NCBI GenBank assembly: GCA_965637545.1 | Contig: OZ281497.1 | Span: forward strand, 21,886,001 to 21,950,000 | Origin: Phallusia mammillata | Taxonomy: Eukaryota | Reading direction: 5' to 3' | DNA: 64,000 nucleotides | Part shown: piece after piece, positions 1 through 64,000 of the stretch | Layout of the letters: each line of letters opens with the position of its first letter | How positions within the stretch are numbered: the stretch's first letter is position 1 | Notes under the pieces: model-generated | Database searches by the model: none | Told to the model about the DNA's origin: nothing | Seen by the model: only the letters and a program-made list of their open reading frames with translations | Position numbers and translations under genes: made by a program

Positions 1-200
1 CTGTTCGTTCTGAAACCTAACTAGGTGACATGACGCTTTTATCGTATGACGTCGACACCCTACGTCAGTGCGATTGCCAAACTAATCGAACCACCATCTT
101 TTCCACGTAACTTAAGTCGTCGGTGTCGATTGTAATCCGATGAGCGAGCACAAACACTACGGACGCTGCCGTATACTTAAACCCTTACTTTGTTTTGATA

Positions 201-444
201 GGAGATGAACGGCTTGCGTCTGTCGCCTCCGGGTACGTCCGCTCTAGCTCGACGTCGCCAAGGTTCAACGTCCTCAACTGGTCACACGACTGCCTCCAGT
301 GGCGAAGACCCTGGCAGCTTTAAGGTCCCGGCTCCATCGACGCCACAGCATTCATGTGGAGCCATGGCACGTTTGGTGACCAGCGCCCACGTAGCGGCCA
401 AGACCACGCTTGGTTTCGGCTTAAAGAGCATCCAGGGCAGTTAG
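201..444 (+). CDS. Candidate terminal coding exon of a gene starting left of the window (S/T/P-rich, unidentified)
   Basis: Pyrimidine-rich acceptor (ctttgttttgatag|) ends at 200. An open frame of ~80 codons runs to TAG at 444, followed by U-rich 3'UTR-like sequence. No recognisable domain. Confidence 0.3.
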
Positions 445-3400
445 TTGTTGGCTTTGACATCAGAAGGCGAGTACATATCTCCTGTACATAAATCCCTGTC
501 TCGCAAGGCTTTCTCTTCTCTCTCTTACTCATTTGTATGTAACCACCCTTTGCCTTGTCTGCGTCGCGTTTTTTCGTTTCTTTCATTTTATATGCGATCC
601 CCAAGCGTAGTTACGAACGGTTGCTTAAGTTGCGTTCGTTCTTTTTTTGTTTTTTTACTTTAGTTCGCACGTTCCCGTTTTCGTTTGTACATTGTCATCC
701 GCACTCTGTCGCTGTTGTCGCCGCCGACTCATACCATCGCCGGAGTCGGCCGACACGCGGCGACCGCCAAAACCTTGTTGTACAGATACTGCTAAATGCC
801 CCATTTTCGTTCTATGCTGTGAATAACGCCATCTTTGTGTATTATCGCTCGCAGAACACGCTACGGTCGTGTGTCGCTGCACACAGGCCGTGACAAACGT
901 TGAACGCACCATCATTGGTTTTTTCCTTCCCACACGGAGGGTCCGTTAGCCGTTAAGTTTCCGCTGCTCTTGTATACATTTTCTTTCGTACAGTAGTAGT
1001 TCCGCTTTTTGTGCGGACTTATAGCTAGCAAAACCCGCGTAGTAGTAAACGCGAAGCTCTAAAAGGTACGTCGTCTCGCGAAAAAAACGCGCCTATAGAC
1101 TTTTTTTTAAATAACCGCGAAAAAAAATCTTCCAAAAAAAACATTTTTTTCGCTTGCTCGCGTTTTCAGGCGACCCAGTATCATCCGGTGCTTTGCCGAG
1201 CCTAAACTTTTCTTTGCCAAACCGCTTACCACGAGTCCCACGCCCACAGGGTAACACGAACACACCCCTTTTTCCCGGGACCAAACGCCTGTATATCGTT
1301 TTCCGCTTTTTCCTCGTTCGTTCTTTTTCATTTGAAGGTGTACAATATTGCCCTTGTAACAACCCTGTACTTAACCGCGTCGAACGAAAACCCCGATTAA
1401 TTGGTGCTGGGGCCGCTTATCGACCCCAATTCTCGCCCCGCGTGTGTTTTGCAATACGGGATATTCCCGCACGCCCCCCTTTGCGCGTCTGTATTCTCTT
1501 CAGTACATCGACAAAAGCACTGTGTAAGCAAAACGGGCCGATACGAGTTCACGTGCATTTTTGTGGACTCTTAAATAATGTACCACGATTAACTTGCTGA
1601 CTAAACGCAACTCGCAGCAATTACAAAGCAAATCGCAATTAAGTTAACCAGCACTGTGTACAGCGTAATTCACACAATACATTTGGTCCTACACACCGTT
1701 AAATCCGCATGCATTACCGCTTTCCGCTCAAGAGTTCAAAGGTTGTCAGGCTTAAATCCTACGCTTAAACCGCTCCCGAATACAACGAGACCCCTGGCAA
1801 CCTAACCCCGCTTGTATTTGCTTTAACATCTTGTATGCACGCCTGAAGCGGGTACCCTCCCTTGCTCGGTTGTGTAAATTTCGGAGGTCGTGCCTGGTGA
1901 GCTCGGCTATTTTCCGAAATTCTCTATTTGGCGTATGTGGCGTTCTTCGCCGCATTCACTGTGCATCTGCCAAAAATTGGAAGCACCCGGCTGTCGATGC
2001 TTGTCCGCTCTAACGCGTGGCTTATACATAGCGTCGAGACAGTCGCCCGTTTTCCATGTAAATACCCACCGCGTCGTCTAACTTTGGAAAAAATGCGGCA
2101 TCAGATAGTGCTATTTCTTTAAAAAGCAAAACGAACAGTTTTATGTGTTTTTAAGCCCTCGACTCTGAATTAAAATAAAACCCAAGCGACTTTTTTGCTT
2201 GTTGAAATCTCTTTGATAATTTGCTTCACTTCATTTCACGTGTCTTTTAGCATCACCAGCCCGCCAGTATTTCTTTGTTGTCCCGTGGTGTAATATTTCT
2301 ATGTGGCCGATCGTCGACCAACCACGGTCGTCGGTTGAGCAAATTCAAAGTTCGTTACTGTTTTGTCCTTGTCCCAGTGCCTAAAAGGTTGCCAGTACCA
2401 CCCCACAATATTTTTTTAGTAATGCTGAATCACTGGCATTGCGACCAGCGGCCGACTAAAGCATTGCTGTGTGCATTTTTGTCTTCTGTTTGAATTTTTT
2501 CACTGCACATTAAAAGTTAAAAACAGTAGTCGATTTCTTTTGGACGGATGATTTGTGTATTCTGGATTTTGGCCGTTTTCCCTGTTTTAAATGATACCAG
2601 CCTTTTTGTTCCGTTTCCCCCCTTTGTGTTTTTGTTTTTGCAAAAAGTAAAGATGTTAAAACCACCAGGATATGAGAATAAAATCAAGGATAATACAACA
2701 TTTGTTGTTTGTGGTTTGAAAAGCAATGTATTCTTTGGAGGCTAGCTGAGCATTTCCTCAAAGGAATTAGAAAAATCACAACCCCATAAAGTACAACAAG
2801 AAAAATAATAAAATTAATAGCAAAAGTGCAACATGTCTTGCAGCTGATACGTATGTCCAAAACGCATACTTATTTATGGGAAATCCAAACTTAATCACTC
2901 ATTACCCTGATTATTTATAGGACTTACCAAAATGGAAATGCCAATCCCTTACTTTGTGGGACTAGTGGATGTGGAGAAACCCTTGACAAGCCAAACAAAC
3001 GAAAAAGCCGGGTATCTGGTCGTTAAATGTAATCAATAATCAGTAATTTCACCCGAGACAGCTAGTTACGATGGAGGCAATTAGAGCTTACAGAATAATT
3101 GTCCGACGTAGTCAACATGTTTTTCAAGTTCATGTGTGGTTCGATAAGAAAACTTTTTAGTTAAATGACTTGCATTTTACCAAAAAAAGCAAGTCACTCC
3201 CCATGCTACTGTCAATGTTAATGGATAGACTTGTGTTGTAGACCTTGACAGTAGAAATCGATTCTTTTTTTAATCACAGTCTCCATAACGCTTCTTGTGT
3301 TTGGCTGGGCTGACACAAATCAGTTGCCAAAAAGTGAGTGAAATTAACGAACAGTTTATTGTGCGTTGCGACCAAAAACGAAAACACCATTCTAAAACAA

Positions 3401-4050
3401 ACACACAAGCTCCAAGGTTGGTAACGACAAAACATTGTAAAAACTGTTTTGGTGACTGTAGTGTCGAAAATAATTCGCAAACTTAATACAGTGCTCAAAC
3501 AAAGAGGTTATTCTAACCAGCTGACGACAATCAAACCACTGGTAAAGGGTGCACTTGATTTTTTCAGCCAAAATCAATGTAGCTGCTGGCCACCGCACAA
3601 GGGCTTCGAGCTTTAATTAGCGAACATTGAGAGCCAAAGTCTGAAGCTGTAATTTAAATTATTCGAGGGCTCTCAAAAGGCTCAGGTTATATGCTTCCAC
3701 GCAATTAAATAAAGGCTGCAATTAAATGCCGCAACAATATGTTGAGCTGACAACTGTAACCAACAAGTTAACATAACATAGTGTTTTTTTAACGCTTAGA
3801 TGTTTGTAATTTGGTCCTTGTTTGCAAAATTTTAGATGTAACTTAACAAAATATGCTCCATTAGAGTACCAGCACTGCCAAAATTAAACCCAATACAGTT
3901 TTGGCCTTGTATCAGCCACATCATAGCAAAGGGTGAAGGCAATGTAATTGTCGATAATAGTTAGTCGTTTCTTAAACATTTTCTCCCGCTTCAGCACATT
4001 GACAAGGCCCAAAATAGTTATCGGAGATGCAGATTATTACAAAATCGTGC

Positions 4051-6804
4051 TTACTGCTGCAGGACATGCTTGTACTTTTCCACCACATTGCCAAAATGTC
4101 TTCCAGCCCAGTATGCTTTACCACAACCAACACAGCAGTAAAAATCATCCACCTCGTTGCACACAGGCTTCGGCACTTGTTCGACCAGCAAACTAGCCGT
4201 CTGTGCTTGATTCTCGCCCGGTAGTTTTGTAACAATAGTCCCACTCTCGTATTCCAAGTAGGAGCAGTTTGAGATCGATTCAGGACTGATGAAATAGGAT
4301 ATCACAGAATGAGGTTGTTTCTTAGGGTTTTTAGTGATGACCACTTGTTCAATTTTTTCCCCCAGGTTTTGAACCGACTGTGTTTGATTCCGGCCAAATG
4401 AAAACGAACTTTCAGGTGGGTTTACCTTTGGGGAGCTTGAACAGTCGTTATCGCTATCGCTGGAGCAAAAATTACCTTCAAAATCATCATCATCTGTGTA
4501 AGTTTCAATACAGTGGGCCAAAGAGGAGAGTGATTCTGGCTTTTTCGCAATCGATGCTTGTTTTCTTACAGCGTCCCAGGGTATATGGGAGCCGGGTAAA
4601 GTTGTCAGGGAACCGTGTTGTTTGGTTTCAATAGCACGAAGCATTTCTTTCGATGAAAGCTGGAGGTATTTGCCGCAGTTGCACAACTGACAGCGACTGA
4701 ATATGTCCTTCGACGTAACCTTAACGTTGTAGTGCTTTAAAACGAACGCTGCTTGCTCTTTCGCCTTCATTTCGTTGGGTACGTTAAGGCAGCGACCGTT
4801 CGGAACCTGCGCCGACAAAAAGACAAAAGGTGCGCCTGAAGTTAGAATAACGCGATCATGTCTTCGCGCTAGCACAGCCGCCCTATCGTGGCATTCGCTA
4901 TTTGCCAGGATTTCAGCATCAACACCACAACAACGCAACTGTCGACCCAAACCTTGCAGCATGGTATCACAGACAACACGAAATTCACGTGCCGTGATTG
5001 GTGGCATCACAGGCTTGGGTAAAGATGCTTTGATACCCATGTATTGCTCCCGTAATGCTCTACCACGACCTCTAGCGAGTGTTTGTTTTGGACGTTCGAC
5101 GACGACATTTTCAATGGTAAGACATGGATCAAGGCTTTGAAGACGTGATGTTAGTACATTACATACTTCTAATAAGCAATATGCGTCTAGTGCTGCATAT
5201 TGTATCTGAGACTGCCTCAACGGACGACGTTCCCAGTCTGATATCTGTTCACTTTTGTCCAAGGGAAGGCCAACAGTTTGCAAAACAAGTTTGCTCAAAC
5301 CAGTAAGGCTTTTGTACTCAGCTTTAGCATTGGTTGTTTTTAGCACTTCGGGATACAATCGACTGATGTGTTTTGAAACAGTGTGAAGGTCTACAATTTT
5401 CACAGAAGATTTGACAGCATTTTGTACTTCAGGCAAGCTATCAGCTAGTTTGCTCAAATCCTCTTTTAACCCAAAACCAACTTTTGTGTAGTCTTTGGAC
5501 AATAATAGCTTTGTTACAAAACTGGATAGATTTGATTTCTGGTCTGTTGGGAAGTTAAGCACATCGATAAGAAATACAGAATCTTTGACTGCTATTTGAA
5601 GTAGTGCAACTTTGGTTGCTCTTCCACAACTAAAAGACCACTCTGCATCCATACCTACATTAGCAGGACCAGCAAGTACAACCGATTGACAAAAATCCAA
5701 TGTTTGAGAATCAGACACAAAATGTACACTTGAATCTGGTAACGCTAATGAATGAAACTTCTGCTGGTTTTCATTTAAGCCAAGCATCGTTGATTCATAT
5801 TCATCTAAGTCCCAATTTTCATCTTCCAAATCAGCAGTGTCAACATTAGTAGATTGATGCAAACCATAGACCTTTTCCCAGTATGTTGCACCAGCATAGT
5901 CAAAGTATGTTTCCAAAACAAGTTTTACGAGTTCTTTTTGAACTGCTACATCTTGACCTACTGTCTTTTGCACCAGTTCTTTGGTGTTCTCAAAAGAGGC
6001 AATTTTTTCTACGTAGTATCTGTACAGAATGTATCGCAGCTTTGCAACTAAATGTCTCCTTGTTAAGTTCGGACACAACTTTGCTTCATCACCTTCTTTA
6101 TCATACAGTTTCAACCACCTAGTTAATACTTTGTCTAGAAACTGGGGCCTAAGAATTTCAATTTTGGTTGATGTTAAGTTATTGCTTGTCATGAATTCAA
6201 CAACATCGAAGTCAGGACCAAGCCAAGAATCAACCATGCCTATTAACTGATTTTGTGTCGAATCACTTTTTTGCATGTACTGGTCCAGCAAATTTACTTT
6301 GTTCTGAAGCAAAGCAGGAATAGCCATGTCGAAAAGACTGAACTCGTTTTGAATACACAATTCTGCAGTAATTGCTACAGCCCCATTGAGGTTGCCATCG
6401 TGTACAGTTTGAAGTATGCATGATTTAACCAAATCAAAGTTTGGTTTGTCTACATTGAAACACTTAATAAGTTTGCAGGCAAGCGTTTTGTGGGAAACAA
6501 AAGCAATTTCCAAAGCCTGCTGTTTGAGTTCCTCATCAACTGAACCCTTTAAAATAGGATTTCTTCGGATAAGTGCCTCTTGGTAAGACATTATATGAAG
6601 CCCAAGTGATCTCGGCTTTTTCTTGTTTTTACTGCAGGCAATCAGGTCAAGTGAAAAATGTAAAGGCGAGTTTGGGCCAATACTGAAGGAGAGAATTTGA
6701 TTAATTTTCTCTATTTCCCTTTTATTCCATAATGCATTGAGTTGAGTCTTAAGTGAGGAGTCGGGCCCGAAGCAAGAAATTGTTTGTTCATTCGTACTTG
6801 CCAT
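4051..6804 (-). CDS. EXD3: Exonuclease mut-7/Nibbler homolog (DEDDy 3'-5' exonuclease + Mut7-C), single coding exon, 917 aa
   Basis: ExoI VGMDAEW, ExoII GFGLKED and ExoIII QYAALDAYC motifs. Mut7-C segment VVCDTMLQGLGRQLRCCGVD and Zn-ribbon halves RCQLCN / CCVGCGKAYW. N-terminal LNALWNKRE matches the EXD3 N-terminal helix as recalled, which supports the ATG at 6804. Confidence 0.93.
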   Translation of the reverse strand: MASTNEQTISCFGPDSSLKTQLNALWNKREIEKINQILSFSIGPNSPLHFSLDLIACSKNKKKPRSLGLHIMSYQEALIRRNPILKGSVDEELKQQALEIAFVSHKTLACKLIKCFNVDKPNFDLVKSCILQTVHDGNLNGAVAITAELCIQNEFSLFDMAIPALLQNKVNLLDQYMQKSDSTQNQLIGMVDSWLGPDFDVVEFMTSNNLTSTKIEILRPQFLDKVLTRWLKLYDKEGDEAKLCPNLTRRHLVAKLRYILYRYYVEKIASFENTKELVQKTVGQDVAVQKELVKLVLETYFDYAGATYWEKVYGLHQSTNVDTADLEDENWDLDEYESTMLGLNENQQKFHSLALPDSSVHFVSDSQTLDFCQSVVLAGPANVGMDAEWSFSCGRATKVALLQIAVKDSVFLIDVLNFPTDQKSNLSSFVTKLLLSKDYTKVGFGLKEDLSKLADSLPEVQNAVKSSVKIVDLHTVSKHISRLYPEVLKTTNAKAEYKSLTGLSKLVLQTVGLPLDKSEQISDWERRPLRQSQIQYAALDAYCLLEVCNVLTSRLQSLDPCLTIENVVVERPKQTLARGRGRALREQYMGIKASLPKPVMPPITAREFRVVCDTMLQGLGRQLRCCGVDAEILANSECHDRAAVLARRHDRVILTSGAPFVFLSAQVPNGRCLNVPNEMKAKEQAAFVLKHYNVKVTSKDIFSRCQLCNCGKYLQLSSKEMLRAIETKQHGSLTTLPGSHIPWDAVRKQASIAKKPESLSSLAHCIETYTDDDDFEGNFCSSDSDNDCSSSPKVNPPESSFSFGRNQTQSVQNLGEKIEQVVITKNPKKQPHSVISYFISPESISNCSYLEYESGTIVTKLPGENQAQTASLLVEQVPKPVCNEVDDFYCCVGCGKAYWAGRHFGNVVEKYKHVLQQ

Positions 6805-6806
6805 TG

Positions 6807-7228
6807 TTATTTGCTGGGGCTTTCAATTGCAGAAGTTTTATTGGATCTGCTTTTCTTGAATTCCTGAATCATTTCCAACTCAGCTTGAATTATTTCTCTC
6901 TGAAAAAATTACAAAAGAATTTTGATAGATCGGCTTGGTTCCACATACACTGTATTGGTATGTGCAATATAATATTTGGTAAAATGATTGGGGGTCGACA
7001 AAAACAACGAACACTTACACGTGCTTGTCTCAGTTTAAGCTCCTCCTTTGTCGGGGCCTTCCACGCATACTTGTCAAACATCGATGGCGTATTGGAAACG
7101 TAAAATGCAGCCAAGGGAAATGATAAATAAATCACCATCTAAGAAAATTAATTCGGCGATTAACACGACTAACATAAACATTTAATCAATATTGAACTTA
7201 CACGGAAGAATTCCAATCCATACCCCAT
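6807..7228 (-). CDS. PET100: Cytochrome c oxidase assembly factor PET100, 79 aa; exons 7228-7202, 7138-7019, 6899-6807
   Basis: Spliced product MGYGLEFFR-MVIYLSFPLAAFYVSNTPSMFDKYAWKAPTKEELKLRQAR-REIIQAELEMIQEFKKSRSNKTSAIESPSK*. It matches PET100 (human MGVKLEIFRMIIYLTFPVAMFWVSN...EIEEFK). Two phase-0 GTAAGT...AG introns of 63 and 119 nt. Confidence 0.88.
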
Positions 7229-7448
7229 TTTTTTCTGATGTAATTTTCAAAAATAAAAACCAAGAAAATCACAATTCTTGACCTTGCTTCGTCAATGCAA
7301 TGAAAAATCCCCTAATGTGTTTTCGGATGAGAGAACAGATTGAAGAAATCAAAGATTTGGTTTCGTGAGATTTGGATTGGTTTGGGTGCAGTATTTCTTT
7401 TTCACTAAATGTATAGTCTATTTGGAAAAAAAAAGTTCGTATGAATGG

Positions 7449-7460
7449 CCGGAAGATGGC
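7449..7460. promoter_or_regulatory. Composite ETS/YY1-like site in the PET100/HDAC11 bidirectional promoter
   Basis: CCGGAAGATGGC = ETS core CCGGAA overlapping YY1-type AAGATGGC, between divergent ATGs at 7228 and 7708. Confidence 0.45.
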
Positions 7461-7707
7461 ACTGCAGCTTTAAAAAAAAACAATTTTACTTTTAGGTAGT
7501 CTGATTAGCAGCCAGTGCAACATAGTTGTTTAGGTCTAAAATTGTCAAGTTGTTTTGTTACTTGTAACACTACACAGTGCCAGTGTGTTTGTTTTGATAA
7601 GGTTTTTCATGAATTAAACATACCTCTCGAACACACAGATTTAAAGATTTCACTGTACAAGACATAGGGACAAAAAAGAGTGCATTGGTGTTTAAACAAG
7701 GTATCAG

Positions 7708-10700
7708 ATGGGTATTTTTGGAAAGGAGTCTCGTAATGATGCTAGATCTTCTGATACTTTAATTAAGTAAGTTGCAACGTTTTTGTGCGATTTCTCTGTG
7801 ACTGTAAATAAAAAATGTGGATGCAATTATTATAAATTCATTTGTGGCTTATGAAAAAACAAATTGATCATATATATGTGAACTTACAAATTTAATATTT
7901 TTTCCATACAACTCACCTTAAAAAACATATTTTTTTTAGAAACTCATCTTTATACACATTCAACTTGAAGACTACAAGTTGGCCCATAGTTTATGATGCA
8001 GGCTATAACATCACGTTTATGGGAGTAGAAAAACTCCACCCATTTGATTCAAGCAAATGGGGCCGGGTTCATAACTTTCTACTTGGTAAGGGTGTTTCAG
8101 TATTGTATTTTGGACATGTAGTTGTTAGTTTTATTGTTTTGTTTGGGTAATAAATGTTATTTCGAAGCATTTAAAAGACATCTTGCCCCCAAGCAAACAA
8201 ATTGTTCAAAAATGCATACATTTGTGGTTCGACATTTTGCTATCACAACACATTTAATTTGGCAGATGACAAAGTGTTGACTGAAGAGGAGACGGTTACC
8301 CCTGTTGAAGCTACTGAAGAAGATTTGCTTGTTGTTCATACACAGCCATATCTTAACAGCCTTAAGGTATTGGTACCATATGTATTTTATGTATCTGTAT
8401 TAATGAGTGTTACCAAAATATTTTTCTTTCTAAAATGCGATTTACTGTTTTAATTTAAAAGGGGCAATCAGTTAAGTTTGTTCGACAGGTATGACTTAGA
8501 TGTTGTTGAGAAATTTTCTACTCTTTTTGTTTACTTTATGTTGCATGCTGGTGATATATAAAGAGTATCAGGTCACCCTTTTTAGTGCATGTATATTCAT
8601 GTTGTTCTACATCATCATGATTATAGCTTTGCTATCCTTGCTAGATAGAACAATTGTTACAAATAAAGTCATCTTTGCTTATAAAAAGCTTAACAAAAAC
8701 TGCTGATATGTAGAGTAATGTTTTTGCTTAAGTTAGGCATATATTTGACTTGTTAAAACTAGCACTTCATCTAAAAGTTTAGTTTGTGCTCAAAACATTA
8801 GTTTTTCTCTATTGTGTCCATTTGTTTTGTCTAGTTCCATCTATGTCAAATGCATACAAAATGTTGGTTGAGTTGTGAATGTCATGATGAGAAAATTCAA
8901 ATAAAAAATAAGGGGATCTATTCTGTTACATTTCAACATTGTGTTTATATATCTTTTATGAATTCTAATACTCTCACATTTCAAATCGTCTTCTTAAGTT
9001 TAATGATGAATAGCCATATAGCTGTATATTGGCATAATTTATTATTCAATTCAGTGTAACTGATGTGGCCACTAATATCACTTATATGAGCATTTGCTAA
9101 AATGTTTGAATAATAAGCATTTACTTTTTATGTCTATCTGGGCCATGATATTCACCATTAAACTTATGAACAGATCCGTGTATAGTGTCTTAAAATACTT
9201 TTTTACTATTTCCAATTTGAAACTGTTTAATTCACTGTGCAGATTTTGTCTCAATGAGCAAAAAATAAGTAATACATGCTGTATTTGAAGAACTGGTAAT
9301 GGGTGTTCTTTACTTTTCCAAGTCAATGGATTTTTTCCCAAATCTCAATCAAGACTTTGGTTTAAAATGTATTTACATTTTGCAGTGGAGTGCAACAGTT
9401 GCACAAATAACCGAAGTGGTCCCTGTAGCTCTGCTTCCAAACTTTGTTGTGCAAAGAAAAGTTTTACGTCCACTTCGTCTACAAACTGGTGGCAGCATAA
9501 TGGCTGGAAAAATGGCTGTGGAAAGAGGTTGGGCCCTAAATATTGGTGGTGGATTTCACCATTGCTCAGCTGAGAGAGGTGGAGGGTTCTGTGCTTATGC
9601 TGATATTACACTGCTTATTAAGGTACCTTTTTGCTTTGAGATTAGTAACATTTACTGTGCAAAAAATGAAGAGTTTTGACTTGTTCATTTCTACCAACAT
9701 AAACTAATGACGCATTGTATTATGTAAAAATATTCAAGGTCTAGTAATGGTAGTTACAGCAATACAGCACTTAATGGAAAGATTTTCACAAAAGTATACC
9801 TAACAACTATGTGTTTATTCATTTCTAAAGCCCTGTCATGCACTGATGGTTAAGTGTTTCAAAAGATTCAGTTAGGGTTTGGCCCACAATTTTCTTCTGT
9901 ATAAAACATGAATAGTTGAAAAAAATTTCTTATTATTATTGTTTGCCTGGATTTTAGTTTGTTCTGCATCATTTTGAGCAAATTAAACGAGTCATGATTG
10001 TTGATCTGGACGCCCACCAGGGAAATGGATATGCCCGTGATTTTATGGACGATGATCGTGTTTATGTTATGGATGTCTTCAATCGAAATATTTACCCACA
10101 AGATGGCTTTGCAAAGGCTGGAATTAAGAGGTGTGTTAATAAAAAATAAAAGCATGTAATCCAGGTTTTGCAAGGAGTCCAAAAGTTTAAGATTGAGTAT
10201 GTAATTAAACTGTGCCACAAATGAACTTGCATAGTACATTGAAACCTAGACATCTTATGACCCAACAATGTATCTAATAGTTTCTATCATCACGCCATGT
10301 CACGCCTTGTGTTTGAACTAGAGTAACCTGTGGTTTTGAGTGCTGTGGTGTGCGTTTTTAAAGGAGGTCATTCTATTGTGGAGAGAATACAGTAAACATC
10401 TCGCAGTTGTTGGTGTGCCAAAAGACAGCATTCGACACAAATTAGCAACAGTTGAGTTATCTGACCCGACTAGTTTGCGACAAACTGAATGCACCCAACA
10501 ACATGAATTGTCTTTGCATCTGAAAAAAAGTGTGTTCTGAAAAAACGAGTGTTCTCATCCAAAAAAGAAAATTTTTAAGTCCAGCTGCGCAAATAGGTTT
10601 AGATGAACTCTAGGACCTGCCATGATTCACATAAATAAAAGCAATGGCCTAAAATTGTACATCAAACCTTTCCCTAAAAATTGCTTGTTTTTTAGAAAAG

Positions 10701-11338
10701 TGGAATTAAGGTGTGGGACAACTGATCAAGAATATCTGCCACTTATCAAAGAGCATCTGTATGATGCCATTAATGAGTTTCACCCCCAGTTTGTTGTGTA
10801 TAATGCTGGAACTGACATTCTAGCTGGAGATTGCCTTGGCCTAATGGAAATATCACCCAAGGTATGTGACAACTGTTTAAATGTAAATATTGGGGGATTT
10901 ACCAAATTTGTTTTTGTGTTGTTGGCATGTAAAGTGTGCCACAGGAAGAAAATTTAGTTTGTTAATTTGTTATAAGCTTGAAAAGATTGGGAATCATTGG
11001 TTTAAGCATTACAGAGTATTCAAAACTGTAAGAAAATATTAATTGCAAATTGGGGCATTTTTGCTTTAAACTGGAATTTTCTATACTGCCCATTTCTCTA
11101 AGGTTTTAGCTGAAGTTTTACTTTGTCAGGAGTTTGAAGAAGCACTTGTGTCATTTATTTTCCATTTGTTTTCCTATAGGGCGTTGTCGAGAGAGACAGG
11201 ATTGTTTTTGCCGCCGTTCGTGGTCAAAACGTCCCGATAGTGATGTTAACTTCGGGTGGTTATCAGCGTTCCACTGCCAGAATAATCGCCGACTCTGTGG
11301 TTTCCCTTCGCGACAACGGACTGATCGGTCCTCCCTAA
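7708..11338 (+). CDS. HDAC11: Histone deacetylase 11; exons 7708-7766, 7940-8085, 8266-8366, 9386-9622, 9958-10130, 10696-10861, 11180-11338
   Basis: WPIVY..YNITFMGVEKLHPFD, GGGFHHCS, DLDAHQGNG, YNAGTDIL and TSGGYQ motifs. Exon phases join without stops (first exon less certain). Confidence 0.93.
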
Positions 11339-12277
11339 ACCCAACTCCAAATGCGCTATGTTTTTTCATTAAGTTTTTATCTTATTGCACTTTTCCGACC
11401 AGTTTTCTTCACACATAGAAGTGTTTATATTTCTTCATTTTCTCTTTGATTGCAGCTGTAGTCAGCAATTGTTTGTTCGCCATGTCCTATTTCAGTACTG
11501 TGAGTCATTGCATTGCTTTAACGTTTACGTTGATTTTATTCCTATCGCTGGTATCGCTCACAGCATGTCCACAACCAACCTTATGTGAAGCATAGCGTTT
11601 TGCACTGACAGACATGTTTCATAAGGGGGGAGCCTCTTGTGTCAATATAACTTGCATATTCTCTGAGTGGATTAGATCACCACGGCGCTATGAGTCAGTA
11701 CAATGATCATCACACTATGTTTGTAATCAGACCCGTTGCAGTAAGATTGTTTACAACCACGCATTATGCCTCATTTCAATGCACATTTCTGTAACACGTC
11801 GCAGCTTATCGCAATTTTCCACGTACACTTGTAAAATACGCCATTGCTCACGTTTGTGTGGTGGGAACGCTATTTTAACATTAAGGTTGCACTGTAGATC
11901 CTCTATATAGGTAGGCTAGAGTAATTATAAGGTGTGGCTGCTGTATTGTTAAAATGCAACTTTCGTGCACTATAAATCTTGAGCTATAACAGTCCAGCGT
12001 TTTGTTTTTTTTCTTTGACAAAGTCGTTTATAAATACATTTTTTTCTTTCTACGAGAAAAATGCAAATTCTGTTACTTCCATTGTTTGTTTGTTTTTGGA
12101 TATTGGACTGTTCTATTCGTTCAGTCACTTCACACGAACACAGACTAAAACACCAACATACGACAATTTATTTCTGTACAGCACGTTACATATTGCCAAC
12201 TGTGAAACAGCAACAAAAACATACAGATCACACAAATTTGGAAGGCATTCATAGAATAGGAGGTTGAGCCGATCCTT

Positions 12278-25616: not shown

Positions 25617-26274
25617 GTAATGAATTTTTGTCGGGTTACTCTCGGTTGAACCTCGAGAATTTGGTTACCAATCGATATACTTGTGTCTGTTTTTTTGTTT
25701 GGTAAATGTTTACCCTAAAGACACAGTTTGACTACCACACATAATCATGTCTTTCACATGAGTTTAAGAAGACCGCCACACAATAAGTTCCTAAACCAAA
25801 TAAATGAGTTACAAATTATCTAAATCTGGGGTAGGCCTTCTGCAGACGAATTGAAGCTTAAAGTAAAACTTGACTCGAATATAACGGATTCATTTGTTGT
25901 TTAAAAAATATTTTAATATGAGACAAAAATTCATAATTTAAAAAATATTGTTTGAAACGTTGTGTTAATACAAACTCAACGGCGCGTGTCCACAATCCTG
26001 CCTTTCTGGAAATTGTGTACACGGGGTGAGTAAATTAATCAGAACTTTACAGATAAAGTTATCAAAACTGATTGTTGAGTTCCGAATTCCCCCCTAAATC
26101 GCAATGGAAATTGTTTACTGGTTTAACGTTTATCTGGAAATACAAATGTTGTGCAACTCTAGTCAGTAAACTGTACATTTTTTTGCTTTTAAAACCAAAA
26201 ACTTGCAAATCAATACAAAAACAGAATGAATAAAGCTATTTGTTTAGGATCAGTGAAACACAAACAGTGGTGAA

Positions 26275-27181
26275 ATGGCAAAGTCAAAGAATCATACCAA
26301 TCATAATCAAAGTGAGTAAAAAGCTTCAAAATTACTTCAACAATTTCATTTTATGAAGTTGTATATTAATTGATATCGCATTGCAAAAAAAAACCTTTGT
26401 TGTGTTTCATCATTTCTGCACATGTGCAGCAGTACGGTATATGATGGGATGGTGATGTTAACAAGTTTTGTTTTTAATATACAGAATTAAAGAATTGCAG
26501 TAATGTGGTCAGGTTGTGTTATGTGTGGTACATTTGTGTAAAAGTGTTATGATTTGAAAAATATGGCATAAACTACAAAGTTGTGTTTGATTTATAAATA
26601 ATGCTGAATTCCAACATAGATTAGTTAATGAAATGCTTTTGCTTTTTTTGGTGACTGTTCACTATTTTTTGTTGGCTAAACATGCATTGTAAATCGTATT
26701 ACTTTTTGAATTGTGGAGAGTAGAGACTCTGCACAGACAATTTTAGTTACTTACGTATAGTCGTTTGTTGTTTATCAAATACACAATCTATCTCTTGTCA
26801 TGTGTTTTAATAAACAAAACATTAAATTATATATAATGTGCTATTATAGAAGGTTCAGATTTCTGATTATATTAGTCTTTTGTTGAAATTGCCTTGACCA
26901 TTTGTAACTCTTTGTGTAGTGTGTTTTCAGCATACAAACTAACAAAAAATAATGTGTTGCAGATAGAAAATGCCACCGCAATGGGATTAAAAGACCAAAA
27001 ACTAATCGCTACCCAAGTTTGAAAGGCGTAAGCTTACTGCATTTGGATTTGTTCTCTAATTGATTTGATCACATTGACTATTGAATAATGTTTCTATCCT
27101 GTGCAGGTTGATCCCAAGTTTTTGAAGAACATGAGGTTTGCCAAGAAGCACAACAAGCGACATCCAGTGGCCAAGAAATAA
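26275..27181 (+). CDS. RPL29: 60S ribosomal protein L29; exons 26275-26311, 26963-27027, 27107-27181
   Basis: Spliced product [64 protein letters not shown] at ~27209. Confidence 0.96.
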
Positions 27182-27317
27182 ATTTTCTATGGCACATTTC
27201 AATCGCTAAATAAACTGCAGAGATGCAATGTGTGTCTTCAATAGTTAGTTACTCTCGATATCCTAGGTTTTGGCATTTAGACTGCAAAAATAGGCTATTG
27301 CTGCCAGGCATAATGTG

Positions 27318-27417
27318 TAACCAAGTATTGCTCATCCAGCAGTTTTATTGTAAACAATCCACGTTTCGAAACTACGATTGTTTACAATAAAACTGCTGGA
27401 TGAGCAACACTTGGTTA
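27318..27417. repeat. 42-bp near-perfect inverted repeat (hairpin) flanked by 14-bp direct repeats
   Basis: Arms 27318-27359 and 27376-27417 with one mismatch. ATTTAGACTGCAAA at 27275-27288 and 27419-27432. Confidence 0.9.
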
Positions 27418-27523
27418 TATTTAGACTGCAAATTGGTCTACCGCAGTGGTTCTCAAACTGTGGTACACCTACCACTAGTGGTATGCGGGTAGCTTTCTAA
27501 AATACTTAATTCAGGCAGGAACT

Positions 27524-27639
27524 TGGCCGAATGGCCTGGCGCGCCTGACCCATATACAGACATAAAAAACCTGATCGGGATTCGTCCCCGGGAGGTTCCT
27601 GGGTTCGAACCCCGTGAAGAAAAAAAAAAAAAAAAAAAA
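27524..27639 (+). mobile_element. Short tRNA-derived SINE with poly(A) tail
   Basis: Box A TGGCCGAATGG and box B GGTTCGAACCC, directly followed by ~20 A. No closed acceptor stem, so not a tRNA gene. Confidence 0.7.
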
Positions 27640-27709
27640 GCCACATCAAGAATTGCTGTTCAACTGACCCAACTGATCAGCCCTGTTTTAGGCAGACCAA
27701 TGTCTAGGA

Positions 27710-28019
27710 CAGTGGTTCTCAAACTTTTTTACCATGCGGCGCATTAAAGAACAAAAATTTCCTTCCGCGGCACACTTCGCAGAGAAACACAACAGAAATT
27801 GATCATAAGTTTATAATTTAGTTAACTTTCAAGATTATTGTGGTGGGTGAGAACGCTTTTTATTACCAATAACTAAAATATGAGCTTTGAAACGTTGTCA
27901 TGCGCACCAGTATTTTGTCATAAAGTCCTAAAACACCTGGGAATGTTTGCACTTAAAAAAATAAAACATTTCGCGGCACGCTTGGAAATCTCTCACGGCA
28001 CACAGTTTGAGAATCACTG
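27710..28019. mobile_element. hAT MITE (nested)
   Basis: TIR CAGTGGTTCTCAAACT / AGTTTGAGAATCACTG; perfect TSD gtctagga. Confidence 0.9.
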
Positions 28020-28280
28020 GTCTAGGACGTGCTTTTCGGAATTGCTAACAAGCTGGTTTCATAAATTAGCTAGTGTAGTCAAGAAGAACTCTTGGTCTAC
28101 TCATTCATACAAGATATAGGTGGTACGCACTACACAGCGATAGAAAAAGTCGCCAGGTAGTACGCAATCAGAATAACTTTGAGAACCACTGGTCTGCCGA
28201 TTTAGTTCTTTCTTACTTTAGAAAAGAAAGGATGTTTGAAGCGGTGAGCTGTTGTCTATGCGGTTTTTGATTCATGGTGC

Positions 28281-28785
28281 GGGTGCATCTAAAATATACA
28301 GGATCGCTTGGTGCATTATTAAGATGCACCTTTATATCACTTGGTTCACATTTATACCGCTTCGTGCACCTTTATATCGCTTGGTTCACATTTATATCAC
28401 TTGGTTCAACCTTTTATCGCGTGGTGAACGTTTAAATCGCTTGGTGCACATTTATATCGCTCGGTTCTAACTTTTATCGCTTGGTGCACATTTAAATCAC
28501 TTGGTTCATCCTTATATCGCTTGGTGCACCTTTGTGCCACTTGGCGTACCAATATATCGCTAGGCAAAGGTGCACCAAGCAAAACAAAGTTGCACCGAGC
28601 GATACAAAGTTACACCGGCCAAAATAAAGGTGCACCAAGTGGAATAAACGTGCACCAAGCGACATAAAGGTTCACCAAGCAACATAAAGGTGTATCAAGC
28701 AACATAAAGGTGCATCATGCGATATAAAAGTGCACTAAGTGATAAAAAGGTGCACCAAGTGATCCTGTATATTTTAGATGCACCG
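28281..28785. mobile_element. Foldback (Mutator/FB-like) non-autonomous element with internal 20-bp minisatellite
   Basis: ~34-bp TIRs. Left arm arrays of TTGGTGCACCTTTATATCGC; right arm carries the reverse complement. 10-bp TSD ttcatggtgc. Confidence 0.85.
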
Positions 28786-28871
28786 TTCATGGTGCTATAA
28801 AACGCAGTGCCGGATTAAGGGTCTGCTGACCTGTAGGCAACCACCATTAGCCGAAATTTGATGCGCTAAGA

Positions 28872-29447
28872 CAGTGGTTCTCAAACTTTTTTGACCGCGA
28901 CCCAAATCTGAGTTTTATGAACATCTCACGACCCAAGCCTCAAACATAAAAAAATGTAACAATTTCGAGGCCACGTTGTCGCCGCATAGGAGTCTGCCCA
29001 TGTCAAAATGGCTGCAGGTTTAACGAGTTCGATTCGACAATACTACATAACACAACACACATTGTGGCTTTGTAGCACCATGGTCATTGATAGAAGTGAA
29101 TCCCAAATCTAAAAATGTTTCTGTGTACGAATACTCATCCTCAAACGCTAACTGGTACGTATCCACGTTCAGTTTTGCATGATTAACTTTTATTCCCCGT
29201 GCTATGACGTAACAATCGCCATGTGCGTAACAGCAAAAATCAGAAGGCTATTGTCAATGAATAGTTCATTTTACTGTGCAACGTGGTCGAGTGAGGGGAC
29301 TTTACTACTACGACATGAGGTAAATTCGTTTGTGTTTACTTAATGCGGTAATATCGTTTGGACAGAATTGAATCACCATAGCGCGACCCATTTTTTGACC
29401 CTGCGCGACCCATGTTTGGGTCGCGACCCATACTTTGAGAACCACTG
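28872..29447. mobile_element. hAT MITE
   Basis: TIR CAGTGGTTCTCAAA / TTTGAGAACCACTG; perfect TSD cgctaaga. Confidence 0.9.
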
Positions 29448-29653
29448 CGCTAAGATATGGTATCCCTAGTTAAAGGTCATTCGGTTTGTAAAGTAACATG
29501 AAGCAGCAGAAACTTAAAAACAAACATTAAACGTTGCCTAACCTGTTTCGGCAAACGTGTCATGTTGTTTGATTTGGATACTTAACTGATAGCAAAACTA
29601 CCTACAGAAGCCGCCAAACATTCGTCCTATTCCTGCTCAGTTCATATCATCAC

Positions 29654-31250
29654 CAGGGAGTCGACCCGGAACTGAACCCGAACCCGCGAACCGGTTTGAG
29701 CGGTTAATTTCTTTAAACCCGAACCGCTAATTACGATTTTCTAAAAACCTGAACCGGATTTGAACCCCTTATTTTGTTTGGCGTTGGACCCGAACCGGAA
29801 CCGAACCAGTAAATGCAGTCCGTTTTATATTTTGCTTTTAAAAAAAAAACAGCACTGAAGAAATCAGGGCTGCCACTTTTGTTTTAACGAAATAATCTAG
29901 ATCAGTGCTCTTCAACCGGGTATACTGTATACCCAAGTGTATACCACATTAAAACTAGGGTATACGACTGAAGAAAGGTATAGGAAGGGAATACAGCTGA
30001 GGTCAGTGTTACTAAACATCGCTATTTTTATGAAATGCAGGAAGACATAGCATGCTGGTGACCTATGTGAGACTGACCTGCTTGCTGTAAATATTATTGC
30101 GTCAGGTTGGGAGTCTGTTAAGATTGAACAATGTACTTTCTGAAATTTTACTTTTAAAGGCCCTGGAGTAAAGGATTGCGGATAAAAAAAATTGAGAACA
30201 AGTCAACACCACACCACATGTCCACATCGCTGAAAGAATGCAGCAACAAGCCAGCCATTAAATCGACTACTTAGGTTTACACACTTTTGTATGCTAAATT
30301 TCCTGGACGTAGCACAGGGGGTGCACAACCTTTCCGCTGTGACGGCCGCATCGTAAATCCTTATTAATAGTGCCTGATGGCCAATTTAATTTCTAGCTTG
30401 TTACGTAGAACAGTCTAGGGATCAGACTTTACTGTTTATAACGTCACCATCTAAATTATGACGCTAATGATGCCTGTTTTCGCATTGTTTACCCATAATA
30501 TGCTTACAAAAAGTCTCAAACATGCGGCTTTTGGGCCAAATATTTCAGTTTACATGTTCACGGCCACAGGTTGTCTACTCCTGGCCTTTTGTATGACAAT
30601 AATTCACGCGACCAGGCAAGTAGCCTACCTATTGGTAGACTGTTACTTTCTATGCACAATTATAAATTGCTATGTGTAGGGTATACAAAGTTGCTTAAAA
30701 ATTGTAAAAGGTATACAACGGGAAAAAAGGTTGAAGAGCACTGATCTAGATTGACCTCAAAAAATATTTTTTATATTTTAGAATCCTTTACAAATATTCT
30801 GTAACATTTGCAATGTAATCTTTTTTACAGTTTTTATAAATTCCTCCCCTGAAATCATGAAATTCCTCCCTTTCCTCCCCGGTTGGGAACCACTGATCTA
30901 GAATCTAGATTCTAGATCTAGCTATAAAATATCTGGAGTGGCAGCCCTGGAAGAAATACGCGAGATAACACTTATAGGGCGTGTCAAAAATAACAGTGCA
31001 CGGGCAAAATTCTTTTGGAGTTGATAAGGCCAGGTATGTGATGGGTAGAATTAAATTGAAACGAAAAAATTTTAAACCGGTTTAAAAACCGCAAACCGGT
31101 TCGAACCTGATAATTTGTCCGAACCGGAACAAAACCCGAACCCGAAAATATACATTTTAAAAAACCGGAACCGAACCCGAACCTTTAAAAACAAAACCAA
31201 GTGAACCCGAACCGAACTTGAACCCATATGACAAGCGGTTCGACTCCCTG
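29654..31250. mobile_element. Nested stack of hAT-type MITEs (29654-31250 > 29865-30949 > 29903-30743, plus fragments)
   Basis: Outer TIR CAGGGAGTCGA with TSD atcatcac/attatcac. Middle TIR CAGGGCTGCCACT with TSD gaagaaat. Inner TIR CAGTGCTCTTCAACC with TSD atctagat. Orphan TIRs at ~30315 and ~30881-30895. Confidence 0.85.
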
Positions 31251-31419
31251 ATTATCACACAAGTAATCGTTAAAAAATATATTTACGCTTGTCTCATCCG
31301 CTTTTGATCAGAAAGGGAGCGAAATATTTTCATTTGAGTTGATTGTTTTATTATTTGCTTGTTTTTTTGTTATTTCGGTATTTCGTCTGCACTTTTTTCA
31401 TAATTTCGTAAAATAAAAC

Positions 31420-33771
31420 ATGGCTGACGATGAATATCAACAAGAACTTGATTCTAACGATGCACGAGCCGATTTTGAGAACGTCCTACAGGGAATGCTG
31501 GATAAAGCAAATGCCGGTGAAAGGTAAAAATAAAAACGTTGTAATTTGTATTTGTAATTTTAATGCAAATTTTGATTTACTTTTGAATGTATGCTGACAA
31601 GCATTGCTTTTCTTGTTTGTGTTTATCTTTGAATGTTGGCTGCGTTTGGCACTAAAGTAGTAATGCATTGAGGTTCTCCATTCAAAAGTTTTCACGGTGC
31701 TGTAGAAGTTGTTTTATTAGTTTCAGTGCCATTATTCCTGCTGTTAAAGAAGAAGTAATTGACAGCTCACAAGAAGAAACCAGAAAATTGTAAGACTTTG
31801 TTTTGTACAAAATCTTTGATAATTATGCAACTAAAAAGAAATAATTAACCTTCTTTTATTGTGAAAATTTTGTTTACTTTTTAATGCTTTTATATGTATA
31901 TTTAGTCCTGTTACTCCTACCAAATCATCTCGAAAAAGAAAGCGAAAGGAAGAAGGCAAAGATGACAAGCAAAAATCAAGTAAAAATACATTTTTTGTTT
32001 CTACATGTTTGGTTAATGCAGTAAACATTAGGTTAGGTAAAGACAACACACCTTGTTTGAACCTGTAAGTTTCGATCAGTACCGCTGGTGCCAAGCCATT
32101 GGCTGTACAAACTAGTACAGCCAGACTACTGGACTCCTTTTTGAGGCACTTACCTGATGAAAAGTCTGGCCTCACCACATCTTGTGGGTGCCACAACTGC
32201 AAACATTGTTGCATAAATAATATAATTAACCACTTATTCTATTGTTACAGATTCATTTATTATGAAGCTATTTGATCGAAGCATTGACCTTGCTGCATTT
32301 AACGAAGACACGCCACTATATCCCATATGCCGTGCGTGGATGAACAATGATCCTTCAGGCAAAAAAACACCGTTGCGGCCTAAAAAGGGTAGTGACGAGG
32401 AGGCCAACAGTAATGTAGGATCTTATTATGTTTCATATGAAAAGTGAAAGTAAACTTTAGTCATTTATAGTTTTTGTTTTAGAGTGAAGATGAAGACGCA
32501 TCTGGCAATGTTACTGAGATCCCAGCACCTAATGTGAGGTGGAACAATATTGATATTAATGGAAAATATATCAGTCCCAGAGTCCCAGCCACAATGCCTC
32601 ATTCCACTGATAGGTCAGTTTATAATTTCAAGTTATTTTGAATCCATGTTGTGTGCACATAACCAGTAGTTTTCTAAGTCAATGCCAGCACCCCTTTAGT
32701 GGGTGGTTAGAACCAGTGCCAGGATTCAAATTTTTTGTCAGTCGGTTCTATCACAAAAGTTATATTTTTCAGCTAGTTCATTGACTGTAAATCTATTGCT
32801 AGTCACCAATAATGCTAACTGGTTCGCTGATCTCATAAAATTCCTTGAGACGATTTTATAGAACTGGTGCGAACCGGCTGAATACCATCGCTGGTTAAAA
32901 CAGAATACAGCCACAATGGCAATTTGGTCATATATCAGGTGTCAGTGAAATGCCACTATCCTGTTGTTTTTACCAGAGGGGTATTGTGAAATCAACAGTG
33001 GTTAAAAGGTGTGGTAAAGCAAAGTTTGAGAAACACTACAGTATAACACTGGTTTCTTTTCTTGTAGTTTACTACTGAAAATCAATTGTATAAACTTGCA
33101 GCTGTAAAAATTTTGCCAAAGTGTGAAGCAAGACAAATTACATATAGTAAGAAAAGAACAAAGCTCCAATATTACCAGGCCTATTTCATAATAGGTTGTT
33201 TAAATGGAAAAAATCTCCATCCAATATGATTTAGAGTTTTGTTTCTTCTAATGTTTCAGGATCAACGATTATTTTGTCAGCCACGTTTCCCCGCCACCGC
33301 CTGAAACCTTACTAATCAACCACATTCGGCGCTGGAGAGCTATAAGAGAACGGTCGGTGTAATGATCATGAGTTAAACCCTTAACTGTTAAATAAATTTG
33401 ATGTAAGTTTAATCCTTTTCCAAACGGTCGGTGTTATGGTCTTAAATAAACCCTAAAATAAGTTTGATGCTTTTCTAATTCTTCGCTGCATTTCTCCATG
33501 TGGTATTCGTTTACAGTAAATGACTCATTTACTGTTTTCAAACTGCTCTTTCAAGCCTTCCTCAATTTTGCTCGTATTTTAGCAACTTCTTTATTATGAG
33601 CTGAAAATGTAGAAAACGTGAGGCCTATGAGTGTAAACGTACAACGCTTGTACATATTTTTGCAGTTGGACGCAGAAGTCTTGCGAAAATGATGCAAGGT
33701 ATGAAGATGGAATGGTGATACTACGCGACATGTTTAATCGCCAGTTGTATGGAAATTCAGAAAGCCAGTGA
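31420..33771 (+). CDS. LIN37: DREAM/MuvB subunit LIN37; ~7 exons (approx. 31420-31523, 31727-31790, 31906-31980, 32231-32413, 32483-32613, 33260-33352, 33666-33771)
   Basis: ARADFENVLQGMLDK, MKLFDRSIDLAAFNEDTPLYPICRAWM and HIRRWRAIRERW...RYEDGMVILRDMF match conserved LIN37 blocks. Internal exon boundaries are approximate. Confidence 0.88.
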
Positions 33772-35721
33772 ACTGCCTTTTACGGGAAGGTCACTAATGG
33801 TGCTATACTGTTGCTCATTTTACTTTCTGTGGGAAAAGTGGGGATGACGTAACGCCAAAGGACACCGCTATTACCCCCAAAAACACCTTTGGCGGCAAAA
33901 AAGCCAAGACTGGCATATGCTGCTGCGTTGAATACATTACCATGAAATAGATATGTTATAGCATAAGCATAGATATGTTATAGCATATTCATGCCAGTTT
34001 TCGTATTGTAATAACGGCATCCTACAAAAGATATTGAGGTTATTAAAAATCCGGTGCCAATTAGGGCGTTCATCGTATACTGCATTCAGATTTTGCAAAC
34101 AAGCCAATTTAGTGCTACAAAAAAGACTGTGATGAACAATGAAAAGTATGACGCCTTTTCACAATTTACGGATGGCACCCCGCTAAACCGCTGCTTTAAA
34201 AAGCGAATTGGAAATACAAAAACAAAGTCCACTTGAGAATTAAGACCTTTCCACTTCAAGGGCAATTTTGATGCCAACTATCTATGTATTTAAACTTTGC
34301 AAAATGCGATTTACGTTTGCACGGTGGTTTCCCAAACCAATGCGTGGGCTTATATATGTGTGGTTAGACAGGCTATTTTTTGCACTAAGAACTTTCGCTT
34401 GGTACCGTTACCTCCGGATTTGCATGTAAGGTTCACGTCAATTAGGCTTATTTAACTGACAGTTTGTGTTTGATATTACTTCAAAAAGGATAAGTTTTTT
34501 TCCCTTCTTGGTGCAGCACCAAGCTTGCAATTTCCTTCACAAAAGATTGGCCAAATATTACTAAACTTTTGATACCAATGCAAAAAATGTTAACAAGGCG
34601 GCAGGTTACGCTAAAACAGGTCGGTAAGTCTTTGACGTTTTGCAACTGGGTACATTTAAGTTTACAAGGCAACAAACGCGGTGGTCTTTGTGGTTTCTAT
34701 TTTCTACAACAAGGTTACAAAATTTACTTTTACGAAAGGCGGTTTAGGCCAGGTTCAAATTCTCGACCTTCCTTCGACACAAGGACTTGATTAAATGCAG
34801 CGAATATCACAGGCAATCTGCCAAACCTATATAAACAACAACAAAACTAAACTCCTTTTAGTCCGTCTTGATGTACATCCTGGAGATAAATGAAGAATGA
34901 GTCACCATGCAATTGAGAAATGCTGCGACCCTTTCTTGCACTGGTTCGTGGCCTGTTGACTTTTGCTGGCAGTAAATTGCAGCCTGCCGAGGAATTCCCT
35001 GTGTGGCTTTGAACTTGACATCGTGCGAGTTCAACTTCGAGCAGATCGATTCGGTTTTGTGTACTTAAAGATGCCGACAAGCAATTAGGCGAAGGTTTTT
35101 CATACGCGAACATTAATTACTCGCTTAATTATATAGCACCCACTTATATTCATGAGTTTTTGTGCACACATTATGTCAAGTAGTCAAACCTTTACAGGTG
35201 TACCAATGAGTGTTATCTAACGCTGCATTTGATGCCATTATTACCATTTTAATGCTCGTTTAAGGTTATTTTAATTCTGCTTTGAAATTCTTTCAACGTC
35301 TGCCAAACTAATGTATTCTGCGTAACTTCTTACAAGCCATTTAAAGTTTTAGTAAATCGAACTTTTTCACCATTTCTTGTATTTTCCATAGCTTTTTGCA
35401 GGCTAGCAGCAAACAAAGCGATTGTCTAAAAAATAGGCACACTGTGAAAGGTAAAGGCACAGTTTAGAATAAATAGAAACTTGTGTGTAGGTTAGTACGC
35501 AATCAAGTGCAGCGCAAAATGCAAAACAGTTCAAGCTCACTCTAAACTGAAACGCGGGGACAACGTAAAATGTGAATTGACAACGCAATAGAATATGCTG
35601 GGGGAAAAATCAGCAAGCAGTTGCAAGTCGCGCACCGTCTATAATGCATATTTATGTGTGTATGTGCTGGGTAATAAAAATACTTTAACAAATAGGTAGA
35701 ACGAAATACTCAAATGAAACA

Positions 35722-37074
35722 CTACAGGTCGAAAATCGGATTTTCCGTTATCCAATCCAATGAATCGTCCATACTGACGCCGCTGTCGCTTCCACTAAGA
35801 CCGGACGGCGAGTCGGCCGACAGATCGCCGCCGATAAAGTCTTGGAAGTCGAGGATCGGCAACTTGTCATCGGCCGCCCCGTAAAACTCGTCCGAAAGGC
35901 AATCGCCAGTGTTCAACATCATAGGGGATGAAGCAGAGTTAAGGTTGCAGTCTCGTAGGTCAACCTTACTGGCTTGTAACTCAGGTGCCAAATTTAGGGA
36001 AACCGGTTGTTGCGACTGACAAAGGTCAAAATCGTAGCCAGCGGCTGGGAGCTGGTTTTCAGGCTTGTTTGTGTGGCTTTCGGTGGACACCGGACGCACT
36101 GGGTTTGGAGAAGCCTCTTCTGCTTCGTGTTGGTGCGTAAAAGACGCTTGGGTGCATTGTCGCTTCGCAGGCGACCCGAGCATCGCGCCGATGGAAGGTA
36201 GCGCTTGTCGGCGAAGGTCTGTCATGGAACGTTTGTGCGGCGCCCCGCGCTGCGGAATTCGGCCTGGGGCTTCCAGCGACCTTTCCATTCCAATCGCTGC
36301 ATTTTCCGACGTCTGATTGCAAAGGCTGTAGTTTTGCGCGACGTTGTGACAATGCGGCGAAGGCTGCTGTTCGACATACTCTTGTTTCACGGCGTGTAAG
36401 TTCGGTTCAATAGCAGGAGAACCAACTTGTCTGCTTTGCATGCCGTTGTATGACATAGATTGCAAAATTTCATGCTGTCGTGCCCCGAGAACTTTGATTG
36501 CGTTCCTGAGGTTTGCTTCAGTGGGCGAGACGCCATTTGCACCTTCGGCGGCGACTGCTTGGTGAATGTTACCTTCCGATTGATGGTGATAAGGTTTTTC
36601 CATTGGGTAAGCTGTTGGCGCACACTCTTGCTGAACTGGGTACTGGGCACCATGCTGGTTCGGTCGGTAAGCATTGGAATAATCTGGGATCCCGGCAACG
36701 CGCAAAGCCTGCTGTTGTGGTGCCTGTTGCTCGGCAAAGTTGTAGGAACGAATAAAATCCTTCTCTCCTTCGAGCCTCATACCAGCCCTTACACACTTCC
36801 GTGCCATCACTTCAAGCCTTGCGCGAAGATATTGATTTTCATCCTCGGTTCTTCTATTCATCTCTTGAAGTTCAGCCACTTGGCGTTCAAGTTCAAGCAT
36901 TCTGGCCTTCTTGCGTTCGCGGGCTGCAAGAGCCGACTGACGGTTGCGTAGCTTCTTGCGTAGCTCTTTGTCCTCGACAGCACTCAAAGGAGTGTTGCTG
37001 TCCACGATTCCACCAGCTGCGTGGTCAGGTTTCGGTAGCACAGGCATCACGCTGTTGTTTGGGGTAAATGGCAT
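35722..37074 (-). CDS. XBP1-like bZIP transcription factor, single coding exon, 450 aa from the first ATG (the track start at 37101 is TTG)
   Basis: RKKLRNRQSALAARERKKARMLELERQVAELQEMN...ENQYLR aligns with XBP1 RRKLKNRVAAQTARDRKKARMSELEQQV...ENQLLR. Acidic C-terminus. Confidence 0.85.
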   Translation of the reverse strand: MPFTPNNSVMPVLPKPDHAAGGIVDSNTPLSAVEDKELRKKLRNRQSALAARERKKARMLELERQVAELQEMNRRTEDENQYLRARLEVMARKCVRAGMRLEGEKDFIRSYNFAEQQAPQQQALRVAGIPDYSNAYRPNQHGAQYPVQQECAPTAYPMEKPYHHQSEGNIHQAVAAEGANGVSPTEANLRNAIKVLGARQHEILQSMSYNGMQSRQVGSPAIEPNLHAVKQEYVEQQPSPHCHNVAQNYSLCNQTSENAAIGMERSLEAPGRIPQRGAPHKRSMTDLRRQALPSIGAMLGSPAKRQCTQASFTHQHEAEEASPNPVRPVSTESHTNKPENQLPAAGYDFDLCQSQQPVSLNLAPELQASKVDLRDCNLNSASSPMMLNTGDCLSDEFYGAADDKLPILDFQDFIGGDLSADSPSGLSGSDSGVSMDDSLDWITENPIFDL

Positions 37075-40000
37075 TTCCACTATCCACAAGATGTCCCTCA
37101 AAATAGCCTTAGTTGCTAATCAAGTGCAGCCTTTAATTACACCCGATACTAGAAGCTGTAACCAACACAAAAATTGGATTAGAAAGTTGTCTGCATATTT
37201 AGGCAATGGTTGCCTCGATGCAATCGTAGACAACTGGGCGAGAAAGTCAAAGCCCGTGGCGATTTTATTCCGCAGCGCAGGGTAACATCAACATCAGAAA
37301 AACGCAAATTTTGCTTGAAGGCCTATAGTGGTCATTGGGCGGAAAAACTGGCTGGGCAAGCTTCAATCGCGTGATTCAATCGATACCATGTGATATTTTT
37401 AAGAAACCGCCTACGTTTTTGACTAACCTGTAATTGTTTACTGTTCACAAAAGGGCGCGGATTTTTCCCCGCCTAATTAAATTGCCTTTGTTTTGTCTTT
37501 CTGTTAAAAAAGAGAAATACAACTACGCGCTGCGTAACAGTTGTTGCAGTATTTTTTTTTCATATTTGAATTTTGCGGTTAATGATGTGTTTCCATTTAT
37601 GTGTGTATGTGTTGGACAATAAAAATACGTATAACGAAAACTACGAGGAGTTGCGTAACAGTTGTTAGAATAATTTTTCGTTCAAATTCAAATTTGCGGT
37701 TAATGAGCTGATGAAAAGACAAGCACGTGCGGTGAATGCACGCTTGCATCACGCAGCAATCACGCTGTCGGCACGTGATCGGCGAACACGCGGTTACTTA
37801 TATGGGTAACGCGTTTGCAAAACTTGACCTTGTTTTACCCAAAACAAACAACCGAGGATTAAAACGCGCGAAAAAAGGATTAAAACGCGTGAACTGGAAT
37901 TCTAAAAAAATCGACCGAAAGACACAAATTGCTATCGCCGCTTTTTTGTACCCTTACGAAGTCGAATCAACGCATTTGCGAGGAACGCCTCTCTAATTTA
38001 AAACACCTGTCCTTTGCTGGCAAACGCCCAAAAGCTGTATCACAACAGCAAAGCTATAGGTCGCGATGCATTGAGTTGTTTATTACGTAATATCGCAACA
38101 GCTATTTCTTATTCCTCAGCCGCATACTTTGCAGACGGCAACTCGGTTCATAATAATTCCAATGCAGAAGCCGCACACTTGCCGTTCAAGAAGACTAATC
38201 TGATGCCTGATAATGTCAAGCCGCGACTTTCTAGAGTCTGTTTCACCATCTCCTTCACAAACCGGTTTTTAAACCCAAAGCCTTTTTTTTCTTTTTTTAC
38301 GTCCGCCCGCGAACTTGTTCATTGAACGCTCCCCAATTTTGCGATGACCACGGGTCACGATTTGGCCTAATTAGCTACAATGAATCGGCTAAAGCTAAAA
38401 GATGACGCACTCCCGAAGAGCCCAAGCTACGTCGGAGGTGCTGACGTCACAAGCGGGATATATTCGCCAGTTTTTACCCGAATTAGCAGTAATAGAAAAT
38501 CGCCAAAAGCCGAATATCTCTTAATTACTCACTGTATTTAGGATTATACCGTAGACTGAAATGCTTTATCATTAGAAAACACCAAGCGTTATTAATACAC
38601 GAGTTACGCACTAGGAATCGCGCCCACGATGTCGCAAAAACAATGATTCAGAATCCGCTTCTTAACCGCGCCTGTCGTAAAAAATCCGCCCCGATTCAGG
38701 TAAGGATATTATTTTTCTGCAGCGCCCAATTACCTCCCACAACGACATGATTGCGGTCCATGCGGTGCAAACCAAAAAACTATCAACGCAACTTGCCAAT
38801 TACCGCGATTTTATGACCCAGCCACTTCCTGCTTGATATAAACAATGTTACTTTTTTTTTAATGTATGTATGAAGTTTACATATTGACGGATTTTATTCC
38901 GCTAAATTGCATGTTGCAGATTAAATGGTTAAATGAATTTCTTTTCATGATTTCACATTTTCGTGTTTAGAGATATTCTGCCAACCATTTCATCCTTGCT
39001 ATATAGAATGTTGTGTTATTTTAAATTTTGTTTTTACACCAGTAACTTGCATATTGCAGACAGAATGATTAAACGATTCTTTAAGCTACTGAGGGGAATG
39101 GCTTCATATTGTATGCGATTCGAAATACTTATTTGCCTTTGCTTTGAATACACATAACAACAGCTCAAGGGTTTTAATTCAACCGGCTACTTTTCGACCT
39201 TCTTTTTACCATAGAACTATATATAGCCGATGTTTGCATTCAATATTTATGACTGTTTATATTTTCGCAAACAAATCTGCGATAATTGTTGTGTTTACGT
39301 TCAAGGATCAGAACAACAGGTTGTCTGGACTAGCATTGAAAATTTCAATATTATCGCTTTGGTTGATGTCGTTGCGAAAAAACACTATCTGCACTTCTAT
39401 GCAACAGAGATAAACAACTTGGTCTGGTATGTAGATTCCGTCAAAACAGACGAAATGTTTCGTACATTTTCGGGGTGACTATGAAATCAAATGGAAGATA
39501 TGTTTTTTTAACCTTTCGTTGCACATTTAGCATTTGCGCAGAAGCAAGATCGGTAGTTTTCAGAGGCATTTGTAAAGCGTGAGTCACTCCATCATGTCTA
39601 CATGCAAAGTAGCGCCCGTCAACCGCAAGTCTGTACCCAAATATCTACTTCTGCAAGACGAAACCTTTCGCCAGGCGCCGTGACCTTTCGCGACTTCGCT
39701 GCCACAAAAGTCACGTCCATCACGCGAGTGATAGGAAATGTTCGCGCAGAAAATTACAGGGCGCTCGCACGACGGAAAACATTTCGAGCAAACACAACAC
39801 GCTCGTGGCAGCCGCGTTTGATAATCGCGACCCTAATTACACAAATTTGGCGTTGACAAATGACCGTTTACCTGGTCATCACACACGCCCATCATCGCAT
39901 TGAAATCGGCCCTTTTAGCATGATGATGGACATTTGGTAATTCGTCCAACATTGACGTGCTTTAGGTCAGCGAGAGGCACGCTTTTCTTGTGTAAGAGGA

Positions 40001-40939
40001 AGCGAGTTAACGCGATGTTTACTCGGACTTCGCGTCAACTCGGTTGCGGTCGCGCCGTTTTAACTAATTACCCAACGACCGTAGTTAACGCTGGTTAACG
40101 CTCGCCAAGTGGCCCAATTACAAGGGACTTGAAAGGCGCGACTTTCCCATTAGCACGGCCAATGAGGATGCTACCTAAATCCCCTTTGATTATCCAACCC
40201 TTGTAATCGCCTCTAATCATCATTGGATATTCCAGTAAAAATTGTGAAATGGCACCAACCCAAATGCGTTTGGAAATTGGGCATTTCTCCGCTGTTTAGT
40301 ACACACAAATACGTAAGCCGCAACAGCTAAAAACCGGTTGTTATTGACGTCAGTTTACGGCGATTGCTGGGTGCGAATCCAACCTATCAGTGGCAATTAA
40401 CCAGCCTGTCTATATTCGCGTGTCAGTGTAATGTACCTTGTCTTAAATCGTGATGGGTTATGGGATTAAGGGTTTGGCAAGAATCAATATTTTCCAATAA
40501 AATGCGTCTGCAGTGTCGTCCTATTCACTGCCCACTTGAAGGCAAGGTGCAAATTTAGTCCAGGCGACGTTGATAGTGAGACAGTGCGTCTCCGCTAACT
40601 CACGGTGGACGAATGGAAAACTTGCTTAATTACGACATGCTTCGAATTAGAAGACCGGCCCAGGTCACAATGCAGGCCTTCCCACATGACCTATAAACCA
40701 TGCGCATGGGAAGATTATACAATGATTGCGACCTTGTGGGGTATTTTACAATGTCGATTGACCACCCACGTTTCCGTGTATTTCTGTACAATTATGTAAC
40801 TTTGTGACCCTTATATCTGCCCTATAACTGCGCGAAACATTATTTTTCATTTTTGAAACTCCCTGCTGCTGTTAGGTCGTGTATTCTTCAGAACATTGTT
40901 TGAAATCAATAAATTTTGTGGTGGAGATTACAAAGAGTA

Positions 40940-41125
40940 ATACAGACTGCATTTTTACCGGTTCGGTTCCGATTCAGGTTCATAGCCAAACAAAATATAG
41001 GGTTCAACTCTGGTTCGGGTTTTGAGGAAATTGTAATTTACGGTTCTGGTTCGGTTCAGGTTTAATAAATTAAATGGCTCAAACTGGTTCGCGGTTTCAG
41101 GTTCAGATTTCGGTTCAACTTCCTG
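40940..41125 (-). mobile_element. Partial copy of the 29654 MITE terminus
   Basis: GGTTC-repeat block that is the reverse complement of ~29654-29820. Confidence 0.7.
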
Positions 41126-41733
41126 CTTTTATGCATCATTCATGGCATCTTAATGTATTGCTAATTAATTTAATTTGTGTGAAACAAACAGGTAATGTCG
41201 GTTTTAAATAATTTGTGCTAATTGAAGATAAGTACTTGAATTGCGTCCAATAATTTTAAATAGCATTAAAACGTAGCCTGCATTTATTTATTAGAAAGCG
41301 TCGAATTCCAGCTCTGTTAAGATTTACTAAAATTGATGATAATTCAACGGCAAAACTGGATCTTCAAGTTGGTTGATTGTGCAATGTTCGCTGTGATGGG
41401 TTTTGAAATTCGCAGTAACAGGCCGCAAAATTTTAAAAACGTGCACATTGAGCAACCTGTCTTGCACAGACTGCAATCTTGGTACAAAAACGTGTGTTGC
41501 ACTTCGCACTGCACGACACCGCTGCGGATTATACAAGTGGAAGTTAAGTGGAAAACTTCTGACAAAATCAATTGGTATGCGGCAATACACACAATTGCAC
41601 AAAGCATTTCGCTTCTGTACAATTACGCTACAAGTTCATTTTGTCTCGTAAACCTCTTTTGAATAAAATGTTAACAGATTTATCCTGCTGAAGTTGGCTA
41701 CACTAGCCTATACGCCCCACGTCTTGTCACTAG

Positions 41734-41785
41734 CTGCACTGACGAGACGTTATACAGGTCGAAGCAGTGTGCACTGTCTGCATCT
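41734..41785 (+). ncRNA. Type I hammerhead ribozyme, diverged copy A
   Basis: tgca CTGACGA gac[gttatacag]gtc GAAG cagt[gtgc]actg TC tgca. The core has GAAG instead of GAAA and stem II is weakened. Confidence 0.7.
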
Positions 41786-44692
41786 TACTTATCTCACATA
41801 ATTGTTGCAAAAAATATCTGGCACAGTGAATTCCCCTCAAGAATATGGTGACTTAGTTAACCTTTTTGTTGCCAGCAAAAGTACGTGGCATTGTTATAAC
41901 AAAATGACCCCATAAACAGATTTCATCCCTCAATGAGTTTTAAAACTGTTGCTTTCAGATGTTGTGCACTAATTAAATAAAAAAAAATATGGAAAAACGG
42001 GTTAACATTAAAAAACAACCTATCTTAAGTAAAAAGTCAGGTCAAATGCCCTTCTAAAGTGTGGGTTGGTGTATTTTAAGCTTACAGCGTTGAACTTTAA
42101 AGATTTACGTTACGTAACATTTGTTTATGTCAGCGCGCCAACCTGGCATGGTAGGTTTTGGGCTGACCCACAATTATTTGCTTGCTGCGCGTAGCTACTA
42201 GAATAAAAATCACCGCTTAACAAACCGCAGATCACGAAAGAGCATTTCGTCCAGCTGATTAACGCAATAAAAGACTATTCGTAATTAACGGGTATTAATT
42301 AGACACAAAATCAAATAAGCAACAATGAAAAACGTTCTGGTGGTTACAGATCTTAGTGAAACCATTGACATCTGATTGGGGCGCCTTAATGTTGCACCCG
42401 CAGCTTATATCTATATTTGATCTTCAAGTTTAAACCAAGTATATCGAATCCTCACAATCATCTTATGCATGACCTTTGTGTAGTGGCGAGTATGAGGAAA
42501 GTTATCTTGAGTAAACCATGAAGAAATGTGCGAACGGGACGTTTATATGATGAAAAAGACCACTAAATGTTTTCGATGCAATTTAAATTAGGCCCACTTG
42601 CAAAAAAAAAACACATACAGAAAACATTTGAAGAAGGAAAAATGGAGATGCTATTGATTATTTTACATAAGCTCTTGAAAACATTGTTTTCCTTGTAAAC
42701 ACTTGCCTTGTAAACACTGTTTATATGGAAAACAGGGGGCTATTTTAGGCAACCAAGCAAATTATTAGTAAAAATCTGGGCGTGGCCCGGTATAAAGGAT
42801 TACGTAACCAATAGCAACGACTTATGAACTCAAAAATAACAGCAGATTACCTAACTTTCAAAACTGAAGCACCTTTAGCAAATGATGTACGTTTTGCCCG
42901 ACCGACATTCGACCCTTGTAAATGTCAACATGGAAATAGGATAACTTGCCTAATTATTTAATCTCGTAACTTTGTGGTCACCCTGCGTCAATTCTTGCTA
43001 TTCCAACTAATTACAATAATCACTGTAGGCAATCTCCTCGTTAGTACACAAAAGACCAAAATTCGACATCCGCTTGTGTAAAAGTCGGCCGCCAAAATGA
43101 CCTCATGTTTACCAGCTAATTGCTACCTGATATGAAATCAATGTAACTTACGACGTTACAACTAAACGATCTTTAACGCGTCTTTCCCATTCTGCACGAC
43201 TTGGCGGCCGAACACCGGTTGCAAAACCAACGGATGCCTGGTAGGGTTATATAAGACTACCTTATGTGGGAAATTAATTTCTCTCATAGGCATTTGAGCT
43301 TTCATACACAACTGTGCAAGGCACCCCTTAACCTCTGTATATCATTACTAAGCCATATTTCGTGAGCTTGTTGTTGCTTGTCACTATTAAACTGTCACGA
43401 AGTGGATGTTCAAACGCTAATACAGAGCCGCGCATAATATTTAAGGCTAATTTCAAACCCTAAATATCTTTTCTAAACAACACCGTTTCAATTTCCTATT
43501 GACTGTTCCTATAGACCTCTGATTGTGAACTCAATGAACTAGACTTTCTACTTTGTACTGTTCTGTTTCACTGCAAAAGATACAACACTCTGACATGCAA
43601 AATCCAAGCATTAGATCGTTTCAAATGCAATTATTCGCGTCGTCATAAACTGGGTTGTAATCCTATTCACAAAGTGCGTTACTAATTTCCACGCTCTTTC
43701 GTCTGTTTGCAAAACACCGACCGACGGCGACATAAGAGCACTATTGAAGAGCAATGACGAGCAGAGACAGGTTATAATCCCAGCAATGGCACGTTGCTAT
43801 TGTTCCGCTGCGATTTTAGAACTTTGTCTCCGGGGGGAAAATTCTGTGAGCTTTACAAAATCGCCTTCCGCACTGGAAGATTGGTTGAACGCCCTTCGCC
43901 AGATAAAAGCTTTTCCCACGATCCCGGCCGACGAGCAAAGGGCCTGTAAAGCCCGCCCGACGCATTTTGACCTCTCTCTCTGTCCCTGCCCTTGTCCCCC
44001 CAAATCATAAGTGACTGCGTAAAACAATAGTATGGCGCTTTACGTGGGTTTTAGGTAAACAATAATAAACATGGGGTATATGGAGATGATTGATAATAAT
44101 CAACGAATAGGATAAGGATAACCGCGCTACTACGTTTTGCTGAGATTATTAATATGGTTTAAATTAATTTAAGACCGACTGATGCAATAAACTAGTAAGC
44201 GAAAATGTTCGGAATTTGAGTTTTTAGGAATTTTTTGTCTTAGTTAGGAGTGCTACATTAGCATTGCACAAACAAAAAACAACAACACTTTTTTAAACTG
44301 TGATAAGGCGTTTTAATGATTTCATTTATCGTTATTCTTATATTTACTACAGCTGTCGTGACGATTGCAGCTCATTGCACGTGACCGCACCAATTGTTCG
44401 GCGAAGTAGAGTGTTCCAGGTATTGTTTGTATCTGTTATTGTCTCGCCGATTTATGACAAGATAGCATTATTGTCTCACAGGAAATTTGTTCAAAAGCAA
44501 GTTGGTTTAAATTTAAATGAACGCATTTTTTAAAAATACAATCATGATGCGTAGTTACTCAACAACGCCAAACATTTAAAAGCACCAACTTTCGGTGCAA
44601 TACAACACTAATTTTGTTTTTCAGTTCATTTTAAACTAGAGGCGTGAGACCACTTTACTAGAGTTTCAGTTTCGGATAGATAAAGCCTAGGG

Positions 44693-45085
44693 CAGGGATG
44701 GCGAAACCTTTATAATATATGAGATCATAATTCGGAAAGAAAACGAAGTGGGTCACATATTTAATTACATGTCAATGTCAATGAGAAGCTTGTTGCTGCA
44801 TCTTCTCTGCAAGTCTTGCGATCCTAGCAATAGTTTTCAGCTTAATACACGGAGCGGTTATATGTGAGCTGAGACGATTCCTGGCACTTGATTTTGCCAA
44901 ATTCATGTGTATAAACAAGGATTCGCATGAATATGTTGAACTGAACAGCGTCAACAAAGTTCAAGTTGTACGTTTAAATAAACATATCTGTTGCCTCACA
45001 ATTGACTCTTTTGCTTTTTAATCTTGGAAGTCTGGTAACCCTACCGTCACTTCGTGACCCGCGGGTCAGTGGTTCGCCATCCCTG
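44693..45085. mobile_element. hAT MITE
   Basis: TIR CAGGGATGGCGAA / TTCGCCATCCCTG; perfect TSD gcctaggg. Confidence 0.9.
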
Positions 45086-47840
45086 GCCTAGGGGATGGGT
45101 TGAAATCTCTACCAGGTTAGATATTTTCCAACCAAGGCACCTTGCATAAAATTATAGAGGTGTTTAAATTTTGTTAAACTTGCGTAAAAAACCTTGGTTG
45201 TACAAAATGTGTTTGCATGAAAAGTAATTGCTCCTGCGAAAAAAAGTAGTCACCACATTGCAGCACCTGTTGTTTAAGTGTAGTCGATACCACAAAATTT
45301 ATAGGCATACAGTAGAAAATGTCTTCTTTCCGCTTTATCTTTCCATCACATTCTCGCACATCGCTGAACAAGTTCATCGTGCAAATTTGGAATGTACAAA
45401 AACGAGCCTTCATAACCTTCAAGACGAACATATCAGCAATCTACTGATGAAATATTGCGCCAGAAGCGAGGTTACGCAACCGAGGTGCAGCTCGACCTCA
45501 TCGGTGATCGGATTTTTCTAGAACATCAAACCAGTTGTTTATCATTTGGCATCAGTTCAGCTCATTTGCATTGAACCGACCAAGACCGGCCTTGCAGCTT
45601 CGCCGCGGATAAAGGTCAGACCCGTTCAAAGTCGCTGCATCACACAAGTATGTGGTGAGCAGTTACGGCATTTAGTGGCTAGGAAATTAAATTTAAGCCG
45701 TCCAAACAGGTTTTACAGTGTTCGCTACAATGCATGAAATTTAATTGCGTATGGGCTGTGGAATGTTTTTCGGGTTTAGGTAAGAATCTTTAAAAATAAA
45801 ATTTGGTACAACACTTTCAATGACGCGATTTACACAGTTTATCATATTCCAAAAAAGCAAAACGTTTGGGTGATTAAAAGTCACGCAAGTTCAAATTGAT
45901 CGATAAGATAAAATGTATTTATGAACTAAAAAATATATTTTGCACTGACAGCTTAAAGACGTTATTAAAACAATTCGCTCAAAATTTCGCCTAATTTTGG
46001 TTTACGTCTATATTCGAAAACACCTAACATGGAAATGTCATTTCGAATGAGAGCAGCGCTTCGTCTAAGGCAATTGCCAGTGTGCCGACTGTGACGTGAG
46101 AAAATGCGTAGTCGGCGTGAATCGGTGTATATTGAGTCATGTAATCGTTCCGCCGAAGGGTGTATGTCATCCGATTTCGATTACGAGTGCGTTACGTTCA
46201 ATAGAACACGAAAAAAAATCGCGCGGGCGTCGACCACAGAAAACAACAGCTCAAAAGCGACTTCTAAATCCGATCAAAAATTCTTCGGAACAACAATCAG
46301 TTGTGATGCGTTAAATATCACAACATTCATGTGATATTTAGTTTTGCGGCATGACTGATGGATTTTTTTATTCGGTAAAGTTTGTTTTGTAGATATTTTA
46401 ATCCAACATTCCGATGACGTTTTAGTGTCGTATAATACTGGCGATTCTGTAAACTGTCCTACAGGCCTGTTCTTCGTCCATGTTTCTTGACAGCCCTAGC
46501 ATAATACAAAAACCTTGCAAAAATGTTTACTCGAAAAGTTCTATATTCCAAACAATATAAGCAGATCAAATACATATTGTGGTGTTACTCAACAAAAAAT
46601 GAATGTTTTTTTCACAAGAATATTATTTTGTGATTTAAATTTCTAATTCGGTATCACTTTGGCGTCTGGTGCTGCTTTGGCTTGCTGCAAACACACCCTT
46701 ATCTTTACATTGATCCTTCAACGCAAAACCTGCGCGCCTCGCGCTCGTTCGGGGGTCGACCTTTGGGACGACGAGGAACCAGTAACAAATTTCCGCAAAG
46801 CGATTAATCACTGCGCCTTTATGAGACACGCGGCTGTGTTCGATGCATAAAACTACCAGTGACGATACTCCCATGTCCCTCCTTGGAAGGGGCGTCTACC
46901 CACAGAGATTTTGCAATTAACCTTTGCACTGTAGAGCGTCTTTTGTTTGTCTTAGTCGTTAAAAGATAAAACATCGTCTCGTTTGGAAGCAGCAATAAAA
47001 AAATGATGATACGACTTGATCGGCGCATGATGCGGTTTTATTAACTTGCTGACGAAGCCGGAAGCTGCAATTAGGATAAGACTTGGCGCCATTGAGCAAG
47101 CATTTTTGAGCAAGCGTGAACCCCGACTAGGAGTTGTATTCTCAGGTTTTATCGTTTAATTTTTATTTATGACCACAATGACTATGTTTTATTACAGGTT
47201 ACATTCACTGTGTTTTTTTTACAATGAAATGTCACATCAAGTTAGCATTTCTTGTTTGGTGTTATGTGAACCCAGGTTAACACCGCCTAAAAGTTTTTTT
47301 GCGAAATTCTTGTACTGTTATACCTAGGCAATATGTTTTTGCGTTTTTCGCGGTTTTAAACAAACATAAAAAAAACTTCTGTCTATTTTTTCATTAACTG
47401 CTAGAGGGCAAATATGTCTATGCCGCAAACACCTAAAGATTGACAAAAAGATTAGTAACTGCCCCTAAACTACACAATCATTGTCTGTAGAATCAGCAGT
47501 GTAGTCCGAATTTTGTGTTTACATGGGAGGTTTCGTGCCAAGTTAGACGCTCTCATGTTAGATTGACCTTCTTCCACTCAATAACATTACAAACAATGCA
47601 AGTGTTTTGAAAAGTTTAATTTTCACGGCAGCTTATCATATTGTGGCGCCGGAACAATAAATCGCATTGGGCATAGGAACTGCAAGCGAAAATTAAATAT
47701 GCACAATTTCAACATAATTTGAATTTTATAACGATTTGATTTTGTACAATAAAATGGCAGTGGCAAAGCAATGCAAAAGGGAAAATAAATGTCAACATTT
47801 GTCAGAACATCGATATCGAACATATGGGTCTTTCTTTTCC

Positions 47841-50800
47841 TTAGTTTTCGACAATTCTTTTCAAGGCCTTTTCGACCTCACGGCGTACTAATGCCTCACC
47901 TGTGAAAATAATGTTCGACATGAATATCCAAGTATTATAGTGGGCTACAAAAATGTTTCTAAGCGTTGCAACAAATACATTAGCTTTTTACAAGCCAATG
48001 TGACCCGTATTTCCAAATTTAGTTCGTTTATTCAAAAATTTAGTTTCGTTTACTTTAAATACATTAGTTGGCGAAGTAAAAAAAACATGCTTAAGATTTA
48101 ATGCACAAAATATGTATCCCTATTCAGTTTTTTTATGTGTTTTGTACATGTGTATTATGTTTCAAGGTCGCTTTTAGTCTACACAAAAACAATCATCTTA
48201 TTCACGTATCGCGTGGCGGCGCTGTTGAGGCTCTTTCGGAGGCGGCTTAATCGGTTCCAGCTCTTGAACAGACAAGCACTTCATAGTTTCCATGTAGACG
48301 TTTGAAACCCTGGTTCCTGGGACCTCCTCGCCGGTACATGTGTCCACGCACCAGCAATCTACCCAGTAACACTGCTGGGCGGTGTACAAGCCATCTTCGT
48401 TGCAGCTAGGCTTAAACGGACCGTCCTGAACCTGCCCTTCAAGTTGTTCTGCATCATGGCGCTGTTGCTCGCATTGTGTGAGCTCGACCAGCTCTTGCTC
48501 CTCTTCACTCTTTGCTCCGCTTTCCTCTGCGTGTCACGTGAGGGGGTATTGACCAATAACACGCAAGGCGGGAATGCCAGTGTGCCTGTGTGAGCGCATG
48601 CGATTGCTCTTTTGTATTTTTTTCGTGCATGTTGTTGTGCTGAACTGCGATTGTTTGCTTTGGCGTCAACTAACACTACAAATTGCTGAGCATTCGGGCA
48701 AGCAAGTTTGCCATGAGGTAAAGTTACTCTTTTGTGAGCGCATGCGTTTGCTGTGTTGTGATTTTGCGTACGTGATTTTTTTCGTGCATGTTGTGCTAAT
48801 ATGCGGCTGTTTGCTTTGTCGTCTAGTAACACTACAAATTGCTAGGCATTCAGGCAAACAAGTTTGCCAGGAGGATAGGTTACTCTTTTGTGAGCGTTTG
48901 TGTCAAGATAAGTTTCAACTCGGTTAAAATGTGCAACCACTACTTCGAGCTTGGAAAGCAATTTTTTAAATCGGGCCCGATTGTAACCATTTTGGGAACC
49001 TTAATTATTGGTTTGAGAACCACATCCAATATCGCCTAAATTGGAATACAAATTAACTTTGGTGCAGTGTCTACCAATCTTACCTGCACATTCGCACATG
49101 TCGCAGCCATTTTGGTCTTTAGCTAATCCCATTGTACAACCCATCATCTCCGCATTGCATGAGTGATATGGACAAGGAATTAGCTCTGGTCCTAAAACAA
49201 CAAAGCAAAAATAACCGTGCAACTATCAACCGGTGATGGCAGCGTTACAGATTTGTGGTTAATTTTGTGATTACTTCTTTGGCAACTTGTAAGGAACTAA
49301 AATGAAGTATTGATTACACCTAAACCTAGGTAAATTTTTGGGCCCTATTTAGCAATATATGCAATGTGTTTAATTGTTTACAACTAAACTTTGCCCTTTT
49401 TATCTCATATTTCTTGTGTTGTATCTGGTGCAGGGGCGGGGAACCTACTTTGTACTGCGGGCCGCATAAATTGCACAACATTTTCCGGCGGGCCAAATAT
49501 TTATTTATTTTCAAATTCTGTGTAAAAATACCCAAAGCACACAAGTGGTTTTATATTTTATCGCTCCATATTTAATTTTTTCTTTGCTGCTACATGTTTG
49601 CAACAAACAAGGCATAAAGGTTTATCACTGATTTCAACACATGGCAAATGATTTGTTACTGCAGGGAGAGGCAATCTAGTGACTGTTACGTCACAATTGT
49701 ATAGCAAGCGGTTGAATGCGTGGCATTTTTTGTAGGTTTTACGTCATAATGTGGAATGGGGAGTTATTGAACATAAATTACCAATAATGTCGAGGTCATT
49801 TCTAGGAAATATTTGTAAATAAACATAAAACTGTTTTTTATGCTTTGTGTTATACTTAAACAAAAATCTGACAGGGGCCACATTAAAAAGGCAAGCGGGC
49901 CGCAGGTTCCCCACCACTGATCTAGTGCATTAAGGACAAAGGTAGCTGGTCAAACAATTAAAGTTTAAACCAATCATATTTTTCATTGACTATAGTTCAC
50001 GCCCACTTTAACGCGAATTTTTAACCAGTAGAGTTGTTGTCCAAGGATGCGTAGTAAACAGGTGACCTAATTAATCCTTTGCTGGAGGCGTGAGAAAGCG
50101 GTAGCAAGATAGTTTTTGTTTGCCCAAAAAGTTGACTACGTGGCATAATTGACTTGGCGAATAAATATCTCAGGCTTTTTAACCCGATATTTACTGACTA
50201 CGCAAACATCGGTATCTTATCGTCCTACTGGCGAGTAATTAACCAGGCTGGATCAGGTATACGAGCTCGTTAACCAAGGCATGGAATTCCAAAATTGCGT
50301 GAGATTTTTCGCCACTTTTATCTAACCTGGGAACACTCGCACACAAATCCACTAATATTTTACTTGTGGAACACCGCTGCAAGTATCTGCACGTTGCGAC
50401 AGACAAAATATTAAATCTGATCATTAGTTTAAGTTCTGCTTAGTGAAAATATGATCTTTATCTAAACGCGATACGTTGTTTTTTCGAATTTTTTGTAGAG
50501 CATGATCGCATACCTTCTGCACATTCGCAGAGATCGCAACCGTTCTCGTTTTGAGCTAGTCCGTTGCTACATCCCATGTTTTCAGCAGTGCAAGCGTGGT
50601 ATGGGCAAGGTATAAGAACTTCATTTCCCCCTGTAACACGAAAAGAAAGATTTCTAAAACCCCAAAACGCCAGCAATGACAAAAAATGCTTCAAGCTGAA
50701 TTAACAGCGTAAAAACGCAAAAAATTTTTGGTTACAGAAGCAAAAAACTAAACGTTAGAAAACTTGCACACGGAAACGGACGGCCCGACTTACCGACAGC

Positions 50801-53800
50801 ACATTCGCAGAGTTCACATCCATTTTCATTCTTAGCCAGGCCCAATTCACACCCGAGCATTTCGGCTGTACAGGCATGCGCTTGACAAGGAATGGCCGGC
50901 TCTTCAACTACATTTCCCCCCTCTGACAAAGCACCAGGTTTGCTTTTGAAACCGCACACGGTGGAACATTCGTCCATGGTCTGTTTGGGAAGTCGTTACA
51001 CCGTTGTTAATTGGTGTTTGACTAGTTTTGCGATTTCGACACATGTGTAATGAAAGAGTTTTAGGGGAGACAATTCTTGAAGTTATGAGAATTGTTTCCA
51101 AAAACGTTTAAAGAAACCACTAAAATTAACAGTGAAAATTAAAATCTGTTTAATTTAACAGTTTTACAGTTACTGCTTTTTACTAATGTCACGTTTCAAA
51201 ATGATTTAAAAACACTTCTCTTGCTAAACGTCTGTGTTCAAAATACACTTCATTAAAATAATGTATGTAATGAGTTTATCCCGTAAATAAGTACAGATAA
51301 ATAACGCTAAGGATAAAGGTATAGAAAATCTTTGCCTCAAAGTTGTTGTTATTTCCGTTGCAACCGCCATAGATGAATTTCTTACAATGAGCGGCTGCTC
51401 TGTCGTAGTAATACCTCAAGTGATTACCTCTACACGGCCCTTGTTCAGGAACTAACATACATGCTCCCCTAAAATCAAAACACGGTAAATTATAAATGCA
51501 AAACTATATATATACCATATACATTATGATTTAGTTTATTATAAATAGCGAATGAGGCCTAAGATTTTTTTTACGATTGGCGCACTTTCTCATTAAAATG
51601 GTAATTTTTTTATTCAACTTTCGGACTTGCGATTGGTTGAAAAGAGCCAATTAATTTATATGTTACGGCTTTTGGAGATTTAAATGTGATCAAGTTTAGC
51701 GAAGGTCTTAAACAAAGAATATTCTCATGCAAATAGAAATCTTGAACTCAAACAAAACTCACTTGTCAACAGATTCGCTAGATGAACGCGGCTCCTTTTC
51801 AAGCATTGCACATTGGCAAGTGTCACATCCACGTTCGTCCTTTGCGAGTCCGAATTCACATCCAAACATCTCCGCAGTGCAAGCATGCAGCGGGCAGGCA
51901 AGCGGCTCTTCAATCACATTTCCCCCTTCTGATAAAGAGAACAGTGCACAAGATTATCAGTGTTGTCAGCGAAGTAAAATACCAATAAACATTGAAGTTA
52001 GAAAAGTTGACAAGGAGGTTATTGGCCCTACTCACCGCCTGCACATTCGCAAAGATCGCATCCGTAGGCATTTTTAGCCAATCCCCGTTCACATCCCAAC
52101 ATTTCAGCAGTACATGCATGCAATGGGCAACCGACTTCAACCCCATTTCCTTCTGACAAAGCACCAGCTTTGCTTTTGAAACCGCAAACGGTGGAACATT
52201 CGTCCATGGTCTGTTTGATAAAGTTTGTGTTTGTTAAAGTTCTGTTTCGACACTGCTGTAGGGATTAAGATTTTTGTACAAAACACTTATTAAAGTTTAA
52301 AAATACAATTACTTGGCTATGTTGGGAAAAAAGTGTGTGGAATTGGTTAACCATTGAAATAAGAGTACCCTACTATATTTAAACATTTATCCTGTGAAAG
52401 AGTACAAAAAAAATACGTTGGGCATAAAGGTACCGTGTATCTTTTTTACCAGTTATATTTACCTCGAAATTGTTGTTATTTCCGTTGCAACCTCCGTAGA
52501 AGAACTTTTTACAGTGAGCGGCTGCTCTGTCGTAGTAGTACCTCTCGTGACTACCTTTGCACGGCCCTTGTTCAGGAACTAACATACATGCTCCCCTGTA
52601 AATAAAAACCACGACAAGTTTTACATTCGAAATCAATTATCAGGTGTGAGTTTTGTTAATTATCATAACAATGTATCGAATCCAACAGCTTTGTATGATC
52701 GCCAAAGACTCTGTTTCAAATATAGTTGGGACTTTTAGACGCGCGATTATCAGCAAAAAAATAATATAATTTAGTCCCGAGCCCAAAATGTTTCTTTTGG
52801 GTTTAAATATGACCAGGTTTGACCATGGCCTTACTAACCCAAGAGTGAACATCCTTATTCAAATAGAAAAGTGTAAATTCAAACAACACCTACTTGTCGA
52901 CAGTTTCGCTGGAGGCTCGCGGTTCCTTCTCAAGGATTGCACATTGGCAAGTGTCGCATCCGCGTTCGTCCTTTGCAAGTCCGAACTCACATCCAAACAT
53001 CTCCGCGGTGCAGGCATGCAGCGGACAGGCAAGCGGCTCTTCAATCACATTTCCTCCCTCTGACAAACGCAAAGTTTACCAGTGTTTTCAGGCAAGTAAA
53101 TACCCAACAATCAGTAATTAAAACGTTTAATAACTTGTCATGGAAACTTTTTCTTAACACTCACCGCCAGCACACTCGCAAAGATCGCATCCGTTTGCGT
53201 TTTTAGCCAGTCCTCGTTCACATTGCAACATTTCAGCAGTACACGCGTGCAGTGGACAAGCGACAAGAGGCTCTTCAACCAAATTCTCCTTGCTTTTTAA
53301 ACCGCAGACGGTGGAACATTCGTCCATGGTCTGTTTGATAAATCGTAACAAAGGTGTTAGTTCGTGTTTATACGCTTTGCTGTTTCGACACAGTTGTAAT
53401 GATGACGAGTTATATAACACTTGTCGAAGTTTAAGAAACAATTGCTTGGATATGCTGTGACGAAAGTGTATGCTAATTGGTTAATTATTGAAATAAGAAT
53501 ACTATTTAAAAGTTTGTGCTGTTAAAGAGCAAAGAAAGATTAAGATGGGGATATAGATAAAGAGGATATTTTCACAAACAATTGAATTCACCTCAAAATT
53601 GTTGTTATTTCCGTTGCAACCTCCGTAGAAGAATTTTTTACAGTGAGCGGCTGCTCTGTCGTAGTAATACCTCTCGTGACTACCTTTGCACGGCCCTTGT
53701 TCAGGAACTAACATACATGCTCCCCTGTGAATCAAAAACAGGGAAAATTTTACATTCAAAATCAATTATCAGTTGTGAGCTATTAGGTTATGATAAAAAT

Positions 53801-56800
53801 ACATGTAACCAGGTTTGGTTAAAGTATTATAATAGCAGAAGAATATCCTTATTCAAATAGAAAATTGTGAACCCAAACAAAACTTACTTATCGACAGTTT
53901 CGCTCGAAGAACGCGGTTCTTTCTCAAGGAGTGCACATTGGCAAGTGTCGCATCCACGTTCGTCCTTTGCCAATCCAAATTCACATCCAGCCATTTCAGC
54001 GGTACAAGAATGTAGCGGACAAGGAACTAATGGTTGTTCGACTACATTTCCCTCCTCTGACAAAAGCACAATATACGTGATGGTTACCAATATTGTACAC
54101 TGTTACCAGATAAGTAATTTATCAACAAACAAACATCATTTTGTAGCAACCCGGTTTGTGGATCCCAATGTTTAAAATTGGATTGGTTTTTGAAATGTCT
54201 TAACATCGAAATCGTAATAATTTTTGGCTAATCTAACTGGTGGCTAGATATATTGGCTTGAACAAGAGCAACATAAAGGATTGTTATAACTGTAATTGTA
54301 AAGTCATTTCGAAAACCGATTTTTATAACTGTAATTGTAAATAAGATACTTGAATCCAGTGGAGTCGGGTTGCAAATTTTTTAACCGACTTTACAACCTT
54401 GAGAAAAAACGCTTTTTTAGAAATATAACTCCGGTTATTGAGCACGATTGTTTCAAAACGGTTCTAGTCTCCATTACTGCAAAATTGTTATTGCCCGAAG
54501 TCAGATTTGTCAAACCATTTAAGGTTTTCATCAGAGTAAACATTCGCTAAACATGAAAAAGCGATGAATACTGCGTTCGGATTTCTAAAAACGTTTTTTT
54601 GGAAGGCGCACAAAAGCACAACACCCACCACTTTCGGGTTCGGGCCGGGTTCGGGCTCGACTTCCAGGCCCGTTTACAACTCTGAGCACAACACCTATCA
54701 ACACTAACCTTCACATTCACACAGTGTGCATCCGTAATAGTTGGTCTTCAGTCCAGTACCAGCGGCACAGTTAAGAATTTCCGGAGTGCACCCGTGAAGC
54801 AAACAAGGAGCCGGTTTTGGTTCCTCGACAGCAGCTTTGCTTTTCAAACCGCAAGCGACGGAACATTCTTCCATAGTCTGTTTGCGAAATCGTAACACTG
54901 GAGTTAGTAGATGTTTGCTAAGGTTCGATTTATCGCATAATGACAACGCTTTATAGGTAGCTAACATGAAAAATTACTATTCGGGTTTATTGGGGCAAAG
55001 CCTATGATCAACTTGTTGTGAAATTTGTGAAAAAGTTTGTTTAACTCAAACTTATGAACAAAGAACAAAGCGTTTTTTTACAATTTGAATATTGGTAAAT
55101 TTAATATTTGGGCAGAAAACCGCGCATGTTATAATTACCGTATATACTCGCTAATAGGTCGCGCCACCGTATAGGTCGCGCCACCGTATAGGTCGCACTG
55201 TTAGTTTTGTGTTAAAAAAGTTTAATTTAGAGTTGACTCGCACATAAGTCGCACTGAAAATCTAGGGATTTAAAAGGCCCTTTCCCTAGCTTTTTTGGTT
55301 GCAATTGTTTGTTTTTTAGCATTGAACTGCATTGCATTGAAACCGCAAAACCATTTTTTCTCAACAAAGTGGGAAAATCCAATGCACGCTGAGCGGTCGC
55401 ATGTGCGTGTGCGCTCATGAAACTGTCTCGCATTGGTATGTGCGTGCACGAGCGCATGCACCCGTATTTGCACTTATGTCGAGCGGATAGGTCGCACCTA
55501 TAATTTTTTTTTTTAAATATAAGCAAAAAAGTTGCGACCTATCCGCGAGTATATACGGTATAGATACAGACGAAAACTTTTTTCATCAGCAGTTAACCTC
55601 AAAGTTGTTTGCATTTCCGTCGCATCCGCCGTAGAGAAACTTTTCACAATGCGCGGCAGCTCGGTTGTAGTAATACCTGATGTGCTGGGCTTTGCATCGT
55701 CCCTGCTCGGGTAGCAACATACAAGCTCCCCTAACGATAAAACACCGTTCTTAATTTCAAAACTTGTGTAAACCTGTTTTAGATATGAGCAAGATTTGTT
55801 TTAGATTTGTCTCTGGTTTACACCTTTGATTTAAACCAAGTTATCAGTTTGTTTTTCAAGGTAAAAAGCATCGAATGGAAAACGCCCGTTATAACTTAAT
55901 GAATACAATATTAAAGAAAAAATAAAGTTGTATTATAGCTTCTCCAGACCGAAACCATTTTCCAAGTTCAGGAACAAAACGTTTTCATACTCAAATTAAA
56001 TTGGTTTGGAAACGAAAAAAAAACTTATTCGAACAGAATCGGAAAAACGTCACTTACTTGTCGATAGATCCGCTGGAGGCACGTGGTTCCTTTTCAAGGC
56101 CTGCTTAAACGTGATAAAATTAGTGTTTCAACAAATGGAGCAAACTTTCATTTAAAACTCAATCTTTGACTCATACCCTTTAGTTACCTTTATGCGGCGT
56201 CTTTCCGAAAGCCGAGTCGATTTCTGGAAAACAATGATATTTTAGGTTTAATTGAAGTAGGTTGATCGTAAGCATAACCTAACGCAGTGATTCTCAAACG
56301 CGGCTCCCAAATATTCATTTTGCTGCTAACACCACCCCTCAGAAAACCACCAAAGATTGCTATTTTTTGTAAAAGCATAGAGCCAATAAATGATAAGCTG
56401 CAGACAGTGCACACTGAGTTGCTTGGCCATTGTGAGCCAGTTTCATCTGTGCTGTATGTCCAGTTGTGGTATCGCACAGACTAGGTGATGCATGGGGTTG
56501 TGCCCTGTGCTCCCAACAAACTGGAGTGCCGTTGAATGGCTACACTAGCCAATGCGGCCGATCTCTCGTCACCAGCTGCACTGATGAGACCTTATAGGTC
56601 GAAACAGTGTGCACTGTCTGCAGATTGCTATTTTAGCTTTCAAAGTAATAATCTTTAATGATTTTCTCAAGGTTTCGTTTTTTTTGCGGCTCCCTACACA
56701 CTTGGCCCCGATAATAAAAAAGTTTGACGTAACGTACGTGTTAAAAATTATAACAAGACTAAATAGCATTGACATATACCTGCGCATTCACAAACTGGAC

Positions 56801-57416
56801 ATCCACGGACTTGCTTCAGCTCTGCACAACCGAGAGTCTGTGCTGTGCAGGCGTGGAAAGTGCATGCCTTTTCCGAACGAGTATTCACCTGACGAACAAA
56901 AATTCTTAATCCAAGAGAATACAACCAAAAATCTATATCTATAAACTGTGTACCAACCTTTTCGTTATCTTCCAAGATCGTATTCAACTGTAATGCAGCA
57001 TAATTTAAATTAATTGAAACGAATGTGTATAAAAGCATTAGTGTATAAAAGCAAAGGTTTTTGGCAAAATCGTTACATTTTTGAGCTAGTCTAGTTATTT
57101 GGGATTCCCCAACCGTTCGTGACAAAAATTCCTCCACTTACCGCGTTCCGTAGTGCAACAATCTGCAAAAATAGTTCAAAAATAATTTCATGTTAATAAG
57201 CAATATCAGATAAAAATCACGTTATGTTATGCAAAATATGACGAATAAACAGCATGCAAAGGATAAAAAATCACCTTTTCCTTGCTATTGTCGGTCGTTC
57301 CATACGCACAACCTAAACACAAAAAATAGTTTAAAAAATATTTTGTTTTTTTAACCCAAAAATATGCAAGACCTACCACAAAACATCAACGTTACGATGA
57401 TGTACAAAACCTTCAT
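47841..57416 (-). CDS. Secreted multidomain protease inhibitor: signal peptide, 4 Kunitz, 10 antistasin-like, 1 thyroglobulin type-1 domain
   Basis: Signal peptide MKVLYIIVTLMFCGCAYG. Kunitz exons at ~55593-55731, 53592-53726, 52463-52597 and 51335-51469 (C..P..G.CK/RG...YYY......C..F.YGGC.GN.NNF | ..EC...C). Antistasin-type CxxxxC..C..G..GCxxCxC exons. TY exon 48526-48206 (PSC..DG.Y...QC...CWCVD..TGEE). Last exon ends with TAA at 47841. Confidence 0.85.
48587..48900. repeat. Intronic tandem duplication (~150-bp unit, 2 copies + fragment)
   Basis: TGTGAGCGCATGCG...TTTTTTCGTGCATGTTG...TAACACTACAAATTGCT...GTTACTCTTTTGTGAGCG repeated from 48587, 48733 and ~48889. Confidence 0.8.
49431..49919. 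mobile_element. hAT MITE
   Basis: TIR CAGGGGCGGGGAACC / GGTTCCCCACCACTG; TSD atctggtg/atctagtg. Confidence 0.85.
55138..55558. mobile_element. Tc1/mariner (pogo-like) MITE
   Basis: TIR CCGTATATACTCGC / GCGAGTATATACGG flanked by TA; internal 16-bp tandem ATAGGTCGCGCCACCG. Confidence 0.85.
56367..56621. mobile_element. ~255-bp hammerhead-bearing insertion (Penelope-like/retrozyme-like) with 13-bp TSD
   Basis: AGATTGCTATTTT at 56354-56366 and 56622-56634. 19-nt perfect inverted repeat 56398-56416 / 56605-56623. Lies inside a truncated hAT MITE (left TIR at ~56285). Confidence 0.75.
56576..56623 (+). ncRNA. Type I hammerhead ribozyme, intact core (copy B); predicted cleavage after GUC at 56618
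   Basis: Stem I ctgca/tgcag; CTGATGA; stem II gacc[ttata]ggtc; GAAA; stem III cagt[gtgc]actg; TC. All consensus core nucleotides and three helices are present. Confidence 0.9.
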
Positions 57417-57500
57417 ATTTCTCTTGCTTCAGTTCTTCCCTTGATTCTTCTTCGTCACCTGTTTCAGCTTCTGTAGGTGTCTGAGGCGAATGGTCTGGCC

Positions 57501-57506
57501 TTTATA
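57501..57506 (-). promoter_or_regulatory. TATA box of the inhibitor gene
   Basis: TATAAA on the minus strand about 85 nt upstream of the ATG at 57416. Confidence 0.55.
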
Positions 57507-58808
57507 TCCTCACAAAATCGGGTAAAGGCATGCCATGTCTCACTCTTTATTCTTTTGTGTGTCTTCCGGCATCCTTGGTTGAACTTTCCATACCGGCTTT
57601 ATCGCCTGCGCCCAAGCCACAGAAGACAAGCTCGTGTTTTACTACTGGGCGGACCTTATTGTTTCAACAGGCTACGAGGTTGGGGACACGTTGACTATGT
57701 TTGCACAGTGTTGTCCCAAAGGCGTGCTTTATCGAATTTTACAACTCGGTAAACAACTTAAGCTGCAAGATAGTACACATTGTCGTGATTCATCCCCGAT
57801 GCAACGTGCAGAGTCAGCGACTTCACTACACCAACCCTAAACCAAGGTGCCAATCATTAAGTAATATGCAATAAATGGTAAGACCGGGTGAGTCACGTTC
57901 GAACATACGAGCCCCCAATTTTATGATTAATTGAACTTTGACAAGCTATGTTACACAACGTTAATTTATCACTTATGTATTCGTGGTCTTGAAATTCAAG
58001 TCTTTTAAGCAGTAAAACTCGGATGTGGTAAAATCGACTTTACCTTTGTGAATTTACTTTGTCTGGTCTGGAAAATAGCACAGAAAGTCGCTTGTGTCCC
58101 ACCAGCTGGGTAAAGTTTATGGGTTTTAAGATCGACTCTGCATGATATCCAACGTTTTAGGTCATAGTGACTCTGCGGCCAATAGACAGACGCTTTATTG
58201 AAAAAGAACTTCGCCCAACTAACAGAGCTTTACTAACCTAAAGTAGGATGTATGGTGGCCGACAGCTGCCTCTCAAAAAATAAAAATAATCAACAAAATA
58301 AATAAAAAATTTCCAAACTAAATAAAAATATTCACAAAATTTTATCAAAGAAAAAATATTTCAAAAATAAAATAAAAAAAAGTAAAAGCACAAAATTTTG
58401 TTCAACCCGTGGCCGAGAACTGCCATTGCCTTTAAAATGCATTGTGTGGCAGCGGATAAACCCGTTTGAAGAACTGCCATTTGAATGAGAATTGCCTTTG
58501 AAATGCATTATTCCGGCCGATGGCTGCCATTGGGCGGTTTTCCGCCGAACTGGGCTGGCGGTTATTTGGGCGGGTTGTCGAAAACGTCGATTGTAATTTT
58601 ACATGTTTTTTACATGTCACACGTTCTTATAGCACACGATGTACTACACTTTATATTCTGGTGTATTGCAAAAACTAACCAGTATGACTGGCAAACTGTT
58701 GTTTAAGAAAACAAAATGCATCTGCACATTTCGAAACATCAATTTGCAGTAGATTCGGAATTACTGATGCACATTTAAGTCTAAATTCCTCTGACAAACA
58801 GTCTGGAC

Positions 58809-59399
58809 CAGGGGTGGGGAACCTTTTTGTTTGTGAAGGCCGCCAAACGGTTTATCGACACTCGTTTAGGCCGTACAGACTATTTGCCAGTCCAGGGGCA
58901 GTGTGTTCAAACTTTTTGACTTACAGACTGGTCGATGTGCTATTGAACTTACGGTCCAAGCTAAATAAAATTCCTCACTACAACATTCGGGATTTTATTA
59001 ATGTAGCAACTCGCTTGTTTACCAATATTAATCTACGAGCAGCTTGTGACATCACAGACGAGTTTAAGACATTCAATTATGCGCAAACAATTGTTCTTTT
59101 ACAACACAAGTAAGATTGTAGAACCTGGGTTGTAGATTGTAGAACTTTGCAGACCTCCGGAAATCGCTTTGTGTACCAGTACGCAACCACTTGGCTCTAG
59201 GTGCAAAAACAGCTGCCCTAGAACCAATCAAATAGTAATGTGGAATAAAGGTAAAAAAATACGTTTCTGTCTAGTTTTTTGTGCCTGGTGCAGTGTGTAT
59301 TATCAACATCCTAAATTGTATTTTGACATCGAAGGCCGCACCTAGTGCCCTAAAAGGCCGCACCTAGTGCCCTAAAAGGCCGCAGGCTCCCCACCCCTG
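58809..59399. mobile_element. hAT MITE
   Basis: TIR CAGGGGTGGGGA / TCCCCACCCCTG; perfect TSD gtctggac; internal 22-bp tandem near the right end. Confidence 0.9.
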
Positions 59400-59984
59400 G
59401 TCTGGACCATCAAAAACTCCAGACACTTCTACAGCCTTTTCAAGTTGTTCAGTCGACACAACCAAACCTATCAACAATATTTAACGGCAAATCAACTTCA
59501 GATTAAAAAAAAACAACTATAGCAATGGTAGGCAAGCCCTAAAATTTAACAGCCACCATAACTGTACACTCCGCGGCCTAGCCCACTTACATCATGCCAC
59601 TAGCAGGTAACTTTACTGAAAATTAATACACATTGCTACAAATGCTTCGTGACACTTCGCTACGTTTGTACTGCACTGTGAATTGTGTAAATTTGGTATA
59701 AATTGTTTCCAAACTCTCCGTTTTCAAAGTTGTATTGATTGTAAATGAAAACTTGAGTTTGAAGTTATTTAATTCTTGCGAAATAATTTAAACAACCCTT
59801 ATGTGCATAACCGCTAGTGGGCAGTGTGAAGACGTACCGCGAGATCGAGCAAAATTACAAAACACAAAACAAAACGTCAATCAACTACATTAATGGAATT
59901 TGTCAGGCACATAACCTGAACTGTGAACTGTGAAGTGTTTGCACTTGGTGCATATTTTACCTATTCAAGTTTCTTGAATTAGCA

Positions 59985-61580
<1,596 letters not shown>

Positions 61581-62639
61581 ACAAACTATTTGCAATTGCT
61601 TTTTACAGGTCGAAGCAAAAGGTTTTGTTCTGCCAAGAGAATAGCACACACAAAATTGCATGTGATACCAGTGAAAGCTATGCACAACTGACCACCTTCA
61701 ACTCAACTCAAATAATTGAGGAATCACACTTTTGCGTGAAGCAAGTTATACTACCACTTGCAACATTAGTTGTTTTTGTGCCTTGTATGTATTGACAATC
61801 AATGGTGGAAATGTATTTATCATGCAGGTTGAGTTGTTGGTTGCAGTTCAACACCAACTAACAGATATTTTCAGAAAAGTTTGAAAATCCTTTCTTCAAA
61901 AATTGAAATGGCCAACTATACATGCACTTTTTATTTCCACTTTGAAGCTGAAAAATAGTGCTGCTAGTGTAACATTTGAATTATATCTACATTCATACAA
62001 AACAACTTATCAGCATGTATTAATATATACTTGGTGATTTTTTTGCGTCTTGAAAGCCTACAATACGGTTCCAAAGGAACGGATCCTGTGAAACTTTATG
62101 ATTTATAACAAATTAGGAAACAAAACTGCGCTTTTTGTCTCTTTGAAAGTATTTCTATTTGTCAAAAACAGGACTGTTTGGGTTGTAAGTTGTAACAACA
62201 TGTGATATAACGTTTTGCTTACGCAGATATGGTAACCCTACTACTGACCCCCCAAAAGTTTGAGGCCAGACTTAGGCAACAGTCTATTGCTTTTCATACG
62301 TTCCGCTTTTTAATGTCAAACAAATATTCGGTACCACAACATTGCAAAACATGTGCATCTTGCGCGAGCGGAGTTAAAAAATTAGCACAATAGAAATCTT
62401 ACCACCCGAAGAATCAACCCATTCATTAGTTTTCGTCACAGGTGGGCATTATGACGTAATACACACTTAAAATATTCATTCAAAATTGGTGGCTATTCCA
62501 AACGACAACTACTTGACAAATCAGGTTGTGGCGTTTATTTTCAGTAGTGTGTTAAATTTTACGTGGGTGTTGTCATGGTCAGTGATGCGTTGGATCCCAA
62601 GAATGGAGAAAAGCGCGATTTTACACTGCGCAACCATAG

Positions 62640-62780
62640 ATGCAGTTTATGCCTGATATTCACGCAGTTATGGATGGTTCGCTTATGAAATCTGCGCATA
62701 ATTATATACATATAGCCATAAATAACCTCACTGGGATAATAAAAGGCGTTAAATGGCTCAGTTGGGCATTTGCAGGATCA
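62640..62780 (+). CDS. Possible first coding exon of an unidentified gene
   Basis: ATG-initiated frame MQFMPDIHAVMDG...KWLSWAFAGS ending at a CAG|GTAAC donor; no downstream exon could be established. Confidence 0.2.
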
Positions 62781-64000
62781 GGTAACTACGCAGTATTCAG
62801 TAACTTGACGTCTTTAATGATTAACTATGTTTTTTATTTTGTTTTTTTTGTGTTTATATACCATGGTTATAAAACGGAAAAGAAATACAAATAATCTGTC
62901 CTAGATTGCATTTTTGGATCAATATTATATCATAAGCATTGCATTTTCCCCAATAGTCAATTAGTCATGAGCCAGGTGTACAATAGACCACAGTCAAGTA
63001 TACAAATTTGTTTTAAAAATGCTATGTGTTTGTTTTTACAATGCAGTGTGTTTGTTGGATTGTAATTTACCAAAAAAACAACTTGTTTTGAAGATTTTTT
63101 GAAAGTACCAATGGATAACAGATTTCTTGTATATTGTGGCAATCACAATAACTGTGTGCAATTTCGTATTTGTACAAACTACAAATTCATAAAATCAGGT
63201 TCCAGCTTTGGGTTTTGCCAATTTCATATGTATACAATATTATTTGTTAAACAGTTTTTATTTGTTTTTATGTGCTACACTGTCCTTGCTAAACCATATA
63301 ATTTGTTTAGGCTGGTCGTTATACATCTAACTCTGATTTTTAATTGTGTCAATAGAGCATCAATTTCTTTCACCAAGCAAAATAAACTCAACTCAATTTA
63401 TTTCATTTACTGGGTATAAATACTCTTGGTTGGCTTAATAAAGAAAACTTCTTTGAAATGATTTAGTGACTTAGATAAATTTCAACTAAGCTGCATTAAT
63501 TTATCAACCAATTAAAACACATTGCAAGGCTCCACTTAAACCATTGTTTGCATGATTGATTTTACATTTTCCAATCTACAGAGTGTTCTGTTTTTTTATT
63601 ACAGCAGTATTGATTTTTGTGTCACAGGGGAGCTAGCACTGTTACCAGCTATTTTTTTTATCCAATAATGCGAAAGAGTTTTTTGCCAATCAGCATTAAG
63701 TGCACAATGTGATTTGTGACATTTGACTCTTAACTTATTCAGTTGTTTACAGTGCTCTTGAAGAGCATGACAGTCTAACTATGCTTGTGCTTTGAAACAT
63801 GGTAGCATGCTTGAGATTTGCATTATATCACTGAAATAAAGGTGTATGGTATCCTAAGAATAATAATGGTAGCATAGTTTAATATGTTTGAAACCTGTTG
63901 AATACTGTAACAATTGCTTGGCATTTGAAAGCTTCTTGGCAAACAGAATTTTGTTCACAAAGTTTATTGACAAACAGTAATCTTGTTTGGCTCTTCAAAC

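What the first reader, a model, noticed from the sequence alone, without database searches (positions are those of the whole stretch)
6721..7228. PET100 stop is 2 nt from the EXD3 start (TAA-CA-ATG): a candidate dicistronic or overlapping unit
Seen: spliced PET100 ends at TAA 6809-6807, then CA, then the EXD3 ATG at 6804 in strong context (AACAATGG). EXD3 homology begins ~17 codons later and the next Met is ~70 codons in, so this ATG is needed. There is no room for a 3'UTR, promoter or AG acceptor between the ORFs, and they are out of frame, so readthrough cannot fuse them. PET100 has a strong-context start and several more AUGs, which disfavours leaky scanning. Known: reinitiation after ~80-codon ORFs is usually poor unless special signals exist (viral termination-reinitiation). 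Inferred alternatives: (a) coupled termination-reinitiation on one mRNA; (b) an EXD3 mRNA started or trans-spliced inside PET100, e.g. at ATTCAG|G 6865-6864, which would give an AUG-free leader; (c) PET100 polyadenylated from AATAAA at 6842-6837 (inside its own CDS) or 6726-6721 (inside the EXD3 CDS). The layout would link a COX assembly factor to a small-RNA trimming nuclease.
Basis: partly seen in the sequence, partly recalled or inferred. Interest (0 to 1): 0.85.

Follow-up and report, generated by a model that had tools for sequence, protein, structure and literature searches.

The report
Tunicate PET100-EXD3 operon, two-base spacer
A small mitochondrial assembly-factor gene (PET100) and a small-RNA-trimming nuclease gene (EXD3/Mut-7) form one transcription unit that several sea squirts share, and here they sit only 2 bases apart, so the usual sea-squirt way of cutting an operon RNA apart would remove the first gene's stop codon.

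Summary
PET100 has 3 exons and 79 aa (Pfam Pet100). It ends at TAA 6809-6807, followed by CA and then the ATG (6804) of an intronless 917-aa EXD3/Mut-7 ORF. In 4 of 4 RNA runs one assembled contig runs from about 7341 to about 3339-3404. In those contigs intron 2 is removed exactly as predicted in all four, and intron 1 in the three that reach exon 1.

The closest EXD3 relatives are ascidians (Clavelina, Ciona), and Ciona-like spliced-leader 16-mers lie in the window. The same PET100-to-intronless-EXD3 tandem occurs in Clavelina (26-nt spacer) and in three unnamed lineages of the same EXD3 clade (25, 64 and 66 nt). So this is a conserved tunicate operon, a known kind of unit (Ciona operons without intercistronic DNA).

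What is unusual here is that the 2-nt spacer holds no AG. Any trans-splice acceptor therefore lies inside the PET100 coding sequence; the nearest is CCCCAG at 6815/6814.

Most likely EXD3 mRNA arises by spliced-leader trans-splicing inside PET100's last exon, and PET100 is read from RNAs that escape it. This is inferred. Only contigs were available, not raw reads, so the spliced leader and poly(A) ends could not be seen. Termination-reinitiation is not excluded (about 0.15).

The same scan noted another candidate operon in this genome (SIRT4-LARP6), which I did not check.

The parts
3339..7341 (-). Transcribed unit holding both ORFs (about 3.8 kb after splicing)
   Evidence: One contig per run in 4 RNA runs spans 7341/7339/7253/7139 down to 3404/3363/3339/3385. 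Contigs do not prove a single molecule.
7202..7228 (-). PET100 coding exon 1 (MGYGLEFFR); the 5'UTR reaches up to about 7341
   Evidence: start context AAAAAAATGG.
7139..7201 (-). PET100 intron 1 (63 nt, GTAAGT...TTCTTAG)
   Evidence: Joint 7138/7202 in contigs of 3 runs.
7019..7138 (-). PET100 exon 2 (transmembrane helix region)
   Evidence: tblastn matches to the same exon in L001, L002-L006, L009 and L024.
6900..7018 (-). PET100 intron 2 (119 nt, GTAAGT...TTTTTTCAG)
   Evidence: Joint 6899/7019 in contigs of all 4 runs.
6807..6899 (-). PET100 exon 3 coding part, including the stop TAA at 6809-6807
6805..6806 (-). Spacer CA between the PET100 stop and the EXD3 ATG; it contains no AG
4051..6804 (-). 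EXD3/Mut-7 homologue ORF, 917 aa, no intron. The 3'-5' exonuclease domain is at residues 362-555 and Mut7-C at 609-728.
   Evidence: Acidic and tyrosine residues D386, E388, D449, Y536 and D540 are invariant in the alignment.
6814..6815 (-). Nearest AG upstream of the EXD3 ATG (CCCCAG|C, would give a 9-nt leader). It is the best candidate trans-splice acceptor and lies inside PET100 codons 77-78.
   Evidence: It is analogous to CACCAG|G in the Clavelina spacer. Its use is inferred, not shown.
6837..6842 (-). AATAAA inside the PET100 coding sequence (codons Asn-Lys). It ends 27 nt before the stop codon begins, which is 32 nt before the EXD3 ATG.
   Evidence: Function not shown; cleavage at the usual distance would fall before or at the stop.
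6721..6726 (-). AATAAA inside the EXD3 coding sequence. It could end a PET100-only mRNA with a 3'UTR of about 100 nt.
   Evidence: Function not shown.
3355..3360 (-). AATAAA at the end of the unit. The longest contig ends 16 nt downstream, at 3339.
7342..7643 (.). About 300 nt between the 5' end of the PET100 contigs and the 5' end of a divergent plus-strand histone-deacetylase-like gene; a probable shared promoter region
   Evidence: Contig ends at 7341 and 7644 and a GT..AG joint at 7766/7940 on the plus strand. The plus-strand gene is homologous to the Hist_deacetyl gene next to PET100 in Clavelina. The promoter role is inferred.

Best explanation
This is a two-gene operon, PET100 then EXD3, of the tunicate (Ciona) type. 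It is inherited from an ancestor shared with other ascidian-like lineages.

One promoter upstream of about 7341 drives a precursor that runs to the poly(A) site near 3339. EXD3 mRNA is most likely made by adding the spliced leader at an AG just upstream of its ATG. In this species every such AG lies inside PET100's last exon. The best candidate is 6815/6814, 9 nt before the ATG; others are 6821/20, 6848/47, 6865/64 and the intron-2 acceptor 6901/6900.

Trans-splicing there removes the PET100 stop codon from the upstream part. Each precursor can therefore yield either a usable EXD3 mRNA or a usable PET100 mRNA, not both. PET100 would be translated from RNAs that escape trans-splicing. These are either the full 3.8-kb RNA, in which intronless EXD3 acts as a long 3'UTR, or a shorter RNA cleaved just after the stop or after the AATAAA at 6726-6721.

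Shown: the gene models, the splicing, RNA contigs that join both ORFs, conservation of the pair, and the tunicate affinity. Inferred: the trans-splicing itself, the acceptor used, and the 3' end of the PET100 mRNA.
For: - **Gene identities.** Pfam assigns Pet100 to the first product and DNA_pol_A_exo1 plus Mut7-C to the second.
- **RNA.** In 4 of 4 RNA runs one contig covers PET100 and all of EXD3. Intron 2 is removed in all four, and intron 1 in the three contigs that reach exon 1. The contigs end near an AATAAA at 3360-3355.
- **Taxon.** The best EXD3 hits are ascidians, Clavelina lepadiformis at 44% and Ciona at 41%. In the tree the window sits in a well-supported 8-row clade with them.
- **Spliced leader.** Three near-copies of the Ciona 16-nt spliced leader lie in the window, against 0.10 expected by chance. 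The leader sequence was checked in PMC1488885.
- **Conservation.** The same order, with an intronless EXD3, occurs in Clavelina (spacer 26 nt), L002-L006 (25 nt), L009 (64 nt) and L024 (66 nt). Each of those spacers holds an AG 3-36 nt before the ATG. L009 has a textbook pyrimidine tract plus TAG.
- **Published Ciona biology.** Most operons have no intercistronic DNA, downstream genes carry the spliced leader, and poly(A) is added to the G of the acceptor AG. Mutually exclusive maturation has been proposed, and unresolved dicistronic cDNAs exist (PMC1488885). Ciona has 1,310 operons rich in single-exon genes (PMC2760879).
- **Leaky scanning is unlikely.** Six AUGs precede the EXD3 AUG in the spliced RNA, and the PET100 start context is strong.
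Against: - No read or contig showing a spliced leader joined to EXD3 was seen. Only assembled contigs were available, and they clip short tips such as a 16-nt leader.
- The candidate acceptors inside the PET100 coding sequence are weak, with only 27-53% pyrimidines in the 15 nt before them.
- The contigs pass straight through the junction in all four runs. This fits an abundant stable dicistronic RNA as well as it fits rare precursors.
- An exact-match look-up in the indexed public assemblies found no contig that encodes this EXD3, so it gave no independent contig ends.
- Whether Ciona itself keeps this gene pair could not be checked.
Confidence: 0.62

Rival explanations
1. The unit is a true dicistronic mRNA. 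Ribosomes translate PET100 (79 codons), terminate at TAA and reinitiate 2 nt downstream at the EXD3 AUG (termination-reinitiation).
For: The stop and start are 2 nt apart, and the EXD3 AUG has a good context (A at -3, G at +4). Contigs span both ORFs in 4 of 4 runs. The spacer has no AG, and the acceptors inside the coding sequence are weak. EXD3 has no intron, so no exon junction lies downstream of the PET100 stop; the long RNA need not be a target of junction-dependent decay (inference).
Against: In four related lineages the spacer is 25-66 nt and the frame offset varies (2, 1, 1, 0), so close stop-start coupling is not a conserved property of this pair. The PET100 RNA has no UGGGA motif, and the junction folds no better than shuffles (z -0.09). 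Reinitiation after ORFs of this length is normally poor without special signals (established knowledge; also discussed in PMC11291117). The host lineage has a ready alternative in spliced-leader trans-splicing.
Confidence: 0.15
2. The genes overlap and EXD3 has its own start. An EXD3-only transcript begins inside the PET100 gene (intron 2 or exon 3), with or without later trans-splicing at the intron-2 acceptor. PET100 mRNA ends separately.
For: Intron 2 is AT-rich and 119 nt long. A transcript that starts in it would carry an unpaired strong acceptor at 6901/6900. The resulting 95-nt leader would hold one AUG, opening a 21-codon ORF that ends 2 nt before the EXD3 AUG, and such short upstream ORFs allow reinitiation. 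AATAAA at 6726-6721 could end a PET100-only mRNA.
Against: No contig begins in this region in any of the four runs, and no loose ends were reported there. Conservation of the tight tandem across lineages fits co-transcription better.
Confidence: 0.1
3. The joint contig is only an assembly of rare unprocessed precursor with two efficiently separated mRNAs. PET100 mRNA would be cleaved at or just after the TAA, with poly(A) following or even completing the stop, and EXD3 mRNA would come from other precursors.
For: AATAAA at 6842-6837 lies 27-32 nt before the TAA and the CA at 6806-6805. The reads tool itself warns that a contig across two genes shows no single transcript. In Ciona unresolved dicistronic cDNAs are rare (PMC1488885).
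Against: This differs from the main explanation only in which PET100 3' end is used. Nothing seen here shows a poly(A) end near 6805. The distance from the hexamer is at the long end of the usual range. At the unit's own 3' end the longest contig ends 16 nt after AATAAA, and that distance here would cut before the stop.
Confidence: 0.1

Closest known systems
Ciona intestinalis operons without intercistronic DNA, resolved by the single 16-nt spliced leader (Satou et al. 2006, PMC1488885; Satou et al. 2008, PMC2760879)
   Same: Both have same-strand genes less than 100 nt apart, unrelated functions, a single-exon member and a dicistronic RNA that can be detected. The host is a tunicate with a Ciona-like leader. 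Mutually exclusive maturation has already been proposed for this class.
   Different: In the described Ciona cases the two mRNAs abut. Poly(A) is added to the G of the acceptor AG, and the upstream stop codon lies before it. Here no AG exists between the stop and the start, so the boundary must lie inside the upstream coding sequence, and processing there would leave PET100 without a stop. Leader addition was not observed here.
Caenorhabditis elegans SL1-type operons (cited as refs 42-43 in PMC1488885)
   Same: Both have no intercistronic space. An AAUAAA lies shortly upstream of the downstream gene's acceptor. Upstream 3'-end formation and downstream trans-splicing compete.
   Different: The phylum and the leader differ. 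The nematode cases keep the upstream stop codon ahead of the shared site.
Termination-reinitiation on viral and some cellular mRNAs (calicivirus/influenza B type; review cited in PMC11291117 as Sherlock et al. 2023)
   Same: The stop and start are within a few nucleotides, the ORFs are out of frame, and the upstream ORF is too long for ordinary reinitiation.
   Different: No UGGGA-type 18S-complementary motif and no special structure were found. Close spacing is not conserved in relatives.
Bicistronic nuclear genes of green algae, one of which encodes a PET100 orthologue in Auxenochlorella (PMC11291117)
   Same: A small mitochondrial assembly factor is the short first ORF of a two-ORF locus. 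Some algal loci have touching stop and start codons.
   Different: The algal loci work by leaky scanning and are depleted of upstream AUGs. Here six AUGs and a strong first start context argue against leaky scanning. The origins are independent.

Membership tests
Tunicate (Ciona-type) SL-resolved operon | Two or more same-strand genes separated by less than 100 nt | tested here: met
   2 nt between the PET100 stop and the EXD3 ATG.
Tunicate (Ciona-type) SL-resolved operon | Transcription across the boundary (dicistronic RNA detectable) | tested here: met
   Contigs from 4 RNA runs cross 6809-6804 without a break. Caveat: these are assembled contigs, not single molecules.
Tunicate (Ciona-type) SL-resolved operon | Host uses spliced-leader trans-splicing | tested here: inconclusive
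   EXD3 groups with ascidian proteins. Three near-copies of the Ciona leader lie in the window against 0.10 expected. No SL RNA gene and no SL-bearing transcript was seen directly.
Tunicate (Ciona-type) SL-resolved operon | Downstream gene's mRNA carries the spliced leader | not testable with these tools
   All runs are kept as contigs only, and 16-nt tips are clipped by the assembler.
Tunicate (Ciona-type) SL-resolved operon | Cistrons abut: the upstream poly(A) is added at the G of the acceptor AG, downstream of the upstream stop codon | tested here: not met
   There is no AG between TAA and ATG. The nearest AG (6815/6814) is 5 nt before the stop, so an abutting layout that keeps an intact PET100 ORF is impossible. 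The relatives L001, L002, L009 and L024 could meet it.
PET100 (cytochrome c oxidase assembly factor) | Match to Pfam PF09803 above the curated cut-off, in a short single-pass membrane protein | tested here: met
   45.6 bits against a cut-off of 24, over residues 2-70.
EXD3 / Mut-7 / Nibbler-type 3'-5' exonuclease | DNA_pol_A_exo1 domain with conserved acidic and tyrosine residues, plus a Mut7-C domain | tested here: met
   PF01612 E 5.5e-22 and PF01927 E 2.9e-20. D386, E388, D449, Y536 and D540 are invariant among 6 tunicate sequences. Activity was not tested.
Viral-type termination-reinitiation (TURBS) | Stop and restart codons overlapping or within a few nucleotides | tested here: met
   TAA-CA-ATG.
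Viral-type termination-reinitiation (TURBS) | Upstream 18S-complementary motif (UGGGA) and supporting structure within about 100 nt | tested here: not met
   No TGGGA anywhere in the spliced PET100 RNA. The junction fold has z -0.09. The motif definition is from memory.

The most novel reading that the evidence does not exclude
EXD3 is translated from the stable 3.8-kb dicistronic mRNA by termination-reinitiation 2 nt after a 79-codon ORF. This would be a cellular chordate example of coupled translation, and it would make nuclease output depend on PET100 translation.
Probability: 0.14. Interest if true: 0.8.

Novelty: new variant of a known kind. Interest (0 to 1): 0.45.

Why it matters
Ciona-type operons raise a question left open since 2006: how can two mRNAs come from a precursor with no space between the genes, and are the two products mutually exclusive? 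This locus is a natural extreme of that problem. The processing site cannot lie outside the upstream coding sequence, so every trans-splicing event must destroy a PET100 message.

Three measurements here would test the mutual-exclusion model directly: the ratio of SL-EXD3 RNA to through-RNA, the 3' ends of PET100 mRNA, and ribosome occupancy. Relatives with 25-66-nt spacers would serve as built-in controls.

The locus is also a warning for annotation. Gene finders will tend to fuse or drop one of these genes. And the pairing of a cytochrome oxidase assembly factor with a small-RNA nuclease need not mean they share a function.

Tried and rejected
- **Exact-protein look-ups that found nothing.** The window's EXD3, Ciona P0003 and P0008 are not on record. 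P0010 was listed without DNA. The PET100 of L024 returned only the same contig.
- **Repeat homologue search.** Searching again with the alignment gave the same five proteins.
- **Papers not held.** Matsumoto 2010 (PMC2860165) and Ganot 2004 (PMC507004) could not be read. Acceptor consensus data and the Oikopleura operon boundaries therefore could not be checked.
- **Bacterial-type promoter and terminator scan.** It is uninformative for this eukaryotic locus.
- **Pfam on a fragment of the neighbouring gene.** It gave no hit. Homology to the Clavelina deacetylase gene was shown by tblastx instead.
- **Lost-stop idea, not adopted.** I considered that the 2-nt spacing arose when an ancestral stop was lost (Clavelina AAT-TAA-A against window AAT-AAA-A), so that the old spacer became coding. 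PET100 tails vary in length among the relatives and the window's tail is not unusually long, so one resemblance at about 45% protein identity is too weak.
- **Alternative 3' splice site, no evidence.** Joining PET100 exon 2 to position 6813 would be in frame and would make a PET100-EXD3 fusion. No such joint appears in any run.
- **Readthrough or frameshift fusion, rejected.** The frames differ, and an in-frame TGA lies 7 codons before the EXD3 ATG.
Full report
**The observation**

On the minus strand an ATG at 7228 opens a three-exon gene: 7228-7202, 7138-7019 and 6899-6807. Both introns (63 and 119 nt) begin GTAAGT and end in a pyrimidine run plus AG. The spliced ORF is 240 nt and encodes 79 aa. 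It matches Pfam Pet100 (45.6 bits, cut-off 24).

The stop TAA is at 6809-6807. CA follows, and then the ATG at 6804 of an uninterrupted 917-codon ORF that ends at 4051. That ORF carries a 3'-5' exonuclease domain and a Mut7-C domain, the EXD3/Mut-7 architecture.

The ATG at 6804 is the real start by homology:
- Five full-length relatives begin within a few residues of it.
- The next Met is residue 72.
- An in-frame TGA lies seven codons upstream.

**RNA evidence**

All public runs for this organism are kept only as assembled contigs. In four RNA runs from four studies, one contig per run covers the locus. The 5' ends are at 7341, 7339, 7253 and 7139, and the 3' ends at 3404, 3363, 3339 and 3385.

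Intron 2 is removed exactly as predicted in all four contigs (joint 6899/7019). Intron 1 is removed in the three that reach exon 1 (joint 7138/7202). All four pass through the stop-start junction without a break or a loose end. The longest contig ends 16 nt after an AATAAA at 3360-3355, which fits the poly(A) site of the unit.

So PET100 is expressed and spliced as predicted, and RNA covers the boundary. A contig is built from 31-letter words and clips short tips. It therefore proves neither a single molecule nor the absence of a 16-nt leader or a poly(A) branch. The tool says as much.

**Whose genome this is**

Among 5.8 billion proteins, the only strong full-length EXD3 hits are ascidian: Clavelina lepadiformis (44%) and Ciona intestinalis (41%). 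The others are unnamed proteins from metagenomes. In a tree with ten more distant homologues, the window's protein sits in a well-supported clade (100/98) with these. It is sister to the L002 lineage.

The Ciona spliced leader, confirmed in PMC1488885, has three near-copies in the window. They differ from it by 1, 1 and 2 mismatches, against 0.10 expected by chance. They are not SL RNA genes, because no GT donor follows them. They look like fossil 5' ends of trans-spliced RNAs. Unchecked notes from the same scan report similar leader-bearing retrocopies elsewhere in this genome. I take the host to be a tunicate that uses a Ciona-like leader.

**Conservation of the gene pair**

| Lineage | PET100 upstream of EXD3 | Spacer, stop to ATG | Notes |
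|---|---|---|---|
| Window | yes | 2 nt | no AG in the spacer |
| Clavelina (L001) | yes, three-exon PET100 | 26 nt | intronless 927-aa EXD3 |
| L002-L006 (five samples) | yes | 25 nt | |
| L009 | yes | 64 nt | pyrimidine tract plus TAG in the spacer |
| L024 | yes | 66 nt | close to L009 |
| L023 (sister L007) | not found | n/a | 6 kb upstream searched in L023; L007 is too short to tell |

In a more distant animal genome (GCA_001949145.1) EXD3 is a 17-kb multi-exon gene, so the intronless form is derived.

In Clavelina a histone-deacetylase gene lies divergently upstream of PET100, as it does in the window. The spacer length (2 to 66 nt) and the frame offset between the ORFs (2, 2, 1, 1, 0) are not conserved. 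In every relative the spacer holds at least one AG 3-36 nt before the EXD3 ATG. Only the window has none.

**What is known about such units**

In Ciona about a fifth of the genes lie in 1,310 operons, and these are rich in single-exon genes (PMC2760879). The genes abut with no intercistronic DNA. The downstream mRNA begins with the spliced leader at an AG. Poly(A) of the upstream mRNA is added to the G of that same AG.

The authors argued that one precursor may give either the upstream or the downstream mRNA, but not both. They also found rare unresolved dicistronic cDNAs (PMC1488885). The window's locus has the layout, the host and the RNA continuity of this class.

**What is different here, and the most likely mechanism**

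The two-base spacer has no AG, so an acceptor for EXD3 can only lie inside PET100's last exon. The nearest is CCCCAG|C at 6815/6814, which would give a 9-nt leader free of AUGs. Further candidates give leaders of 15 to 95 nt.

Processing at any of them, Ciona-style, would leave the upstream piece without the TAA. I therefore think that:
- EXD3 mRNA comes from the fraction of precursors that are trans-spliced inside PET100;
- PET100 protein comes from RNAs that escape this.

The escaping RNA could be the full 3.8-kb form. Its downstream part has no intron, so no exon junction lies after the PET100 stop. It could instead be a shorter RNA that ends just after the stop or after the AATAAA at 6726-6721.

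Confidence differs by level. That this is a conserved operon is well supported. That EXD3 depends on trans-splicing is an inference from the lineage's biology, which I put at about 0.6-0.7. The particular acceptor is a guess.

**Rivals**

- **Termination-reinitiation** fits the 2-nt spacing, the good context of the EXD3 AUG and the weak internal acceptors. Against it, the relatives lack close spacing. There is no UGGGA motif and no unusual structure (z -0.09).
- **Leaky scanning** is very unlikely. Six AUGs precede the EXD3 AUG, and the first has a strong context.
- **An internal start site** in intron 2 or exon 3 is possible. No contig end supports it.
- **A PET100-EXD3 fusion** through an alternative acceptor would be in frame but was not seen.

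**Verdict**

The finding is real and is explained, in kind, by a known system: the tunicate operon. It is a boundary case within that system, because the gene boundary has moved into the upstream coding sequence. This makes it a useful natural test of how operons without spacers are resolved. It does not by itself indicate a new mechanism, nor a functional tie between cytochrome oxidase assembly and small-RNA trimming.

As an independent parallel, a PET100 orthologue is also the short ORF of a bicistronic locus in a green alga. There leaky scanning is the mechanism (PMC11291117).

Noticed in passing
window 52854-52869, 53848-53863, 56024-56039 (minus strand): Three near-copies of the Ciona 16-nt spliced leader (1, 1 and 2 mismatches; 0.10 expected by chance). 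None is followed by a GT donor. Each lies about 20-25 nt downstream of a repeated ...GAAACTGTCGA(C/T)AAGTA... segment, in the region another note calls hammerhead copies. They look like leader-bearing 5' ends of retro-copied RNAs.
   Followed up: partly
L009:65-125 and L024:61-121: In two related lineages the conserved PET100 N-terminus (MGGTVLEFFR) and the rest of the protein are in different frames. An identical 20-nt piece (ATTAAAATGATGTCCTGCAG) separates them, at the position of intron 1. It is retained in a Logan contig that starts with an adapter remnant. It could be a very short non-canonical intron, or PET100 there may start at the second ATG pair.
   Followed up: partly
window 7644-8408 (plus strand): A divergent neighbour gene, spliced at 7766/7940, is homologous to the histone-deacetylase-family gene that also lies divergently upstream of PET100 in Clavelina. 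The three-gene neighbourhood is therefore conserved. Here the two 5' ends are only about 300 nt apart.
   Followed up: partly
L023:1-6000 and L007:1-330: In one sub-lineage of the same EXD3 clade no PET100 exon is found upstream of the intronless EXD3, so the operon has been broken or re-partnered there. In L007 an acceptor-like TTTTTCAG lies 57 nt before the ATG, with AATAAATAAA in between.
   Followed up: partly
window 3711 and 4359: All four RNA runs read G where the window has A at 3711 (EXD3 3'UTR). One run reads T for C at 4359. These are most simply strain differences, not editing.
   Followed up: no

What the first reader, a model, noticed from the sequence alone, without database searches (positions are those of the whole stretch)
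56354..56634. Intact type I hammerhead inside a 255-bp TSD-flanked insertion with inverted ribozyme ends
Seen: a complete consensus hammerhead at 56576-56623 (+). Its stem III, cleavage site and stem I' recur as a perfect 19-nt inverted copy at 56398-56416. On the minus strand that copy is preceded by a broken core (gca-CAGATGA...tggc/gcca), i.e. a decayed second ribozyme pointing the other way. The insertion is bounded by a 13-bp direct repeat and ends at the ribozyme 3' strand. Known: metazoan type I hammerheads occur in Penelope-like element pLTRs (often with inverted partial copies) and non-autonomous retrozymes, which insert by target-primed reverse transcription. Inference: a non-autonomous ribozyme retroelement. 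The intact ribozyme is antisense to the host inhibitor gene, and the upstream inverted copy could mask its cleavage site in a plus-strand transcript.
Basis: partly seen in the sequence, partly recalled or inferred. Interest (0 to 1): 0.85.

Follow-up and report, generated by a model that had tools for sequence, protein, structure and literature searches.

The report
Hammerhead retrozyme insertion in an intron
This is one recent, dead-end insertion of a small non-coding jumping element that carries a self-cutting hammerhead ribozyme; it is real and cleanly documented, but it belongs to a kind already described in other animals (retrozymes that depend on Penelope-like elements).

Summary
The sequence facts hold. 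A complete type I hammerhead lies at 56576-56623 (+). It has a 19-nt perfect inverted copy at 56398-56416 and a 13-bp direct repeat at both ends.

The insertion is one copy of an abundant young family: a 282-bp tandem unit with one hammerhead each, and 326 exact copies of the 38-nt core in this 240-Mb genome.

Twenty bounded insertions share one layout of two diverging, 5'-truncated arms. One arm ends at +36/37 after the cleavage site, the other at +5 to +13. Seventeen have exact 12-15 bp target duplications.

Four paralogous copies of the repeat it landed in run straight through with a single copy of the 13-mer, so the duplication is proven.

This is the published insertion signature of Penelope-like elements (PLEs). 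Intact PLEs (973-aa RT plus GIY-YIG) are present in the genome.

The "decayed second ribozyme" is wrong. The inverted piece is a truncated arm. The CAGATGA stretch is a normal internal segment of every unit, complementary to the ribozyme core.

With only one ribozyme, in an intron and antisense to a Kunitz/antistasin gene, this copy is probably inert.

Earlier notes of this scan describe hammerhead retrozyme insertions elsewhere in this genome.

Verdict: a new member of a known kind.

The parts
56354..56366 (.). Left copy of the 13-bp target-site duplication (AGATTGCTATTTT)
   Evidence: Exact direct repeat. Four paralogous copies of the surrounding host repeat carry this 13-mer once, uninterrupted.
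56368..56416 (-). Inverted, severely 5'-truncated arm: the reverse complement of unit positions about -14 to +37 around the cleavage site. Its outer end is the 'tail' end (+36/37); 56367 is one extra T.
   Evidence: 96% match to the tandem unit in reverse orientation. The same tail end is seen in the other two-armed insertions.
56417..56623 (+). Direct 5'-truncated arm: unit +81 to +282, then TGCAG (+1 to +5). The last AG is shared with the target duplication (2-nt microhomology).
   Evidence: 97.6% identity over 210 bp to the tandem unit; alignment with other copies.
56576..56623 (+). Type I hammerhead ribozyme motif, with predicted cleavage after C56618
   Evidence: Sequence read; sub-threshold covariance-model alignments with every core position matched; pattern seen once in the window against 0 in shuffles; 326 exact copies of the 38-nt core genome-wide, 0 for the reversed control.
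56441..56453 (+). Internal anti-core segment of the unit (GTTTCATCTGTGC), complementary to GCACTGATGAGAC of the ribozyme.
   Evidence: Present in every tandem unit. It pairs with the ribozyme core in the predicted fold of the insertion.
56622..56634 (.). Right copy of the 13-bp target-site duplication
56273..56366 (.). Left half of an unrelated interspersed repeat into which the element inserted
   Evidence: Matches many loci at 84-89% identity, all ending at the insertion point.
56622..56727 (.). Right half of the same host repeat
   Evidence: Matches many loci at 83-99% identity. It is contiguous with the left half, with a 13-bp overlap, in L051, L052, L054 and L055.
55589..55720 (-). Kunitz-type exon of the host gene, downstream of the insertion in gene orientation
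   Evidence: Translation. A sister exon hits Pfam Kunitz_BPTI at E=1.3e-15.
56781..56867 (-). Antistasin-like exon of the host gene, upstream of the insertion in gene orientation
   Evidence: BLASTP E=2e-07 to an exon that hits Pfam Antistasin. It has no Pfam hit of its own at E<=0.01.

Best explanation
The stretch 56367-56621 is a single insertion of a non-autonomous, non-coding retroelement of the metazoan non-LTR retrozyme kind. The master form is a 282-bp head-to-tail repeat with one type I hammerhead per unit.

Inferred life cycle, by analogy with published retrozymes: tandem transcripts cut themselves after GUC into 282-nt monomers. These are ligated into highly self-paired circles. Circular or multimeric RNA is then copied back into DNA by the reverse transcriptase / GIY-YIG endonuclease of a Penelope-like element.

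Shown here: each insertion consists of two diverging cDNA-like arms between a 12-15 bp target duplication. One arm starts at +36/37 after the cleavage site. The other starts at +5 to +13, with a few bases of microhomology to the target. Both arms are 5'-truncated at variable points.

Inferred from that: both staggered nicks primed reverse transcription. The template was uncut or circular, because both arms read across the cleavage site.

The window copy has a 49-nt inverted arm and a 207-nt direct arm. It landed in another interspersed repeat, inside an intron of a Kunitz/antistasin gene, and is antisense to that gene. With one ribozyme, no second cleavage site and a stem I cut to 5 bp by the insertion boundary, it cannot release a circle. 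It is most likely inert at this site.
For: - Tandem unit of 282 bp, 4.3 copies, 98% matches, one hammerhead each.
- 326 exact copies of the 38-nt core against 0 for the reversed control. In the first 100 places listed there are 19 close head-to-head (-,+) pairs against 1 (+,-) pair.
- At least 147 family matches from 2447 first-look candidates, mostly 98-99% identical.
- The two-armed layout has a different junction in each copy.
- 17 of 20 bounded insertions have exact 12-15 bp target duplications, where random 37-mer pairs share about 5.
- The outer ends lie at +36/37 and at +5 to +13.
- Paralogous empty sites carry a single 13-mer.
- No ORF longer than 140 aa lies in or near the arrays, and the unit has stops in all frames.
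- The 282-nt circle is predicted to fold at -95.7 kcal/mol, z about -4.5.
- Intact PLEs are present: a 973-aa ORF with RVT_1 and GIY-YIG, three copies 99.7% identical, 159-bp pLTRs, and the same head-to-head layout with 8-13 bp duplications.
- The literature describes the same kind. Tandem type I hammerhead repeats of about 150-450 bp are non-LTR retrozymes with target duplications larger than 4 bp, and they co-occur with PLEs (PMC7229834; bioRxiv 10.64898/2026.07.22.740005).
- PLE insertions have an inverted 5'-truncated copy at the 5' end and a 30-40 bp tail at one end only (PMC8557442).
Against: - No cleavage, circular RNA or transcription data can be obtained here.
- Rfam scores stay below the gathering thresholds (22.8 against 34 bits).
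- The family is too young and uniform to show covariation.
- The 973-aa PLE shares no sequence with the retrozyme, and its pLTR ribozyme-like motif is different, so the actual partner element is not identified.
- PLE duplications seen here (8-13 bp, two cases) are a little shorter than the retrozyme's 12-15 bp.
Confidence: 0.85

Rival explanations
1. The 282-bp unit is not an independent retrozyme. It would be the pseudo-LTR of an autonomous Penelope-like element, and the window copy a solo or severely truncated PLE insertion.
For: PLE pLTRs carry hammerheads and give the same inverted / tandem / tail architecture (PMC8557442). In Xenopus, retrozymes are sister to pLTRs (bioRxiv 10.64898/2026.07.22.740005). 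Some copies lie 1-6 kb from GIY-YIG matches.
Against: Arrays of up to 4.3 units have no ORF between or beside them. There is no similarity to the 973-aa PLE or to 12 other GIY-YIG loci, apart from one independent insertion with its own target duplication. Only 90 GIY-YIG matches were listed and few could be fetched, so a matching PLE family cannot be excluded.
Confidence: 0.08
2. A foldback or MITE-like DNA transposon whose terminal inverted repeats happen to include a hammerhead-like sequence.
For: A 29-nt inverted repeat and a flanking direct repeat.
Against: The left arm of the inverted repeat lies 21 nt inside the left boundary. The inversion junction and the arm lengths differ in every copy. 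The duplication length varies from 12 to 15 bp. The family's main form is a head-to-tail tandem repeat.
Confidence: 0.02
3. Mobilisation by a LINE-type reverse transcriptase with L1-like twin priming, rather than by a PLE.
For: Variable 5' truncation, target duplications of more than 10 bp, microhomology at one end and 5' inversions are also seen with L1 twin priming (established knowledge, not tested here).
Against: There is no poly(A) or simple-repeat tail. Nearly every bounded insertion is two-armed, not a minority. The two arms overlap in content. A defined tail of about 37 nt at one end only matches the PLE description (PMC8557442).
Confidence: 0.05

Closest known systems
Metazoan non-LTR retrozymes (Cervera & de la Pena 2020, PMC7229834; Li, Clavereau & Pollet 2026, bioRxiv 10.64898/2026.07.22.740005)
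   Same: Short tandem repeat (282 bp) with one type I hammerhead per unit. No coding capacity, LTR, PBS or PPT. GC below 50%. Target duplications much longer than 4 bp. Predicted highly self-paired circle. Co-occurs with PLEs.
   Different: The host appears to be a tunicate (named by an earlier scan note, not verified by me). Neither paper's text as searched mentions ascidians or tunicates. Helix III is long (5 bp plus a tetraloop). Expression and circularity are untested. Many copies are short two-armed solo insertions rather than arrays.
Penelope-like element insertions and pLTR hammerheads (Craig et al. 2021, PMC8557442, which cites Cervera & de la Pena 2014)
   Same: Inverted 5'-truncated copy abutting the 5' end. 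A 30-40 bp tail at one end only (here about 37 nt). Partial tandems, variable 5' truncation, and a hammerhead near the 3' end.
   Different: There is no RT/EN ORF. The hammerhead is a full-size motif, not the minimal short-helix-III variant. There is no sequence similarity to the PLE examined in this genome.
Newt satellite 2 and Schistosoma Sm-alpha hammerhead repeats (from my own knowledge; the newt case is summarised in PMC7229834)
   Same: Tandem or dispersed repeats of a few hundred bp that encode type I hammerheads and are transcribed into self-cleaving monomers.
   Different: The amphibian motifs have a 1-2 bp helix III and work as dimers. This motif should be able to fold as a monomer.
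L1 twin-priming 5' inversions (established knowledge)
   Same: Both nicked target strands appear to prime reverse transcription, giving an inverted 5' part, a direct 3' part and a flanking duplication.
   Different: Here the two arms overlap in content, both start at defined positions next to the ribozyme, there is no poly(A), and the layout is the rule rather than a minority.

Membership tests
Hammerhead ribozyme, type I (Rfam RF00163) | Conserved core: CUGANGA, GAAA, the A15.1-U16.1 pair, and a cleavage-site nucleotide that is not G (here GUC) | tested here: met
   All positions are present at 56581-56618. The covariance-model alignments match every core column.
Hammerhead ribozyme, type I (Rfam RF00163) | Three-way junction with stems II and III closed by loops and stem I open | tested here: met
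   Stem II is 5 bp with a 3-nt loop. Stem III is 5 bp with a 4-nt loop. Stem I is 5 bp in the window copy and 7 bp in tandem units.
Hammerhead ribozyme, type I (Rfam RF00163) | Score at or above Rfam's gathering threshold | tested here: not met
   No gathering-level match in the window. Hammerhead_1 scores 22.8 bits against 34 in the tandem context, full length 1-45. The long helix III insert and the stem sequences cost score. A whole-genome RF00163 search was uninformative because its controls also failed.
Hammerhead ribozyme, type I (Rfam RF00163) | Loop 1 - loop 2 tertiary contacts and actual self-cleavage | not testable with these tools
   Needs in vitro transcription and cleavage mapping. 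In the window copy the native 3' strand of stem I beyond 5 bp is replaced by target DNA.
Metazoan non-LTR retrozyme | Head-to-tail repeats of about 150-450 bp, each with one type I hammerhead | tested here: met
   282-bp period, 4.3 copies at 98%. Hammerheads lie at 282-bp spacing in three arrays.
Metazoan non-LTR retrozyme | Non-coding, with no LTR | tested here: met
   Longest open stretch is 53 codons across the circle. No ORF over 140 aa in the array loci.
Metazoan non-LTR retrozyme | Target-site duplications larger than 4 bp, showing real insertion events | tested here: met
   17 of 20 insertions have exact 12-15 bp duplications. Paralogous empty sites exist for the window copy.
Metazoan non-LTR retrozyme | Co-occurrence with Penelope-like elements in the same genome | tested here: met
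   90 GIY-YIG matches. Intact 973-aa ORF with RVT_1 plus GIY-YIG and pLTRs.
Metazoan non-LTR retrozyme | Expressed as small, highly self-paired circular RNA | not testable with these tools
   Only a prediction is available: the circular fold is -95.7 kcal/mol, z about -4.5.
Autonomous Penelope-like element (pLTR fragment) | RT plus GIY-YIG ORF flanked by the repeat | tested here: not met
   No ORF in or beside the arrays. No similarity between the unit and the PLE loci examined.
Autonomous Penelope-like element (pLTR fragment) | Insertion architecture: inverted 5'-truncated copy at the 5' end, and a 30-40 bp tail at one end only | tested here: met
   The same layout occurs in a PLE copy of this genome (L048).
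MITE / foldback DNA transposon | Terminal inverted repeats at both termini and a fixed-length duplication | tested here: not met
   The left repeat arm is internal, the junction is variable, and duplications range from 12 to 15 bp.

The most novel reading that the evidence does not exclude
The family is currently active. Its uniform two-armed insertions would then record the still-undefined Penelope-type integration reaction at single-nucleotide resolution. One arm is always primed at +36/37. The other is primed at +5 to +13 with microhomology. The staggered nicks lie 12-15 bp apart, and the arms overlap in content. In this reading, both nicked target strands prime reverse transcription on a circular or multimeric ribozyme RNA, and rolling-circle copying generates the tandem arrays.
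Probability: 0.4. Interest if true: 0.5.

Novelty: new member of a known kind. Interest (0 to 1): 0.3.

Why it matters
The finding adds a well-documented, young and abundant hammerhead retrozyme family in what earlier notes call an ascidian, a group not mentioned in the retrozyme papers I could search. Because the element is tiny, whole insertion events are visible: both ends, the junction and the target duplication. That gives a clean data set for working out how Penelope-like elements integrate, which the literature calls undefined. For this particular locus the consequence is small. It is an inert, antisense, intronic copy that should not cut the host pre-mRNA.

Tried and rejected
- Rfam at gathering threshold on the whole window found nothing.
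- A whole-genome search with RF00163 gave no matches, but the tool's own controls also failed, so it is uninformative.
- My own simple type I hammerhead scanner found nothing in the PLE loci. The PLE pLTR motif has an irregular stem II, and I did not pursue it.
- The search for the autonomous partner did not succeed. The unit has no similarity to the 973-aa PLE or to 12 GIY-YIG loci.
I did not try to get those letters another way.
- Covariation could not be assessed: the 18 distinct hammerhead variants in the fetched loci differ only by scattered single changes.
- I looked for a paralogous empty site inside the window and found none. It was then found genome-wide.
- Organism identity was not settled. 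A paper on a related Phallusia species gave no usable figures. I verified only an intron-bearing animal-type genome of 240 Mb, with contig numbers up to C8 for the large pieces cited here.
- 'Decayed second ribozyme' is rejected, as explained above.
- A rolling endless ORF on the 282-nt circle (282 = 3 x 94) is rejected: there are stops in all six frames.

Full report
**1. Observation**

The plus strand at 56576-56623 reads as a complete type I hammerhead:
- stem I: CTGCA (56576-80) pairs with TGCAG (56619-23);
- core: CTGATGA (56581-87);
- stem II: GACCT / TAT / AGGTC (56588-56600);
- GAAA (56601-04);
- stem III: 5 bp closed by a GTGC loop (56604-17);

The core pattern CTGATGAG-N6-20-CGAAAC occurs once in the 64-kb window and in none of 100 shuffles.

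Rfam gives nothing at gathering score. With permissive thresholds, the RAGATH-1 hammerhead model aligns over exactly 56576-56623 (21.1 bits) and Hammerhead_3 scores 21.5 bits. In the family's native tandem context, Hammerhead_1 aligns over its full length at 22.8 bits against a cut-off of 34. The loss comes from the long helix III and the stem sequences, not from the core.

The 13-nt direct repeat (56354-66 and 56622-34) is exact. The inverted repeat is 29 nt at 86% complementarity and includes the 19 perfect bases.

**2. It is one copy of a large, young family**

The insertion matches at least 147 places in the window's own 240-Mb assembly, from 2447 first-look candidates. Most matches cover query positions 51-260 at 98-99% identity and lie 282 bp apart.

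Tandem Repeats Finder reports a 282-bp period, 4.3 copies and 98% matches in one array. Reading the array shows one hammerhead per unit.

The 38-nt ribozyme core occurs 326 times exactly (162 forward, 164 reverse). The reversed-pattern control gives 0.

The unit has no coding capacity: the longest open stretch around the circle is 53 codons, and there is no ORF over 140 aa in or beside the arrays. Its GC content is 48.9% against 38.7% for the window.

As a circle, the 282-nt RNA is predicted to be strongly self-paired, at -95.7 kcal/mol and z about -4.5 against shuffles.

**3. Anatomy of the insertion**

I number the unit from the cleavage site (+1 = T of TGCAG). The window copy then consists of:
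- 56368-56416: the reverse complement of -14 to +37;
- 56417-56623: +81 to +282, followed by +1 to +5.

The 43 nt from +38 to +80 are absent.

Other copies have the same two-armed, head-to-head layout, but the junction is different in each. These are therefore independent events, not copies of one rearranged master.

Across 20 bounded insertions, 17 have exact flanking duplications of 12-15 bp, where random 37-mer pairs share about 5.

In the cases inspected, one outer end lies at +36/37 (...GCTTTTACA). The other lies between +5 and +13, usually with 0-5 nt of overlap with the duplication. In the window the shared bases are the AG of TGCAG.

In the first 100 genomic places of the exact core, there are 19 close (-,+) pairs against 1 (+,-) pair. 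The diverging arrangement is therefore the rule.

**4. Proof of insertion**

Both flanks of the window copy belong to another interspersed repeat. The left flank 56273-56366 and the right flank 56622-56727 each match dozens of loci.

In four fetched copies (L051, L052, L054, L055) the two halves are contiguous and overlap by exactly 13 bp. They read ...CCAAAGATTGCTATTTTAGC... with one copy of the 13-mer.

**5.

There is no decayed second ribozyme.

The inverted piece is simply a short 5'-truncated arm.

The CAGATGA and tggc/gcca letters lie in the direct arm (about unit +81 to +116). They are present in every tandem unit, where no inverted arm is nearby.

The segment 56441-56453 is complementary to the ribozyme's GCACTGATGAGAC: 12 of 13 positions pair, one of them a G-U. 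It pairs with that stretch in the predicted fold. Its reverse complement therefore looks like a damaged core. This is the self-pairing expected of retrozyme RNA, not a relic.

**6. Context**

The minus strand carries a multi-domain protease-inhibitor gene. Its exons hit Pfam Kunitz_BPTI (E=1.3e-15) and Antistasin (E=1.4e-06 and 3.9e-05).

A Kunitz exon lies at 55589-55720. An antistasin-like exon lies at 56781-56867.

The insertion is therefore intronic and its ribozyme is antisense to the gene. The host pre-mRNA carries only the complement of the ribozyme, plus a core-less sense fragment, so it should not be cut.

**7. Mechanism**

The published descriptions fit point by point:
- Metazoan non-LTR retrozymes are tandem repeats of about 150-450 bp with type I hammerheads.
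- They have low GC and target duplications larger than 4 bp.
- They are expressed as self-paired circular RNAs and found together with PLEs (PMC7229834).
- A 2026 preprint argues that they derive from PLE pLTRs (10.64898/2026.07.22.740005).
- PLE insertions are 5'-truncated, often have an inverted 5'-truncated copy abutting the 5' end, and carry a 30-40 bp tail at one end only (PMC8557442).

This genome holds at least 90 GIY-YIG matches. It also holds an intact canonical PLE:
- three copies 99.7% identical, with 159-bp pLTRs;
- one copy with the same head-to-head layout;
- duplications of about 8-13 bp.

I infer that PLE machinery copies uncut multimeric or circular retrozyme RNA from both staggered nicks. 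The uncut or circular template is inferred because both arms read across the cleavage site and overlap in content.

The partner is not identified. The PLE I examined shares no sequence with the unit, and its pLTR motif is different. Further PLE loci could not be fetched.

**8. This copy**

It is 97.6% identical to the array unit and has a perfect duplication, so it is fairly recent.

It has one ribozyme only, so it cannot release a monomer. Its stem I is cut to 5 bp by the insertion boundary, against 7 bp plus further pairing in tandem units.

In a plus-strand read-through transcript, the predicted fold sequesters stem III, the cleavage site and stem I in the 19-bp helix with the inverted arm. 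The core is sequestered by the anti-core segment. The fold energy is -110.8 kcal/mol, z = -5.0.

Most likely the copy is inert.

**9. Novelty**

The kind is known. Papers I could search do not mention retrozymes in ascidians. One ascidian genome paper only lists 9 type I hammerhead loci (PMC8704543).

Earlier notes of this scan already describe hammerhead retrozyme insertions elsewhere in this genome and name the animal as Phallusia mammillata. I did not verify the species.

Noticed in passing
window 41695-41787 (+): An older, 5'-truncated copy of the same family, about 86% identical over 93 bp. Its core reads CTGACGA, and GAAG replaces GAAA (A15.1 changed). Probably inactive.
   Followed up: partly
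window 32047-32143 (-): A much older decayed copy, about 69% identical, with a broken core (CTGATCGA ... CAAA). So the family, or its ancestors, have been inserting here over a long time.
   Followed up: partly
window 56273-56366 and 56622-56727: The retrozyme landed in another interspersed repeat of about 190 bp. That repeat has hundreds of copies (503-640 first-look candidates) at 83-89% identity, a few at 96-99%. It contains repeated GCGGCTCCC motifs. I did not classify it.
   Followed up: partly
L047:3645-7068 (G000 C3, about 16.09 Mb); also L046 and L048: An apparently intact canonical Penelope-like element: 973-aa ORF (RVT_1 plus C-terminal GIY-YIG), 159-bp pLTRs, three copies 99.7% identical, duplications of about 8-13 bp. 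Each pLTR holds a hammerhead-like motif (CTGATGA...GAAATTAAT...) with an irregular stem II, which I did not validate.
   Followed up: partly
window about 48300-57140 (-): A long tandem series of alternating Kunitz and antistasin-type exons: a multi-domain serine-protease-inhibitor gene with at least five modules.
   Followed up: partly
L047:7698-8767: A tandem repeat with a period of about 61 bp (85-89% between copies), just downstream of the PLE copy.
   Followed up: no
L036:81-306 (G000 C1, about 4.271 Mb): Another two-armed retrozyme insertion with its own 14-bp duplication. It lies about 1 kb downstream of a 314-aa GIY-YIG-bearing ORF. A near-identical PLE fragment (L035) lacks it, so the proximity looks coincidental.
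   Followed up: yes
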